A DNA stretch of 63,676 bases, filler included, from Octopus bimaculoides (Eukaryota), in NCBI RefSeq assembly GCF_001194135.2. It is 4 parts of 4 records of this genome, joined end to end, with 100 filler letters (N's around TTAATTAATTAA, not from the genome) between each part and the next. Parts side by side here need not be neighbours in the genome. Positions count along the whole stretch, not along the records: positions 29,594 to 60,298 come from NC_068984.1; 3 more parts are not named here. One strand, 5' to 3'. The notes beneath the pieces are model-generated. The model was not told the origin of the DNA. It ran no database searches and saw only the letters and a program-made list of their open reading frames with translations. The position numbers were made by a program, and so were the translations under genes. Every line of letters begins with the position of its first letter. The stretch's first letter is position 1. Positions 1 through 63,676 of this stretch are shown piece by piece.

Positions 1-147
1 TACATATATATATACACACACATATATGTATATACATATATATATATGTATATATATACATATTTATATATATACATATATATACATACATACATATATA
101 CATACATATATACATACATTATATATATATATATATATATATATACA
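1..147. repeat. (TA)n/(TACA)n microsatellite
   Basis: Direct reading. It is representative of dozens of (TA)n, (CA)n, (GA)n and (GATA)n tracts across the window, most N gaps being flanked by them. Confidence 0.98.
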
Positions 148-526
148 CGTCACTAAAGTACGTACTTGCATATGGACCATTCTGAAAGTCGAGCTGTAAC
201 ACTATTCTTTTGTTATCTAAGTAACAGAGATGGAGCTTCGTTTCTTACTGAGAATCCAAGACCTTCTTGAGAGGAAGGTGAACTTAACACCGCCTCCCTC
301 GGTGAAGATCAAACAGCATGGGAAACAGCCGAGCTGCTATTCGTTCAGTCTCTTCCGGAGAGAGAGATCCACTTTATAGAGACGGTTTATTTTACACACC
401 GGTGTTAAATGGGTGTTTATTAAATACGCGTATGTAAATTTATTTACTACACATACTCAAACATGCTGTTTCAGTGCGTAGCATGTAAATACATACGCAC
501 ACATATATATGCATGTGTGTATATAT

Positions 527-538
527 TATTATTATTAT

Positions 539-618
<80 letters not shown>
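527..618. repeat. (TAT)n-(TAG)n trinucleotide microsatellite
   Basis: Direct reading; explains the poly-V and poly-S ORFs at 463-731. Confidence 0.98.
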
Positions 619-702
619 ATCAGTACAAGTTACAGAGTGACTTATGTGTCGAGAGTTTAGTGCGCTGGCGCTTTTCAAACTGGTTTGAAATCATGGGGAT
701 AA

Positions 703-818
703 GTGGAGCTTTAGGTGTTTTCGCTCAATAAATACCCACAACGCCTGGCCTGGAGATCGAAACCGCGACCCTCCGACCGCGAGTCCACTGCCCTAACCAC
801 TGGGCCATTGCGCCTCCA
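703..818 (-). mobile_element. tRNA-derived SINE family C, 5' head only
   Basis: Reverse complement GGAGGCGCAATGGCCCAGTGGTTAGGGCAGTGGACTCGCGG...GGTTTCGATCTCC has A and B boxes and matches the longer copy at 42645-43020. Confidence 0.85.
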
Positions 819-821
819 TTT

Positions 822-1068
822 GCACCCTTTCGAAGCCTAGCCAGGCTCATGGGCCCGGTTTCTCGGTTTCAGTGGCGTACGTGTTCCCCAGCTGGACGGG
901 ACGCCGGTCCATCGCAGTGTTACTCATTTTTGCCAGCTGAGTGGACTGGAGCAACGGGAAATGAAGTGTTTTGCTCAAGAACACAACGCGTTGGCCGGTC
1001 CAGGAATCGAAACCACAATCTTACAATCATGATGCTGACACCTTAACCACTTGGCCACGCGCCTCCAC
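822..1068 (-). mobile_element. tRNA-derived SINE (family D) with CORE-like segment and V/Meta-domain-like central region
   Basis: tRNA-like head GGAGGCGCGTGGCCAAGTGG...GGTTTCGATTCC, then TGTTCTTGAGCAAAACACTT, then CTGCGATGGACCGGCGTCCCGTCCAG...GAAACCGGG, which resembles the V/Meta SINE domain as I recall it. Confidence 0.75.
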
Positions 1069-1487
1069 ATTTATACGTATATACATACAAATATTTACAA
1101 ACATATACGCATAATTTGAGGTCTATTTGCCTATTTTCCAACTTGCATTGCCAAACTTATGTACTTTATTTAATACGAATTTTAACTTAGTTTCAAGCCT
1201 TAGCGAGTGTCATCGCCTGATGATCGCTGTGTCATGAATTCAGATAACATAAACTGTAACACTTGTTGATTTTTGATAAGGTCATCACGCAAGGATAATA
1301 AATTTGTTTCAGCACGTGAATTCACATGAAGAATCTTGCAAATGAAATACAAAGTGAAACCAAACTATAATACGGATTAAGTAATCACTCCCTCATTTGC
1401 TGGCATAAATTAACGTTTAAGCACACTGTGTCTAACTATTTATATATGCGTGTGTGTATACATATGTATACACACACACACACACAG

Positions 1488-1540
<53 letters not shown>

Positions 1541-1685
1541 NNNNNNNNNNNNNNNNNNNNNNNNNNNNNNNNNNNNNNNNNNNNNNNNNNNNNNNNNNNN
1601 NNNNNNNNNNNNNNNNNNNNNNNNNNNNNNNNNNNNNNNNNNNNNNNNNNNNNNNNNNNNNNNNNNNNNNNNNNNNNNNNNNNNN

Positions 1686-1741
<56 letters not shown>

Positions 1742-1906
1742 ATATGCAGTTGTACCGCGGGTGACTCATTTGCGAAAAAAAAAAAGATTGCGCTGGGAAT
1801 GTTTCGTTTCATTTATTATTAGTCAACCAGTTGAGTAATTAATGAATTAAGTAATCGACTACTTGGTTAATTAATTAACTAACTGACTAATCATCATAAT
1901 AATAGT

Positions 1907-2110
1907 TTTGACACAAGGCCAGCAGTTTCGGGAGAAGTGTGTAAGTCGATTACATGGACACCAGTATTTCACTGGTACTTGTTTAATCGGGTACAATCGG
2001 AAGAAAGGCAAAGTCGACCCCAGCGGCATTTGAACTCAGAATGTAAAGACAGACGAAATACCGCCAAAGTATTTCGCCCAGCCTGCTACCGATTCTGCCA
2101 GCTCGCTGCC
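1907..2110 (-). mobile_element. SINE family A
   Basis: Head GGCAGCGAGCTGGCAGAATCGGTAGC and B-box GAGTTCAAAT; matches more than 10 other copies in the window. Confidence 0.9.
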
Positions 2111-2284
2111 TTAACAAGAACAACAACAAAAACGACGACGAGGACGACCATGGAAACTAAACTGCTCGTTTTAATTGGTGCACTGGCCCTCGTTTCCCAA
2201 GATGCAATAACAGATGTTTAAAGACAAGTGATATAGCAAAAATCTTGTAAAACAAACGCAAAAGCGAAATGTGTTTGGATGCGC

Positions 2285-2330
<46 letters not shown>

Positions 2331-2858
2331 TTATTATATACCGTCGCACAATCTACTCTATGATAGGAATCTTAACTTGATCGAAGGCAATATTTGTATC
2401 AGTGATATTATTATAAGCGTAGGTATGTAGTTGTAGTTGTAGCAGTAGTAGTAGAAGTAGTAGCAGCAGTAGTAGCAGTAGTAGTAGTAGTTGTTGTTAT
2501 TGTTGTTGACGCTGTTGTTGTTCCAGTGATTGATATCAAGATAACTATAGATTAGCCACCATGAAGAACTCTAGCGATCTCATAAACATCGAGAATATGT
2601 GTGATGTTATCAGCGAAAGATATGAGTCTAAATGGTAATAAAGTTTGAGGCATTGCTGCCAACTATGCAAACGGGACTGCAATTATGTGGTTATTTTAAA
2701 ACCTGTGAAGATACATACAGATGCATGCAATACAGTGGTTAGGAGCCTCGTGTTTCACCTAGACGGCCCGGGTTCAATCTCAACCTAGAGAACGCTATAA
2801 TTTTCGACGCAGGCATTTTGTAGTGAAGAAGTTCGGTTTGCAGCCGCTATACATTATA

Positions 2859-3021
2859 GGTGCAGGAGTGGCTGTGTGGTAAGTAGCATGCTACCAACTA
2901 CATGGTTCTGGGTTCAGTTCCACTGCGTGACACCCTTGGGCAAGTGTCTTCTACTATAGCCTCAGGCCAACCAAAGCCTTGTGAGTGGATTTGGTAGACT
3001 GAGACTGAAAGAAGCCCGTCG
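2859..3021 (+). mobile_element. SINE family B, 5' half ending in (TA)n
   Basis: GGTGCAGGAGTGGCTGTGTGGTAAG head and CORE-like CCTTGGGCAAGTGTCTTCTAC; matches the full copy at 24550-25029. Confidence 0.9.
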
Positions 3022-3055
<34 letters not shown>

Positions 3056-3165
3056 ATATAGGATATCTAAGAGATACCGCCACGCTGNNNNNNNNNNGTG
3101 TTTGTATTCCCACCTGGGTTCTCATTCGTAAGGTATTTTTCGATGTTATTATTATTATTATTATT

Positions 3166-3241
3166 CAGGTCACTGCCTGGAACCGAACTCGGAATCTTGG
3201 GGTTAGTAGCCCGCACTCTTAACCACTATGCTATATGCCCG
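3166..3241 (-). mobile_element. tRNA-like SINE head or tRNA pseudogene followed by (AAT)n
   Basis: GGGCATATAGCATAGTGGTTAAG...GGG CTACTAA CCC...GAGTTCGGTTCC has A box, anticodon-like arm and B box, but no proper acceptor stem. Confidence 0.65.
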
Positions 3242-4078
3242 TCAAGTGTAAATAATGTACATAATTCCTCGTCTCTTAAATATAGAACAGATTTTTTTTT
3301 ATTCAACACCACTCCAATTATTTCATGTGACTGCGTGTGTGTGTGTATGTGTGTGAGTGTGTGTGTGTATGTGTTGTGTGTATGTGTATCTATGTGTTTA
3401 TGTGTGCCTATGTCCCCACCGCCACATCAAAACCATTGTTTTATTTACAATCTCGAAACTTTCGGGAAGAAGCGTCCGAAAGAATAAACATGAGTTCGAT
3501 TTTTTGACCATATCTTTCAAGATGGTACTTCAACATCATCTCCGCTTTTAGGGGACGTATCATAATTACCAAGGGGACAACGACAAATTATCTCAAATAT
3601 CAGGATTTCCCCGAAACTGCCATACCTTGAATTTAAAATGGACGGGCTTATTGTCCGTAGATAAGAGGACAGTTGAGGACATGTGTTCTTGACTCAATAG
3701 ATTTCATCAACGTGGCAGTTGTCCCAAATTGTCTCCAGTGGCCAGAAGACTTGGACTTATTACAAAAAAAAAAAAAAAGAGTTGGAAACAATTATGAGCT
3801 GGGTAACTTGAATAATTTAAACAAATACTAACGAAGGGAAATAAGTCGAAATGACCTGTGACATGGACTTGAATAATAGAGACAAAAACTTCCATGTCAA
3901 ATCTCAGTTGACGCAGCGGATTTGTCTATCTATCTATCTATCTATCTGTCTATCTGTCTGTCTGTCTGTCTACTTGTCTGTCTGTCTGTCTGTCTACTTG
4001 TCTGTCTGTCTGTCTGTCTCTCTCTGTATATATATAATATTTATATATATATTATTTATATTATATATAATGTACGTG

Positions 4079-4129
<51 letters not shown>

Positions 4130-4583
4130 ATATATATAGAGAGAGACAGAGAGAACTCGTAAATCTGTCAAGTTTTTGCAAACAATACATAATTGTATGG
4201 ATGTTATTGCAAGAATGAATGTAGATGTATAGCTAGATAAATAGGTCTGTTTCTTGTGTGTCAGTGTGTATGTATGTGTGTGTGTATGTGTGTGTGTGTG
4301 TGTGTGTTCGTCCGTGAGTTTGAGTGCACGTTTTTGCGTGTGTATTTAGCTCATTCTTCCATAAAGAACTTAATGAAATTGTTAAGTCATATACGGGTGA
4401 CACGCATACACATATAGCCAATAAATAAGCATATATGTATACACACACACACACACACACACACACCCACACACACCCACACACAACCAAACAATCAAGG
4501 TAAGAAACAAATATAAAATCATTGTCACTTATGAGTTTGTATGTAACATACTATATATACATAGACCCCCAAATACTACAACA

Positions 4584-4624
<41 letters not shown>

Positions 4625-4629
4625 ACCCC

Positions 4630-4661
<32 letters not shown>

Positions 4662-4679
4662 CATATATGCATGTATGTG

Positions 4680-4725
<46 letters not shown>

Positions 4726-4772
4726 CATATACATGTATATATATATATATATATGCATATATATATATATGT

Positions 4773-4807
<35 letters not shown>

Positions 4808-5385
4808 TCGTCCTTAGTCGAAAGACACATGTTGTTATGTCCTGTTATTTGTATTTGTGTAACTTTCTCCGTTTTCTCCGTCCTTGTTTTCGTATTCATT
4901 CGCTGCTTTCTTCCAAGGAATCTGATGCTCATAGCTTAGTTTTTCCTTGGTGCTGGCCAGATTGAAGGAATCTCGAGCATAATAAGCCGAAATTGCAGAG
5001 ATAATCTGGAACTCGACTGAGGAAAGAAAACTTCGAATGACTCGTGCTTGTTTTCTTTGTATCGTCTATGTGGATGTCTTGTTGTCCCTTTCTTGTATCA
5101 CCCAACTGTCTGGATGTTTTGCGTTCTTGCTCCATTTTGTATTTATTTATATATATTCCAAAATGTAACAACACGTGGACTGTTGGCGATTTCTTTTCCT
5201 CCTTCTTCCATTTCCTTTAGACCTCCCTATGTTTCCTGTTTCCGAAGAAGAGTATTGCTCGAAACGTAAAACAACCACTCTCTTACTTCTCTGAGTGTCT
5301 TATTAATATTTTGCATGGTGCTACGTCCTAACGTCGTTGTGTTTCTTTTTTTCTTTTTTCGTATTTTTCTCCGCTTTTTGAATTA
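4808..5385 (+). mobile_element. T-rich Penelope-like/non-autonomous retroelement between (TA)n tracts, with hammerhead-like motif
   Basis: T-rich unit flanked by (TA)n on both sides; contains GAAGAG...CTCGAAACGTAAA shared with the 12504-12718 and 19228-19390 elements. Confidence 0.55.
5237..5273 (+). ncRNA. Minimal type I hammerhead ribozyme-like motif (copy 1)
   Basis: TGTTT-CCGAAGA-A-GAG(TATTG)CTC-GAAA-C-GTA-AAACA: stem I 5 bp, core with U4C, stem II 3 bp, ACGU stem III, GUA cleavage triplet. Confidence 0.55.
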
Positions 5386-5387
5386 CT

Positions 5388-5422
<35 letters not shown>

Positions 5423-5884
5423 GTGTATGTGTATATACATAGGTATACATATGTGTATATATATATATCCTAAATATGATATAATTATATTTATACAAGA
5501 ACGTGTAGGTGCATGCGTAAATACATCGTATATACTAATACACACACACTCACACATATTTTAGGGAACAATCAAGTCATTCAAACATATGCACAATTTT
5601 GCGCGCGTGTGTATACACATACACACACACACACACATATATATCTTTGTGTGTGCGGTGGGGTATATGTATGCATGTCTGCGTATATGTATGCAGAGAC
5701 ATACACACAGATGTAAATACATATTCACATGATATATTATATAAACGTATTTATATAAAGCACAATACAAACGCATTATAAAGAAAAACATGGACGTATG
5801 TGTGTATATTTATATACATATACCTATATGAATATTTACCCACCGCCCTGCCCGACCTAACACTTACGCAAACGCACGAAAGAG

Positions 5885-5925
<41 letters not shown>

Positions 5926-6310
5926 ATATATATACACACAATTTTTGTACAGAATACTCTTTTCTTTCTGTAAAATGTTTTCCCAGTTGACAGATTAAGG
6001 AGCGCAAAGTCCCCCAACCACCTCCACCCACAACGCTACCGTCAGTAACCACTATTGGCTGATATATTTGAATTACACGCACGTACACACACACACACAC
6101 ACACATCTCATCTACACTGAAGCGTCTCACGGTATTCTATACGTTTACACACGCATACGCGCACATAGGCACATACATAGAAATAGTATCTATCTATCAA
6201 TCAATCTATCTATCTTAGATATGTGTGTGTGTGTATGTGTGTTCGTATGTGTGTGTGTGTATGTGTGTTCGTATATGTGTGTATATATATATATATATTT
6301 TCCAAGTGGT

Positions 6311-6354
<44 letters not shown>

Positions 6355-6405
6355 NNNNNNNNNNNNNNNNNNNNNNNNNNNNNNNNNNNNNNNNNNNNNN
6401 NNNNN

Positions 6406-6449
<44 letters not shown>

Positions 6450-6875
6450 GGGCACAAATACATACTCAAAATATGGTACGGGCATATATCTACATATCTA
6501 CAAATGTCTATCTGTCTGTCTCACTGTCTCTCTTAGATATATATATATATCTACTCATGTAAGTATGTGCGTATTACATATACATGCGTCTCTCTCTCTC
6601 TCTCTCTCTATCTATCTTTGTTTATAAATATATATATTAGAGAGAGAGTGCGAGAGAGAGAGATGAATATATGTGTATACACGTGTGTGTATACATGTGT
6701 GTGTGTGTGTGTGTGTATGTGTGTAATGTCCTCTTTACAAATACCTTCATTCTTTTCGTTTTTTCGTCCTTTCTTTTCTTTCACCATTCTTTAATATCAG
6801 CAATTCAGTTAACCGTAGCAGTGTTTAAATCGAAATTCATTCTTTATAGCTCATATGTTAAATCATTCGGATGAC

Positions 6876-6987
<112 letters not shown>

Positions 6988-7119
6988 CATTCACACCACA
7001 TACACACATACATTCACGGATCAGTTGCTTTCAATGTGTACAATGAGATGAAATAATATCGCCAAAGATATCTATATAGTCGCATGTGCTTTATAAATAC
7101 ATACATAAGCATAGACACA

Positions 7120-7164
<45 letters not shown>

Positions 7165-7323
7165 ACACACAAACACATCCTCACACACACACTCACACTC
7201 AGATACACGCACATACATAGACACACATACCATACACAAAAACAGACAGATATGTGCACGCATGTGAATGCGTAGCGATACATAAATATATATATCTGTC
7301 TTTCTATCCATTTACCTAGCTCT

Positions 7324-7355
<32 letters not shown>

Positions 7356-7515
7356 GCACACACATACATACATTTACACACACAGACATGAATGTTTTCT
7401 ATGTATATATTTCCACTACTGTTGTCTTCTTTTACTTTTCTTTTTTTCTTCATCATCATCCTCATCCTCATATCCTCTCCCTCCACCCACTCCTCTTCTG
7501 TTTTCCCTTTTCTTG

Positions 7516-7550
<35 letters not shown>

Positions 7551-7560
7551 NNNNNNNNNN

Positions 7561-7605
<45 letters not shown>

Positions 7606-8514
7606 TCCTCGTCTTCCTCTTTCGCTCACTTTTATACCACGGTCGTCTGCGTCTTCCAATTGTTAACCAATATAATCATATGTTTCAACAATGGCCCACC
7701 GCTCTAATAATAATAACATTAATAACAACAACAATAATAATGATAATAATAATAACAGCAACAACAGCAACAATAACAACAACAACAATAATAATATCAT
7801 AAAAATAACAACAACAACAATGGTGAAACTAGCAATAATAGTGTCCACAATGGCTGTTTGATAGTCATTGGTTGGCCATCTCTAATGGTTTGCCCTCTAA
7901 CAATCTCCTCTATACAATGGTTTCCACTATAATCGTTTTTTCTGACTACAACAGACGGTTAATTCTTAGCTATTTGCTCCCTTTTAACGGCCCCATCTTT
8001 GGTGGTCGTCATTTTCATACTTTGACTCATAAAAGGAACCTCTGCTTATATAATCGCCTGACCTCTACTTGCCCATTGAACACGGGGAAGGGCAGGCTGC
8101 ATGCATGCATGTATGTATGTATGTATGCATGGATGCATGCATATGTGTTTGTATATGTGCATGTATGTGAGCGTGTGTGTGTGTGTGTGTTGTGTGTGTA
8201 TCTTAGTGTATCTTATCAATAATTGCCACACATTCCTGTATGTGTGTATGTGTGTGTGTGTGAGAGAGAGAGAAAGGGACAGATATAAAGATAGATAAAG
8301 AAATAAATAGATAGATTACGGGTTTGTGCGTTATTGCCAGGTATGTATGTATATATGAATGTATGTATATGTGTGTATATATGCATATATATATATATAT
8401 ATATGCATACATATATAAGCATATATATGTATGTATGTATGTATGTATATATAGAGAGAGACACACACACACATATATGTATGTATATGTGTATATATGA
8501 AGAGAGAGAAAGAG

Positions 8515-8690
8515 AATGGACTTCTACACAGTTTTCGGTGACGAAATTCATTCAGAAGGCATTTGGTCGACTCGTGTCTCGCGCAGGAGACACCTCCCCA
8601 CGGTGCTGCGGAGTGAGGCTGATCCCGAAACCGAGCAGTTTCCAGGGTGACTTTTTAACTAGATAGCCAAACCTACGTTTATACCTACAT
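8515..8690 (-). mobile_element. Diverged SINE family B-related 5' half
   Basis: Colinear similarity to the B head and CORE-like region. Confidence 0.6.
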
Positions 8691-8738
8691 AAACGTGGAT
8701 ATATGAGTGTGTGAAATATATATATATATATATATATG

Positions 8739-8842
<104 letters not shown>

Positions 8843-9095
8843 ATGTCTAGTACTACTCTTCCTCTCCTTCTCTCCCTTTCACCTTGTCTGTCTCTTCCTC
8901 CGTCTCTCTTTCTCTCTCTCTCTGCTTGTTATACATACATATATATATATACATACATACACACACATATATATATATATGTATATAAATATATATACAT
9001 ATATATAGATAAATACATGAACATTATATGTTCATGTTTTTATCTATGTATACATGAATATATGTTTATGAATACATATATATATATGCATACAT

Positions 9096-9128
<33 letters not shown>

Positions 9129-10783
9129 GCATGTATGTACATATGTATATGTATGAATGCATGTATGTATATATATATATATGTGTGTGTGTATACAGAT
9201 ACAAAGAGAGAGATTCACACACACACACACACACACTTATATACACAATCCCCAATGCTCCTCTCTAAGTTATCAACTTTCTACCACATTTATTCTCTGC
9301 AGGTTTATTCGCCGAAATCAACAGTTTTAATGTTTCCCAACTAATTTACTTGGCTGCCAAATATTTCACAGTCTTTTCTTTCCTTCTCGTTTGTTTGTTT
9401 GTTTGTTTTTCCCCCTTTTCTTTTTCATTATTTTGTTTTTATTCTTCTTTCAAGAATTGTTCTCCATTGCTGCTGTCCATTCTTCGGTGCTGCCTTAATG
9501 TATAATATAATCCCGACTGCTGCTGCTGCCGCCGCCGCCGCTGCCGCCGTCGACGAAACTATCGCTGCCGTCGCTGTTGCTTCTATAAATGGCGGCCATC
9601 TTCAATGTTCACTCAATACTTGTCTGTAGTTTTGTTATGTTTACCAAAGTACAAAGCGAAATTTAATAATATAACGTCATTATACCATCGTTCCGCTTAT
9701 TTCTGCAAGTTTGATCTGTATTGATTAGTTCTTCTTAAGTAGCAATTCCCATGCAATTTAAAGCCATCAATTTCTGCTCTCTGGCAATAGCTATTATTTA
9801 CTGTCTCTTCTATATGGTTAACATCACTTAATAACAATATCCCGATACTTATCTCCCTCTCATTGCACACATTTACTCATGCACCACACTCGACTGCAAT
9901 CTTCAACGTTCACAAAGCACTTAACAGTTCTTATTTAGTATTTTTCCCCTTTATAATTTTTAAATTAAAATGTTTAGAAATAATTCCATCTTTCTAGCTT
10001 TGTATAGTTATTCATTTATTTATTTATAACTGCTATCATATTAGTATTGTTGTTGCTTTTTGTGGAAGTTGTTGTTCTTGTTCTTTTATGAGAATTTCTG
10101 CTGCACCAAGATGAGCAACCCTCTGTTGCCGAGCCACGGTGCTTCATTGTATTCTGAGAATGTAAAACTGTGTTTGTAAAACTACTTCGGTTTTGCTTTG
10201 TTGTGTGCGTTTCGTTTGTTTTTACTCCTGTCTAGGTTTTGTTTAATTCCGTGGGGTAGAGCGAAAAACAATCCCACTACATCAGTTTCGTTTTGTTGTT
10301 TGGATTTCGTTTATCGTTCCTCCTGTCTAGTTTTCGTTTAGTTCAGTGGGGGTAGAGCGAAAAACAATCCTATAACCCTTTGCAAACACGTCTGCAGAAT
10401 AAAGAAGACGAAGAAAATGCCTGACAATAGCAGATTAAATGATAAATTGATAGATTACAATCTGATTTGTTTGGAAGTTGCAGTATTTAATAATCTTGTG
10501 TCGTTGTGGTAAAAGGAGAAGACATTCACTTGCTATTTGCTTAGATTTCAGCCACAATTCATAAATGTGGCGAAAGCCGACATCTTGCTGACAAAGACTT
10601 TCCTTTCAAAGCAACTATCAAACGATTTGGAATCTAAATTTACAAGATAACTTTGTACCTATATTAATACGATATACCCATATACCTAGATTATACATAT
10701 GTATAGTGTGTGTATATGTATACATATAGACGCACACACACATATATATAGGTGTATGCGATATATATATATATATATATATA

Positions 10784-10926
10784 GGTGCAGGTGTGGTTAA
10801 GAGGTTAAAGTACGCAATCATATAGTTTTTGGTTCGGTTCCACTACGCGATACTTCGCGCAAGTGTCTTCAACTATAGCCCCGGACTAATTAACACCTAT
10901 TGCGTAGATTTGGTAGACGATAACTG
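10784..10926 (+). mobile_element. SINE family B 5' half running into (TA)n and a gap
   Basis: GGTGCAGGTGTGG...GCAAGTGTCTTCAACTATAGCC...TAGATTTGGTAGACG. Confidence 0.8.
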
Positions 10927-10954
10927 TATATATATATATATATATGTACATATG

Positions 10955-11014
<60 letters not shown>

Positions 11015-11231
11015 NNNNNNNNNNNNNNNNNNNNNNNNNNNNNNNNNNNNNNNNNNNNNNNNNNNNNNNNNNNNNNNNNNNNNNNNNNNNNNNNNNNNNN
11101 NNNNNNNNNNNNNNNNNNNNNNNNNNNNNNNNNNNNNNNNNNNNNNNNNNNNNNNNNNNNNNNNNNNNNNNNNNNNNNNNNNNNNNNNNNNNNNNNNNNN
11201 NNNNNNNNNNNNNNNNNNNNNNNNNNNNNNN

Positions 11232-11294
<63 letters not shown>

Positions 11295-12393
11295 GTATGT
11301 ATGTATGTATGTACATATATATAAATGTATATGTATATATATATGTGTGTGCGTATGTGTGTAAATATATATGTATATGTATACATATACATTTACGTAT
11401 ATATATGTGTATGCATGTATGTATGTATATATATGTACGTATGTATGTGCGTCATTGTATGTCTATGTACTGTACCTTCACTTATGCGTCAGCCTTTGGC
11501 ACGAAATGAGACAAAAACAGACGTCTAATAAATTAAGTGATACAAAATCTTTATAAACAACTTCATTTGATACAAAACTTGAAATCTATTGATTTTTCAG
11601 ACATAAATACACAGACTCACATGTATATATAAACTTGTTACCGGTTCAAGTATGCTTGAGGCATTTTCAAGCTTGGTAAGCTCCATTTTGAGTATGCTGC
11701 TTGCTGTGGATTTTTCAACAGTTGTATGTACATTCTGTTATGCTCTCCATAAGCAAGAAAATAAGGGAGATCGTCGCACATGTCCCTGAGTTCGTTCAAC
11801 GTTCAAAGATATTCAGCAGATAATTGGATAATCGAAGCTACCAACAGAAAGTTCAATCAATAACTACGCGCGCGTGCACACACACACACACATACGAACA
11901 CACATAGACACAGACACAAACAAAAACACATACACACACATACAAATAGATAGATACATACATACATACATACATGCATGCATATATACATACCTACATA
12001 CATTCATATATATTCATACATATACATTCGTACGTACATACATATGCATTCATACATACGTACATACGTGCGTGCATACATACATAAATACATATGTTCG
12101 TACGCACGTACATACATACATAAATACATACATTCAAAAATCTAAATACACACAAATTATGTGTTTGTTTCTATGTCTTGGCGTTAGCGTGTGTACGTGT
12201 GTGTGTGATTGGGTGTGAATGTATGTTTTCGTGTTTGTACATACATGAATGCAGGCAAAAAGCTTCTCACCTAATAATACATTATGTAAGCAATATATAT
12301 GGACTTTATGAACCTATCAATACCGTCCTACCTACTTATCTCCCCTTTTTTCCTCTCTTTCTGTCGCTTTGTCTCTCTCCCTCAAACACACAC

Positions 12394-12442
<49 letters not shown>

Positions 12443-12503
12443 AATACATAGATGCACACATGCATATATACTTATGTATATATATATATATACATATATA
12501 TAT

Positions 12504-12715
12504 GGGAGAATGTACGAAAAAACAACAACAGACGAGGACAGGTGATGTAAACAACAAAAGGATGTATTAGTATGACGCTCAGGAATCCGGAAAGTCTTTT
12601 ACGTTTCGAGCTACGCTCTTCAACAGAAAGAATACGGAGACAAGGAGAAAATCACGGAGAAAAAAAATTGAATAGTGTTCGGTCAACGGTCAATCATAGT
12701 AATGGCTGACCGGAA

Positions 12716-12718
<3 letters not shown>
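12504..12718 (-). mobile_element. About 215-bp Penelope-like terminal-repeat element between (TA)n tracts
   Basis: Colinear with 19228-19390; contains the hammerhead-like motif. Confidence 0.6.
12595..12631 (-). ncRNA. Minimal type I hammerhead ribozyme-like motif (copy 2)
   Basis: TCTTT-CTGTTGA-A-GAG(CGTAG)CTC-GAAA-C-GTA-AAAGA; core has A6U. Confidence 0.55.
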
Positions 12719-12766
<48 letters not shown>

Positions 12767-13075
12767 AAATTTGAAAATAGGATAAAATCTTTAAGAATTT
12801 ATCAAGTAGTCAGCGTGAAAAACCTCATAAGGGAAAATTTTTTTATTATTCCCTTTAAATATATTTATTTATATTAAGGGCATTACTACACTCTTAAAGT
12901 CAAAACTACCATAATACACTATATTTATTATGGTAAAAAAAAAAGAAATATATATATACATTCATACACACATACATACATAAATAAATATACACATGCA
13001 TGTAAATGTAAATATACTCACATATGTACACACACATATATATATATAAATACATACACACGCGCACACGCACAC

Positions 13076-13134
<59 letters not shown>

Positions 13135-13848
13135 CATACATGCTCACAAATATACATAAACGTCTTCTTACAAAATGTGATAAATGGGAGAGCGAGAGAG
13201 AAAGAGAGAGAAGTAAAGAGAGAGAGAAAGAGATTGTAAAGCGAGAGATGCAGAAGTGACCAAAACGTGGTGAAATACCGCTGGAACGTTGACATGAACT
13301 TTTGCCGGCCATTAGCCACGTGACAGAAAGGCAAGACCTTTACAAGCCATGGATTTTATGGAAATTTTGCCGCCAACGACAACAAGGCTTTGCTCGGATT
13401 AATATACAAGAGATACAATCGGCCAGATCGGACAATGTATTAGAGATGTATTAGAGATGTATTACATTAACGATAGAAAGGTTCACTCAATACACGCATT
13501 CTAAACCTAGTGGTGTGTATGAGTTGGTATTGTTCAAAACTATTGTATTCTGAAAGTCCTACTCTCTGTCCAGGCAGATTGATGTGCCGACTTTGGGAAT
13601 TGTATCATCCCCTCTGATGAATATTTGCTGGCATTAAATTCCTATCACTTTAACCATTCATTCTTTGGATAACGATTCATTCTGTCACTACCAAACATCT
13701 TCATTTGTTATTTTCTACTTTCTCTGTGGAATTTACGGCTGCGTTTGTCTTTAAATTCTTTTGTATACTTAAGAATTTTCCGAGTAGTCCTCCCCAACCA
13801 TTATACTCTAGCTGTCTAGAAAGCTGTTTATTTTTGCATATACGTTAC

Positions 13849-13887
<39 letters not shown>

Positions 13888-13906
13888 AGTGTACGTATAA
13901 GTGTAC

Positions 13907-13954
<48 letters not shown>

Positions 13955-14272
13955 NNNNNNNNNNNNNNNNNNNNNNNNNNNNNNNNNNNNNNNNNNNNNN
14001 NNNNNNNNNNNNNNNNNNNNNNNNNNNNNNNNNNNNNNNNNNNNNNNNNNNNNNNNNNNNNNNNNNNNNNNNNNNNNNNNNNNNNNNNNNNNNNNNNNNN
14101 NNNNNNNNNNNNNNNNNNNNNNNNNNNNNNNNNNNNNNNNNNNNNNNNNNNNNNNNNNNNNNNNNNNNNNNNNNNNNNNNNNNNNNNNNNNNNNNNNNNN
14201 NNNNNNNNNNNNNNNNNNNNNNNNNNNNNNNNNNNNNNNNNNNNNNNNNNNNNNNNNNNNNNNNNNNNNNNN

Positions 14273-14390
<118 letters not shown>

Positions 14391-15277
14391 TAGATAGATA
14401 TACAGTTATATATTAGAAACATGAGAAAAGAATAAATGATTATCTTATGAACTTCATTAGCTTACGGCTGTTTCTGCAGTAAGATGCAGTGGACTTTTAG
14501 TTGATATATTTATGTATACACACACACACACGCACACACATATATATATATATGAGAATTTAGTTACCCTATACAACAAATTTTGTGTGAATGTATTCCC
14601 AGTTATTTAAATACAGATTGAATAACAGCGAATATACAATTGCACGAAACCTATGGTATCGGGTTACTTATTTCTATTAAAAGAATATTCATTTACCCAT
14701 GCATTGTTGTGCACTATTTCTTCCAGTTCGTTACCAACGTGTATACACACTTACATACACACACACACACACTCATACACACTCGCACCAATAAACGCAC
14801 ATACACATATTTATGTGTATATATATGTATGTATACAAGTATAAACCATTTCAATAAGTATACTTTAGTAAATAGTAAATATGCCCCTGAGTGTTCTCAT
14901 TTGGGTGCAATAATTTGAGAGTATATATTTATGTCTGAGTAGAGATATGCGTGTGTATGAGTGTGTGTATGTATCTGTGCATGTGTTTTTTCATTGTGTG
15001 TATGCGTATGTACGTATATATATATATATATATATTTGGTCTATATAAAAAATGTAGTTATGAAGTTGATCCTCTGGATGTAAGAGTTGTATTGGAGTCT
15101 TGTGGCAAAGTAGATTATTTTTTCGCTGNNNNNNNNNNNNNNNNNNNNNNNNNNNNNNNNNNNNNNNNNNNNNNNNNNNNNNNNNNNNNNNNNNNNNNNN
15201 NNNNNNNNNNNNNNNNNNNNNNNNNNNNNNNNNNNNNNNNNNNNNNNNNNNNNNNNNNNNNNNNNNNNNNNNNNNNN

Positions 15278-15318
<41 letters not shown>

Positions 15319-16023
15319 GTATGTATGCATATATATGTATATATATGTGTGTGTGCGTGTGTGCTGATAGATAGATAGGTAGGTAGATATACACGCGTTT
15401 GTGTACGTGTATACAATAAAAACTCCACACTCACATGTACTTATATAGACACATACATATGTATGTGCATATACGTACAAACTCACACGCACACACAAAC
15501 ATACACACACACACACGTATACATACATATTTATACGTATGCGAGTGTAGAAACATGTATACGAGATTAAATACACTTATTTAAAATATGTTCCCGTATG
15601 TAACATCATCATCATCACCATCATCATCAATACCTTCACTATTACCACCAGCACCGAGAACGCGCCTACCACCCCTTATCTACCCTGTAATGATCTGCTG
15701 GAGTATGTACCCAGACACTCTTCTGGGTTATATACAGATTACGTTAGACATTAGTGAGTTCATGTACCCGTTTCCACTCAATCAGCTGCGAAGATTTATC
15801 TGTGTAGAAATAGGAAGTATTAATTAGAATCGCTCCACACTGCAGCCTTACGTAACATTAGGATTTGCACGCGTGTGTGTGTGTGTGTTTGCGTATGTGT
15901 GTGTTTGCGTATGTGTGTGTGTGTGTGTGTGTGTGTCTGTATGAGTATATATGTGTGTGTGTGTGTGTCTGTATAAGTATATATATGTGTGAGTGTGCGT
16001 GTGTTTGTGTGTCTGCATGAGTA

Positions 16024-16073
<50 letters not shown>

Positions 16074-16109
16074 AGTATATATATATATACTCCTACGGGA
16101 GTCACATGG

Positions 16110-16204
16110 GGCTTTAGGCGTTTTCGCTCAATAAGCACTCACAAAGCCCGGTCTGGGAATCGAAACTGCGATCCTACGACTGCTTGTCCGCTGCCCTAAC
16201 CACT
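16110..16204 (-). mobile_element. SINE family C head fragment
   Basis: Reverse complement CAGTGGTTAGGGCAGCGGAC...GTTTCGATTCCCAGACCGGG. Confidence 0.8.
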
Positions 16205-16219
16205 GTATATGTATTTGCT

Positions 16220-16265
<46 letters not shown>

Positions 16266-16473
16266 TGGATTTTTTTTCTTAAATGCTGTTACGAAACTAC
16301 ACAATTCTCATGGACAACTACACTACCACGACTAACCCCCACACCCGCCTCCACCTTTCAATACATACACACACGCAAACACGCGCATGCGATGACAACA
16401 TACACACACATACACCTGTCCACATACATAATCGTATAAGTATAATTACGCCAATACACACACCATATACGGG

Positions 16474-16504
<31 letters not shown>

Positions 16505-17050
16505 TTATTCAGAAACTTATACACACATCTGTACATACTCTTACAGAGGTACACACGCCCCTATGCACACATACAGCTATGCACATATGCAACTATACAC
16601 ACACACACATACACACACACACACACACACTCGCATATATACACAAATTCACATACTTATACACACCTGTACACACACACAGTTCTACTGATACACACCT
16701 ACACACACAAACAAGCCTATACCTAACACTTACAAGCGAGCACTTACACACCTACAAACCCATATATTTCCACACACACACACACACACGTGCGCCTATA
16801 CAGAGAAACAATTACACACATAACACACAACACATACACACACACACTCACACACACACACACACATACACACACAGAGTTGTTGAGCAACACTAGTTTC
16901 AACTTAACTACACCAACATCAATAAATGTTCTAACAACAACATAAAAAACCAAAATGTCAGCCATCATCATTAACAACCTCTCTCACCCTCTTTCTCTCC
17001 CACTCTCTCTGTCTCCCTCTCTATCCTACTCTCTCTCCCTCTCTATCCTA

Positions 17051-17081
<31 letters not shown>

Positions 17082-17440
17082 CACCTATCCTCCTCCTTTG
17101 TCCTCCCCAGCTCTATCTCCCCCCTCCCCCAATTTATGTCACACAACTTCATAATTGAACAACTTTGCTTTCATCTTTACATTCTACACTCATCTTACAT
17201 TTACAAACCACAAACTACAGTCGCCATATTATTTCATATTATTACACTTACAATTACTAACGACCACTACAACAACAACAACAACAGCTACTACTACAAC
17301 GGTTATTATTAGAGCTGCTGCTGCCACTACTACTGCTCTATACGAGTATAGAAATATACATATATATATATATACAAACGCATATACATACATACACACT
17401 TTCACATACATTCACATAACTTCACATACATAAATGCAAG

Positions 17441-17530
<90 letters not shown>

Positions 17531-17760
17531 TATATATATTTATATATATATATATATGTATGTATGTATAATAATACCCATATATAGATACATACATATA
17601 CGCATACATACAGGCACATATAAACGCACATGCGTACGTAGATGCATACATATATACATATATATTCTACGTACACATTCATATACACGTGCACATGCAC
17701 ACACATGCGTATTGGTGCACATTCATACACACACGCATGCACACAAGGATACAACCACAC

Positions 17761-17966
17761 ATACACATATACACACATACACATACATGCACATCTACAC
17801 ATACACATCCATACACACCTATACATACATACACATATACACACACATGCACATCTACATATACACATCCATACACACCTATACATATATACACATATAC
17901 ACACACATACACATCTACATATACATAGCCATACACACCTTCACATACATACACATACATACACAC
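17761..17966. repeat. 60-bp-period minisatellite (about 3.4 copies) built from CA/TA dinucleotides
   Basis: ACATCTACA..ATACACATCCATACACACCT recurs at exact 60-bp spacing. Confidence 0.85.
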
Positions 17967-18079
17967 AAATAATGACGAGATGTTCCTAATTACTGTTTAA
18001 TGTCGTTTATGAAGGCGATTTCCGTTGTTATTCCTCTTTTTGATTTTATTATTCCACGTGTTGTTGTTGTTGTTGGTGG

Positions 18080-18110
<31 letters not shown>

Positions 18111-18359
18111 CTTGCTGTTCTTGTTCTTGTTACAAACTATTGTCGTTTATTTGTCGGTTATATTATTGCCGTTGTTCCTTATAAGTGAGATTATCGATGT
18201 TACTGTTATTATTGTTCCCACAGTCAATGATGTAAATTCGAGGCGTGGTTATTGCTGGCTGTTATTGTTGTTGTTGCTGTGGTGGTGGTGGTCGTCGTGG
18301 TGGTGATGGTCATTAACCAGATACTGCAAAGCGACGCAATGTTGTGACTGTAACAATGC

Positions 18360-18586
18360 GGCGTGCTGGCAGAACCGTTAGCACGCTTTGACAAAATGCT
18401 TAGCGGCATTTCGTCCGCCTTTGCTTTCTGGGTTCCAATACCGCTAGGGTCGATATTTGCCTTTCATCCTTTCGACATCGATAAAATAAGTACCACTAGA
18501 GCACTAGGGTTGATTTAATCGACTTAGCCCCTCCCCTCCAGTTCCCCCCGAAATTGCTGGTCTAGTGCCAAAAACTTGAAGCCAAT
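18360..18586 (+). mobile_element. SINE family A, full length
   Basis: GGCGTGCTGGCAGAACCGTTAGCACGC head through AAATTGCTGGTCTAGTGCCAAAA tail. Confidence 0.9.
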
Positions 18587-19227
18587 ATGATGACTGGAAG
18601 GATAAGAAATAGCAGCTAGTTCTCTTCCTCTTTGCCCCCTCTCTCTCTCTTTCTGCACCCCCCTCTCTCTCTCTCCCCGTCAGCGTATGCTGCCAAAGAG
18701 ATGGAATGGTCAGGCGTACTTTCCACCACATAACTCTTGGATCTCGGTTTTATCAGTCGCCAGCATATTAAAATACCTTTCAAGGTGAAATTATAAACAA
18801 TTTTTTCTTTTACCTTCATNNNNNNNNNNNNNNNNNNNNNNNNNNNNNNNNNNNNNNNNNNNNNNNNNNNNNNNNNNNNNNNNNNNNNNNNNNNNNNNNN
18901 NNNNNNNNNNNNNNNNNNNNNNNNNNNNNNNNNNNNNNNNNNNNNNNNNNNNNNNNNNNNNNNNNNNNNNNNNNNNNNNNNNNNNNNNNNNNNNNNNNNN
19001 NNNNNNNNNNNNNNNNNNNNNNNNNNNNNNNNNNNNNNNNNNNNNNNNNNNNNNNNNNNNNNNNNNNNNNNNNNNNNNNNNNNNNNNNNNNNNNNNNNNN
19101 NNNNNNNNNNNNNNNNNNNNNNNNNNNNNNNNNNNNNNNNNNNNNNNNNNNNNNNNNNNNNNNNNNNNNNNNNNNNNNNNNNNNNNNNNNNNNNNNNNNN
19201 NNNNNNNNNNNNNNNNNNNNNNNNNNN

Positions 19228-19390
19228 CTCTTTTTAATTTTCTCTCTGTTTCTTTCTGTGTTACTTTCTATGGAAGAGCGTAGGCTCGAAACGTAAAAAG
19301 ACTTTCTCACTTCCCGAGCGTTAAACTAATACATCTGTTTGATCTGTTTGTTGTTTACACACCCGTCTTCCTCTTTGTTTGTTTTTGTAT
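19228..19390 (+). mobile_element. Penelope-like element with degenerate hammerhead motif (copy 3, 19263-19301)
   Basis: CTATGGA-A-GAG(CGTAGG)CTC-GAAACGTA; downstream colinear with the 12504-12718 copy. Confidence 0.55.
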
Positions 19391-19449
19391 ATACATATAT
19401 ATATATATATATATATGGATAGATATATATACATGGAATTGTGTTTGCC

Positions 19450-19675
19450 TGTGTCATTGTGTCTGACCGCTCACTACCACCTGACAGCCGGTGTTGGTGT
19501 GTCTATGCCCAGTGACATTAGCAGTTCGGCAAAAAGATACCCGACAAAATAACTACCAGACTTTAGAAAAATCAGTATGAGGCGGTGGGGAGATAGGTCG
19601 ATTTTTTTGTCCACAAAACTTTCAAAGAAGTGTTCTAGCACGGCCGTAGTCCAATGACTGCCACAAGTATAAAAC
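19450..19675 (+). mobile_element. SINE family B 3' half, diverged
   Basis: TGACAGCCGGTGTTGGTGTG...GCAGTTCGGCAAAAAGA...AGCACGGCCGTAGTCCAATGACTG. Confidence 0.75.
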
Positions 19676-20895
19676 AGAAGCTAACAGTTTGCAGTTTACA
19701 CCCAGGGATTGCCACTTAAAACACAGAGTTCAAACATTTAATCATCTTTGAATGTGGTGAAGGTTATTGGTTTCCCATAATGCAGTATCGTACCCTAAAC
19801 TTTATACTTGGGTATCATGCAATGAGTCACATCAACTCGGGTGTGATTACATTGTTTTCGTTAATTAGATGCCTAATTAAGATACAATAAATATCATCCA
19901 CATTGAAGACAAAAAAAATGTCCATGGAGTTAAAAAAACAATAACCCATGGATGGATACCAGTAATTAGCGATGTATAAAGGTCAGAGGGTAAAGGGCAG
20001 GTGACATTTCTTTTGTGAGATTGTAATAAGGGCGTGTGAAACAGTTCATCGGTAATATATATATATATACTTACATATGTATGAATGCATGTATACATNN
20101 NNNNNNNNNNNNNNNNNNNNNNNNNNNNNNNNNNNNNNNNNNNNNNNNNNNNNNNNNNNNNNNNNNNNNNNNNNNNNNNNNNNNNNNNNNNNNNNNNNNN
20201 NNNNNNNNNNNNNNNNNNNNNNNNNNNNNNNNNNNNNNNNNNNNNNNNNNNNNNNNNNNNNNNNNNNNNNNNNNNNNNNNNNNNNNNNNNNNNNNNNNNN
20301 NNNNNNNNNNNNNNNNNNNNNNNNNNNNNNNNNNNNNNNNNNNNNNNNNNNNNNNNNNNNNNNNNNNNNNNNNNNNNNNNNNNNNNNNNNNNNNNNNNNN
20401 NNNNNNNNNNNNNNNNNNNNNNNNNNNNNNNNNNNNNNNNNNNNNNNNNNNNNNNNNNNNNNNNNNNNNNNNNNNNNNNNNNNNNNNNNNNNNNNNNNNN
20501 NNNNNNNNNNNNNNNNNNNNNNNNNNNNNNNNNNNNNNNNNNNNNNNNNNNNNNNNNNNNNNNNNNNNNNNNNNNNNNNNNNNNNNNNNNNNNNNNNNNN
20601 NNNNNNNNNNNNNNNNNNNNNNNNNNNNNNNNNNNNNNNNNNNNNNNNNNNNNNNNNNNNNNNNNNNNNNNNNNNNNNNNNNNNNNNNNNNNNNNNNNNN
20701 NNNNNNNNNNNNNNNNNNNNNNNNNNNNNNNNNNNNNNNNNNNNNNNNNNNNNNNNNNNNNNNNNNNNNNNNNNNNNNNNNNNNNNNNNNNNNNNNNNNN
20801 NNNNNNNNNNNNNNNNNNNNNNNNNNNNNNNNNNNNNNNNNNNNNNNNNNNNNNNNNNNNNNNNNNNNNNNNNNNNNNNNNNNNNNNNNNNNNNN

Positions 20896-20945
<50 letters not shown>

Positions 20946-21492
20946 TATGTATGTATATATTCACGTATGTATCGTGGTGCTGAAATAGATATGTCCTATA
21001 CATAGTTATGTAACTATATTTAATTGTGTATATATTTCTATACGTACGTACACACGCACACACAAACACACACACATACACACAAACACACAACACATAC
21101 ACACATCTGCTCGCATGTGCTCACATTGTCATATATCAGCCAGCCACAGGTTAAAGACATCCCATAATGCCATGGTAATTGGATGTCACAGAGACGTCGG
21201 AAGACTCTTACGGAGATTTGTTTTGCTATCAATTTATAATTGGAGACCTGTTAAGTTATTAGTTTCTTATGATTATTAATGCAAACTTCAAAGAGTTAAA
21301 AGTGGGCGGGGTCAAGTGCAGGGTCAATTAAACATAATTGTTTGTTAATTAAGTTTTACTTAGTCCTTTACTAAACGGAAAGCGGCTCTTGTTTGCATAT
21401 CTGAATTAATATGCAAATCAGTTTTATGTTTCTCATTTTTAATAACCTCAACCAAACTAGTTAATCACTGGCCTGGCATGTGTGTGAGTATA

Positions 21493-21529
<37 letters not shown>

Positions 21530-21578
21530 CGTTCGTATATACATATATAATTACACGCTCACACACAGATATATATAC

Positions 21579-21625
<47 letters not shown>

Positions 21626-21955
21626 NNNNNNNNNNNNNNNNNNNNNNNNNNNNNNNNNNNNNNNNNNNNNNNNNNNNNNNNNNNNNNNNNNNNNNNNNNN
21701 NNNNNNNNNNNNNNNNNNNNNNNNNNNNNNNNNNNNNNNNNNNNNNNNNNNNNNNNNNNNNNNNNNNNNNNNNNNNNNNNNNNNNNNNNNNNNNNNNNNN
21801 NNNNNNNNNNNNNNNNNNNNNNNNNNNNNNNNNNNNNNNNNNNNNNNNNNNNNNNNNNNNNNNNNNNNNNNNNNNNNNNNNNNNNNNNNNNNNNNNNNNN
21901 NNNNNNNNNNNNNNNNNNNNNNNNNNNNNNNNNNNNNNNNNNNNNNNNNNNNNNN

Positions 21956-22031
<76 letters not shown>

Positions 22032-22049
22032 ATATCTGTACGGATGTGC

Positions 22050-22081
<32 letters not shown>

Positions 22082-22427
22082 CCTTATTCTTATATATATA
22101 CTGTTCAACTATATGAATAGTTCAAATGGAAACACACCTGCTAACACAATATGTATTTATATGCATTGTTATGTAAGAAGAAGAAGAAGAATATCTATGC
22201 AATGAACCGCTGAATGTAATATAAAATTGTATTGTAGAATATAATACAGAATATTATAGCAAATTAATATGCTACGTATAACCTAACGATGTGTTTGATA
22301 TGATGCATCTGTTGGGGCATCCGTGTGCCTCTCTGTAAGTAGATGTCAACTTATAGATGTATGTGTTTGCACATATATGCATGTGTGTGCCCGCGTAAAC
22401 ATCTATATTACTGACCGTACACATAAG

Positions 22428-22473
<46 letters not shown>

Positions 22474-22474
22474 G

Positions 22475-22655
22475 AAATTTGAACTCAGAACGTAGTGACA
22501 GGCGAAATACTACTAAGCATTTCGTCCAGGTTCTGCCAGCTCGCTGCCCTCTTTAATAATAATAACAATAATCCTTTCTACTAAACGCACAAGGCTTAAA
22601 ACTGTGGGAGAGGGGACTAGTCGATTACATCGACCCCGGTGTTTCATCTTATTTG
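22475..22655 (-). mobile_element. Two SINE family A fragments (head 22475-22548, tail 22570-22655)
   Basis: Matches to the family A head and GTCGATGTAATCGAC tail module. Confidence 0.8.
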
Positions 22656-22664
22656 TATCAATTA

Positions 22665-23245
22665 TAAAGCAGTAGCTCTCATGGCTTCTGATCTTAATTG
22701 ATTGAAAGTGTTATCATGTACATCGCATCGTCTTGGTACAAAAGATGGGTTACAGTGAATATTCTGCTCAATACCACAGATTTGATTGTCAGTTGTTTGA
22801 CCTTAACCAGTTGAGCATGTCCCTTGGTGGCTGACGATAAGTGCATCTCTGATCACGAGCAAATGGGGAAGCATCATAGCCATGTGTTGAGAGGAATTTG
22901 GGGGTTTGGATAATTCACCTTTGGAAATATGGGTGTTTTGTTCAACATCCTTAAACAATACTTATTCAGGGACCTTTTGAGCGGGATGGACTAAACGACC
23001 TGAAGAAAATTTTAACCGGGCCCCACCTTCAAGGTCATGCGCTGTTTATCTTGATATAAGATCACCATGTTGGGCACATATGGTTGTGATGCATGTACCT
23101 GGTGTACCCTTGTCAGACGGGTAATCATGATGGGTATACTGTGCTTCGTATATTTTACCCCAGCGTCACTTTAATGGCACGCACTGCTCTCTCACTCAGT
23201 ATTAATCAATAATAATAATAATAAAAATAAAAATAATAATAATAA
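22665..23245. repeat. About 550-bp interspersed repeat ending in (AAT)n, probably a retroposon 3' region
   Basis: Recognised from memory as an abundant octopus repeat; (AAT)n tract at the right end; single copy in this window. Confidence 0.55.
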
Positions 23246-23964
23246 CAGCAATGTTTGAAAGGGAACATTAGCCCAAAGTATTTTTATTTCATTTGGCATT
23301 CACTGTAAAATTTTGTTAAAAAAAGTGAAAAAGTGCTAGATGGTGCATGGTAGGGAAATGAAATAAAAGCCATTTATGTTTGAGGGAGAGAAAGGAACAG
23401 AAATTGGATAAAAAATATTAAAAGATTTACAGAAATGTAGAAGAAAACTTAAAACAAAAGCAGATGAAAAATATGCAGGCAATATGGCGGAATTTGCGCA
23501 AATTTTCATTTATCTAAAGTAGATTGTTGCAAGCTGAACTCTGTGCGTGTTGCTTTTTGCTGTTGTTACAATGTGTGCGTATGCGCCCACAGAAACACGC
23601 GCGCATGCGCCCACACACATGTACAGTCACATACACACTCACATACACACACAAGTAAATATACATATTTATGCATATATTTGTATTCGTATCTTTAAGA
23701 GTATGTGTGCGTGTGTGCGTGTGCGTGTGCGTGTGCGTGTGTGTGCGTGTGTGTGTTTGTGTGTGTGTGCTTGTATTTAATTTTATATATTAGGAGTCCT
23801 AATCTGTAAAAAAACGTATTGTAAAATCAGAAATCGAGACAAACAGACAGACACTGTAATTGTTGAGATGTGGAGTGTATAAGCTAAAGATGTTGTGTGT
23901 ATGTGTGCACATGCGTGTGTGTGTGTGCAATGTGAGTGATTTGTTTCTATACATGTCTAATGTA

Positions 23965-24022
<58 letters not shown>

Positions 24023-24549
24023 TTTATGCGTATTTAACAAATGTATGGAGGATGTTATATAAAAAAATACAAAAAAAGATGGCGGTAGACAAAAAAAAAT
24101 AGTTTTAAGAAATGAAAGAATAGAAAAAAATATGCGAAGTTATTATTAATAANNNNNNNNNNNNNNNNNNNNNNNNNNNNNNNNNNNNNNNNNNNNNNNN
24201 NNNNNNNNNNNNNNNNNNNNNNNNNNNNNNNNNNNNNNNNNNNNNNNNNNNNNNNNNNNNNNNNNNNNNNNNNNNNNNNNNNNNNNNNNNNNNNNNNNNN
24301 NNNNNNNNNNNNNNNNNNNNNNNNNNNNNNNNNNNNNNNNNNNNNNNNNNNNNNNNNNNNNNNNNNNNNNNNNNNNNNNNNNNNNNNNNNNNNNNNNNNN
24401 NNNNNNNNNNNNNNNNNNNNNNNNNNNNNNNNNNNNNNNNNNNNNNNNNNNNNNNNNNNNNNNNNNNNNNNNNNNNNNNNNNNNNNNNNNNNNNNNNNNN
24501 NNNNNNNNNNNNNNNNNNGTGTGTGTGTATATATATGTATATATATATA

Positions 24550-25029
24550 GGCGCAGGAGTGGCTGTGTGGTAAGTAGCTTGCTTACCAACCACATGGTTC
24601 CGGGTTCATTCCCACTGCGTGGCATCTTGGGCAAGTGTTTTCTACTATAGCCTCGGGCAGACCAAAGCCTTGTGAGTGGATTTGGTAGACGGAAACTGAA
24701 AGAAGCCCGTTGTATATATGTATGTATATATATACATATATATGTATGTGTGTTTGTCTCCCCACCATTGCTTGACAACCGATGCTGGTGTGTTTACGTC
24801 CCCGTAACTTAGTGGTTCTGCAAAAGAGACCGATAGAATAAGTACTAGGCTTCCAAAGAATAAGTCTTGGNNNNNNNNNNAGAGACCGATAGAATAAGTA
24901 CTAGGCTTCCAAAGAATAAGTCTTGGGGTCGATTTGCTCGACTAAAAGGCGGTGCTCCAGCATGGCCGCAGTCAAATGACTGAAACAAGTGAAAGAGTAA
25001 AATAGTAAAATAGTAAATAGTAAATAGTA
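24550..25029 (+). mobile_element. SINE family B, full length: tRNA head, CORE-like segment, internal (TA/TG)n, 3' tail
   Basis: GGCGCAGGAGTGGCTGTGTGG...GGTTCATTCCC...TTGGGCAAGTG...microsatellite...GGGGTCGATTTGCTCGACT...GACTGAAACAAG plus (AAATAGT)n. The 46-bp duplication around the 10-N gap is an assembly artefact. Confidence 0.93.
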
Positions 25030-25218
25030 TATATATGTGTGTATATGTATATATATATATATACACATATATATAGTTGGAATTTACCAAAGAGCAAACA
25101 AAAGACGGCAGTGTAATAATACTGGAGTCACTATCATTAACTAAATCTCTGGTAGATGTTGCCCCAGGATGGCCAAAGTCCGGTGACTTCTTTATAGAAG
25201 AATATATACATATATGTC

Positions 25219-25395
25219 GAAGGCGCATGGTCTAGTGGTTAGGTCATTTAACTCAGGATCACGAGATCGAGGTTTCAGTTCCTGGGCCGGGTGGTGCGGT
25301 GTATATTTGAGCCAAAGGCTTCATATCCCGTTGTTCTACGATCACCTGGACACCTGACGTGTGGTACACCACACCTGTTCAGGTAACGCTGATTT
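25219..25395 (+). mobile_element. tRNA-derived SINE (family E), diverged
   Basis: GAAGGCGCATGGTCTAGTGGTTAGG A box and GGTTTCAGTTCC B box. Confidence 0.7.
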
Positions 25396-25481
25396 CAACA
25401 AACCCTAACCCTAACCCATTTGAATAGGTTGTTCTGCATGAAATTGCAGAACTGTCTTTCTCTGGCTATGTGCCGCCACCA

Positions 25482-25524
<43 letters not shown>

Positions 25525-26289
25525 GTAAAAATTATATATCTTCATAGCTACTTAGAGGCGGAAGGACAAACACACACACACACAAATCGTAGCACAACCA
25601 AAGGAAAAGTAATTATGCAATCAAGTTCATTAGCTTATAGTTGTTTCTGCTACAAGTAAAGAAGCAATACACTTAGAGCTGAGTGCTTGAGCCACATCTT
25701 ATAGTTTCCCCGGAGTCATTACATTAAAGTAGATGCTTCTTTCGGAAAGCATTCACACACATACATACGCTCGGGCGCATGCGTGTGTTTGTATCTGCGT
25801 TTGTATGTAATTTGATAGGTACGTATGACATACAATCACACACGATCTCTATGGTGAATTTGAACCACAATCTCTACGTAATCACTTTTGTAGACTATTT
25901 AGCCATTTTATTTCTTCTATCACGTGATGATATCTATCATCATTTTCTAATATAATGGAATTGTGGGATTGATTGAATCCATCAGCCGCACATTACTGGT
26001 GTGGAAACGAACTAATGAAAGAGGCTTTATAAGATCACTAGACTTTCTGAAAACAATAACCAAATCTCTTTCTAATCACTACCATCTTATCAAAATGATT
26101 GATCACATTACGTAATCTTTGTAAAATAGACAGAGAAATCGAAGCCGGAACAGCTTTGATCCTATAAATTGTTTAAACAAGTTTGATTTGCCGCTAAACA
26201 CCAATAATAATAACTATTTATTTTATCAACGCCCCTATATAGATAATTGTTACTGAATTTATCGACGTGAAACTAAGCAGGTGAACCTC

Positions 26290-26430
26290 TATGTGGTCAC
26301 TCGGTCTGCTAGAAATAGTAGCCAAATCTTCCTCAAATCTAGTTCTACCATCTTCAAGGAGGGCCCATTAGATTATGTTATGTAATTTTAAGGTCATATA
26401 TTTTGGAAGAAAGGTTCAAATGACCCCAAT
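26290..26430 (+). repeat. Interspersed repeat family G
   Basis: CTATGTGGTCACTCGGTCTGCTAGAAATAGTAGCCAAATC; related pieces at about 27617-27770, 43050-43195 (minus) and 62440-62550. Confidence 0.65.
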
Positions 26431-26589
26431 ATTTCTTTGATACTTTCTTTTTCGAACTCGAATATTAAACTAGATTTCAGAGGATTTGAACTCAAAGCAT
26501 GAATAGACATAATTAAACACCACAAGGTATTTTGTCCTTCGTTCTATAGATTGTGCTCATCTAATATCTGGCTCTCCAATCGAAAACAA

Positions 26590-27520
26590 GACCAGAACTT
26601 TGGTAGAGGGGGGAAGGGGAGCAGTGCACCATATGGACCTTATGGACACTGCAAGAATGAACGGCAAGATTGACTTCACTGTGATTTGAACTCAGAACGT
26701 GAAGAACTATAACAAAATACTACAAGGTATCTTTTGTCCTGCTGTCCTTTGTATCCAAAGCATGGCTGCTCTTAACGTCAGCTATTAATGAAATATTTCC
26801 TTCTATAAGTACAAGGCCTGGAATTTTGGAGAAAGTGCTAGTTGATTAACATCGACTCCTGTGCTCAACTAGTACTTTATTTTATCGACCCCCACCAAAA
26901 GATAAAAGGCAAAATCGACCTGCGTTTGGGATTTGAACTCAGAGCGTAAACCCGGAACTAAAAGCGCGAAGCATTTTGTTCCGTCTGGTAATGTTTCTGC
27001 TAGTTCACCGCTTTTAATATCAATGAGATAAAAATAAAAAAAAGAAATGGTATGGAGGGGTGACACAAGCTCATGAATATTTACATTGGAAGGTTATGAA
27101 AATAATTATAACGGCTATTATTTTACCTGCCCACTTGATCCCGGCGGATGTAACCAAAACAAGATAGCAGTCAATCACCTTATTCACTGATAACAATTGA
27201 ACAAAGGTACGATTTAAAAATGAAATGAGGGCTGAGGGCAAGCTTGTGTAAAAGTACATATCATTGACACCATTGTTCTGCTGACACTTCATTCACCAAA
27301 CTTCGGTCCTTACTCCTCCTAAATAATTCTTTGTACTATAGACATAAAGGCTTGAAAGTGTGAGCGAGTCGATGACATCGACCTCAGTATGCAACTGGTA
27401 CTTATTTCATAGACCATGGAAGAATGATAGGCAATGACAATACTGGCGGTATTTTGAACCAGAGGAAGCGCTGCAAAGCCTTTTGTCTGTCGTGCTAACG
27501 AGTCTGCCAGCTCACTTACC
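26590..27520 (-). mobile_element. Cluster of three SINE family A copies (about 26590-26760, 26800-27015, 27330-27520)
   Basis: Repeated TTTGAACTCAG B-box complements and AAAGGCAAAATCGACC segments. Confidence 0.8.
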
Positions 27521-28783
27521 TTTCCCGTCTTGAATAAGGGAAGAGGAAAAAGCGAAAGAGACCCGAAAGAGAAACTGAACCGCAACGCAACAAAACATGA
27601 CAAGGTATTCGAAACATGCTAGAAATAGCAGCTAAATCCCATTCGAATGACGCCCCACGGTCTTAGAGAAGTACAAATTGGTTATGTGCCCTGAGCTTCG
27701 GTAGATAAGAAAAAAAGACTAGAGTGTCACGGTTGAAAACCATTTGATTACATGTCTACTGAATTAGTGCAAACATAGATCTAAAATACTACTACTACTA
27801 CTATTATTATGAAACATTTAACCCCCGCTCTGCCACTCCATCCCAGCCCACACTTTGAATATTTTACTAAAAAAAAAAAAATCAAGAAATTGGAAGGAAA
27901 CAAAAAAAAAACACTGAATCTTTCCACCATTAATAAATATTTTGGTAAAATATCGACGGAATATATTGACAAAATATATTTTACTGTAATCTACTCTCTT
28001 TCTCTCTATCTATTTTNNNNNNNNNNNNNNNNNNNNNNNNNNNNNNNNNNNNNNNNNNNNNNNNNNNNNNNNNNNNNNNNNNNNNNNNNNNNNNNNNNNN
28101 NNNNNNNNNNNNNNNNNNNNNNNNNNNNNNNNNNNNNNNNNNNNNNNNNNNNNNNNNNNNNNNNNNNNNNNNNNNNNNNNNNNNNNNNNNNNNNNNNNNN
28201 NNNNNNNNNNNNNNNNNNNNNNNNNNNNNNNNNNNNNNNNNNNNNNNNNNNNNNNNNNNNNNNNNNNNNNNNNNNNNNNNNNNNNNNNNNNNNNNNNNNN
28301 NNNNNNNNNNNNNNNNNNNNNNNNNNNNNNNNNNNNNNNNNNNNNNNNNNNNNNNNNNNNNNNNNNNNNNNNNNNNNNNNNNNNNNNNNNNNNNNNNNNN
28401 NNNNNNNNNNNNNNNNNNNNNNNNNNNNNNNNNNNNNNNNNNNNNNNNNNNNNNNNNNNNNNNNNNNNNNNNNNNNNNNNNNNNNNNNNNNNNNNNNNNN
28501 NNNNNNNNNNNNNNNNNNNNNNNNNNNNNNNNNNNNNNNNNNNNNNNNNNNNNNNNNNNNNNNNNNNNNNNNNNNNNNNNNNNNNNNNNNNNNNNNNNNN
28601 NNNNNNNNNNNNNNNNNNNNNNNNNNNNNNNNNNNNNNNNNNNNNNNNNNNNNNNNNNNNNNNNNNNNNNNNNNNNNNNNNNNNNNNNNNNNNNNNNNNT
28701 ATATATATATATATATACACACACACATACAAGCACACTCAATATTTATTTACAAACATATGTATGCATATATCTGCACGTGT

Positions 28784-28822
<39 letters not shown>

Positions 28823-29303
28823 CGTATATATATATATTGTTATATTATATTATATTATATCATATTCTGGTATATATCATATTAGATGTGTGCATGTATG
28901 TCTAATTTACAAGGGACAAAATTTACGTAAGGAATGGCAGCGGGTGGTGCAGTGACGTGTTCACTTAAGAGGAAGTCTTAAATAAAGATTGGTATTTGTT
29001 GAAGACAATATGTAACTGCTTCATAGTTTCTTCATTATTTATTTTATATGAACTGTTGTTGTTGTTGTGCTTGTTTGTTATTCATGGTATTTCGTGGTTG
29101 AAATCATTGCTGATGTCACATTGTTACATTATTTTTCAGTTGTTGTTGTTGTTATAATATATTTATTGCTGTTTTCTGAAGTAAACAATCCACTTTATTG
29201 GAGCAATATTTCCATGTCATTCTGTCTGTTTGTCTCAATATATTCTGCCTTTTCTCTCCTTCTCTCTCTTTAACATTCAAAGTAGCTCCTTCATTTCTCT
29301 CTA

Positions 29304-29351
<48 letters not shown>

Positions 29352-29453
29352 AGTACATATATATATATAGATACATATATAACTGTGTGTATACATATAT
29401 GCCTGAATATATGCATATATGTACCCATATTTGTGTGTGTATGTATATGTACG

Positions 29454-29486
<33 letters not shown>

Positions 29487-29493
29487 ATATATA

Positions 29494-29593
29494 NNNNNNN
29501 NNNNNNNNNNNNNNNNNNNNNNNNNNNNNNNNNNNNNTTAATTAATTAANNNNNNNNNNNNNNNNNNNNNNNNNNNNNNNNNNNNNNNNNNNN
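29494..29593. other. Artificial scaffold-join linker N44-TTAATTAATTAA-N44
   Basis: Exactly 44 N + 12 nt + 44 N = 100 bp. The palindromic 12-mer puts stops in all six frames; identical linkers occur at 60299-60398 and 62178-62277. Confidence 0.95.
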
Positions 29594-29914
29594 ACCCTAC
29601 CCCCACATCCTCACCCAAAACCTACACCCCACCCTCACATATCCACACCCCACCCTCGCATCCCCACACCCAACACTGCCACGCCACACCACACACCACC
29701 AGACCACATAACACCACCCCGCACACACTAGCACTGACCACTTCCCAGCACCCATACCATCATCCACACACCCAAACATTACAGACGCACACACTTACAC
29801 ACACACACATCCACCCATCAAAGTCACCAGCCCCTATCCACATATTAAATTTCATTAAACTTGAACAATATTTTACAAACAATAAACAGTTTTCCTCAAA
29901 GTTCTATTTGGAAC

Positions 29915-30136
29915 TTATTGCAAATCTGCACGATGAACAACCTTTTTGGTCTTCCGAATCGAGCCCAGTACAAATAGCTCGTTTCCATTCCCAGCCCTTG
30001 AACAACCAACATAGAGCTGTCTGTGAGAAAATCAGGGTTCCATCAGATGAAGCCCAGTTACTTTCAGTGACTGTACTTGGGACCTATTGATTGACAGTGC
30101 ATAGCTAACTCACACTGGAAACTGAAGTCTTTTGAA
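29915..30136 (-). pseudogene. Helitron RepHel Pif1-family helicase C-terminal fragment
   Basis: FKRLQFPV*VSYALSINRSQVQSLKVTGLHLMEP*FSHRQLYVGCSRAGNGNELFVLGSIRKTKKVVHRADLQ*; matches FPxRxAFAxTINKSQGQ and FSHGQLYVAxSRV; two internal stops. Confidence 0.9.
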
Positions 30137-30660
30137 CTATCTGCGCAACGACTAGTTGCCCATTAGCATTAATGTCGCCGATTTGCATTGAATTTTGTTC
30201 GAGCCAAGTATCACATATTGCTCAATTGAAATTACTCCAATCAACGATCGTATTTCTACTTTGTATAGAAGATTCATGCATCATATCATTTTGTGACATA
30301 TCATTATAAGCAACAATAAATGATTAAAAGGATGTTATACAGGGGCACATGGCTTTTGTCAAAGTATGACCTGTGACGGATTGATTTTTGCGTTTTACAA
30401 AGCTTGCAGTAGCAAACTTTTCCATCAATAATGTTACCACTTATGATAGGGCCACATGATGAATTGCAATATTCACAGGTGTACCTGTTCATAATTAAAC
30501 GGCACCGTGCCAACCATTGTAGAATGTTGTTGAATGATTCTGCAAATTTAGTAATATTCCACGATTCTTCTAACATTATTTTGCGATTGAGGGTTTCAAC
30601 TTGGGTACAATAAACTGCAGTGCCGCTGGTCTTCCGCGTGACATCTCGATCGATTTCCAA
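30137..30660 (-). pseudogene. Merlin (IS1595/IS1016-like) transposase, N-terminal half
   Basis: LQWLARCRLIMNRYTCEYC...DGKVCYCKLCKTQKSIRHRSYFDKSHVPLYNILLIIYC (Zn ribbon). After a frameshift it reads MSQNDMMHESSIQSRNTIVDWSNFN*AICDTWLEQNSMQIGDINANGQLVVAQI, ending where the VVEIDE catalytic motif is expected. Confidence 0.8.
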
Positions 30661-31048
30661 TTCTAAACTAAACTAATTTTGGTGTGGTGTAAACTCCTTT
30701 TGGCAAAGTAAGTTAAATAAGTTGACTTACTTCCCTTTGCTTCTTTTATTAGTTATCTCCCCTAAATTTTCATTTATTTTTTTGTACGCACTGTAATGAA
30801 AATTTGGGAATCTAAAATTTCAGGATTGCGGGTCCGGATTCGGCCCGGAATGTTTTTAATTAACTTACGGAGTGAGCCTTATTCCAAGATGGTGTGATAT
30901 GTTGGGCTACGGCCTCTAGGAGTAAAGTTGAAAAAGTGTGACACACTGACACACTGACATTCGCATTTATTATATTAGATATATGTGTGTGTCTATATAT
31001 ATAAATATATATATACGCATACATATATACATACATATATGCGTATAA

Positions 31049-31099
<51 letters not shown>

Positions 31100-31244
31100 C
31101 ATATTTATTATATACATGCATATATATAGATACATATGCATACACATGCATACATATAAATACATACATATACATATATACACATACATATATACTTATA
31201 TACATACATACATACATACATACATACATACACACACATATATA

Positions 31245-31292
<48 letters not shown>

Positions 31293-31396
31293 CACGTCCT
31301 CACTTTGTTTTTTTTTTGTTTTTTTGTTATTGTTTTTTTGAACTATATATATATATATATTTATAGAGACACACACAGACACACAGACAGACAGAC

Positions 31397-31468
<72 letters not shown>

Positions 31469-31783
31469 GAATGTTCGTATTAAAACTCAAAACTTTTTAA
31501 ACAATGGTGATGGCGTGCCATCTGAGTTGAGTGTGCGTCACTGAAAAAAAAAAAAGAAGTAAAACTTTGAAAATCACTTAAGCAGATCTACATTGTCCTT
31601 TACACTTTACGTATATATTTAGCATGCACAGCGATGATGAAGAGGCTCCACTATTGGTTGCCTCCATCAAAATTGGGTAATCAATCAACAAACAAGTTGT
31701 TATCTAATTCACCAGACATCCTCCAATACATTTAATCATTTCTGTCCCGTGTCTGATTCTGCAAGATTTGTTCTCTTCGTTAC

Positions 31784-31820
<37 letters not shown>

Positions 31821-31915
31821 TTATTTCCTTATTAGCAACTTATTGCATAATTCTACAACTACTACTACTACTACTACTACGACTACTGCTGCTGCTGCTG
31901 CTGCTGCTTCTGCTG

Positions 31916-31949
<34 letters not shown>

Positions 31950-32208
31950 AAAGACTTATTATGAACACATTTTTATTTTGATATTTAACGATATTCTGGT
32001 CCTTTCTTTATAAATCATAAAAAGATTAGCCACCACACGAATTGAGTGCGCTAGCATGTGTGTGTGCGTGTATGCGTGTGTTTGTGTTTGGATGCATACA
32101 TTTGCATATATACATATACACAAATCATATATATATATATACATATACGTACATACATACGTATATACATACGTATCTATATATATCTATCTATCTATCT
32201 ATCTATCT

Positions 32209-32261
<53 letters not shown>

Positions 32262-32586
32262 NNNNNNNNNNNNNNNNNNNNNNNNNNNNNNNNNNNNNNN
32301 NNNNNNNNNNNNNNNNNNNNNNNNNNNNNNNNNNNNNNNNNNNNNNNNNNNNNNNNNNNNNNNNNNNNNNNNNNNNNNNNNNNNNNNNNNNNNNNNNNNN
32401 NNNNNNNNNNNNNNNNNNNNNNNNNNNNNNNNNNNNNNNNNNNNNNNNNNNNNNNNNNNNNNNNNNNNNNNNNNNNNNNNNNNNNNNNNNNNNNNNNNNN
32501 NNNNNNNNNNNNNNNNNNNNNNNNNNNNNNNNNNNNNNATATATATGTACATACATACATACATAAATATACATACACTTACGTAT

Positions 32587-32623
<37 letters not shown>

Positions 32624-33119
32624 CATGCATGCATAATGCTCTTAGCTAAATTAACTTTCGTTTCGTTAGTCGAAGAATTTCCTTTTTTTTAAAAAAAAAA
32701 CAACAAAGTTTTCTTTTCGAAATTATTCTGTTTTCCTTTTTATCTCCGAATCTTTTAATCTTCAAACAAGTTTGTTACTGATCGTACTATAGCTTTGCTT
32801 CGCCACCCATACCTCAATTTATCTTTACAACACACTTGCTCCGATTTGAGCATACGCATACAAACTAACACACACATACGTATACAGACACACTTAGACA
32901 CACACACACATACACACACACACTTAGACACACACACACACTTAGACACAGACACACACATATATATGTATATATTATATATGTATATTATATGTGTATA
33001 TTATATATTTATATTATTTCTCATTATACTTGCACATACAAGTCTTTTCTTCCTCGTATAGATGCAAAACCGCTTGCGTAGACACCTAAAAAAAGACACG
33101 GTTAAGAGCGTGTGTATGT

Positions 33120-33179
<60 letters not shown>

Positions 33180-33592
33180 ATGTGTGTGTATGTGAACGCG
33201 CGCGCGTGTTTATAAAATTTGTCTACAAAGCTGGCTCAGTGGTCAGGCGTACAATAAATAACAGAAGTGAAAGGGAACAAATACAATTCTCTCCATGAGT
33301 AACATTGCTAGACATGTGCACGTACACACGCTCAACGGCCGAACAGAAAAACGCATAAATACACACACATGCATACACATACACGCACACACACACACAC
33401 ACATACACATACACACACACACATATATAATGTAGCATATATATAAATTATATACATATATATAAATACATATATATATGCATATATAAGTAATATCTAT
33501 AGGTAAGTGTATAATATTTACATGCATATATATGCTTACCCATATGCATAAACAAACGTATATACACACAGTTCTCTATCCTCTTTGTATAT

Positions 33593-33639
<47 letters not shown>

Positions 33640-34373
33640 NNNNNNNNNNNNNNNNNNNNNNNNNNNNNNNNNNNNNNNNNNNNNNNNNNNNNNNNNNNNN
33701 NNNNNNNNNNNNNNNNNNNNNNNNNNNNNNNNNNNNNNNNNNNNNNNNNNNNNNNNNNNNNNNNNNNNNNNNNNNNNNNNNNNNNNNNNNNNNNNNNNNN
33801 NNNNNNNNNNNNNNNNNNNNNNNNNNNNNNNNNNNNNNNNNNNNNNNNNNNNNNNNNNNNNNNNNNNNNNNNNNNNNNNNNNNNNNNNNNNNNNNNNNNN
33901 NNNNNNNNNNNNNNNNNNNNNNNNNNNNNNNNNNNNNNNNNNNNNNNNNNNNNNNNNNNNNNNNNNNNNNNNNNNNNNNNNNNNNNNNNNNNNNNNNNNN
34001 NNNNNNNNNNNNNNNNNNNNNNNNNNNNNNNNNNNNNNNNNNNNNNNNNNNNNNNNNNNNNNNNNNNNNNNNNNNNNNNNNNNNNNNNNNNNNNNNNNNN
34101 NNNNGGACGTCTGTATAATCATTAAAACATTTATTTAATTATGAAAATAGAAAGAAATTATACATTAATCCCAATTTTTGTAAGCAGTTGTATCCGTAAA
34201 AAGATATATGAAATGAACGTGCGTGTGTATGTGTATGTGAGAGAGAAAGAGAGATAGAGTGAATGAGTGAAGTTGTGTGTCATTGACTTACGTTGGCTGG
34301 CACGGCAAGTACGAAACTTTTGAGGAGGCAGATGATTGGGGTGATTTGGAAGATGTGGAGAAATGCCGTCTTT

Positions 34374-34670
34374 TCAGTGGAGCGCTTCTTTGTAGGCAAT
34401 GTTTCTCGTTTTCCCTTCTGATGCACAAATGTATAGACTTTGTGGCCTGCCAACACGGGAGCATCGAACGTAATGTTGACCGTGGGAGAACACTTGCTCT
34501 GTGAGATCTAAACCAACCATTTGCAATGATTGATCCTGTGCCTTATTTATTGCCATTGCAAAGGAGAGTTTGATAGGAAACTTGTAGATCGTATCGGAAA
34601 GGGAAGGGACATTGGAGTTATAAGAACTTCTTGACCAGCGGCCGGTCCATTCAAGATGGTTGCCTGTAGG
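34374..34670 (-). pseudogene. Helitron RepHel Pif1-family helicase C-terminal fragment
   Basis: LQATILNGPAAGQEVLI...(frameshift)FPIKLSFAMAINKAQDQSLQMVGLDLTEQVFSHGQHYVRCSRVGRPQSLYICASEGKTRNIAYKEALH*. Confidence 0.92.
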
Positions 34671-34699
34671 ACACGGGAGTAGAAATTTTGATTATCATG

Positions 34700-34981
34700 C
34701 GGAACTTTCTAGGAAATCCTCGGAACTTTCTAGGAAATCCTCGGAACTTTCTAGGAAATCCTCGGAACTTTCTATGAAATCCTCGGAACTTTCCAGGAAT
34801 TACCACACTCGGAACTTTCCATGAAGTAGTTCAACCTCGGAACTTTCCAGGAAACCAAATCCTCGGAACATTCCAGGAAGTCCCTTCCTCGGAACTTTCC
34901 AGGAATCTCTCGGAACGTTCCAGGATGTACCACTCTCGGAACTTTCAAGGAAGTAGTTCATCATCGGAACTTTGCAGGAAG
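34700..34981 (+). repeat. Array of 12 conserved cores CGGAACTTTCYAGGAA with 5-12 nt variable spacers
   Basis: Unit starts at 34700, 34721, 34742, 34763, 34784, 34810, 34838, 34864, 34890, 34911, 34937 and 34965; the array continues into the gap. Confidence 0.95.
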
Positions 34982-35737
34982 NNNNNNNNNNNNNNNNNNN
35001 NNNNNNNNNNNNNNNNNNNNNNNNNNNNNNNNNNNNNNNNNNNNNNNNNNNNNNNNNNNNNNNNNNNNNNNNNNNNNNNNNNNNNNNNNNNNNNNNNNNN
35101 NNNNNNNNNNNNNNNNNNNNNNNNNNNNNNNNNNNNNNNNNNNNNNNNNNNNNNNNNNNNNNNNNNNNNNNNNNNNNNNNNNNNNNNNNNNNNNNNNNNN
35201 NNNNNNNNNNNNNNNNNNNNNNNNNNNNNNNNNNNNNNNNNNNNNNNNNNNNNNNNNNNNNNNNNNNNNNNNNNNNNNNNNNNNNNNNNNNNNNNNNNNN
35301 NNNNNNNNNNNNNNNNNNNNNNNNNNNNNNNNNNNNNNNNNNNNNNNNNNNNNNNNNNNNNNNNNNNNNNNNNNNNNNNNNNNNNNNNNNNNNNNNNNNN
35401 NNNNNNNNNNNNNNNNNNNNNNNNNNNNNNNNNNNNNNNNNNNNNNNNNNNNNNNNNNNNNNNNNNNNNNNNNNNNNNNNNNNNNNNNNNNNNNNNNNNN
35501 NNNNNNNNNNNNNNNNNNNNNNNNNNNNNNNNNNNNNNNNNNNNNNNNNNNNNNNNNNNNNNNNNNNNNNNNNNNNNNNNNNNNNNNNNNNNNNNNNNNN
35601 NNNNNNNNNNNNNNNNNNNNNNNNNNNNNNNNNNNNNNNNNNNNNNNNNNNNNNNNNNNNNNNNNNNNNNNNNNNNNNNNNNNNNNNNNNNNNNNNNNNN
35701 NNNNNNNNNNNNNNNNNNNNNNNNNNNNNNNNNNNNN

Positions 35738-35799
<62 letters not shown>

Positions 35800-36118
35800 C
35801 ACACAGGGGGAATGATATATATGTTTGTGTGTGTATGTGTGTGTGTTTATATATGACTACATATATTTGTATGAATATGTATTTAATATATACAAGTGTG
35901 TCAGTGTGTGTGTGTATGTGTGTGTAGTATAACATATATAGATGCAGATGAAATATCACACGAAGGATATGCAATCGACTGTATGAAAATGAGTGTTTGT
36001 GTGCGGGGGTGTGCTTGCGCATAAGTGTTTTCGCTTTGTACTTGCTATTAACGCATATATTTAGCTTTGAGTGCATATGCGTGTACACGCAGAAAGTCTC
36101 ACACACACGCACACATAA

Positions 36119-36149
<31 letters not shown>

Positions 36150-36238
36150 CTATGATATATTTGCGTGCGCAGGTGCGTGTGTGTGCCCGCTTATACCTTT
36201 CGGAAGATGTAGCATTAGCTGAAAGTACGCGCACTCGC

Positions 36239-36282
<44 letters not shown>

Positions 36283-36474
36283 CAGATGTAAGTATATACA
36301 TACCTGTACATAAAAATATGTTCGCATATATGCCTATATATACATATATGCGCATGAATATGTGCACACACACACGCACACATACACACTCACACATATA
36401 CATACATATGTGTGTATGTGTGTGTGCGTGGCATAATGTTCAAATTAATTAAAGATTATTTTACAGAATAATAG

Positions 36475-37454
36475 AAAAAAGGAAACTCTGCAGCTGAAGC
36501 GACTCGAAATATGCTATCAGTTTATGGGAAAGAATTCTTGAATGAAAGAACTTGCAGAAGATGGTTTGCAAAATTCAGAAGTGGAGATTTCAGCCTTGAA
36601 GATGAAAACCAAACAGGACGTCCAGTTGAGTTTGATGATAAGCTCCTTGAGGCATTACTTGAAGAAAATCTTGCACTATCAGTTGAAGAATTGGCAATAA
36701 AGCTTAGTTCAAACCATACGACTGTTCATCGTCATTTTCAACAACTTGGAAAGGTTCCTAAACTTGGAAAATGTGTGCCTCATGAATTGTCCGAAAGCAA
36801 CCGCAAATTCCCAGTTGACATCTGCTCTTCTCTCCATTCTCGCAAACTCATTTCACCCTTTTTGGATAAACTTGTGACTGGTGACGAAAAATGGATCTTC
36901 TATTGAAATGTTAAACATCGTAAACAGTGACTTGGCAAAAGGGAAAAAGTTCAACCACAACCAAGAAGGGAACTTCAAGGGGAAAAAGGTTCTTCTCTCT
37001 ATCTGGTGGGATTGCAAAGGAGCAATTCACTTTGAATTGTTACCAACTAATGCAACAATCAATGCTCAAGTCTACTGTCAGCAATTAGAACGTTTGAACC
37101 AAGCTTTGAAGGAAAAAAGACCCGCTTTAGTGAATCATAAAGGTGTGATGTTTCATCAGGACAATGCGTGACCCTACACTGCAAAGATCACATTACAGAA
37201 GATCGAAGAGCTTGGTTGGGAAAAAATTCCTCATCCACATTATTCTCCCGACCTTGCTCCTTCAGACTACCATTTGTTTCGTAGTTTACAGAATCATTTG
37301 GGAGACATAACTTTGGCAAGCCAGGAGGAGGTCGAAACTGACATTTCAGAGTTGTTCGCTTTGAAACCAAAAGAGTTTTACATTGATGGGATGAAAAAGC
37401 TTGTAAATAGATGGAAGTAAGTCATAGATAATGAGGGAAAGTACATTGATGATT
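36475..37454 (+). pseudogene. Mariner (DD34D) transposase, 5'-truncated and dead
   Basis: KGNSAAEATRN...RRWFAKFRSGDFSLED...GRP HTH, CVPHEL, TGDEKW, HQDNA and YSPDLAPSD, with 34 residues between the last two Asp. Stops at 36904, about 36928, 37169 and 37418, plus one frameshift near 36985. Confidence 0.97.
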
Positions 37455-38656
37455 NNNNNNNNNNNNNNNNNNNNNNNNNNNNNNNNNNNNNNNNNNNNNN
37501 NNNNNNNNNNNNNNNNNNNNNNNNNNNNNNNNNNNNNNNNNNNNNNNNNNNNNNNNNNNNNNNNNNNNNNNNNNNNNNNNNAATTTGTCAAAATATTTTC
37601 GTCGCTTTGAGACCGCGACCTGTTCACTGACAAAGTTCTGTGCTGCATCTGAGAAAGTAACAGTTAGTTCATGATATATACGTACGTGTGTATGTATGTA
37701 TGTACGTGCACATGTGTGCGCGTATGCATCTGTGTACATGCGTATGCATGTGTGCATGCCTATACGCATGTATATATGTATATATGTATGTATGTGCGTA
37801 TGCACGTATGTACTTATGGATGTACGTGAGTAATAGGGTAAGTGTGTAGACATTTGTGTGTGTGTGTGTGTGTGTGTGTACATATGTATGTACATGTGAA
37901 CGTATGTTTATGTACTGATATGTGCGTCAGTTCAAGTCGTATACATGACTGTTACTTTGTTGAAGGTTGTATATACACACTCACACACTCACAAATATAC
38001 GTATAATCTTAAAGTATACACGCATATACATTTATCCATCATTATACCTATACATATATACACACACACATACACACATACATATATACAAATATATATG
38101 ACACTAATACAAGGATAACGGTTAAAATTGAAATATGCATTTTTTTTTATTATAACCTTTTTTTTTCACACATAAACATACCACACATAGATGTGCCTAC
38201 ACATACTCATATCTACACATACTCATACGCACATTCATGCACACACTCATATAGTCACATACAAAACGCACAACACACACACACACATGTGCACACACAC
38301 ATACATCTACACATACGTACATACATATCAAACTATATACGCTCATACGGTTATATATAACTACATATATGTATGTATTATGCATCTCAACATGTATGTA
38401 TGGAATGGAATTCCACATTTAAAAGAGAGAGAAGGGTGACTATAGAGGGGTACTCCCGAGTGGAATCTGGATGTTACCCCACTCGTATTTACGGTTGAGA
38501 GAGGGTTTGTACTCCTGTATACAGACAGCTTCAGTGACTTGTCTCANNNNNNNNNNAGAGAGGGTTTGTACTCCTGTATACAGACAGCTTCAGTGACTTG
38601 TCTCAGCATTGCATCAGTGGGATGTGTGGATAAGATATTTAATTTAAGTCTCCAGT

Positions 38657-39260
38657 TGAACTCATTTGCACACAGCCAATCAGAGCTCAACTATCGATCT
38701 AGTGTCCACCTAGTTACGAAAATACTCTGGTTGAGTTCAGTGGAAAATGTGCGTTATAGCAAAATCTAACTGTTCTAAACAGGTTACTAGGGGTGACAAA
38801 TGTGAAATTTAGTGTATAAAGTGAAAGGAAATCTGCTCACCAATGGTGCCATAAGTGTTGCCAATTTGTGTAATTTACTAGAAAATGTAAAAGAGTGTAG
38901 TTTCCTAAGTTTTTGACTGATTTTGTACAATCCTCATTTAAAATGTTGGTGTTGATCTGGAAACATCGTAATCAATATGGCGTTGTGTCATATTGCGCTC
39001 TCCTTGCTTATATCAATGGGTACATGCAGTATCACTAATCTCAGTCTGAGCATAGGTACCTAATGTTAGCTCCATATAGAGATGATGCTCAATTGATCTA
39101 TGAGGATGATAGAGTGGGGATGTGGTACTTATGTGAGACTTGCTATGCTGTACTCACAGAGTGGCACACACCATTCTATGCTTGACTGGCTGTACAGTAG
39201 CAGTACATAGTATGTGGATTCTTAAGGTGAGCTCTGATTGGTTGTATGCAAATGAGTTCA
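38657..39260. mobile_element. About 600-bp MITE-like segment bounded by 36-bp inverted repeats
   Basis: 38657-38692 TGAACTCATTTGCACACAGCCAATCAGAGCTCAACT versus the reverse complement of 39225-39260 gives 33/36 identity; no clear TSD. Confidence 0.65.
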
Positions 39261-39409
39261 TTACTAGGGTTCGGAACTCTCGTGGGAGAAAAAATTTCGC
39301 GTCCCGCTAAAGCTCCCCAAAGGGAATTCGTCGGATTTAAACGAGGCGAAGGATTAAGTCAACCATCCATCTGCTTTCGCCTTTAGTTAACCAGTTGAGT
39401 ATTGATTCT

Positions 39410-40810
39410 TTTCCCTTAACATCATTGCATATATTGCTATATCACTGTACAGCAGATAAAGGTTTATATGGCAAAAATAGATAGCAGAATAACATAAAGT
39501 ATAAATCAAAGAGGGTTCACATGACTGTAACGATTCATTAGATAAGTAATTATCGATTATTGAGCGTAAAATTAATCAATAAAGCCAGTTAGTTAAAAAC
39601 TGCTAGGATAAAATGTCTCCCGGGAAATGTTTTAATACTCGTAAGGATTCAGTAGTTATGATGGTTTAGTACCAGAATCTTGGAGACTATCAATTCCAGA
39701 AGCCTTCCAGTTGCTACTGGTTTTCATTGTGTTGGAAAATCCCCCCCCCCCTATTTACGCCGAGTTATGATTATGGTTTTATTGTGTCTTTTTTTTTTTC
39801 TCTCTTATTTCCAATCCTTTATGAGATTGTATATTACGGTTCCATATGTTTTCCGAATGTAATTGAATTCATATTGTTGTCGATGTTTTTTTTTTTTTGT
39901 TTTTTTTTTATCGTTGGTAACCATGCCTTTGCCAAGATCAGTTGTTTTCAGTTTTCCTCTTTCACTTTCAGTCAGGATCTAACTATTTTACTATTTGTTT
40001 CATTTTGCTATTTTTCACATTAAGCCTCTACTTTTCTATTTCGTTCTGTAAGAATCGGTACTTTCTTTTTTGTCGATTTCGCACTATACACGTGTGTGTG
40101 TGTGNNNNNNNNNNNNNNNNNGGGGGGGGGGGGTATTCACAGTTTTTATGCGTTTCATTGAGGTAACTTTATTAATGTTGAACCCAGTTTCTCTCAATAC
40201 TGCCGTTGCTATAAGTAAATTAGATTATTTAGAGTATTGATGTTCGATTTTGCTTTAGTGGAAAGAATTTCTTGGAGGGGCTGCTTGTATTCAACTATTA
40301 TTTCCTGAACATGTTTGTTTATTCGTAGCTTGCGAAAGTATTTTCGTTGATCTATATTCATTGATTTGTTATGGCAAAGTTTTCGATTTTCTTTAATTTT
40401 CCTGTAAGATTTTCGTCTTTACTGACTCTGCTTATTCTGATGTGATGTAAGTTACTACTCTCTTTTGGATGATTTTTTTTTTTCTTCTCGCGGCTGGATA
40501 TTTCAATGATTATTTCTGTGTGGTCGTTTGTGGCTATCATCATTTTGTTTTCTGCAATTTTCGGTGTGTAATTTCTTTTGTTATAATGACTTGTTCTCTT
40601 CAATTTCGTGTCTTCTATAATGTTGTTTTCTGTTGTATGGTTTTATTTGTATTATGTGGACTCTTGTGTTTTGTATTTGTATATATAATGGTTTCAATTT
40701 ATGCATTCTTCATTAGTTTGTAAGCTTTTACACTTTTATTATGCTGTCGTTTCTTATAATTTTCAGTGTGAATCCTTTCAATGAACTCTTCTATTTCTGT
40801 TTCATTAGAG
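39410..40810 (-). pseudogene. Heavily decayed non-LTR retrotransposon ORF (R4/Dong-like)
   Basis: RKLRINKHVQEIIVEYKQPLQEIL...NINTLNNLIYL at 40209-40361 and SNWKASGIDSLQ-(D)FWY at 39661-39720, the RT-entry motif NWKAPGPDGIxNFWxK; A-rich coding strand. Confidence 0.6.
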
Positions 40811-40848
40811 CCAATAACATACGTTACGTTCTGAACCACTCTTTAAAA

Positions 40849-40930
40849 CAGCGGTTTCCAAACGGTGCGCCGAGCGAACTGTTGTGCCGCGGAACGGTAG
40901 CTTCGTGCGTTGCGAAATTAATGAAATTAA
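40849..40930 (+). mobile_element. hAT (Charlie-like) terminal fragment
   Basis: CAGCGGTTTCCAAAC after CTTTAAAA resembles a hAT TIR and 8-bp target; the partner TIR was not found. Confidence 0.5.
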
Positions 40931-41140
40931 TGTTTCAAAAATGGAATAGCTACAAACTATAATAGTAAATATAATGATATAGTTTTACTTATGTATTATG
41001 CCTAGTGAAAAACTGGTTAACCGAAATGATCTATGTAATTTGTAAACAAATCTGTGTGTGCATGTGTGTGTATGTGTACTTGAAATCTAAAAGCTGAAAT
41101 TAAGGGAAATAACTTCAATAATGTTAGTTAAACAAAAAGT

Positions 41141-41550
41141 GGCGAGCTGGCAGAAATGTTTAGCCCCTTGTGGGAGAAATGCTTAGCTGTATTTCGTCTG
41201 CAGTTACGTTCTGAGTTCAAATTTCGCCGAGGTCGACTTTGCTTTTTATCCTTTCGGGGTCAATAAATTAAGTACCAGTTACGCACTGGGGTCGATGTAA
41301 TCGACTTAATCCCTTTGTCTGTCCTTGTTTGTCCCCTCTATGTTTAGCCCCTTGTGAGCTATAAAGAAACGTTGGGCGAAATACTAAGCGGTATTTCGTT
41401 CTGAGTTCAAATTCCGCCGAGGTCAGCTTTGTCATTCATCCTTTCGAGGTCGATAAATTAAGTACTACTCGCATACCGGGGGTCGATCTAATCGACTGGC
41501 CCCCTCCCCCAAAATTTCTGACCTTGTGCCAAGAGTAGAAAAGAATATTA
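41141..41550 (+). mobile_element. Head-to-tail pair of SINE family A copies
   Basis: Two GAGTTCAAAT...GGTCGAT.TAATCGACT modules; junction near 41365. Confidence 0.9.
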
Positions 41551-42164
41551 GATAAACGAAATTTTGAAGCAAAAAAAAAAAGAACAGTACTGATGAGGCT
41601 GGACCTTGTCTTTAAAGCAACTGGTGAAGTTGATGAACATTCTAGATGTTTCTTTAANNNNNNNNNNNNNNNNNNNNNNNNNNNNNNNNNNNNNNNNNNN
41701 NNNNNNNNNNNNNNNNNNNNNNNNNNNNNNNNNNNNNNNNNNNNNNNNNNNNNNNNNNNNNNNNNNNNNNNNNNNNNNNNNNNNNNNNNNNNNNNNNNNN
41801 NNNNNNNNNNNNNNNNNNNNNNNNNNNNNNNNNNNNNNNNNNNNNNNNNNNNNNNNNNNNNNNNNNNNNNNNNNNNNNNNNNNNNNNNNNNNNNNNNNNN
41901 NNNNNNNNNNNNNNNNNNNNNNNNNNNNNNNNNNNNNNNNNNNNNNNNNNNNNNNNNNNNNNNNNNNNNNNNNNNNNNNNNNNNNNNNNNNNNNNNNNNN
42001 NNNNNNNNNNNNNNNNNNNNNNNNNNNNNNNNNNNNNNNNNNNNNNNNNNNNNNNNNNNNNNNNNNNNNNNNNNNNNNNNNNNNNNNNNNNNNNNNNNNN
42101 NNNNNNNNNNNNNNNNNNNNNNNNNNNNNNNNNNNNNATATATGTATGTATGTATGTGTGTGTA

Positions 42165-42372
42165 TATGTTTATGTGTCTGTGTTTGTCCCCCCAACATCA
42201 CTTGACAACCGATGGTGGTGTATTTACGTCCCCGTAACTTAGCGGTTCGGCAAAAGAGACCGATAGAAAAAGTTCTAGGCTTACAAAGAATAAGTCCTGT
42301 GGTCGATTTGCTAGACTAAAGGCGGTGCTCCAGCATGGCCGTAGTCAAATGACTGAAACAAGTAAAAGAGTA
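42165..42372 (+). mobile_element. SINE family B 3' half (5' half probably in the preceding gap)
   Basis: Near-identical to 24745-25000. Confidence 0.92.
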
Positions 42373-42644
42373 CACTTAAATGTGTTGTGAGTAAAATATG
42401 TTTGGGAAGTAATGTCTAGTGGGAACAAAAGCTGGTGTTAGAGATAAAAGAAAAATATTGTACGTGAGTTCCATTGTTACGTTACGTCATCGTTTTCCGT
42501 CTCCAAATGTATCTTTCTTTGATGGAGCTGTCGTGTATGGTATTGTTTGGTTAAGTCTGGCTACTTATGTATAGATGCGTAGTATTTTGTGTAACGCATC
42601 CAGGCTGCTTTTGCTTTCCTTTTGTCTGTGTTTATATCTATGAT

Positions 42645-43020
42645 GCGTGGAGGTGGTTAAAGCAGCGGACTCGCGGTCGTAGAATCGCGGTTTCGATTCC
42701 CAGACCGGGCGTTGTTGTGAGTGTTTATTGAGCGAAAACACTTAAAGCTCCACGAGGCTCTGGCAGGGGATGGTGGCGAACCCTGCTGTACTCTTTCACC
42801 ACAACTTTCTCTCACTCTTTCTTCCTGTTTCTGTTGTGCCTGTAATTCAAAGGGTCAGCCTTGTCACATTGTGTCACGCTGAATATCCCCGAGAACTACG
42901 TTAAGGGTACACGTGTCTGTGGAGTGCTCAGCCACATGCACATTAATTTCACGAGCAGGCTGTTCCGTTGATCGGATCAACTGGAACCCTCGACGTCGTC
43001 AGCGACAGAGTGCCAACAAC
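42645..43020 (+). mobile_element. SINE family C, near full length
   Basis: GTGGTTAAAGCAGCGGACTCGCGG...GGTTTCGATTCCC head, a long body and ...GAGTGCCAACAAC tail. Confidence 0.9.
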
Positions 43021-45204
43021 AATATCTATGATGCAAACCTTGAACTAATTTATGATCAAAGGCTTTCCATCTGTAACTATCCCTTTATTAAGCAACAAAA
43101 CGTATTAGTAATGTGTAAGTCTGTGTTTTAAATAGAAAGGATGTGATGTGTGAAGAATTTCGGCTGCTATTTCTACCCAGTCAAGCGACCACGTGTAGTT
43201 AATTATTTTTAATTGGGACATTGTTTTATACTTAGCATTAATTTGCCTTGTGTAATAGTTCTTTGTGTAGTCACATTTACTGTTTTCGCCACGGTCCAAG
43301 ATGGAAGCCGTTTCGTTTTATTCGGGTGTAAATGTGGAAATTCCGGCTGTATTCTCTTTTTAGCTTTGTCCGTCGGGAATGATTAAAAATCATATTCCTT
43401 TTATTCCATCTCGCCATGGCACTTTTGCCATCAACTGGATACTCCAAGAGGCAGAAGTAGATTAGTTTATTTGGGGGATTAACTTTTGAAAGCAATGTTT
43501 CTCATGCTTGTATTACACGTGCGTTATATCAGCATTACATTAAACGTATAAAACAGCTTCTGCATAAACCCTGGTCCAGCAGGTATTGTTTTTTTTATCA
43601 TTACTGTTTGTATTACTTGATGTTTGGTATAGCGTTGGTTTCAAGCTGTTTTGTTTTGTTTTATCAAATGGTAACTTGAGTTGAACCATTGAACCAGACG
43701 AAACACTGGAACTTTGCCAATGAGAGCCTAAAGAATTTAATATATTTCTGACTGGTCCAACCCGATAGATTAGGGAACACGTACGGTTATTTCTTAATTT
43801 TATTTATTTATTTGTTTATTTATTTATTCATTCAATAACATTTTATGTTCTCTGCCAGTTAAACGCCACATAGAAGAAATAAATTTTATATTAACTTATA
43901 TCCGTTTTCAATCTTTGATACTATGATCTCTGTCAGAAACGTAGAAAGACTTAAAGTAAAAATTAACATTCTCAAAATTATTATCGTCAAAAAAGCTTTA
44001 GATCCTAACTAGGCTATTTAGTATTAATATTGCTTCCATTACCAATAATTATTTTTTTAATACGCCTGCTGGTTATTTGCGAATCTGTGACTGAACAGAT
44101 GCTTAAATTCTATTTATCGTGGGAGCAAGATTTGGCTGGTATGCAGTGGCCGTACGCCTACTACTGAGGAGGTCCAGTACACTGAAATCACGTGAGTTAA
44201 CTGTTCCAGCGCCCATAACAGACAATTCTCGTCTGCTACAATTTATTTCTGTGTTTTTACGCACGCTGTGCTTATATGGAAGGACCTCTCAAGGCTAATA
44301 ACGATAAAAGATTGCTGTATGAGAAATTAAATTTGAAAATATTAAAATTAAAGGTGTACAATTATAAAATGTAATAAGTTCAGGAGTGTCTCGAGAGAGT
44401 ATGTGTTTATTCCAGGCAAATAATTAAGTAATGACCGTGGAAAGATAAAGATTTCATATAAAATTGTATGAAGTAGTATTTATCTGTGGGCTAAAATTGA
44501 AGAGATGTCATGATTAATTTTAGTAAATAGCTAAATATTGATTCGTTCATTCAGGCTGTGATATGAGCGTTCATTGTTTTAGAAGCTATGCTATCTTTAG
44601 GCCTAATAGTTTGTAAATTTATTAAAGTTTTCAGTATGAAGCTCTTCCAATCAATCATTACCTGCAACTCTTTGTTCTGTTTCTAAAGGGCCTGTATCAC
44701 CTGTGCATCTCCCATTTTATGTAGAAATAAGTAGCATGTTCTTTCAATCTCTCTATATATAATCGGTTAATTTTATTGAATTTTTATTTTCTATAATGCA
44801 AAACGAAGAGGTATTCTTAAAGTCTATATATTTTAGATTTACAGTTTAATATGTCTTTCTAAACATTATTTTGACATTTATTTAGTCCTTTGGTAAAACG
44901 CATTACTCGAAAAAGGTCTCCGTTTTGCTTGTGAAATATTCACATTCTNNNNNNNNNNNNNNNNNNNNNNNNNNNNNNNNNNNNNNNNNNNNNNNNNNNN
45001 NNNNNNNNNNNNNNNNNNNNNNNNNNNNNNNNNNNNNNNNNNNNNNNNNNNNNNNNNNNNNNNNNNNNNNNNNNNNNNNNNNNNNNNNNNNNNNNNNNNN
45101 NNNNNNNNNNNNNNNNNNNNNNNNNNNNNNNNNNNNNNNNNNNNNNNNNNNNNNNNNNNNNNNNNNNNNNNNNNNNNNNNNNNNNNNNNNNNNNNNNNNN
45201 NNNN

Positions 45205-45267
<63 letters not shown>

Positions 45268-47143
45268 GTTGTTAGAGACAGACATTTCATGCCAGTAGTC
45301 TTCAGCTCAACCAATTCACTTTATTGATTAACTATGTTTCATTTCATACATTTTGCGCTCAATAAGTGTCAATAACTAATCCAATGTATCTTTACAATCA
45401 GGGGAACTTTCTTCGATATCCTTTCTTCCGTTAAGTTATCTGTTTCTTCCACATAAGCATTTATCAGTTCTCCAATGATTGATGCGAAGATTTATTTCGT
45501 CAGTCTGTATAGACATGTTAATAGTTTGTAATGCAGAACATCGGTTGTCTCCTCTTTATTTCGGTTTTAGGAATTTGTTTTGTTTTGTTTCTTTGTTTCC
45601 CAGATTCTATTCTGACATCAATCTATCAAATATCTTTGAAAGTTGCCTAACCCACCATCTGGTTTAGCATTAGATGATGGGATGAACACATTAGAATATG
45701 GTGGTAGGTCGAAGCTGTTGTCCCACCTCTCTCTCAGCCTTCTCTACTGCTACTACTGTGGCTTCTACTCCTTCGCATTGGTTTAACTCGTTTTATATCC
45801 ACTCGTACACTCCTTAAGGACTCATTTCTCTTCTTCTCGTAACCCATATTTTGTCCACTACCTCCCCACCCTGCACTGACTACTGTTACATCCACGGCTT
45901 TTTCTCCCGAACGTTTGACCTCTGGAACCACCTAGTTCATTTTTTTTCCTGAAACCTCTGACATGAAATTGTTCAACTGGAACAATATCTGCGTCAATCA
46001 TAGAGATTTCAGTGAATTTATGAAGGTTATGGGCACAACCCTCTTTCCCCAGATAAAAAAAAATTAAAAATAGTAACCAGTACGAAATGATAGATTTATG
46101 ATATTTATATATATGATTTTATTTATTATATTTATGATACCATTTATTAATGATAAATATATTCTAATCTCATATTAAATTAATTGCTCATAGTCGGCAA
46201 CTGAACAGGTTCCTTCCAAAATTCGCCCAAGTAGAAGAATCATAGTGGTGTTTGAGCAACCAGTAACATTCAAAACTAAAACCTTCCGAAAACAGAAGAA
46301 ATCCTTGAGAGTCAACGGCATCCATACCTAGTAGATCATGAACTCTACTAGGCTCACCAAGTTCATTTAAGGAGAGTTATACCAATGTTTACTTCCATAC
46401 CAAACTGGTAGGGGTCTAGAGTCATAAAGAACGTTCTACTTGTAGAGGGTAGAACAATAGATATTCGGGTACCACAGCGACAAAAATGCTACAGGGAAGA
46501 TCTGACTTTATAAGTTCTGAGTATTTCCCGGATATTTGAAGTGCGTTTTTCATAGCCATTGCTCATATTAGATAAGGGTATCATTTAAAGGGTATATTAT
46601 TTTATGTTTAATATGAATAAAGTGATTTGACAGGAAATCCAATTTGCGTTCTCAACTGGGTTCGCGCAGAGCTCAGCACGTTGAGCCAATCTACATATTT
46701 TAACCCCTTAAAATTTCAGCAATATAGCAATAATCACCCCCACCTTCATACACAACAAAGGGTAATCGATAATGTTTCCTGGAGTTGTTTATATTTTTCC
46801 TGAATCTTTTTCAGTTTTTCTTTTTTATATTTCATCTAAAATTTCGGTTTCCATTCAAAGATGCCATAGAAGCTTCCATAGAAACACGAGAATTTATGCG
46901 TTGCTTTAAGTCAATTAAATATTTTATTTCTTCTATCTCTCTCATTTTTTTTTAAACATATTTATATCTTCCTTTCTCTTTTGAATTTGCTGGATTTTTA
47001 TTTATTTATCATTTTTCCTGAGTGGAATATGATGTGTGGGGAAAATGTATTTATTAATAGTAACAATGTTATGAAATTATGAATAAATTCTTCACAACCA
47101 AAAACCATAAAGACCAAGATCCTCATGAAAAACACTAACACAA

Positions 47144-47223
<80 letters not shown>

Positions 47224-47675
47224 CCATCATAAAAGAATGTAATTAACGATCACTATAACATTATACCACCATAGTTATGGCGCAATTAATGTACATAAAC
47301 AGATAATCATCGCTATGACAATTGCGATTCAACGTCAAATATTATATTATGCTCTTAGAGATGTAATTATATCTAAATAATTAACTTTTGCTTTATGCTT
47401 TCAGATTATTAAAACAAAGAAAAGAAAAGACAAACAAAGAAAAACAAGACGAAGAAAGAAAGAAAGAAAGAAAGAAAAAAAGGCCTTCACTGTTTATTAA
47501 ATTCAGTTGCATGTCCATAATTTTTAGATAACTGTTCGCTGTTGGTATATATACAATATGCTTGCATTTGTACATGCGTGCTCATTGTTTGATAGTGTCT
47601 GCGATCGATCGGTTGTGTGTAAGTATTCGTGTGGCGAATTGTTTTGTTTGGAGAAACAATAACATTTTATATTAC

Positions 47676-47724
<49 letters not shown>

Positions 47725-47861
47725 TATGCATGTGTGTGTGTATTTAAAAACACATACAAACATTTATATATCTATACATATTTATACACACAAGTCACGT
47801 GCGTGTATATAAGTGGGTGAAGTGTGCGTGTGTGTGTGTGTGTATTCATATGAATATATAT

Positions 47862-48310
<449 letters not shown>

Positions 48311-48425
48311 ACTATATATGTATAAAAGTATGTATATGTGTAAATATATACATACATACATATATACATATATATATGTATTTATTTATTTATTTATGTG
48401 TTTCAGCCAAGTGGCTGCGGTCATG

Positions 48426-48470
<45 letters not shown>

Positions 48471-48556
48471 ACATATATATATGACATATATACGCGTATA
48501 TATATATATATATATATGCATATACATAGTTGCATATATGCATATACATAGTTGGT

Positions 48557-48890
48557 GAAGGCGCATGGCTCAGTGGCTAGAGCGTCAAGCTTTCGATCGT
48601 GAGGTTGTGAGTTCGAATCTCAGACCGGGCTGGGCGTTGCGTCCTTGAGCAAGACATTTTATTTCATGTTGCTTCAGTTCACTCAGCTGTAGAAATGACT
48701 TGCGACATTACAGGTGCCAAACTGTATCGGCCCTTGCCTTTCCCTTGGATAACACTGGTGGTGTGGAGAGGGGAGGTCTTTATGCATGGGCGACTGCTGG
48801 TCTTCCATAAACAACCTTGCCCGGACTTGTGCCTGGGAGGGTAACTTTTAAGGTGCAATCCCATGGTCAGTCATGACCGAAGGGGGGCTC
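48557..48890 (+). mobile_element. tRNA-derived CORE-like SINE (family F), full length
   Basis: GAAGGCGCATGGCTCAGTGGCTAGAGC A box, GAGTTCGAATC B box and GTCCTTGAGCAAGACATTT CORE-like segment. Confidence 0.85.
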
Positions 48891-49046
48891 GGCAGTATAT
48901 AGTTGAAATTTATAGAAAAACAAAAGACGAAGACAGGTGCAACCCGCAGACCAGATCAGGGATCAAAACTCACAACCTTGATTTTGACCCAGTTCCCAAA
49001 CTATTAAATCACCCCGTTTCACACACACACTCAAACACGCGCGCGT

Positions 49047-49091
<45 letters not shown>

Positions 49092-51124
49092 GGTACACAA
49101 ATGCACGTACGCATGTATATGTGAAAGTTCTTTTAATGAGTCGGTGTAATTCGGCTTACGCATTTCATTCACTTATACATGTTTTCGCTAATGTGAAACG
49201 AAGTTAACCGTTGGTGTGTTGAACTGGAATTATTTATATTCTCTAAAGGCGATATCTCATTAAGTTTGTATCAGATTGAGGTGTAAAATAGTCATTACTT
49301 TTCCTATGGTAAGAAAATTGCACAAAGAAAAGTAAACTAAACTTTCTGGCATCTTTACAATAGAGGAGTTAAACCAAGACAAAGTTTTAGTACGTTATTA
49401 AATAAAGCGGGCGATGTTTTAATGAACATACAGATGTACTCTACAAAACAAAAGTCAGATCTGCACAATGTTTCATAACGAAAATGGAACCAAACTCTTC
49501 CCTTGAAACCAGCTAATCACAATTTTAATTACATCCTTCGTGTAGAACAAATCATGTATGGTTAATGTTGTGTTACTTTTGTGGTCTTTCGGTATACTTA
49601 TCTCCTTGCTCACTAACGACATTAACAGATTCGTGTCCTTTTAATTTTCTTTAAAGACTATGATAGTTTTAGCATTCATTTGGTAACGAAACTTTATGTT
49701 CGTTTGTACCACAGAACAGAAACAAAACCACACATACGCATACATATACTTATATATGCACACTTGTATTCATTTATACACACAAACACACGTGCGTATC
49801 TTGTGGATAAGACGTAAATGATATATAACACTGTAAGCACTTACCTAAGGCAGAAAAAGGAGAGGTTTTCCTAAGGGACTTGAGCCGTGCATATAAAGTT
49901 TTATCATTTTCAAGGAATACCTCAATATTTTGCATTTTTACATGAAATAACATTTGGCATTACTTGGGTAAACATGAATACAAACCTCGTGTCTAAGTTC
50001 ACCACCAATTCCACCACAATTCTCATCTACAATCTGGGTGTAAGCATGGCTTATGTAGTTAAGCAGTTCTCTTTGCGTTTCAAGTTCGTTCTCAGTGCAT
50101 GGTACCTTGGAGTAATATATTCGAGTCGAACTAATTTTTTTAATATGAAATTTGGGAAACAGAAACCATACATAAACCAACTTTACGAACTGTAGCTCAT
50201 CTTAAATGGAAGATTTAACTCGCTGTTTGTCATTTGCATAAAACAAAGATCTAGTTCTTTGCTACCTTTAGCGGGATCCACTTTGTCTCAAGGATTTAGA
50301 CTGAATTTTCAGTCTGTGAAACATGAAATCTTAGTGCTCTGCTTTCTACCTTAGTAACCCATGGTGTCGTAGTTTCTCGACCTCATCTTACATTCATTGA
50401 GCTCACCCGAAAAATTATTGCTTCTGCCCCAAAACCTTTGTAACTAAACCTTTAAAGATATTCTCGAGAATAAATAACTCAAACGCTGACCAATGTGCAT
50501 CCTTAATTTTTCCATTTTTATGTTAGCTGGTACAGTAGTGTATACTTCATTAATGATGTCACATAAAGATCGAAATATACCTGTAGTTGTCTCCCGTTTG
50601 TCGAAGTAATTGAAATTAGTCGTGAGTCGCCCACGCGAGTTTTTCCTGGCTCCTCTATTTTTGTTTTTTTTTTCACTTCTTCCCTGAATTTTTCTTTGTA
50701 TATCCAACGAAGAACTATATTCGAAACATTACACCTTTTTTAATGCGTCATCGTCGCATTATATATGTCTGTTGATATAATGAAATAGCTTGCTCATTTG
50801 CGCGATATGTTCTAACAATATTTACATATATTAGTATTGCCATTTCCTGAAATATGTCGGTGCCTAACTTATAAAGTAATCGGTTAATGTATTTACAAAA
50901 CCAACAGTTTATTATTCCTGTTGTACCAATTATAAAAGCACAACATAACAAAATTTTCTTAACGGCCATGTCTATTACTTCAGCTGTTACATCAGTGTAA
51001 ATTCCTTAGCTTTTCAGCTTTCTCCAGTGTATCGTTATAGTTATTTAGAATTGCTATCTCTAATATTAATAACCTATTGTCATTTATATTATCAAATATG
51101 ATATTAGCTTTATTGTATGTTATC

Positions 51125-51550
51125 GCTAAGGCAGTGTGAGCTGGCTGAAGCGTTAGCGCACCGGAGAAAATGCTTAGTGAAATTTATTCTTCTTTTATAC
51201 GTCCTGAATCCAGATTCCGCCGAAGTCGACTTTGTCATGCTTTCTGGATCGATAAAATAAGTAATAGTTGAACAATGGGGTCGATGTAATCGACCTCCCT
51301 CTCCCACAAAATTTCAGACATTTTGCCTATAGCAGAAAGAATTATCATTGGTCAAATTTTTAGCACAATGGGCAAAATGCTTAGCAGTATTTCGTCCGTC
51401 TCCACGTTCTGAGTTCAAATCTCGCCGAGAGATTTTGCCTTTCATCTTTTCGAGGTCGATGAAATAAGCACTGGTTACGCAGTGGGGTCAATGTGATAGA
51501 CTCATCCCCTCCCCCAAAATTTCAGACCTTGTGCCTATGGTAGAAAAAAA
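51125..51550 (+). mobile_element. Two adjacent SINE family A copies
   Basis: Family A body and tail at about 51125-51345 and 51360-51550. Confidence 0.85.
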
Positions 51551-52097
51551 CTTATTTTTATGGTCATTGTTGTTTGTAATGAGCGAAGGTTTCTTGAAGA
51601 ATTGGATCCTATCGTATTTTCTTGAAAGAATTTCGGTAAGTATTGAACAACCATCCCATTATCCTGGGGTGAAAAATAAGGTAAGCTTTAGACATTTGAA
51701 AAATATTTTATCGCTTGGTAAACGTTGTTTATTAGCGACAGAATGCGGTCATTTTTAGAGAAAAGGACAGAAGTGCTAGCCGCAAAGATGGTAGCAACAA
51801 ATGCATCACAGAAGTTTTTTTGAAAAATATTTTAGAAACTATTAGCAAAAATAATGATAATAATAATAATAATAAAAAGTGTGAGGTTATGTTTTAAAAA
51901 TGTAACAGAAAAAAAGTGGAGTAAATATTTTGCAAATAGAAACATTTACACACTAACATACGTAATTAGCGGAATCATAAAATTTACCGAAAGTAACAAC
52001 AGTACTATGTTTTTTCGCTAATGTTGCATGCCAGAGAGCAAGCGACATGAAACATCTTACTAGTAGGCGACAAACAGCAAATATTATTCGCACGGTA

Positions 52098-52305
52098 TAA
52101 GGCAGCTAACTGGCAGTATCGTTAGCACGCCGAGCAAAATCCTAAGCGGCATTTCGTCCAGGTTTACGTTCTAAGGCTGACTTCGAGGCTGACTTCGCCT
52201 TTCAAGGGTCGATATAATAAGTACCAGTCGAGCGCTGGGGTCGATGTAATCGACCTTCCTCTTCCACCAAAATTGCTGGCCTTGTGCCAAAATTTGAAAC
52301 CAATA
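52098..52305 (+). mobile_element. SINE family A
   Basis: GGCAGCTAACTGGCAGTATCGTTAGCACGCC head and GGGGTCGATGTAATCGAC hairpin. Confidence 0.88.
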
Positions 52306-52532
52306 TTACGCGCACGTGAAAATTTGACTATGAGCGTCATCCATTTAACTTTCCCCCAATTATATCTCATAGTAAAAAATGATCAAGAAATATGGATTGA
52401 AGCAATATGAATTATTTCATTACATGTAATAAAGTACATAAGTGGATAGTAATTATGTAAATATTATATATGAATTAAAATTATATCCACGAGGCGTAAA
52501 TTAGAATATGTCTGCATGCAGATATTATCGTA

Positions 52533-52748
52533 CAAGCGGAGCTGAAAAGTGCCTCGTTTCAAGGGTGTCACGAAAGGCCTGGTTGGAGACCCAACATTCC
52601 GAGTTCTTTTACAGGGCTTAGAAAAACTGAAGGACCGCTGCAATAAGTATGTGAGTCTGAGAGGGGAATATGTTGAATAAAATCATAATTAACTGATCCG
52701 CCTTTATTTCCTTTTACCCAAAACCAGGAGCTTTTCAGTATCTCCTCG
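52533..52748. mobile_element. Mariner-type MITE, copy 1
   Basis: TA|CAAGCGGAGCTGAAAAGT...CTTTTCAGTATCTCCTCG; interior colinear with 57409-57608. Confidence 0.85.
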
Positions 52749-52766
52749 TGTGTGTATAGATAGATG

Positions 52767-52842
<76 letters not shown>

Positions 52843-53169
52843 CGTGTGTGTGTATGTATATGAAAAAAATAAACAGGGAGAAAGAATTTTCCGTATTCGA
52901 TGGTAGAGTGATGGAAGCGTCTTTTCCCAAAACCTTGGATTTACCCAACTCATCTTCATGAAAATAGGGTACACGGAAAATATATGGGATTTCACCGGCC
53001 CGCATCGTACATGTAATTCAAAGATTCTCATTGTCGAATGTTGTGTCATACAGACTCACCGGAGAAGTACGCTAAGGATTACACAGCCATTTCATATATT
53101 AGTTCATTGAGTAGGTTATCTGATTGGTCAGACAACTGAGTGCTCATTGATAATATCGACGATGAGTAT

Positions 53170-53373
53170 ATCATTTATTTTGTCGTTTACTTGTTTCGGT
53201 CATCGGACTGCGACAGTGCCGGACTCCTGCCTTCAAGGGATCAATAGAACAGATCCACCCCAGTGCTTATTCTATCGGTTTTATTTGCCGGATCGTTGTG
53301 TTATGGGGACGTAACCAAACTTACAGCAATTATCAAGCAGTGATGAGAGAAAAACACAACAGAAACACACACA

Positions 53374-53413
<40 letters not shown>

Positions 53414-53658
53414 TACACAACACAAAGGCATACACACACGCACCACATATATATGAGTATGTGTCTACACACACATACACACACACACACATATATATAT
53501 GACGCACATCTTTCAGTTTCCGTCTACTGCATCCACACAAAAGCTTGAGTTAGTCTGGAGCTATAGTAGAAGACACCCAAGTTGCTGCACAGTGGGAGTA
53601 AGCCCAAGACAACAAGAGTGGAATGGAAGCATCTTATTCACACAGCCACACATGCGGC

Positions 53659-53660
<2 letters not shown>
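53170..53660 (-). mobile_element. SINE family B, full length, diverged
   Basis: Tail at about 53180, internal (CA)n, head CACACAGCCAC at about 53640. Confidence 0.8.
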
Positions 53661-53700
<40 letters not shown>

Positions 53701-54554
53701 GTCATAAATTNNNNNNNNNNNNNNNNNNNNNNNNNNNNNNNNNNNNNNNNNNNNNNNNNNNNNNNNNNNNNNNNNNNNNNNNNNNNNNNNNNNNNNNNNN
53801 NNNNNNNNNNNNNNNNNNNNNNNNNNNNNNNNNNNNNNNNNNNNNNNNNNNNNNNNNNNNNNNNNNNNNNNNNNNNNNNNNNNNNNNNNNNNNNNNNNNN
53901 NNNNNNNNNNNNNNNNNNNNNNNNNNNNNNNNNNNNNNNNNNNNNNNNNNNNNNNNNNNNNNNNNNNNNNNNNNNNNNNNNNNNNNNNNNNNNNNNNNNN
54001 NNNNNNNNNNNNNNNNNNNNNNNNNNNNNNNNNNNNNNNNNNNNNNNNNNNNNNNNNNNNNNNNACATATTTCAGTTGCGCATTTATGTCTTCATACGTA
54101 TAGAATAGTATTGATATATTTGAATGGAAATATAGATATGCATTTCAACAAACCTTCAATTTGCTCGTTATTTGATATTTTTATTTTTACTGTACTACGC
54201 ATGTACATTTCTCTCTCCCTCTCTCTCCCCTTCTCTTCCTTCCCCCACTACCTCTCTCCTGTGTTTGTCTCTTAACTCTCTCTTTTAATATGTAAAGATA
54301 TATTCCTTGAATAATCCTGTCTTATTAATTAATTCGTTATTTTCCCTCTGGGAATTTGAGTTTCTTTTCTTCAAAAGATTATCCAGCTTTCCTGTATTTA
54401 TAAACAGAATTCCAACTACATTGAATACAAATTGTATTACGAAAGAATTTCTTTGCAAATCAGTATATCTCTCAAATATATTTAACTCTTTCAGTTTTTT
54501 TAGGTTGTCATAAATTATCACCATCACCATTATTATTATTATCAATTTTATTAA

Positions 54555-54900
54555 GGTGGCAACTGGCAGAATCGTTAGCACGTGAGGTAAAATGTTGAGT
54601 GGTATTTCGTCAGTTACGTTCTCAGTTCAAATGCCACCGAGGCTAACTTTGCCTTTCATCCTTTAGGGGTCGAAAAATTAAGTACCAGTTGAACACTGGA
54701 GTCGATGTAATCGACTTACCCCTTCCTTGAAATTGCTGGTCAAAATTTCAAATCATTATATTTTTATTGATAAGGGAGCGAGCTGGCAGAGTCGTTAGCA
54801 TGCAGGATAAAATGTTTAGCTGTATTTTGTCCGTCTGTACGTTCTGTGTTCAAATTCCGTCGAGATCGATTTTTATCCTTTCGATCGATAAAATAAGTCG
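54555..54900 (+). mobile_element. Two SINE family A copies (second is 3'-truncated)
   Basis: Heads at about 54555 and 54775. Confidence 0.85.
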
Positions 54901-55189
54901 AGCGTTATTACTATTACTCCTTGTATTCTTCAACTCTTTTATGTCTTTTTTATGATCACGGATATGCCAAATCCTTTTAAACTACCACTTTATTGCATTC
55001 AGTATCTCATTAAATATATGATTAAATTAGATGCGTTTATCGAACTTAGGTTTGCATTTTGCGGTTCCATATAATATATTCGAGCTTTCATTTATTCTTA
55101 TACGTGTGTGTGTGTGTGCGTCAAAAGATCCATACATGTAAACCCCAATAAATGTGTTGAGTGCCCCTCTTTCGTTTGTATACTCACTC

Positions 55190-55223
<34 letters not shown>

Positions 55224-55229
55224 GTATGT

Positions 55230-55608
55230 ATATCATGAACTCTTCTGTCGTTAGACAACGTATGAGGGTTCGGCAATTTCTTACCGAACAACCACACAGA
55301 GGATTTGTTTATAGTGATCAAATGTTTGTGTTCACATAAGCTCACTCCCTCCATCAAATCGATATTACCGTTACAGGTGCATCATGTGCCACATATCACA
55401 TGACGAAATGATCACAGAGCAATGTGAAGTCAAGTGCACAACGCAACGAACGTCTGGGTATCGAGCCCACGATCTCGCAGTCGTGAGTGTAACACCCTAA
55501 CCATTAAGCCACGTGCCTTCACGAATGCCCAAGGTGCCACGCAGTGGGACTGAACCCGGAACCATGTGGTTGGTAAGCAAGCTACTTACCACACAGCCAC
55601 TCCTACGC
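55230..55608 (-). mobile_element. SINE (family E-like) abutting a SINE family B head
   Basis: tRNA-like head ends at about 55522 and is directly followed by a high-identity B head at 55527-55608. Confidence 0.75.
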
Positions 55609-56690
55609 CCATGTTGAACATTTCCAAAAAATTTTGACCTAAGATTTATAAATCCATTTGTTTTGGTAATAAACATAAAAGTCTGTCAGTTTCTTTTAAA
55701 AATTTGCTCAATTTCATTGAAACAGTTCATTCTGGAATGTATGGTGTAGCGTTGTGAGTTGTTGCGTTGCTCAGGTAAATATTAAAATCAAAGGTCTTCT
55801 CACTGCAAACATCCCATCTTTTTGTTAAGCATATTGTACCAAGGAGTATATTATCCAAAACGTATCTTTCTCTGTTTTTTTTTTTGGCGGGGTGGGGGGC
55901 TGTATTTTCGAGAAGCTTGCTTTCCAACCATGTCGCCTTTGGTTCAGTCCCACCGTGCGGCATATTGGGCAATTCTCTTTCATTACAGCTCTGTGAGGAC
56001 TAAAGCCTTGTGTTTTATATAATTGTCATTACTGTATTGATGTATAAAATAACACATACAACTCACTTATTATTGTCGTAGACAAGCAGAAGTTCGTGTA
56101 TGAAACTNNNNNNNNNNNNNNNNNNNNNNNNNNNNNNNNNNNNNNNNNNNNNNNNNNNNNNNNNNNNNNNNNNNNNNNNNNNNNNNNNNNNNNNNNNNNN
56201 NNNNNNNNNNNNNNNNNNNNNNNNNNNNNNNNNNNNNNNNNNNNNNNNNNNNNNNNNNNNNNNNNNNNNNNNNNNNNNNNNNNNNNNNNNNNNNNNNNNN
56301 NNNNNNNNNNNNNNNNNNNNNNNNNNNNNNNNNNNNNNNNNNNNNNNNNNNNNNNNNNNNNNNNNNNNNNNNNNNNNNNNNNNNNNNNNNNNNNNNNNNN
56401 NNNNNNNNNNNNNNNNNNNNNNNNNNNNNNNNNNNNNNNNNNNNNNNNNNNNNNNNNNNNNNNNNNNNNNNNNNNNNNNNNNNNNNNNNNNNNNNNNNNN
56501 NNNNNNNNNNNNNNNNNNNNNNNNNNNNNNNNNNNNNNNNNNNNNNNNNNNNNNNNNNNNNNNNNNNNNNNNNNNNNNNNNNNNNNNNNNNNNNNNNNNN
56601 NNNNNNNNNNNNNNNNNNNNNNNNNNNNNNNNNNNNNNNNNNNNNNNNNNNNNNNNNNNNNNNNNNNNNNNNNNNNNNNNNNNNNNNNNN

Positions 56691-56722
<32 letters not shown>

Positions 56723-56734
56723 CATCTTTCATTT

Positions 56735-56875
56735 TCCGCCTATCAAATCCGCACACAGGGCTTTGCCCGGCGGGACTATAGTTGGAGATACTTGCCCAAG
56801 AGACCATGCAGAGAAATTGAACACGGAATTGTGTGGTTGGAAAGCTAACTTCTTAACACACAGCCCCGCTTGTGC
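56735..56875 (-). mobile_element. SINE family B 5' half
   Basis: TTTCCGCCTATCAAATCC...ACTTGCCCAAG...ACACACAGCC complement. Confidence 0.75.
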
Positions 56876-57408
56876 TTATTAAATATTTTCGATTATAATA
56901 TATCAAATACTTCCGAAGAAATTCTTTCATGAGAATCTTATTTTCCTTCGATATTTAAAATAGAGAACAAAATGGAATATTATAGAAGGCAAAGTATACA
57001 AATACCGAAGCAAAACATGAATAGAAACATTGGTATGAACTATTTTGGACAAAAGTGGGTGAAGGAAAGAAAAGAAAAAAAACCTTGTTCTTTAGAATCG
57101 TAATATCGAACTGCAATATCGAACCGTAATATTGATGTGGTCAGGAAATATTGAAATATAACGATTATATTTTGCTGGTGAAAAACTGTGGAAACAAATG
57201 AAGAGTAGTAGGATGTGTAGTATTGACCAATGCTTTCTTCATTCGGTAGAGTTATTAAAACATCGGACGAATTACCTTGTATTATTTATTTATTTAGTCT
57301 CATCTCCTTATGTATTGAGTTCTGAACCCTTTCAAGTTAATCACTTGTCTTTTACCTGTGAACCTTCAAAGTTTAAAAGAAAGTCCCAGTGAAGTACTGA
57401 GATGAATA

Positions 57409-57608
57409 CGAGGTCGTGCTGAAAAGTTCCTGGCTTTAAGGGTGTCGCGAAAGGCTTTCCGTGTTCCTTTACCGGGCTTAGAAAATCTGTATAACCGCTG
57501 CAATAAGTGTGTGAGTCTGAGAGGGGAATATGTTCAATAAAATCATAATTAACTGATCCTCCTGTATTTTCTTTTACCCAGAGCCAGGAACTATTCAGTA
57601 CCCCCTCA
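57409..57608. mobile_element. Mariner-type MITE, copy 2 (200 bp)
   Basis: TA TSD at 57407-08 and 57609-10; TIRs CGAGGTCGTGCTGAAAAGTTCCTGGCTTT and TGAGGGGGTACTGAATAGTTCCTGGCTCT. The interior resembles the mariner 3' end. Confidence 0.92.
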
Positions 57609-58312
57609 TATAATCCACTATTCTCTCCTCCTCATATCAAATCTTGAGCAGTTTGCGTAAGCGTAAAAATTAACAACAAACGTTGCGAACCAGAAGACGG
57701 CGTTTGGCATGATTTAGCCCAATGATGTAGAGTTATCACGTAAGAAGANNNNNNNNNNNNNNNNNNNNNNNNNNNNNNNNNNNNNNNNNNNNNNNNNNNN
57801 NNNNNNNNNNNNNNNNNNNNNNNNNNNNNNNNNNNNNNNNNNNNNNNNNNNNNNNNNNNNNNNNNNNNNNNNNNNNNNNNNNNNNNNNNNNNNNNNNNNN
57901 NNNNNNNNNNNNNNNNNNNNNNNNNNNNNNNNNNNNNNNNNNNNNNNNNNNNNNNNNNNNNNNNNNNNNNNNNNNNNNNNNNNNNNNNNNNNNNNNNNNN
58001 NNNNNNNNNNNNNNNNNNNNNNNNNNNNNNNNNNNNNNNNNNNNNNNNNNNNNNNNNNNNNNNNNNNNNNNNNNNNNNNNNNNNNNNNNNNNNNNNNNNN
58101 NNNNNNNNNNNNNNNNNNNNNNNNNNNNNNNNNNNNNNNNNNNNNNNNNNNNNNNNNNNNNNNNNNNNNNNNNNNNNNNNNNNNNNNNNNNNNNNNNNNN
58201 NNNNNNNNNNNNNNNNNNNNNNNNNNNNNNNNNNNNNNNNNNNNNNNNNNNNNNNNNNNNNNNNNNNNNNNNNNNNNNNNNNNNNNNNNNNNNNNNNNNN
58301 NNNNNNNNNNNN

Positions 58313-58377
<65 letters not shown>

Positions 58378-58879
58378 GAATGTATGTATGTGTGTATATA
58401 CGTATGTATGTATACGATGTATACAAAGAGACAGGGGTTATTTTATCAATATGATAAGGCATGCTGCTCAATATTTCATACTTATGATTTTAAGTACAAT
58501 TATTCACATACCAAAACAAGCTCTCGTGATATTTTATTTCCATACGAAGTGAAGTGATTGAGTTTCAGGATTCAATAAGATGAAAGTTAAGTTATGTCCT
58601 TAGCAATGAGGCAATTATCAATATAATCAATGGAGTGTTGTTCAATGGAAGTCAATATTTCAATGTTGTTAATTGCCAGTGTATTTCTTAATAAGTTCAA
58701 AATTCCCAAATTCCCGTTGTCAAGTACTCACGTGAAATCAATAACGGCTGAAGAAATTTTACAACTCTTTCTTTCTTTCTTTCTTTCTTTCTTTGTCCGG
58801 AATACACGGATATCGTCGATATGATACAAGTAGATCGATGACAGAGGTTAAGTAATTGGCAAAAATTTGTTTGAGAGTT

Positions 58880-59074
58880 TTGAGAGTTAGATAAGGGAAA
58901 GAAAGGGGAGAGAGAGGGGGGGGAAAGAAGAGAAAAGGAAGAGAGTTTTAACCAGAAATATTTGCTGTGGTGCTTTGACTGGAAATGGATAAATAGACAT
59001 TTGACCAGGAAAAAGAAGACAAGGAGAGAGAGAATAAAAAAGAAAGAAAGAAAGAAAGAAGAGACATAACGGGA

Positions 59075-59118
<44 letters not shown>

Positions 59119-59166
59119 ATGAATGAAAGGAAGAAAGAAAGAAAAGAAAGAAGGGACATAAAGGGA

Positions 59167-59225
<59 letters not shown>

Positions 59226-59750
59226 GGTGTAAAAAGGAAAGGGATGAAAAGAAAGTATGGAAACGAGAAAAGAAAGGAAGAGAGAGGAAAGCATTAAAGT
59301 TAAGAAAGAGATGAAGGAAGATATAATGAAGGAATGAAATAAGAGATGGAGGGAAGGAAATAAGAGAAGGAGACAAGGAAGGAAGGGAAGAAATTAGGAA
59401 TGAAATAGGGGTAGGAAGGAAGAAAGGAAGAAAGGAAGGCAAAAGGAAAGGAGGAAATAAGGGACGAATGAAAGGAGGAAGAAAGGGAGGAAATAAGGAA
59501 GGAAGGAAGGAAGGAAGGAAGGAAGGAAGGAAGGGGGAGGGAGGAAGGAAGGAAGAAAGGAAGGGGGGAACGAACGAAGAACGGGTAAAAAAAAAAAGAA
59601 TGAAGAGAAGGGAAGAACGTTCGAGGAGAAAAAAGTAAACAAAAGGGAATAAACAAAGAAGAAACGAAGAAAAGAAATGACTAAGCGAAGGAAAATGAGG
59701 ACGAGAAGAAAAGAAAGAAATACTTGAAAGAGGCGAGAGCAGATTTTCGA
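58880..59750. repeat. Polypurine tract of (GAAA)n and (GGAA)n
   Basis: About 870 bp that is almost entirely purine on the plus strand. Confidence 0.95.
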
Positions 59751-60298
59751 GAGGATGTTTTGAAGGTTAAAAGATACTACTTATAATGGCGACACCATCA
59801 CTTGTGATGACTCCAACGGTAGACCTGTCTAGAGACAATGGCAATGGGAATTCAAGAATTCTACTTAACTGAAGTGAGATCAATTGCTGGGGGATCGATA
59901 TCGATAGGAAGGTTAGCTTTCTTTTTATTTTACATAGGTTATCAGTCATTTACTGTTTTGTATGTGAATGTATGAATGTATTTACACACACAAACACAAA
60001 CACACATTTGAAAGTCTATGAGGATTACTTAATACAGTTTTTGAAGTGTTGTGGTGATTTTTTTAAAAATTATTTTTTAAAAAAATGTTACGAAATCTTT
60101 TATGAGGATGTTACTAACCTTTTTGGGGAAGAAGTATTTTTTTCTTGTGTGTGAACGCTTTCGTTAAACCTTTTCAAACGCAGGTGCTCTTAGAGAAAGG
60201 AAGTCGTTATTTTTGTAGTTGTGGTAGAATTATTTCCGGTTTATTTTCGGACTTATGGTTTTAGTTATAAATATTCTTTTACCATTGTTTTACAATAT

Positions 60299-60398
60299 NN
60301 NNNNNNNNNNNNNNNNNNNNNNNNNNNNNNNNNNNNNNNNNNTTAATTAATTAANNNNNNNNNNNNNNNNNNNNNNNNNNNNNNNNNNNNNNNNNNNN
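60299..60398. other. Artificial scaffold-join linker N44-TTAATTAATTAA-N44
   Basis: Identical to the linker at 29494-29593. Confidence 0.95.
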
Positions 60399-62177
60399 TA
60401 TATATATATTAGCATATAATCAGCCATGTGTTAGAGAGCATTAATCAGGTGTAAATGTAAATGCAACTTGTCTGCAAATACTTATATTTGATATAATATA
60501 TCAACTGATGTGAAATGAATTTCTGAGTTTTATGCAAACAGATCACACTTTAGTGTTATTTTCAGACCTACCATTTCTCATATACATCTATATAAGAGAA
60601 GCGACTAAAAACTTTAAATTGTGTAAACATATAAAAGGTCACTGACGCAAAACGCACCCAAAGCCTCGTCCGTGGTGTGTTTATACATCATTATTCATTA
60701 TCAAACAGTCTGTCACCTTATCAACATTGCCATTGTGCTTTAGTAGTAAAATATTTTACATGTTAATTATTGTCACATTGGAGGATTTAATTAACAAGTG
60801 TTAATATATTTATCGATTGAAAAATATAAAAATGTTGTTGTGTGGGTGATGTTGTGTGTACTTATTTCCCAAGATACAGAATCCAATTAGCGTCACTTTT
60901 ATCATCTATGTAAGCTGCAAATTAAATTTTGTTTTATTGTGAAAAATGACATTATATTCTCTATATACTCTAACACAAATATTTTGCATTCTTTGATATA
61001 CAAACCATTAAAGTTGTCTGTATTTTTTGTGATTACAAAATGGATAGTTGAATAAGTATATTTAATAATAGGAAATTGATAAACTTTCCTTTAGTTCTAA
61101 TTCGACACATAAAATAGACTGGCATTTGCGAGAAGAGGTAACAGCATTTAAATCGTGTTCATAATTTTCCCGCGTGATATACTAATTGTAGAGAAATATA
61201 ATTTTGACAATAAAAGTAGTTATATGATTTATTATATGAGATTTTTTCGATACAACAAGTACTTTTTCTACAGCACTTATATTCGCATCGGAGATAAATG
61301 CTTTTCTATCAAAGATGCGTTTTCGGCTGAAAATTCAACAGGCGAATTTTATAAGCGCTTAATTGTCTCAGGAGAATTGTAGTGGTCTCTTATCTAAAAA
61401 TTATATAAAGATAGAAAAATTATTAAAAATATCATAATATCAAAATAATAACCATTCAATAGTCCCCCCTATCCATTATAATAACAAGTATATTATATAC
61501 AAAAAACATCTTACATAAATTATCATTGTTTTAAAGTATCATTGTTTTAAATACAATTTGAACGAAGTTTAAGTTTAAAATAATAATGAAGATAAAATTA
61601 GTACATATTTAACCGGTGTTATAGTTAAAGCTATACTATTTAAAGCTAAAGACGTTTATTTAAGTATAATTAAAAATCAATTGAATAATAGAAAATACAA
61701 GATTATTTATTTCTACAAACGTACTAATAAATATATGAATGAAAAAATTATGAATGGAAAAATTATGATTGAAAAAATTAGGAAAGAAAAAATTATTAAG
61801 AATAAAAGATTAAACTTTATATATATATATACAAAGTTTTAATTTAAAAAAATCTTTAACGATATTATAAACTATAAAGATTAATTATTAATCAAATATT
61901 ATTAATCAAAAATTATCGAAAATATATCAACACTATTCAAATCGAAGTTCTAATATTATGTTGAAATGAAACTATAACTTCTAAATAATTTAGTGTTAAA
62001 TAAGTTATCTATTAAAAATAATCTATAAGGAACCAAATGAATAATATAAAAAACAAGAATACATATCATTTTCAAATAATAGAAAATCTTTAGCAAAGTA
62101 AAAAACAGTACTTATCCACATTTTTCCAAGTATTTCATATTAATTCATTTGCTACTTATTGTTGGTTGAGATATATA

Positions 62178-62277
62178 NNNNNNNNNNNNNNNNNNNNNNN
62201 NNNNNNNNNNNNNNNNNNNNNTTAATTAATTAANNNNNNNNNNNNNNNNNNNNNNNNNNNNNNNNNNNNNNNNNNNN
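62178..62277. other. Artificial scaffold-join linker N44-TTAATTAATTAA-N44
   Basis: Identical to the linker at 29494-29593. Confidence 0.95.
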
Positions 62278-63233
62278 TTTTTTTTTTTTTTTTTTTTTTT
62301 GCTGTTTATTATAAAACTGAATAATGCTCTGTCTATACAGTTGAAAGAATATCTCGCATCTAAAATAAGTTTCTTTGCGAACAATCTCCTTCTTTTATTG
62401 GCCAGTAGAAACATTTCAGTTTGTCATTAAGAGCAGACAAGTCTCAATCAAATAATACGCTACTTCCTTAAAAAGGGACACATTGAACAATATAATCAAT
62501 GGTACTCTGTTCCAGATAAAAATGAGAAGGCTATGGCTTGAATTCTTTTTATTTTGCAGCAGTGGATCTGAGGTTCGATTTTACGAATCAAATCCCTAAA
62601 AGTCCCAGAATTAAACATTTTGTTTACATCTGATCTGAAACCAGAACTGAAGGAAGAATATATTATACCCTGTATTTTTATACTGATCCTGGTTTAGGCA
62701 TTGTTAAATCAATTTATATTACAAATCAATAGACGGTGTTAAGATCACTATATCTGGGTAACCAGATATTTATTACGGAATTAAATACGATATTTTCTTT
62801 AAAATGTATCCAAAGTTGTATATTTATTTTACTTGAAAAACATGTAAACTATGTAGAGTATAATTACAAATAGCCAGTCATTAATAATTAAAATATAGGG
62901 TTTCAATTACAGAAAATAGTGGGTATAAGTAACGAATTATCTTTTGGGGTTTGAAGCTTACAAAAATAATCCCTAACGAATGCTCACCATTTTCGAAAGA
63001 CCCATAGCTGTCATAGGCTTTCCTAGACTGGTTAAACTGTAACTATATTGCTGATCTTCGAAGTTTCAACTGACTAGAGTTCGTTAGAAGTAGCTAGTTA
63101 TCAAATATTACTTTACATGGAGTATATTTGCTGCTCAAATTCATAGAAGATACTTCATTAATATTAGAATATTGATTCAATATAGTTATAGCAGCGCAAC
63201 TGTTTATTGACATTCTTTCTGTCTTTTACTATA

Positions 63234-63450
63234 GGCGGTGAGCTGGCAGAATCCTTAAAGCTTTGAGGGGAGGGGGACACCTCGTGGTATTAGGCCACTT
63301 TGTTCTTAGCATAAATTCCACCATCATCAACTATGCTTTTCATTCCCAACCTGTCCGGGGTCGATGAAATAAAGTATTAGTAAAGTATAGCAGTAAATGG
63401 AGTCGAATGTTGCTTCCCCCTCACAAATACTGGTTCTGTGCCAAATCCCC
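63234..63450 (+). mobile_element. SINE family A, diverged
   Basis: GGCGGTGAGCTGGCAGAATC head and GGGGTCGATGAAATAAAGTA body. Confidence 0.75.
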
Positions 63451-63676
63451 ACTTATTATTCTAGTATTATTTCATGACTATCTCTTGAACAAGTAGTTAC
63501 CAGTCAGTGTACAAGATCGTGGTTTGTATTGATGGGGCACTTTCTGATCTACATTTTGCAGGGTTCTGCACTTTTCTCTCCACACACTGATGTATATATG
63601 CATGTACATATATGCATATATACATATGTATATATATGTATATATATGTATATATATATTTATATATATATACATA

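What the first reader, a model, noticed from the sequence alone, without database searches (positions are those of the whole stretch)
34700..34981. Helitron-linked repeat-spacer array preserving overlapping HSF-like and STAT-like motifs
Seen: 12 cores CGGAAC(T/A/G)TTC(T/C/A)A(G/T)GAA separated by 5-12 nt variable spacers, starting 30 bp from a Helitron helicase remnant. GAAnnTTC is intact in 11 of 12 units and TTCnnnGAA in 10 of 12, and most substitutions fall in the n positions (CT/CA/CG; TAG/TAT/CAG/CAT/AAG). Known: TTCnnnGAA is the STAT GAS element, TTCCTAGAA is also a BCL6 site, nGAAnnTTCn is the HSF repeat, and Caenorhabditis Helitrons spread heat-shock elements via internal minisatellites. 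Inferred: a mobile multimeric stress or immune enhancer cassette. The third pentamer is off-register for a perfect HSE, so STAT fits at least as well.
Basis: partly seen in the sequence, partly recalled or inferred. Interest (0 to 1): 0.72.

Follow-up and report, generated by a model that had tools for sequence, protein, structure and literature searches.

The report
Minisatellite beside a dead Helitron tail
A short tandem-repeat array in an octopus genome lies flush against the broken end of a dead Helitron transposon gene; its units resemble transcription-factor sites, but nothing here shows it is mobile or regulatory, so it is best read as an ordinary transposon-associated minisatellite.

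Summary
Twelve cores CGGAACnTTCnAnGAA lie at 34700-34980 (+), against 0.17 expected by chance. GAAnnTTC is intact in 11 units and TTCnnnGAA in 10.

Three corrections:
- The array runs straight into a 756-N assembly gap, so its length is unknown.
- The spacers are not free-varying. Units 5-7 recur as units 10-12 (60/70 identical, 127-bp higher-order period), and units 1-4 are a recent 21-bp expansion.
- The Helitron remnant is 0-3 bp away, not 30. It lies on the minus strand and covers only the last ~105 codons of RepHel, with two frameshifts and a 5-codon deletion.

Against the enhancer-cassette reading:
- No unit holds a canonical three-pentamer HSE.
- Strict STAT sites (TTCCnGGAA) occur in 4 units. 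A relaxed NF-kB pattern fits 6 units, so the choice of factor is open.
- The excess of substitutions at n positions is weak (p 0.014 by events, 0.14 by positions).
- Three other octopus Helitron helicase tails lack the array, and two same-family copies read on as helicase where the array starts.

One result favours past constraint: cores are far more conserved than spacers (2/16 against 8/10 variable sites, p=0.001).

No octopus genome could be searched by DNA, so copy number and mobility remain untested. Verdict: a transposon-associated minisatellite of low interest.

The parts
34700..34981 (+). Minisatellite array. At least 12 units of a 16-bp core (consensus CGGAACTTTCCAGGAA) plus 5-12 nt spacers that mostly end in CT. 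Cut off by the assembly gap.
34700..34783 (+). Young sub-block next to the Helitron. Four near-identical 21-bp units (CGGAACTTTCTAGGAAATCCT; unit 4 has G13T).
   Evidence: (96% matches)
34784..34910 (+). Higher-order repeat, copy 1. Five variant units of 26, 28, 26, 26 and 21 bp, 127 bp in all.
34911..34981 (+). Higher-order repeat, copy 2. Units 10-12 match units 5-7 at 60/70 positions without gaps. Truncated by the gap.
34982..35737 (.). Assembly gap of 756 N that begins inside the array. The rest of the array and its far flank are unknown.
34377..34698 (-). Pseudogene fragment covering the last ~105 codons of a Helitron RepHel (Pif1-like helicase C-terminus). It has two frameshifts (near 34682 and 34600) and a 5-codon deletion (KRLQF). 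The stop codon is at 34374-34376. On this strand the array lies immediately 5' of it.

Best explanation
This is a locally amplified, decaying minisatellite at the broken 5' edge of a dead Helitron transposase-gene tail in an Octopus genome, most likely O. bimaculoides.

The unit is built from alternating GGAA/TTCC half-sites: (TCCT)C-GGAA-CT-TTCC-A-GGAA. That design produces GAAnnTTC, TTCnnnGAA and GGAAnnTTCC patterns by itself.

The 12 units are copies of one ancestral sequence, not 12 independent occurrences. The array grew by replication slippage or unequal exchange in at least three steps:
1. An old set of 21-28-bp variant units formed.
2. A 127-bp block of five units was duplicated.
3. 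One 21-bp unit at the end next to the Helitron recently expanded to four copies.

Shown: the anatomy, the higher-order structure, the junction with the helicase codons, the decay of the helicase fragment, and the absence of the array at other Helitron tails.

Inferred: the growth mechanism, and that the array has no regulatory or mobile role today. If any factor binds it, the best-kept pattern is the dimeric TTCnnnGAA palindrome.
For: - Tandem head-to-tail units with a 21-bp period at 96% identity, then 26-28-bp variants.
- A 127-bp higher-order period with spacers shared between copies.
- The array occurs once in the 30.7-kb piece.
- It starts within 0-3 bp of helicase codons that continue as helicase in same-family copies P0002 and P0021. 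The junction is therefore specific to this copy and not part of the family design at that point.
- The helicase tail is dead: two frameshifts and a deletion.
- Three other octopus Helitron tails have no array: 29918-30136 in the piece, L001 and L171.
- Since the block duplication, cores and spacers have diverged alike (5/48 against 4/22, p=0.45).
- There is no canonical HSE, and several factor consensuses fit about equally loosely.
- No host exon or RNA family was recognisable in the piece.
- The surroundings are dense in transposons and microsatellites.
Against: - Among the four alignable 26-bp units the core is much better conserved than the spacer: 2/16 against 8/10 variable sites (Fisher p=0.001), and 8% against 50% pairwise difference. 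Uniform neutral decay does not predict this. It points to past constraint on the core, or to homogenisation confined to the core.
- Six of about 8 substitution events fall in the n positions of the two motifs (p=0.014-0.028, post hoc).
- Copy number in the genome was not measured, so a dispersed family cannot be excluded.
- The p=0.45 comparison has little power.
Confidence: 0.5

Rival explanations
1. The array is a cis-regulatory array carried by the Helitron. It would be a cluster of dimeric factor sites (STAT-type TTCnnnGAA or Rel-type GGAAnnTTCC) that drove or modulated the Helitron's own RepHel gene. An internal deletion then brought it next to the helicase tail, giving a non-autonomous derivative that could spread the sites.
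For: - On the coding (minus) strand the array lies directly 5' of the helicase tail. That is the order expected if most of the ORF between promoter region and tail had been deleted.
- The core is conserved about 6-fold better than the spacer.
- TTCnnnGAA is kept in 10 of 12 units.
- There is a precedent in Caenorhabditis. Helitrons there carry repetitive HSEs, including 14 and 85 upstream of the RepHel genes themselves (PMC6927752).
- Mollusc Helentron derivatives carry central tandem repeats (PMC7492417).
Against: - No second copy was seen.
- Three other octopus Helitron tails lack the array.
- P0002 and P0021, of the same family, read on as helicase at the junction.
- No Helitron 3' hairpin or terminus was recognisable in the 270 bp after the stop codon.
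- The 5' side is lost in the gap.
- The two higher-order copies show no core/spacer difference.
- Only 4 of 12 units have the strict STAT palindrome TTCCnGGAA, and none has a strict kB site.
Confidence: 0.27
2. The array is a host enhancer or promoter element unrelated to the Helitron. A 5'-truncated Helitron copy happened to land beside, or in, an existing cluster of factor sites that is kept by selection at this locus.
For: The core is conserved relative to the spacer. GAS-like palindromes are enriched: 10 in 292 bp, against 0.26 per kb in the rest of the piece.
Against: - No recognisable exon or gene lies in 30.7 kb of transposon- and microsatellite-rich sequence.
- The units nearest the junction are recent identical copies, which is typical of slippage and not of selection.
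- The higher-order copies appear to decay evenly.
Confidence: 0.07
3. The cores are subterminal binding-site repeats of a different DNA transposon (as in CACTA, hAT or P-type elements) that inserted into the Helitron helicase ORF. They would then be transposase binding sites.
For: Conserved short cores with variable spacing are typical of subterminal repeats. The array interrupts a helicase reading frame.
Against: - At most 3 bp lie between the helicase codons and the first core, which leaves no room for a terminal inverted repeat.
- All cores point the same way.
- The upstream part of the helicase does not reappear beyond the gap.
- No transposase ORF is adjacent. The mariner at 36475-37417 is a separate element with its own structure.
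Confidence: 0.05
4. The array is partly an assembly artefact. It sits at a contig end next to a gap, so unit number and order may be collapsed or mis-joined.
For: The array runs directly into 756 N. Short-read assemblies break in such repeats. The four identical 21-mers are the kind of run whose copy number is unreliable.
Against: The variant units and the imperfect 127-bp block repeat (86% identity) are too structured to arise from misassembly. An artefact could change the count but not the existence of the array.
Confidence: 0.04

Closest known systems
Helitron-borne heat-shock-element arrays in Caenorhabditis (Garrigues et al. 2019, PMC6927752)
   Same: Repetitive, overlapping factor-like motifs lie physically next to Helitron sequence. 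In that system arrays also lie upstream of the RepHel gene.
   Different: The Caenorhabditis motifs are canonical HSEs bound by HSF-1 in ChIP-seq. They lie inside annotated Helitron consensus sequences and occur more than 10,000 times. Here no unit holds a three-pentamer HSE, only one array was seen, and it abuts a truncated ORF at a copy-specific junction.
Central tandem repeats of non-autonomous Helentrons (Cg_HINE) in the oyster Crassostrea gigas (PMC7492417)
   Same: The host is a mollusc, and tandem repeats are carried by, or associated with, the Helitron superfamily.
   Different: In Cg_HINE the arrays lie between defined left and right flanks with subTIRs, a microsatellite and a 3' palindrome, and the elements hold no coding remnant. 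Here the units are 21-28 bp, no such flanks were found, and the neighbour is a helicase coding tail.
Ordinary eukaryotic minisatellites with variant repeats and higher-order periodicity
   Same: Units are 10-60 bp, arranged head to tail, with variant units, block duplication and a recently expanded end.
   Different: A 16-bp nearly invariant core beside a spacer that varies in sequence and length (p=0.001) is more uneven than simple neutral decay predicts.
STAT-site-bearing transposons such as primate MER41 LTRs (my own knowledge, not checked here)
   Same: The idea that a transposon disperses TTCnnnGAA elements.
   Different: MER41 is an LTR with one or two validated sites per copy and thousands of copies. 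Here neither binding nor dispersal is shown.

Membership tests
Minisatellite | Head-to-tail tandem copies of a 10-100 bp unit, above chance | tested here: met
   TRF scores 186 and 166. 12 cores against 0.17 expected.
Minisatellite | Variant units and/or higher-order period produced by block duplication | tested here: met
   127-bp block: units 5-7 match units 10-12 at 60/70 positions, spacers included.
Helitron element (the neighbour) | Encodes RepHel (Rep/Helitron_like_N plus Pif1-like helicase) | tested here: inconclusive
   Only the last ~105 codons of the helicase are present, and they are degenerate. Full-length relatives P0076 and P0116 carry Helitron_like_N + PIF1 + Pif1_2B. The fragment is therefore Helitron-derived, but no element is present as such.
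Helitron element (the neighbour) | 3' terminus with GC-rich hairpin followed by CTRR; 5' TC; insertion between A and T | tested here: inconclusive
   No convincing hairpin in 34105-34376. Both sides run into gaps (33640-34104 and 34982-35737).
Helitron-carried factor-site array (Caenorhabditis type) | The array recurs in other copies of the element or family | tested here: not met
   0 of 3 other octopus Helitron tails have it. Same-family fragments P0002 and P0021 read on as helicase at the junction. The sample is small and mostly from other families, and a genome-wide count was not possible.
Heat-shock element (HSF site) | At least three contiguous inverted nGAAn pentamers (GAAnnTTCnnGAA or TTCnnGAAnnTTC) | tested here: not met
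   0 matches in the array on either strand. Only the two-pentamer GAAnnTTC is present, 11 times.
GAS element (STAT site) | Palindrome TTCnnnGAA (strict form TTCCnGGAA) | tested here: met
   TTCnnnGAA in 10 of 12 units and the strict form in 4 of 12. This is a sequence pattern only.
GAS element (STAT site) | Bound by a STAT dimer and confers inducible transcription | not testable with these tools
   No binding or expression data were available.
kB site (Rel/NF-kB) | GGGRNNYYCC | tested here: not met
   0 strict matches. The relaxed GGRRNNYYCC (GGAACTTTCC, one base from the classic GGGACTTTCC) is present in 6 of 12 units.
Helentron HINE central repeats (bivalve type) | Array lies between conserved flanks with subTIRs, a microsatellite and a 3' palindrome | tested here: inconclusive
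   One flank is helicase coding sequence with no subTIR or palindrome. The other flank is lost in the gap.

The most novel reading that the evidence does not exclude
The array is the promoter or enhancer module of an octopus Helitron family. It would be a multimer of dimeric STAT- or Rel-type sites kept under selection at the level of the transposon, and non-autonomous deletion derivatives would scatter it through cephalopod genomes. That would be a second, independent case, after the Caenorhabditis HSE Helitrons, of Helitrons rewiring a stress or immune response.
Probability: 0.08. Interest if true: 0.6.

Novelty: new member of a known kind. Interest (0 to 1): 0.2.

Why it matters
As it stands, it matters little. 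Tandem repeats beside transposon fragments are common in octopus genomes, which are about two-thirds repeats (PMC13282606). Motif matches at consensus level in copies of one ancestral unit carry little weight.

It would matter if the array proved to be a dispersed Helitron module bound by an immune or stress factor. That would extend transposon-driven rewiring of inducible transcription to cephalopods.

The one feature worth following up is the sharp contrast between a nearly invariant 16-bp core and a fast-diverging spacer.

Tried and rejected
- **Exact two-core pattern** (CGGAACTTTCYAGGAA, 4-12 nt, CGGAACNTTC). It gave 0 hits in viral contigs and 0 in JGI metagenomes.
- **Relaxed two-core pattern.** It hit more than 119 metagenome, 17 viral and 30 prokaryotic contigs. 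These are mostly 11-bp tandem repeats GGAACNTTCNN in unrelated microbes, with no Helitron protein nearby (tblastn) and no demonstrable homology. I rejected them as relatives.
- **Translations of the array in five frames** searched against 5.8 billion proteins. Nothing was found.
- **Search with same-family fragment P0021.** No close relative with a contig on record. P0001 and P0002 are not on record either. Other copies of this Helitron family could therefore not be fetched.
- **Full-text search for the 15-mers.** No paper holds them.
- **Coding reading.** The 21-bp units keep a frame, but the 26- and 28-bp units do not.
- **Structured single strand.** Folding as DNA gives z=-1.67, which is unremarkable.
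- **Rfam.** No hit in the piece.
- **Helitron 3' hairpin.** None found.
- **Origin of the unit from the adjacent helicase sequence.** Only a 9-bp imperfect inverted match was found (I5), which I take as chance.

Full report
**Observation.** The piece (29594-60298) holds exactly 12 matches to CGGAACTTTCCAGGAA at up to 3 mismatches. All are on the + strand between 34700 and 34980. One hundred dinucleotide shuffles give 0.17 +/- 0.43 matches. Tandem Repeats Finder reports a 21-bp period (4.8 copies, 96% matches) at 34700-34799. It then reports 26- and 47-bp periods to 34981. Spacers are 5-12 nt long. The core varies only at positions 7, 10, 11, 13 and 16. GAAnnTTC is intact in 11 units and TTCnnnGAA in 10.

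**Three corrections.**
1. The array stops at 34981 only because a 756-N assembly gap begins there. Twelve units is a minimum, and the far flank is unknown.
2. The spacers are not free-varying.
   - Units 5, 6, 7 align to units 10, 11, 12 over 70 ungapped bases at 86% identity, spacers included. For example, ttaccacact matches gtaccactct, and gtagttcaacct matches gtagttcatcat.
   - This gives a 127-bp higher-order repeat of five units.
   - Units 1-4 are near-identical 21-mers.
   - Most spacers end in CT or CCT, so the conserved unit is nearer 18-19 bp.

**The neighbour.**
- *Position.* On the minus strand, 34698-34377 encodes the last ~105 residues of a Pif1-like helicase, followed by a stop at 34374-34376. 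The reading is MIIKI / YSRVLQATILNGPAAGQEVLITPMSL / SDTIYKF-PIKLSFAMAINKAQDQSLQMVGLDLTEQVFSHGQHYVRCSRVGRPQSLYICASEGKTRNIAYKEALH.
- *Decay.* It has two frameshifts and lacks five codons (KRLQF) that relatives have.
- *Closest proteins.* The closest named proteins are Octopus bimaculoides fragments at 79% and 74% identity.
- *Helitron origin.* An exhaustive phmmer scan found 4429 relatives. The full-length ones (P0076, P0116) carry Helitron_like_N + PIF1 + Pif1_2B, and the window matches only residues ~1470-1573 of 1573. The fragment is therefore a Helitron RepHel tail.
- *Species.* Dispersed repeats in the piece match an O. bimaculoides chromosome locus (L001, CM046625.1) at 75-86% identity, which confirms an octopus origin.
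- *Junction.* Same-family copies P0002 (...DAPIMHMIIIKLYSRVLQ...) and P0021 (...CNGTRMIIKISICSRVLQ...) continue as helicase upstream of the MIIK codons. In the window the array begins at that exact point. The codon before the ATG (34701-34699, CGC = Arg, as in P0021) overlaps the first core. The junction is therefore 0-3 bp wide, not 30 bp.
- *Orientation.* On the coding strand the array lies 5' of the tail.
- *Termini.* No GC-rich 3' hairpin was found in the 270 bp after the stop codon.

**Is the array linked to Helitrons in general?** Only a small sample could be examined.
- A second helicase tail lies at 29918-30136 (-). It belongs to another family and has two stops. It has no array.
- An O. 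bimaculoides locus (L001) has no core at up to 3 mismatches within 10 kb either side of the helicase gene.
- An O. sinensis locus (L171) has none from the contig start, 5.4 kb upstream of the gene, to 10 kb downstream.
- A non-octopus relative (L002) has none within 10 kb either side.
- The indirect routes all failed. These were exact and relaxed DNA patterns in viral, metagenome and prokaryote collections, translations of the array, and look-ups of same-family proteins.
- The relaxed pattern did return many hits. They are 11-bp tandem repeats GGAACNTTCNN in microbial contigs without Helitron genes. I do not regard them as relatives.

**Is there constraint on the motifs?**
- *For.* Among the four alignable 26-bp units the core has 2/16 variable sites against 8/10 in the spacer (Fisher p=0.001). 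Pairwise difference is 8% against 50%.
- *Weak.* About 8 substitution events can be inferred, and 6 fall in the five n positions. That gives p=0.014, or 0.028 within the motif span. The motifs were chosen after seeing the variation. Counted by distinct positions the result is 3 of 5 (p=0.14).
- *Against.* Since the 127-bp block duplicated, cores and spacers have diverged alike (5/48 against 4/22 mismatches, p=0.45, low power). Units 1-4 are recent copies and carry no information.

**Which factor, if any?**
- The unit is a string of alternating GGAA/TTCC half-sites: TCCT-C-GGAA-CT-TTCC-A-GGAA.
- No unit holds a canonical three-pentamer HSE.
- The general GAS pattern is present in 10 units and the strict TTCCnGGAA in 4.
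- GGAACTTTCC is one base from the classic kB site GGGACTTTCC. It fits the relaxed GGRRNNYYCC in 6 units and the strict kB consensus in none.
- A position-11 change is tolerated by the loose GAS reading, yet it breaks the strict GAS and the kB reading. The phrase 'substitutions fall in n positions' therefore depends on which factor one picks.
- The single strand is not unusually structured (z=-1.67).

**Interpretation.** The best-supported reading (about 0.5) is a locally amplified minisatellite at the broken edge of a dead Helitron gene tail. It would have been built by slippage or unequal exchange in at least three steps. Its factor-like motifs follow from the palindromic design of one ancestral unit.

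The main rival (about 0.27) is that the array was the Helitron's own regulatory module and was brought next to the tail by an internal deletion. This fits the 5' position on the coding strand, the conserved core, and precedent. In Caenorhabditis, repetitive HSEs sit upstream of RepHel (PMC6927752). Oyster Helentron derivatives carry central tandem repeats (PMC7492417). Against it stand the copy-specific junction, the lack of the array at other tails, and the absence of any second copy.

The lesser rivals are:
- a host enhancer unrelated to the Helitron (0.07);
- subterminal repeats of another transposon (0.05), which is unlikely because no room is left for a terminus;
- partial misassembly at a contig end (0.04).

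**Verdict.** This is a real repeat that genuinely adjoins a Helitron remnant. The enhancer-cassette interpretation is not established and its HSF part is contradicted. It is a new member of a known kind (a transposon-associated minisatellite), with interest 0.2.

Noticed in passing
window 29918-30136 (-): A second Helitron helicase C-terminal pseudogene, covering the last ~73 codons with two in-frame stops. It belongs to a different family from the one at 34377-34698, points the same way, and has no array beside it. Immediately upstream on that strand (30307-30672) is a Cys-rich ORF with no Pfam match.
   Followed up: partly
window 36475-37417 (+): A Mos1-type mariner transposase pseudogene (HTH_48 and Transposase_1 domains). 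Its frame is broken by stops near 36904 and 37169. It is a separate element about 750 bp beyond the gap.
   Followed up: partly
window 41177-41545, 51235-51550, 52195-52303, 54587-54873: Several diverged copies of a dispersed, tRNA-like (SINE-type) repeat. The same family occurs in the O. bimaculoides locus L001 at 75-86% identity.
   Followed up: partly
window 52597-52747 and 57457-57607: Two copies of a 151-nt dispersed repeat (88% identical). Each lies inside an ORF that reads ...WLWVKENTGGSVNYDFIEHIPLSDSHTYCSG... and has no Pfam match.
   Followed up: no
proteins P0003-P0007: Predicted proteins that consist of 2-7 tandem copies of the Helitron helicase C-terminal ~65 residues. They come from the pseudoscorpion Cordylochernes scorpioides, the prawn Macrobrachium nipponense and one ENA contig. 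In other words, tandem arrays of Helitron 3' portions are being read as ORFs.
   Followed up: no
loci L005-L170, e.g. L133 1-110, L106, L034: 11-bp tandem repeats of the form GGAACNTTCNN (for example GGAACCTTCTA, GGAACATTCAG, GGAACTTTCCA) recur in many aquatic metagenome contigs, giant-virus MAGs and bacterial MAGs. They were found only because the search pattern selects for them. No control pattern was run, so over-representation is unproven.
   Followed up: partly
L020 4350-4563: A prokaryote-like metagenome contig has 10 intergenic 21-bp repeats with a conserved core GGAACTTTCTYGGAAGG and a variable 4-6 nt tail. The layout looks like the octopus 21-bp unit, but the context is unrelated.
   Followed up: partly
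window 29594-60298: There are 11 assembly gaps inside the 30.7-kb piece, and TRF returns about 150 rows, mostly microsatellites. No ORF of 70 or more codons has a host-gene Pfam domain, and there is no Rfam match. The region looks intergenic or intronic and saturated with repeats.
   Followed up: partly
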